Assembly (NCBI GenBank): GCA_964016885.1
Contig: CAXHJY010000882.1
Coordinates: forward strand, 1 to 31,473
Reading direction: 5' to 3'
Length of the DNA: 31,473 bases
DNA from: Eledone cirrhosa
Taxonomy: Eukaryota
Shown: in pieces, positions 1 to 31,473 of the stretch
Layout of the letters: each line of letters opens with the position of its first letter
Position numbering within the stretch: the stretch's first letter is position 1
The notes under the pieces: generated by a model
Database searches by the model: none
Told to the model about the DNA's origin: nothing
Seen by the model: the letters and a program-made list of their open reading frames with translations, nothing else
Program-made: the position numbers and the translations under genes

Positions 1-15566: not shown

Positions 15567-18383
15567 TATTATACATAATATTATTATACACAATATTATA
15601 CATAATACTAGTAACTAGGAAGAAGAAAAAAGCGAAAAGTTACGAACAGCGACCGATTGAAATAAAAATAGGAGATCATATTTCACAGCACCATCTGGGT
15701 TGTGGTTAGTTTTACGACATTTAACCCACTAACAAGAATACCAATGTACAATCAAACACAAATTGGGTGCTTTGTTCCTTTGATTTAAACCACAAAATAT
15801 GGATTTTAGCTTAAGATTACGAATGTTGTCTTTAATAGTATCATTTCAGAATATCATTCAACAAACAATTATTCTAGGGTAACACGACTGTACTCTGAAT
15901 GAAATAAGAACCATCAATGTGGTCGTTCTATCAGCTAGTAATAAAGAGGCAGGGTAATTAGTCTTTGTGATCACACCTGTTACATGTTGACCACTAGTCT
16001 GCTTGAGCGAAGCTGACGTCGTATAAAATGCTACAATCACTCTAGACGTCATGAAGATAATGTTAAGTGATTTGACACAAACCATATGAAAATGTATTTT
16101 ACTGACGAATCTATCACAACTTTAATCATTAATATCGCGTACAATACTAACATGTCATCTCGGAACCTAAAACCATAGGAATAATGAACATTTGACGCAA
16201 TATAAAATGGTCGAACTATAGGTTTATCTATTCAAGTGGTGCTTCCTTTGACTTATATAACTATACACTAATCTTAGGTTAGGTGTTATATGAATAAGAC
16301 GCGTGACACCAAATATTCAAATTAACAGAAACAATAGATAATTAATCCCATTCTGATCATGTTTAGAATTTAAGCTAGTTAAGAGGAGTATTTATATAAT
16401 TGTATTTCGTATATATGTTAAAGCGATGAGTATTGGCAACCAAAGCTCTACATAAACTGTCAATTTATAACAATTATAGAAACTATTTTATTGAATTTTC
16501 AGAACATTATTCAACTTTAAAAACATTTCATATTCTCGCTTTGGTGGGAAATGTAGACTATGTCAACCTACTCTAAGGTTTGCGTATTTTCTATATAATA
16601 ATTCGTTTCATGTAGTAAATACGATGCGCTTAATATCTCCACCTGCGTATCATTCCTACATTTTGTAGTCGTCCGAAGAAGGGATGTATTGCAATCATGA
16701 ATATATGTTTGTACACAATTAAAAGTAAGTAATACATTAGTATAACACTGATCAGATGTTGAATAACATGTAACACATATTTGATTAGACACTAGTCAAA
16801 TATTATAGATGACACTATCGGGAGAATGAGTGAATTCGACATCTAGTCGCTAAACCAAACCATAATATAACTGTTTTATGAGCTGATTCCATTCAACTAT
16901 TCTACTTCACCATCTACAACAGCATAAAATACATAAAAAACTGCAAACGTCACCACCACCACCAATACAAAATAGATAATCCTGGCCAGTATACATGAAT
17001 AGTGTTTAGACATAAAGCACAGTTTTATCTGCTCAAACATTGGTTCTTTAATTTTCTCAATAACCTAATTGCTAAGGAGGTTCTGAGAGAGTTTATACTC
17101 TGAGAGTTCGGAACGTTTCATAAAATAACTAGCGCGTAAATGTCAGCAGCTGTAGATGGATTAAAAGATAGGAGAGGCTTAGTTGAGTTTTCAGGATGCT
17201 GTAAGCCAAGGCAAAGAATATTGAAATTGTAAGACTATGCTAGGCATATCAGAGAAGAAGCAATAATCAAGAAAGATGCGTAAAGTCTATTTAAAGAATT
17301 GAGGGAGAGATTTGTGATAACATATTTGATGTTGACATACAATTGGAATGGTCATTGCAATGAGGTGAGGATAAAGCCAAATGAGATTTTTCGCTGTGGT
17401 GGACGAGCGAAACTATGTGAAAATATTAATAAGATAGATGCCAAAATGATGACGAGTACACTGAATAACGTTTTGATTAAGATACGATCAGCATTAAATT
17501 AACCTTTATTACCTTACCTTGAACTTCGCTTACCAGCTTACAACGAATATTTGAATACATCACGCATGAACCCCTGTAAATTAGTGCAAAATGTCTATAA
17601 GGGGGAGGGAACGAGACAAGACGGTTAAGGAATAATTTGTTTATATTTAAATTCTGTTTATTTTATTTATTGCTTTGTGTGCTGTTATATTCAAATTATT
17701 TTTTCTGTTTGATATCATTCTTCGAACGGTAGTTGTTTTATGATAAATAAAGACACATTATGATAAAATTTATGGCATTCTAAAACATGTAAGTAGAGAT
17801 CTATGTCGGCGGTATTTCAAATAAAATGCTTTTCACATCAGTTGCGATTGTCAAAATAATTACTATTCTATGACGCGATAACCTCACTCGTTTTTACCTT
17901 ACCTAATTTGTCACAAGGGCCGAAACATGTAGGACAATACAAAAGAGAGGGTATTTGAACTTTTCACATAGAATCAAGTAAAAATGATAAAATATATAAT
18001 CAATTTCCCTGGGTCAAACATCTGCAAGATGCCGCGCTGCATACTCAGCTGATCTTTGATGCCCCCAACGTTACACACACACAAACACACACGTTTGTGT
18101 TCATATGTGTATATACGAGCACCCATCATTTCTAACTATCTTACCGTCCTCCTCTGCTATTTGCTGCCAACTTCTACTCATGCCGAAAACAGCCCTGTGA
18201 TTTGCCAACACACCCACTCGACTCGGCCTTTTGTCATTTCATCCGTGTACTTAGTCATTTCTTTACGTTTCTTCTCTTTCTTCGTCTCCACTAACTCCCC
18301 CTCCATTTGCTTTCCATCCTTTATTCCTCTCCCACTCTGCCTCATTTCCCTTCTCTGAGCTCCCTTTCTTTTGACATTTTTAC

Positions 18384-18433
18384 CTGATGAAAGCTAGAAG
18401 ATATAAGAAGCCGAAACCACCGAGCTCGCGGTC
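18384..18433 (+). ncRNA. Type-I hammerhead ribozyme-like motif with palindromic stem III
   Basis: CTGATGA-aagct..agcc-GAAA-ccacCGAGCTCGcg-GTC. Stem II gct/agc, stem III acc/ggt around a palindrome; stem I is decayed. Confidence 0.65.
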
Positions 18434-18487
18434 GATCCTTTAGTTTTAATGATAATTGTTTCTACTCTATATATATATAGAGAGAGA

Positions 18488-18586
18488 GAGGGTGTCCCAA
18501 AAATGTATACACACTTTGATTACCTGTACAAACAATACTTATTAGAATGCTGTTGTAGTGTTTATACAATTTTGGAGGACACCCTG
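18488..18586. mobile_element. ~100-bp Tc1/mariner-like MITE
   Basis: TIRs gagggtgtcccaaaaatgtatacacact and the reverse complement of the right end, cagggtgtcctccaaaattgtataaacact. TA follows the right end; embedded in microsatellites. Confidence 0.85.
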
Positions 18587-18639
<53 letters not shown>

Positions 18640-20770
18640 TTTAACACAAAAAGACAACATAGAAGATAAAAAGCAGATGATGAATATATTAAGTATAGTT
18701 ACTAACAACTGGAATAAAAACAACTGCAACAACTACAACAGTAATACAATAGTTAGGACACTGAATCGATAGCAAGCGGTATGATTGTCAAGACAAATTA
18801 CATATGAGATTCAACATATTTATAATGTTCTGTAGACTTCGGGTAACATTAAATTAGATTGAAGCTGTCACAACTCAACCTAAATTGATAACTTTAGGTT
18901 TGAAAATTGTCGGTTCTGACTGTCTTCTAGAAGCTGACCTGATCTCAGATAGACATAACCCCTAGCAAATCGACAGAGAGAAGCTTTGATATAATGTCAA
19001 TTGCTTTCTCATTTGCATTGGAACTGAATCTATGTTTATAGTAACCAGATTTCTTCTAAAATCGTATTGTTTTACAATATATTTTTGTAAGTTTGTCATC
19101 GTTTATTGTAGTTAATAGTTTACATTTAGTTCTTGTTTATTTTTGTCATGTTTTTTTTTATGTTGATTTGGTTTTATCGAAACTATTTTGTTTGGGTAAT
19201 AAGAAAATATTCATTTCTAGCTGTCGAAACGCCCGGACCTCAGCCGTCGGGGTACTGAATCTTTTCATACATATTTATACATATATAAATGTTTGTGTGT
19301 GTGGGGTGTGTGTGTGTGTGGGGGGGGGGGGGGGTTTCTGTGAATATACATACATGAATATTCAGGCATATACCCATTGTGTATATTGATATGTAAACAT
19401 GCTAGATACAGGCATTTCCCTGTAAATGAAAAGATAACTCATCAATTTTCGAAATTGATTCGTTTTTCATCAGAATATATTTATATTGTATAAACAAACA
19501 TGAGTTCATCCATAACCATAGTGTCTACATAAGTTATTTATAGTACTATACTGAATTCAACTTACGGATTATTGTTAGCACTTATGTTGGCAGTTAAATT
19601 AGTATCTTCATTTCAGGATACTACGAGAAATGATAGTTACATATTTTCTTCTGCTTATTTCGATAATATATATTTGTTCACATGATAACAAGACGTTCGT
19701 AAATGGGATAACGTTGTTTATAATTGCTCGCTCCTCCTATTCTTTAGATACAAAAAGCAACGTACCCCTTTAATATGGCAAGAAGCCTTTGTATCAATGC
19801 GAAAAGAAATGGAACTAATTTAAATTGTTTCATGAAAGACAATACTCTATAAAACATAACACGTCTATTTTCAATTACAGAACTAACTGAAACAGGAAAA
19901 TAAAAATGTAAATACAAATATTCCTTTTATTATCAGTCACAATCCGAGGAACGACAATATTTTGAATGCTGCCAAAATATATTCCATGATTCTTGGACTA
20001 TCCTTAAATTTAAATGAAATCGAGACAGCGTCTACTGTAAATTGTATGTGGGTCTAAGTATCCAATCGAAAGGAGTTAATGGCTAAAGCAAAATTCACAG
20101 AAGGGATAATAATGATTTGTTTATTTCTTATGATAATGTTTTCTTTATTCAACAGACAAATAAGGCGAGTTCAAAACTTTGGTGACCTCGAGTGCTTGAC
20201 ATGCAAATATATTAAAAACGGTGAACAAACTATTCTTCGAAAAACAACATATTGATAACGTAACTAAAATATGAATTTCGAATCAAGAAACGTGATATAA
20301 TTTATTACGTGAACACATTGTAATAAACCGTATAATGATGAAACTGAAAGAGGATTTTCTGTGAGAATAGAGGTGCATAAACAATAAATTAGGGAATTCT
20401 GTTTCAGAAAGACATCATGAAGTGAAGGCTTTGAAACCAGTGAAAAAGGAAGATTTACAATATTTCCGTAATTAAAATTATCAATGTAAATGAACATTTG
20501 GGGAAATGCAAAGACAACTTTTAAAAGTGACAAGTCGATCCTGAACGGAAATTATCATTTTATCTAACGGAAATACAGTTGCACCGAATTAATACTGTCG
20601 TGACGTTGTTCACAATATACGGTCTAGGGAAGCACAAGCATGTTAAATCAGATTTCAGTTTTTATATAATATATCGTTGGGGAGAGGAATGAATTTCAGT
20701 TAAGTCTTGCTAATTAATCAAATAATTCCAAATGTGTGTGTGCATGTATGCAAGTGTGTATATGTATGCA

Positions 20771-20775
<5 letters not shown>

Positions 20776-20869
<94 letters not shown>
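20776..20869. repeat. (CA)n(TA)n microsatellite
   Basis: Directly visible. Confidence 0.97.
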
Positions 20870-21077
20870 CGTTTCTGAATTTGTTTAGCAAGATTCTTTA
20901 TCTGAAAACGTGTGTTGAAACCGATATTGTTATACTTTGGGAGGGTCATGTTGCCAATAAGAAATATACGCACCATCGCTTTCACTCCAATTTATTATAA
21001 ATTAAATTATAATTTAAAAAATTTATAAATATCCAGTTGGTTGGTTGGTTCCACAACTGCACGGTTGTTCATATATT

Positions 21078-21120
21078 GTCAAAGTTCTTTCGTCATACAT
21101 TCTGTGGCCTCTTCAGTGAC
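21078..21120 (-). ncRNA. Minimal type-I hammerhead-like motif in PLE left arm
   Basis: Minus strand GTCA-CTGAAGA-ggccacagaatgtatgac-GAAA-g-aa-c-TT-TGAC: stem I GTCA/TGAC, partial stem II, minimal stem III. Confidence 0.65.
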
Positions 21121-21320
21121 TGGGGATTCTTTTCTTTGTTCTGTGTCTCTCCTTTGTTCTGTCCTACGCCATCTTGTTTTTGTGTGTGTTGTGCGTATAG
21201 TTTGCGCATGTGTTACATTCGGGTGTCTGTGTGTGTTTTTATTTGTTTATTTATTCGTTTATTTACATGTTACTGGTTGGTTGTTCGTTCAACGTGTGTG
21301 TGTGTTTTTTCATGTTGTCC

Positions 21321-21964
21321 TTAATTGTAATTTGTGATGTTGCTATTCCATTCATGTTTTCTATTTAATTTTGGTTGGAGTTCATTTATGTTTATTGCCT
21401 CTGTGATTTGTCTAAACATTGCTTCTTTTCTGTGTAGATTTTATTTTTATTTTCTCTAATTTGCCCTTACGTTTTATTTTAGCATGTTGGCGGAGTACTG
21501 ATGATTCTTTTCTATCTTGAATCTGTCGCCAGTGTTCATTTAATCGTTCCTCTATACTACGAGCTGTCTCACCTATGTACACTATATTCTTATCTTTACT
21601 TTGTCTTTCAGTACATCTTATGCTATATACTATGTTTCTAGTTGTACAGTTAATATGGGGGCTTAGTTTACAGATTATGCATTTCTCATCTATACAGGGA
21701 GGTCTTTGAAAAGGGTATGTATTACTAATAAGTGTTTTTATGGTGGTAACTGGTCTTTCTACAATCTTAATATTTAGTATCAGTTTATCTAGGGCTCTTC
21801 TAAATTTGTAAGCTAGTTCACCTCGAGAGGCTGTATTGGTGAACATTACACTGTGGTATTTATTGCTATCATACCATGAATTTATTCTATTAACCTTATT
21901 CCTAGTTCTTTCTATTTTATTACCAAATGTGCTCCTATATAAGTAGCAGGTCTCATTTGTATCA
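21321..21964 (-). pseudogene. PLE Cys-linker plus GIY-YIG endonuclease (frameshifted)
   Basis: PCIDEKCIICK...C linker, NIVYSIRC, YIGETARSIEERLNEH and LRQH. After a frameshift AMFRQITEAININELQPKLNRKHEW supplies the conserved E and N; stop at 21321. Confidence 0.92.
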
Positions 21965-24110
21965 AAGATATAGCAAGAAGCAAAATAGAATGGAGGCCCA
22001 GCAACTGGGAGGAAAAATCTGCAAATGGCTTGCCTAAGCGGATGCAGCGCTCACGTAATGGAGAGATTGCAAGCTTTTCAACAGACAAGTCTTGCAGAAT
22101 GTCGGATGGCGGTCTGTCAAACTACATCCAGGCAATGCAACCCCACATCACTAACACAAGAGCATGGGGATAGGGAGTAAACCCTCAACGCGCATATGAT
22201 GATGCGGACAAACATAATGGAACGATCGACTTTCGTCAAATCGGACCAAGGGAACAATGTTTCCGTTGGTCTTTCCAATTGCTAATACTATCTATCGGTC
22301 GCAACTCCAGGTAGAAGGAGCAACGTGAAATAAAGTGTCTTGCCCAAGGACATAACGCATCGCCTGGTCCAGGAATCGAACTCACAACCTTACGATTGTG
22401 AATCCAATTCTCTAACCATTCAGCCAAACGCCTTCACTGGACAAACATAATGCAGCCCAATAAACGGACTGTCAACAATTTTCAGGCCTGGAACAATGAC
22501 GTGACAGCGTTGTATGGGCTTCGAAAAGACCATAAGACGAACAGTGACCCACTCACAGGTTCACCAACACGGCCAGTCTGTGGAGCTAACATTGCTAGTA
22601 ATTACAGACCTTCCTACTTCCTCTCCCTGATCGTACGCCCCATCATTGAAATGACCCGGATATATGTGACAGCACGTAGGACCTCCTCAGCTGAATCAGC
22701 GAAAATAACCGATCTAGGGACCTAACAGACTGTATAATATGTAGTATGAATGTAGTGTCCCTATATCCATCCATTGACGTGGATTTCTGCTGTGGAGAAA
22801 TGCTTAGAAATGATCAGTGAGAGCAACGTTGAAATCTGTGGGATTGATATCAGTGAGCTGGGACTCCTACTTAAACAAACTTACTTATAGTAATGATTAT
22901 CTAGATACGTATGACCTTAGCAACCTCTGCCCCACAAGGCCAGCAAGAGGCAGACCACCTACCATTACCTCAATGGCCAAGAAAATTCACAGAAAAGTGG
23001 AACGGGTAGAATAAAGCCATACGGACCCCCGAAAACCATGATGAACTAAGGAAAGTGATTGCACATGCGGTGGGGGCCAGTATAAAACTAACCCTTAAGG
23101 AACATATGTTCAAATTCAATGGAAAAAACATATGCCCAAGAGGAGGGAGCAGCCATTGGTGTTAGCATTGTAGGTGACATACCTAACCTATTCATGGTAT
23201 GGTGGGACAATACACTTAAAGAACAATTAGAAGACAGCAACCTCTTAACACTGATAATGTACTCTCGCTACGTTGATTATATAAATATCGTAGTAAGAAC
23301 ACCTCCACTAGAGAACAGTCAGGAATTAGAGAAAAACTCCATGGAAAGCATCCAGCAAATAGCTAACTCCATACACCAGAGTATTAGAGTTACTATAGAC
23401 TACCCAAACAAACACCCCAACCATCTATTACCTGTACTAGACACATAGCTCTGGTTAGATACCAGTAATAACAAAAAACAAATCCTCCATTCCCATTATA
23501 CCAAACCCATGACTTCCAAATATCTGATCCACCGAAACTTAGCTGTTTCGGATCACGCCAAGACCAACATACTGATTGCGGATTTAGTACGGGTGATAGG
23601 GAAACGTGTCCCGCATGTGCAACCCCAAAGAACTAGAGAGACACATACAACACTTCATCCACCGTATGCAGTTCTCTGGTTACAATCAGAGAGATACAAT
23701 CAGAGTATATAGAGGAACCAGAACCAAATGGGAAAAAATGGTAAATAATGATACAAATTGGACCTGTCCCTTGTATAGGAGCAAAGTTTGGAATATAATA
23801 AAAAGAACTAGGAATAAGGTTAATAGAATAAACTCATCGGATGATAGCAATAAATAACAGAGTGTAATGTTGATCAATACAACCCCTAGAGGTGAACTAG
23901 CTTACACATTTAGAAGGGCCCTAGATAAACTTAAACTAAATATTAAGATAGTCAAAAGTCCAAGCAGAGAAAATAAAAATAAAAATAAAATCTACACACA
24001 GAAAAGACGCAATGTTTAGATAAATCACAGAGGCAATAAACATAAATGAACTCCAACCAAAATTAAATAGAAAACATGAATGGAATAGCAACATCACAAC
24101 TTACAATTAA
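21961..24110 (+). pseudogene. PLE reverse transcriptase ORF, 5'-truncated, with frameshifts/stops and endonuclease core deleted
   Basis: TDKS motif (~22081), LYGLRKDHK, RPVCGA, SMNVVSLYPSI (motif A), QEEGAAIG (B'), RYVDY (C), LPVLD, YTKPMTS, FSGY, PLYRS. Expected catalytic Asp residues read N and Y. Confidence 0.92.
22220..22438 (-). mobile_element. tRNA-derived SINE inserted in PLE RT, 14-bp TSD
   Basis: Near-identical to 8688-8906. TSD ggacaaacataatg at 22206-22219 and 22439-22452. Confidence 0.95.
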
Positions 24111-24317
24111 GGACAAAATGAAAAGACACACACATAGAACAAACAACCAACCGGTAACATGTAAATAAACAAATAAATAAACAAATAAATAAACAAATAA
24201 TAACACACACAGACACCCGGATGTAACTCATGCGCAAACTAAGAACACAACACACACAAAAACAAGATGGTGTAGGACAGAACAAAGGAGAGGCACAAAA
24301 CAAAGAAAATAATCCCA

Positions 24318-24354
24318 ATCACTGAAGAGGTCACAGAGACGAAAGAAATTTGAC
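24318..24354 (+). ncRNA. Minimal type-I hammerhead-like motif in PLE right arm
   Basis: atca-CTGAAGA-g-GTC-acaga-GAC-GAAA-gaaatt-tgac; homologous to 21078-21120. Confidence 0.6.
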
Positions 24355-24489
24355 AATATATGATCAACCGTGCGGTTATGGAACCAACCAACCAACCGGA
24401 AATTTATAAATTTTTAAATTTATAATAAATTGGAGTGAAAGCAACTAGTGCGTGTGTTTCTTATTGGCAATATGACTCTCCCAAAGTAT

Positions 24490-24493
<4 letters not shown>

Positions 24494-24532
<39 letters not shown>
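24494..24532. repeat. (TA)n abutting the PLE 3' end
   Basis: ccaaagtataacaa runs directly into (TA)n. Confidence 0.95.
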
Positions 24533-24533
<1 letters not shown>

Positions 24534-25310
24534 GTGTGGTTTGTACGGACGTGGGAGTGATTACCCTATACCAAAGATCCTCTGTATTTTCACATCTTAC
24601 CCGTAGTAAATAAATATATACACATTTCCGAATTTTCCTGTATGTATGTGTGCATATATAGGTGTGTGTGTGTGTGTGTGTATGTATATGTATGTGTGTT
24701 TACATGAAAATATACGAATATGCGTGTATGTCCTTTATTTTTACCTTTCTCTTTCTACGCTTCCCCGAAATGACCACTCCTTTGAATTACATCGTTTTAT
24801 ATTTATTTTGTTTACACATATTTCTCAATTGATTTCATTTGATTTGTATGATAGATTGTATAATCCCTTCCTCACCCCGACATATGTCTAAAATATGCTA
24901 AAATGAAAACAGTGGTTCAAGCAAAATATTTTACTCTCGTGATCATACGCTTGGATTGTAAGAGAACCACAACTACATCTTGCAAAACATGTGATAACCA
25001 ATATAAAAGAAACATCAGAATAGACATTTTCATATTTTTAGGATATAGGTTTCTCTGAAAGGAGTGGTGATACGAAGTGAGATGTTTCATATTTTAGATG
25101 TTTGATTTTAAAACCCAGACTCTTCATAATTGAAACTTTCACTACTAGAGAATAACATTCAACTCTTGATAATGTTACTTTAGTAGTATGGGTCTTTTGA
25201 ACAAGCTTAATATTCTGGGAATTTCTATGGTATATAGAATATTTTTGTAGGATATTTGGACGTAAATGAGGCAATTTTAAATGAGGAATTCGAACAATCT
25301 GCCTCTTTGT

Positions 25311-25545
25311 GGTGGTGCGTGGATTTGTGGTTAGCATGTTGGACACACAATCATAACGTCATGGATTCGATTCTTGGGCTAGGTTGAGTGTTGTTTTATT
25401 GAGTAGAACACTTCTTTTCAAGTTTAATCCAGTACACTCAGCTGGGGATTTCACCCTGAGATGTACTAGCGTCCTGTCCAGGGGGAGTAACGCCACGAAA
25501 GCGGGATAAGCACTCGCCTACGGAGTCACCTGGCGTGAGACTGTT
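25311..25545 (+). mobile_element. Old tRNA-derived SINE (CORE/Deu-like segments)
   Basis: tggatttgtggttag A box and ggattcgattct B box, then ttgagtagaacactt and ccctgagatgtactagcgtcctgtccagggg. Confidence 0.7.
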
Positions 25546-26937
25546 TTTTTGTAAATTGTTTTTCATGTGAGAATAAAATCCCCATATTCATGCCTGATGT
25601 CCAGGTAAAAGTTTGCTATTTTTGTAGGTGAAAAACCGTAGATGTCTCTGCTCTTACCTGACTGACTACTAATCATAAATCACGATAATGAAAACAATCA
25701 TATTCAGTTTCCCAACATAATTATATTTTTAGTATCATGTTCTACCACTGGGTTCATACACCTTTTATTATAAAAGCAAATATTGATATTATAACATATC
25801 TCAGATACAGATTCATTTAAAATTTTAAATCTCAAATATAAACCAGACAAATAAACTTGGTCATTTAATCAACAGAATATATCATTTCTAAGATTAAATT
25901 ATAATATCAAGATGTTGTACATTTATCATTATCGGAAAACTCTCAAACGAGCATCAACACATTTTGCTGATGTCATTCCTGGAAAAATACTTTATTTCAA
26001 TGTAGCTAAAACAGTAAAAATTATTTTATATTGCTTAGAGTATTTTCTGAATATGTTCACAAGTTAACATGCTATATTCTGAACAACAATACACAGGTTT
26101 GTACGCAGTCAGGTTTCTATATTACTCTCATATGCTTTAGAAATTATATATCAAAATTTCATCGATTGGTCAACAAATTCATCATTTAAAGTTTTGTTAA
26201 AATTATTTATTTTCACTAATATATTTAGAGACGATTTTAGTGCAAGTAACTCAGTTTAATACCAGCGTTTCTACTAAAAAAAAGTAATTTGGAAGAATAT
26301 TAACTGCAAATATAAATGTATTGCAAGTGCTACCGTTATCTAATTTCATATTAAGAACTACATCCATTTCCAGTTTCCTTCGACCATTCGTAAACTGTTA
26401 AATACAAAACAAATATTCACTTGGCTCTTCGTTTCTTCGAAATCTAAACTGTTAGTCTGTAGAAGTCTCTTTCTATCTATGGATGCTATAAAATCTAACA
26501 ATTCTATTAAAATGATATTCAACGGACAGATCTGGCCACAGTAAATAATGGATTTCCTTTTACTATATAAAGAGGCGTTCTAATAAAACCATTACTGCAA
26601 CGTTATCACGCAGAAGTAGGCTTGTGGCATTTTTCTGAAAGTTCATAAATAATTCTAAAAGCCACTGTTACCTCCTACACGAAAACTTGAAGATTATGCA
26701 ATCAGAGAAGCTGTGAGAAAATGGATACATTTCCTCACGAAATATTGAGGTTTGTTAACAGATTAAACGCTTCGATTTATTCATATTTGACAAATAAAGA
26801 CTGGTGGAAGAAATATTTCGTGCAATAAATCTAACAAGTATCATCGCGGAAAAATAGCTGTCTCAAAAGAAAATTCATTCTCTAATTGAACGCTTTCCAA
26901 GAGTTATTAAGTCGCTTCCTCTTGACCTAATCAGTGT

Positions 26938-27140
26938 GTTTGAGATTGGCACCAGAACTTATTTCTAGGAAGGAGGAACCTCAATTATATAGACGTAAGT
27001 ATATATATGGTGCGTTAGTCTGTAGAATGGAGGAAAGGCAAATTTGAGCCCGGCCAGAACTTGAACTCAGCATGTAAGGGGCAGTAAATAAATTATACGA
27101 AGCATTTCGTCGACACTTTTACGATTCTGCCCATAAACCA
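26938..27140 (-). mobile_element. Degenerate SINE of the 13198 family
   Basis: Reverse complement has ggcagaatcgtaa, ctgagttcaagttct and tttgcctttcctcc. Confidence 0.65.
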
Positions 27141-27633
27141 TCATAGGTTGCTCAAATAATTCAAATGTTTTTTTATTAAAATTGACAAACGTTTATCGGT
27201 TTTCATTCGTCACGCTTTGTCGTGATATAAGAATAGAAATCTCTTTAAAAGCATCTAACACAGCATTCTGTATTATGGAATATCAAGGTTTAATCATTCA
27301 GAAATAAAAGACCCATCTTTACTATCCAATGAAATAAAAAAAATTTATAAATATCTTTGGGATTTGTAAAAGGAGTATAGCTCCATATAAAACGTCAGGG
27401 AACAGAATGTACTAAATGTATAATTGGATCATCCGGAACCGTGGAATTGTTTGTCATTAGCATTAATGATTGTCCTTAGATTAATATTTAACAACGCTGG
27501 CTACCTTATAATATCATTGTTATATGCAACTACCAAGCAAATATATCACCAAACGCATATCGTTTCTAGAATGCCTTCATTTAGATCAAGATTCACTCTT
27601 GGCATTCGAAAACTGTTACTGTTTAATTGCATC

Positions 27634-28140
27634 ATATATATATATATACACAGGGCGGGTAAAATTCCCGAGATCCATGGACGTGTTCGCTCAAGCGGTC
27701 TCTGTCCCACATCAACATTGCCATATCCTGCGTCTCCAAGAGACCAGTGTCTATACTCAGGGCATCACCATATGTCAACCTCCGTCTCCCTCTTCTAGTG
27801 TGTCCATGCAGGGGCTCCCACAGGTGCGCTGACGGCAGTGTCAACTCTCGATGTCCGTGAGCATGTCCAGCTAACATCAATCTCCTGTGATACTCTCGAG
27901 CTGACTTTTGGGATGCTCCCGTACAGCTCTGAGTGTATACTGATTAATGTCTAGAGCCATCCTCAGCATTCTCGTGTAGCACCCATCCACCACCTGAGTG
28001 ACTTTCCTGGTCAGTGTCCAAGTCTCAGACCCGTACAGCAGCACAGACTCCACTACAGCATTGAAGAGGCGGATTTTCAGGTCTTTACTTTGTTCCGACT
28101 ACCACACAGATGTCAAACTCTGGCACGCCCCCCACCCCAG
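27634..28140 (-). mobile_element. RTE-like LINE, 3' fragment of ORF2 (pseudogenised)
   Basis: WGACQSLTSVW*SEQSKDLKIRLFNAVVESVLLYGSETWTLT...DGCYTRMLRMAL, then LAGHAHGH...LWEPLHGHTRRGRRRLTY.D.L..DTG...MWDR. Ends at a (TA)n run. Confidence 0.9.
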
Positions 28141-28331
28141 GTTTTGCTCTTCCTCTCGACCACATCATCTTCTGTATTCCCAATCTTTGCTCAGAGATAC
28201 AGTAAGTCCTCAACCAATTCTAGCGGCTTCCCGCCTACATAAGTAATCTTCTCTGGCATCTTAATATTCTCTACCAGATTCTTCGTCCTAATCTAATTCA
28301 TTCTATTCTCAGCCCGACTCTCATCGACATT

Positions 28332-28382
28332 AGAGAGAGAGAGAGAAAGAGAGAGAACGAGAGAGAGAGAGAGAGAGAGAGA
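28332..28382. repeat. (GA)n microsatellite
   Basis: Directly visible. Confidence 0.95.
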
Positions 28383-28714
28383 TCCACATGGCATCTAAAG
28401 TTTATGCAAAATACTGTCATATCGGTGTACCCCATTTTAAGTATGACTCGTTTTCTGTAAACATCTAACTGTCTACTAACTAGAAATAAAATAATTCTAA
28501 TTCCCTTCGACGTATATAAAGCAAAGAGCGAACTGGCCAATAAAATGAGGCAAGAGAATATTCAAGCATATCAAACCCTTTATATTTTCGCTTAGATCTA
28601 CAGCTCTACCAATACTTTGAAAGAATGACACTTTCTAGATACAAAATATGTAAAAGATTTGCAGATTATATTTGTAACTTCTATTCTTTTAAAATTCAGT
28701 AGCCACTGAAGTTT

Positions 28715-28905
28715 TACCTGCCATACTCTAAAAACCCAAACGGGTAGTACCATGAACAATCGTGCCCCCAAACGGGGAGAAATGAAGCAGAATAGGGCGA
28801 TTTTGCAAAATGTTAGCTATACTTATTTTCAAGAGAGAAGACATTCCCACCCAACTCCAAAGTCGTCGGGTGTTCCCACCGACCTACGAGGGAAGTTGGC
28901 AGGTC
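28715..28905. mobile_element. Putative ~190-bp non-autonomous DNA transposon (MITE)
   Basis: Terminal inverted repeat tACCTGCCAtactc / gaagtTGGCAGGTc bounding a GC-richer island with internal CCCAAACGGG repeats. Confidence 0.55.
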
Positions 28906-28912
28906 TGTGATA

Positions 28913-28995
28913 TGGTGGATTGGCAGAATTGTTAGATCATCTAACAAAATGTTTCCGTATTTAGGTAGTTATTATTTTCTTGGTTCAAAATAACA
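28913..28995 (+). mobile_element. Degenerate SINE head (13198 family)
   Basis: ggtggattggcagaattgttaga ... ggttcaaaa resembles the head at 13198-13280. Confidence 0.5.
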
Positions 28996-29529
28996 CCTCA
29001 CTAATTTGTCAAATACGCTAGACCAACTAGTGATAACAGCGAAGTGTCCGGCATGTCATAGATTATTGCCTTAAAAGAACCTCATTAAACAAAGTCTATG
29101 ATATACAATATTTGATAGTCATGTCTTGAAGGTCAAATTAATTGTCGGTTAACAACAATAATAACAATTAAAATAAAGCACAAATTATTACAAAACAAAG
29201 TACACCATTGTAGAGTGTAATTTATATTAAATTATATTGTCATCTTTAATGCATTATATCATAATAGGTGCACGTGGTTGGTATGTGCTTACGTGCGTGC
29301 ACATCCATATTTTACGAATACACACAGCTGGTGTATGTATAGAAATGTTTATACAGACAAATTGTTACAGAATAATATATGATTAATCCAACACGTAAAT
29401 GACTTGCAATTGTGTATAATGTTTATCTGTTTAAATGTAGTAAATATGCATGTATTTTTGTACGTATTCGTACATCTGTATAAGCGAGTGTATACTAATA
29501 TATATTGAAACGTTATGACAATGAAACAT

Positions 29530-29680
29530 GGGTGCCGAAGTGGTGAAGGACATGAGGATGGATATTGACAGTGGCGTTAGTAGTTGTGCTGATGCAGCTG
29601 TTGGTGGTGGTTTGTTGTTGATTGGAATTGTGTGCGGGGGTAGCGGCGGTGGTGGTAGTAATTGTGGTGGCTGTCGTGGA
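29530..29680. repeat. Degenerate (GGT/GTT)n trinucleotide tract
   Basis: ggtggtggtttgttgttg and ggcggtggtggtagt. Confidence 0.7.
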
Positions 29681-30170
29681 CTTTAAATCTGTTCTTGATA
29701 TGCACAGCTGCCATATATGGATAGCAATATTGGAGGCTGGCTGACTAAACGTGTATTACAGCTTGATCCATCGAAAGGGACAGCTGAATGGTTTACCATA
29801 GTATCATTGTAAGACGTTTAAGATGAAAGGGGTTGTTTTTCATATGTTGTAGGCTAGGTTGCACAGAGAGCAAGTGTCAAAAGTGTAATGTTCGTTGCTT
29901 ACGCAGCAGTAAAATCTAGCGAAGAGGAAGGATGTCAAAATGTAGTGTGAGATGGGGAAAGAAAGGAAGAGTATAAATGAATTATTAGTGAATAAGAAGA
30001 GAATTGGTGATAGGTTTTTTGAAATGAGAGTAGTCATTCTTTATAAGTGTATCGACATAATTCTGGTGAAAGACTTGTTTAGGTCAAAATGTTAATGTTC
30101 CTTACTTCCCTGCTTCAATGTAGCTAATTTCGTGAAAGACAGATTGAAGTGGAGAGATAATGAGAGCGAG

Positions 30171-30217
30171 CGTGGTATGGCATCCCTTCTGGTAAACAGA
30201 AGGGATGCCATACTACG
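30171..30217. other. Isolated hairpin: 17-bp perfect stem (21 bp with one G-T), 5-nt loop
   Basis: gtatggcatcccttctg-gtaaa-cagaagggatgccatac. Confidence 0.9.
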
Positions 30218-30320
30218 GCAATCCCTATTCGATTTCGAGTGAAAGGTAACAAAAACAAATAATGCAAAACGTTTAATCTAACGCACATCAAATCCGGTAG
30301 TCAAACATCAGAAAGGTTGC

Positions 30321-31429
30321 TATATATATAATATATATATATATAATATATATAATATATATATATATAATATATATATATATAATATATATATATATAA
30401 TATATATATATATAATATATATATATATAATATATATATATATAATATATATATATATAATATATATATATATAATATATATATATATAATATATATATA
30501 TATAATATATATATATAATATATATATATATAATATATATATATATATAATATATATATATATAATATATATATATATGATATATATATATATGATATAT
30601 ATATATATGATATATATATATATGATATATATATATATGATATATATATATATGATATATATATATATAATATATATATATAATATATATATAATATATA
30701 TATAATATATATATATAATATAATATATATATAATATATATATAATATATATATATAATATATATATATAATATATATATATAATATATATATATAATAT
30801 ATATATATAATATATATATATAATATATATATTATATATATATATTATATATATATATTATATATATAATATATATATATAATATATATATATATTATAT
30901 ATATATATTATATATATAATATATATATAATATATATATATAATATATATATATATTATATATATATATTATATATATTATATATATATATATATAATAT
31001 ATAATATATATAATATATATATAATATATATAATATATATATTATATAATATATTTATATATATATATTATATATATATATTATATATATATAATATATA
31101 TATATAATATATATATATAATATATATATATTATATATATATTATATATATATATTATATATATATATTATATATATATAATATATATATAATATATATA
31201 TTATATATATATAATATATATATATAATATATATATTATATATATATTATATATATATAATATATATATATAATATATATATATAATATATATATAATAT
31301 ATATATTATATATATATTATATATATATTATATATATATATTATATATATATATTATATATATATAATATATATATAATATATATATAATATATATATAA
31401 TATATATATTATATATATATTATATATAT

Positions 31430-31473
<44 letters not shown>
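30321..31473. repeat. Degenerate (TA)n array starting with a 15-bp periodic segment
   Basis: Directly visible; six TGA-variant units at 15-bp spacing (30579-30654). Confidence 0.98.

Follow-up and report, generated by a model that had tools for sequence, protein, structure and literature searches.

Among mobile elements, Penelope-like elements (PLEs) have the reverse transcriptases (RTs) most closely related to telomerase. The insertion in fingers (IFD) has served to connect the two. It is described in the Naiad and Chlamys clades and sporadically in Coprina, whereas canonical and Hydra PLEs are given as lacking it by Craig et al. 2021 (PMC8557442). The locus studied here raises the question of whether a PLE with a C-terminal endonuclease (EN) can also carry an insertion at this site. 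It lies in a window of 31,473 nucleotides, the whole stretch of DNA analyzed here, from Eledone cirrhosa (contig CAXHJY010000882.1, positions 1 to 31,473). A sequence-only reading of this window had proposed that such an element carries an IFD-like expansion between RT motifs A and B', and that it may belong to a poorly described lineage. Our answer, which we consider probable as a whole, is that the window harbors the dead, fold-back remains of a high-copy PLE, itself a member of a distinct and likely undescribed clade. This clade has a conserved insert of ~70 residues, predicted to form a helical subdomain with a basic loop, that would likely grip template RNA and was likely gained independently of the IFD.

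The window contains a decayed fold-back copy

The PLE is a single fold-back insertion at 20870-24493, bordered on the left by a (CA)n/(TA)n microsatellite, the insertion target (20769-20869), and on the right by a (TA)n microsatellite (24494-24532). Its left arm is an inverted, 5'-truncated copy on the minus strand (20928-21964), which comprises the end of the linker with a Cx4CxxCx7C zinc finger, a frameshifted GIY-YIG EN, and the 3' UTR. Past its 3' end lies a 58-nt tail, a hallmark of PLEs (20870-20927, minus strand). The 3' UTR of this copy has a minimal hammerhead-type motif (CUGANGA core, stem II, and GAAA; 21073-21124, minus strand), read by pattern and unmatched in Rfam. Very long degenerate (TA)n arrays occupy positions 1-11564 and 30321-31473 of the window, i.e., 40% of the contig. 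The closest named proteins also indicate an octopus-type host.

The right arm is on the plus strand. It is also truncated at its 5' end and starts with the N-terminal region of the RT (21969-22219), including a DKS motif (22084-22092). It is then interrupted by a short secondary insertion (22220-22438), flanked by a perfect 14-bp target-site duplication (22206-22219 and 22439-22452), which we take to be SINE-like. The following segment runs from RT motifs 1-2 (KDHK, RPVCGA) to motif A (22439-22757), where the catalytic Asp is replaced by Asn (22749-22751). Next comes the spacer between motifs A and B' (22758-23139), which has 125 codons in open copies and four frameshifts in this one. It includes the lineage-specific insert of ~70 aa (bounds approximately 22826-23040), with an E-L-G-L-x-L helix followed by C-P-x-R, G-x-x-P-x-I-T, R, and W. 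Motif B' (QEEGAAIG), motif C (23269-23280), and motifs D/E span 23137-23445, and the thumb and linker (23446-23962) have frameshifts and stops. Through a deletion of ~290 nt at 23962/23966, the zinc linker is gone and the EN is reduced to its end, which is followed by the 3' UTR (both within 23966-24493) with a partly deleted hammerhead-type motif (24314-24359).

In the window, 379 nt separate the start of motif A (SLYPS, at 22758) from the Q that opens motif B' (QEEGAAIG, at 23137). Relative to an unbroken natural copy that is 93% identical (L009), the spacer has frameshifting indels of +1 at ~22787, +4 at ~22873, -2 at ~22986, and +1 at ~23123. Given these four frameshifts, the Asn in place of the motif A Asp, and YVDY in place of the YVDD found in open copies, the element is dead.

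The long spacer is shared by the copies in the genome

The decay of the window copy raises the issue of whether its long spacer could be a secondary insertion or an artefact of reading a broken sequence. The four frameshifts would speak for it, as would the presence of a genuine secondary insertion nearby. The latter is located upstream of motif 1, ~320 nt before the spacer, and does not explain the length of the spacer. The search of the E. cirrhosa genome with a query containing the insert produced 3350 first-look candidates, and the search with the insert alone 1682, neither of which should be read as copy numbers; 40 candidates of the former were scored and 30 were fetched. The distance between motifs A and B' was 372-380 nt in all 30 loci, window included, with an exact in-frame length in 17 of them. 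The spacer is open in seven copies (L002, L004, L009, L010, L012, L014, and L030), and the three that were scored have 125 aa each. The ~125 codons originally reconstructed across frameshifts are thus exactly the length seen in open copies of the same genome. Since the query contained the insert, we also took 29 copies picked by the region downstream of motif B' alone. Of these, 17 were measurable (346-378 nt), 8 had part or all of the insert and no measurable motif A, and 4 were truncated before the insert. No A-B' junction with a short spacer was found among the 29. The 125 codons are thus found in open natural copies, and the spacer extends to relatives in three phyla (see below), which rules out a secondary insertion absent elsewhere or a reading artefact; we give this explanation practically no credence.

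The motifs that had been called atypical fared less uniformly. GAAIG is indeed found, as the variant of this family within a wider lineage that has GG[AP]IG, whereas DYPNKH does not stand, the open copies having mostly DYPSKH.

The insert characterizes a lineage of PLEs with a C-terminal endonuclease

Relatives were collected by a protein search (best 120 of 163 relatives, mostly 30-50% identical) and by searching representatives clustered at 50% identity with a profile (best 150 of 2019 proteins at E 1e-30 or below, a total that may include other PLE clades). Among the 265 distinct hits, the spacer was measurable in 158 and was 120-156 aa long in 156 of these, with the caveat that the queries contained the insert and could miss members with a short spacer. 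More precisely, it has 120-133 aa in 152 relatives and 138-156 aa in four (one probably mis-measured); the two others have 114 aa and 85 aa, the last being an apparently damaged transcript. Named hosts include Octopus vulgaris, Holothuria leucospilota, and the jellyfish Sanderia malayensis.

For comparison, we used RTs of the Neptune and Hydra types from the same genome, and of the Nematis, Poseidon, and Athena types, labelled by comparing their motifs with the supplementary alignments of PMC8557442 and not from named records. The spacer has 46-57 aa in Nematis-type RTs (97 of 120 measurable), 56-57 aa in Poseidon-type ones (101 of 119), and 56 aa in Athena-type ones (27 ORFs). It also has 56 aa in a Neptune-type element (L061, counted by hand). 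The initial estimate of roughly twice the canonical spacer is therefore accurate, the ratio of 125 aa to 46-57 aa being ~2.2. An HMM of the insert alone, built from 90 proteins of the first search, reached 15 bits or more for 53 of the 67 relatives kept aside and for none of the 277 controls. The long spacer and its conserved residues are present across the lineage, which supports the view of a lineage-wide trait in PLEs with a C-terminal EN. By its architecture the lineage is a PLE with a C-terminal EN, yet it carries an insertion in the fingers, against the statement in PMC8557442.

The scan of eight members with Pfam shows that none passes the cut-off of RVT_1 or GIY-YIG and that five lack any match to RVT_1. 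These sub-threshold scores make elements with the long spacer easy to overlook in annotation. Searches in viral contigs revealed no relative of the lineage and no match to the Poseidon pattern. Some members with the long spacer (P0438, P0449, P0414, and P0419) have 1500-1700 aa and several separate matching stretches; their extra sequence lies after motif C or before the EN, and may include added domains.

Phylogenetic placement and identity of the clade

To place the lineage, we built RT trees in which the insert columns were dropped and Naiad, Chlamys, Coprina, and TERT were absent. In the tree with 80 rows, 37 members form one group (SH-aLRT 100) beside the Nematis-type RTs (96). A quick tree with a mixture model and 53 rows, including Hydra and one long row, has SH-aLRT values of 97 for the group of Nematis-type, Hydra, and the lineage and of 81 for the lineage. 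In a careful tree, from which 17 rows were dropped (among them both Hydra rows and the long row), the support is 100/100 for the lineage, whose stem has 1.74 changes per column, 99/96 for the lineage with Nematis-type RTs, and 94/93 for Nematis-type RTs alone. The lineage is thus distinct and monophyletic without the contribution of the insert. Its likeliest, but unproven, nearest neighbour is Nematis, which agrees with the common Cx4CxxCx7C linker. By AU tests, a grouping with Athena (p 0.051) or with Neptune (p 0.146) is not rejected. When the lineage was nested within Nematis-like subgroups, the position in the nematode-type subgroup was weakly rejected (p 0.040) and that in the other was not (p 0.158). 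The query of the ESM Atlas returned rotifer PLE-type clusters at 0.95-0.96, which prompted the inclusion of Athena-type RTs; in the best tree, these do not group with the lineage.

These trees bear directly on the suspicion that the element belongs to a known clade such as Nematis. The clade might represent a strongly diverged branch within Nematis that libraries of transposable elements already list as generic "Penelope", and would then call for a note on a subclade instead of a new clade. Both groups have an RT, a thumb, a short Cx4-5CxxCx7C linker, and a GIY-YIG EN with CCHH (PMC8557442). The spacing Cx4CxxCx7C is the commonest in each of them and matches Nematis in Fig. S2 of that work. 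The trees join the lineage with the Nematis-type RTs (96 and 99/96), and one of the nested positions has an AU p of 0.158. Furthermore, octopus repeat libraries contain many Penelope families without clade labels (PMC13282606). On the other hand, the stem of the lineage is long (1.74 changes per column), Nematis-type RTs group without it (94/93), and its inclusion in the nematode-type subgroup is disfavoured, if weakly (p 0.040). The motifs also differ: the lineage has DKS (53 of 70), KDHK (100 of 103), PxKF, and GG[AP]IG, whereas Nematis-type RTs have DKG (45 of 48) and KTHK (76 of 77), and Nematis has GxKF, GLAMG, and a spacer of ~55-57 aa against 120-156 aa. In short, the suspicion of Nematis holds for the EN linker and the best placement and fails for the spacer and the RT motifs, and we find a Nematis sub-branch rather unlikely.

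The other clades differ in more respects. Like the lineage, the Hydra clade has a C-terminal EN, KDHK, YPS at motif A, and (TA)n targets; it also has a hammerhead (PMC8557442), of which the hammerhead-type motif of the lineage is a candidate counterpart. It is described there without IFD and CCHH, and with a CxCx5C linker, an RWK motif, mostly DKT, and a divergent motif B, whereas the lineage has the insert, CCHH, a CxxC linker, and DKS. Naiad and Chlamys also have extra sequence between motifs A and B' and microsatellite targets, but they differ by an N-terminal EN with a CxC domain, and a motif B' of the GIP[MQ]G type, and they are described as devoid of canonical hammerheads. The conserved motifs of the insert are not visible in their alignment in Fig. 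S1 of PMC8557442, as compared by eye. Neptune is characterised by DKG, a short spacer, and many residues separating CxxC from the GIY cysteine; Neptune-type ORFs of the same genome have such a long linker and a 56-aa spacer, whereas the lineage mostly has 7-8 residues in that part of the linker. Penelope and Poseidon have no zinc-finger linker and MGSP at motif B', whereas the lineage has the linker and GG[AP]IG and is separate in the trees. Finally, Athena and Coprina are devoid of EN and have telomeric repeats at their 3' end, unlike the lineage with its EN and (TA)n junctions, and the Athena-type spacer has 56 aa.

The idea of a poorly described lineage is supported in that no clade shown in Craig et al. 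2021 (PMC8557442) has such a spacer, Nematis having ~57 aa. The strings GGAIG, GGPIG, LYPSLD, and LYPSID are absent from the text of its supplement, which does not include the full reference alignment. Our search of articles found no description of a clade with a long spacer, although curated repeat libraries (Repbase, Dfam) or earlier papers such as Arkhipova 2006 could already contain these elements. Eight PLE clades are still given in a 2026 preprint, and the lineage would add a probable ninth clade to this scheme. A stronger reading, to which we give slightly less than an even chance, is that it is a ninth major clade, extending from cnidarians to molluscs and echinoderms, with a fingers subdomain of no known fold that arose independently at the site of the IFD and acts as a template clamp. 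Under this reading, the clade would have escaped RT profiles, whose target domain is interrupted by the insert.

Two observations concern the neighbouring clades. KDHK and YPS are common to Hydra and the clade with the long spacer, and the quick tree joins both with Nematis-type RTs; this may reflect a superclade with short linkers or long-branch attraction. Besides, Nematis-type RTs, some nematode-like in their motifs, were found in records of corals and soft corals (P0355, P0363, P0378, P0351, and P0343), and Nematis may be wider than its name.

The insert and the telomerase IFD share a site

The insert is located between the helix that follows motif A and the long helix that precedes the fingers hairpin. 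Across 157 sequences, it has conserved E (90%), P (80%), R (89%), G (91%), P (91%), T (78%), R (75%), and W (91%). Acidic residues prevail in the first half (6.9 D+E vs 2.9 K+R), which has a conserved hydrophobic helix, whereas the second half is a basic loop of 40 aa, rich in Gly and Pro (mean of 9.1 K+R vs 4.3 D+E). AlphaFold2 models, with a pLDDT of 88 for an open copy of 568 aa and of 90 for the spacer alone, predict four short helices and loops in the insert and no strand of at least three residues. The model retains both the long helix and the hairpin of the fingers that precede motif B'.

One might thus ask if this is a true homologue of the IFD of telomerase or of Naiad and Chlamys, already present before PLEs and TERT diverged and since lost from the remaining clades with a C-terminal EN. 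The position is the same, between motifs A and B', and the length is similar: spacers counted by hand in Fig. S1 of PMC8557442 have 112 aa in human TERT and 146 aa in Tetrahymena TERT, which encompass the 125 aa found here, against 55 in Penelope, 57 in Nematis, 78-81 in two Naiad, and 99-116 in two Chlamys sequences. TERTs are also the best fold match of the whole RT model (Z 15.2, rmsd 3.8, 312 aligned). This match is uninformative on the insert, since every PLE RT resembles TERT. The grouping with the deep-branching Athena, which would speak for homology, just escapes formal rejection (p 0.051).

The comparison of folds points the other way. The IFD of TERT consists of two helices flanking a beta-stranded TRAP that contacts TEN and TPP1 (PMC9958494), whereas the insert is predicted to be made of helices and a basic loop; the comparison with TERT thus reveals a shared position and a differing predicted fold. 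The fold search of the spacer model against 48,161 chains gave no match at Z of at least 5 (best Z 3.6), a miss that is no proof of absence, and Foldseek gave none at E 0.001 or below. Searches of solved structures with a single protein returned nothing useful, and those with the lineage profile returned two bacterial DRT RTs near motif C and no TERT chain. In addition, the best trees place the clade amid clades with short spacers, which would require several losses. Separate insertions in the loop between motifs A and B' are also already documented, such as 3a and the RT3a knot of the G2L4 RT. As far as these analyses go, homology with the IFD has the support of neither fold nor sequence searches, and we regard common ancestry as improbable. 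The insert probably resembles the telomerase IFD in place and not in ancestry, and it was likely gained independently. The search for TERT in the same genome with PF12009 found none, which is no evidence of absence.

A large C-terminal-EN clade whose insert is longer, strongly conserved, and apparently of another kind runs counter to the "no insertion" statement in PMC8557442, and speaks for repeated independent gains at a site that tolerates them. If the reading of a ninth major clade is true, it would offer a natural and soluble parallel for why RTs related to telomerase repeatedly gain an insertion there.

Proposed role of the insert

Conservation, charge, and the analogy with other insertions between motifs A and B' lead us to infer a role for the insert. 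We favour, with about even confidence, a nucleic-acid grip on the outer fingers, given the loop with invariant R, G, P, R, and W and the analogy with the IFD of TERT, which helps stabilise RNA and DNA (PMC8557442). The insert would sit on the outer fingers and hold the single-stranded template or the primer-template at initiation or during template switching. Parallels exist in the RT3a insertion and the RT3a knot of the G2L4 RT, which are lineage-specific, lie in the same interval, and have conserved arginines that affect activity (PMC11761039, PMC8857657). We liken them to the insert by analogy, as they are bacterial, far shorter (9 inserted aa within a knot of 21 aa), and located directly before motif 4.

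The G2L4 RT also inspires the main rival of the grip, namely that the insert is a regulatory latch closing the apo enzyme, or an interface for dimerisation or for contact with the N-terminal domain. In that RT, the insertion occupies the corresponding interval and obstructs the active site via conserved arginines (PMC11761039). Dimerisation has been predicted for one PLE protein (PMC11167929), and the acidic first half of the insert, with its conserved hydrophobic helix, would suit a protein contact. In contrast, the second half, basic and rich in Gly and Pro with its near-invariant R, G, P, R, and W, has the features typically found where proteins contact nucleic acids. Both the long helix and the hairpin of the fingers also persist here ahead of motif B', whereas the knot of G2L4 lies directly before motif 4. 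We thus see the latch or interface as possible and less likely than the grip. The role of the insert is directly testable, since an in vitro assay of PLEs exists (PMC11167929).

Endonuclease, 3' ends, and retrotransposition

The C-terminal EN is visible in the inverted copy of the window and in the open copies L012, L009, L003, and L024. Two of them (L012 and L009) consist of a single ORF running from the RT into the GIY-YIG domain, and full-length relatives also have the EN at the C-terminus. The matches of open copies to RVT_1 and GIY-YIG in Pfam are weak and below the cut-off, and L003 and L024 show the C, C, H, H pattern seen for Nematis in Fig. S2 of PMC8557442.

We analyzed 48 distinct 3' ends. 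Among them, 27 pass directly into (TA)n, 18 have the same tail as the window (a reading by eye; TA-rich sequence comes next in nearly all of them), and 3 are of another kind, i.e., 45 of 48 have either (TA)n or the tail. The truncated copies in tandem or inverted arrangement, with pseudo-LTR and tail, that typify PLEs have their counterpart in the inverted arms of the window and in the tails of 18 of the 48 ends. Most loci that reach the 3' UTR have, by pattern, a minimal hammerhead core with pairing of stems I and II, which fits the description in PMC4209133. The search of Rfam gave no hammerhead match, and the minimum-energy fold of the window copies is not a hammerhead.

The 3' ends at (TA)n, the tail, and the hammerhead-type motif fit target-primed reverse transcription with internal initiation, a process shown in vitro for the Poseidon element of Anolis (PMC11167929). 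By analogy, the clade with the long spacer may use the same process. According to the known biology of PLEs, the EN would nick (TA)n DNA and the RT would prime on the nick and copy the element RNA, starting internally and thereby leaving a tail, and a second, inverted copy would often be made.

Octopus families have a low-complexity stretch rich in Asn, Thr, and His in the N-terminal part of the ORF (L013:641-1402, L020:868-1968, and the N-terminus of P0002), which recalls the Asn-rich inserts of the Penelopes of Adineta (PMC3846280). The genome of E. cirrhosa also carries families of the Neptune, Nematis, and Hydra types and a decayed remnant of a Naiad EN (L061, L063, L064, L071, L075, L111, L134, and L267). 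The Hydra-type families are very young, with copies that are 96-98% identical and 37,500 first-look candidates.
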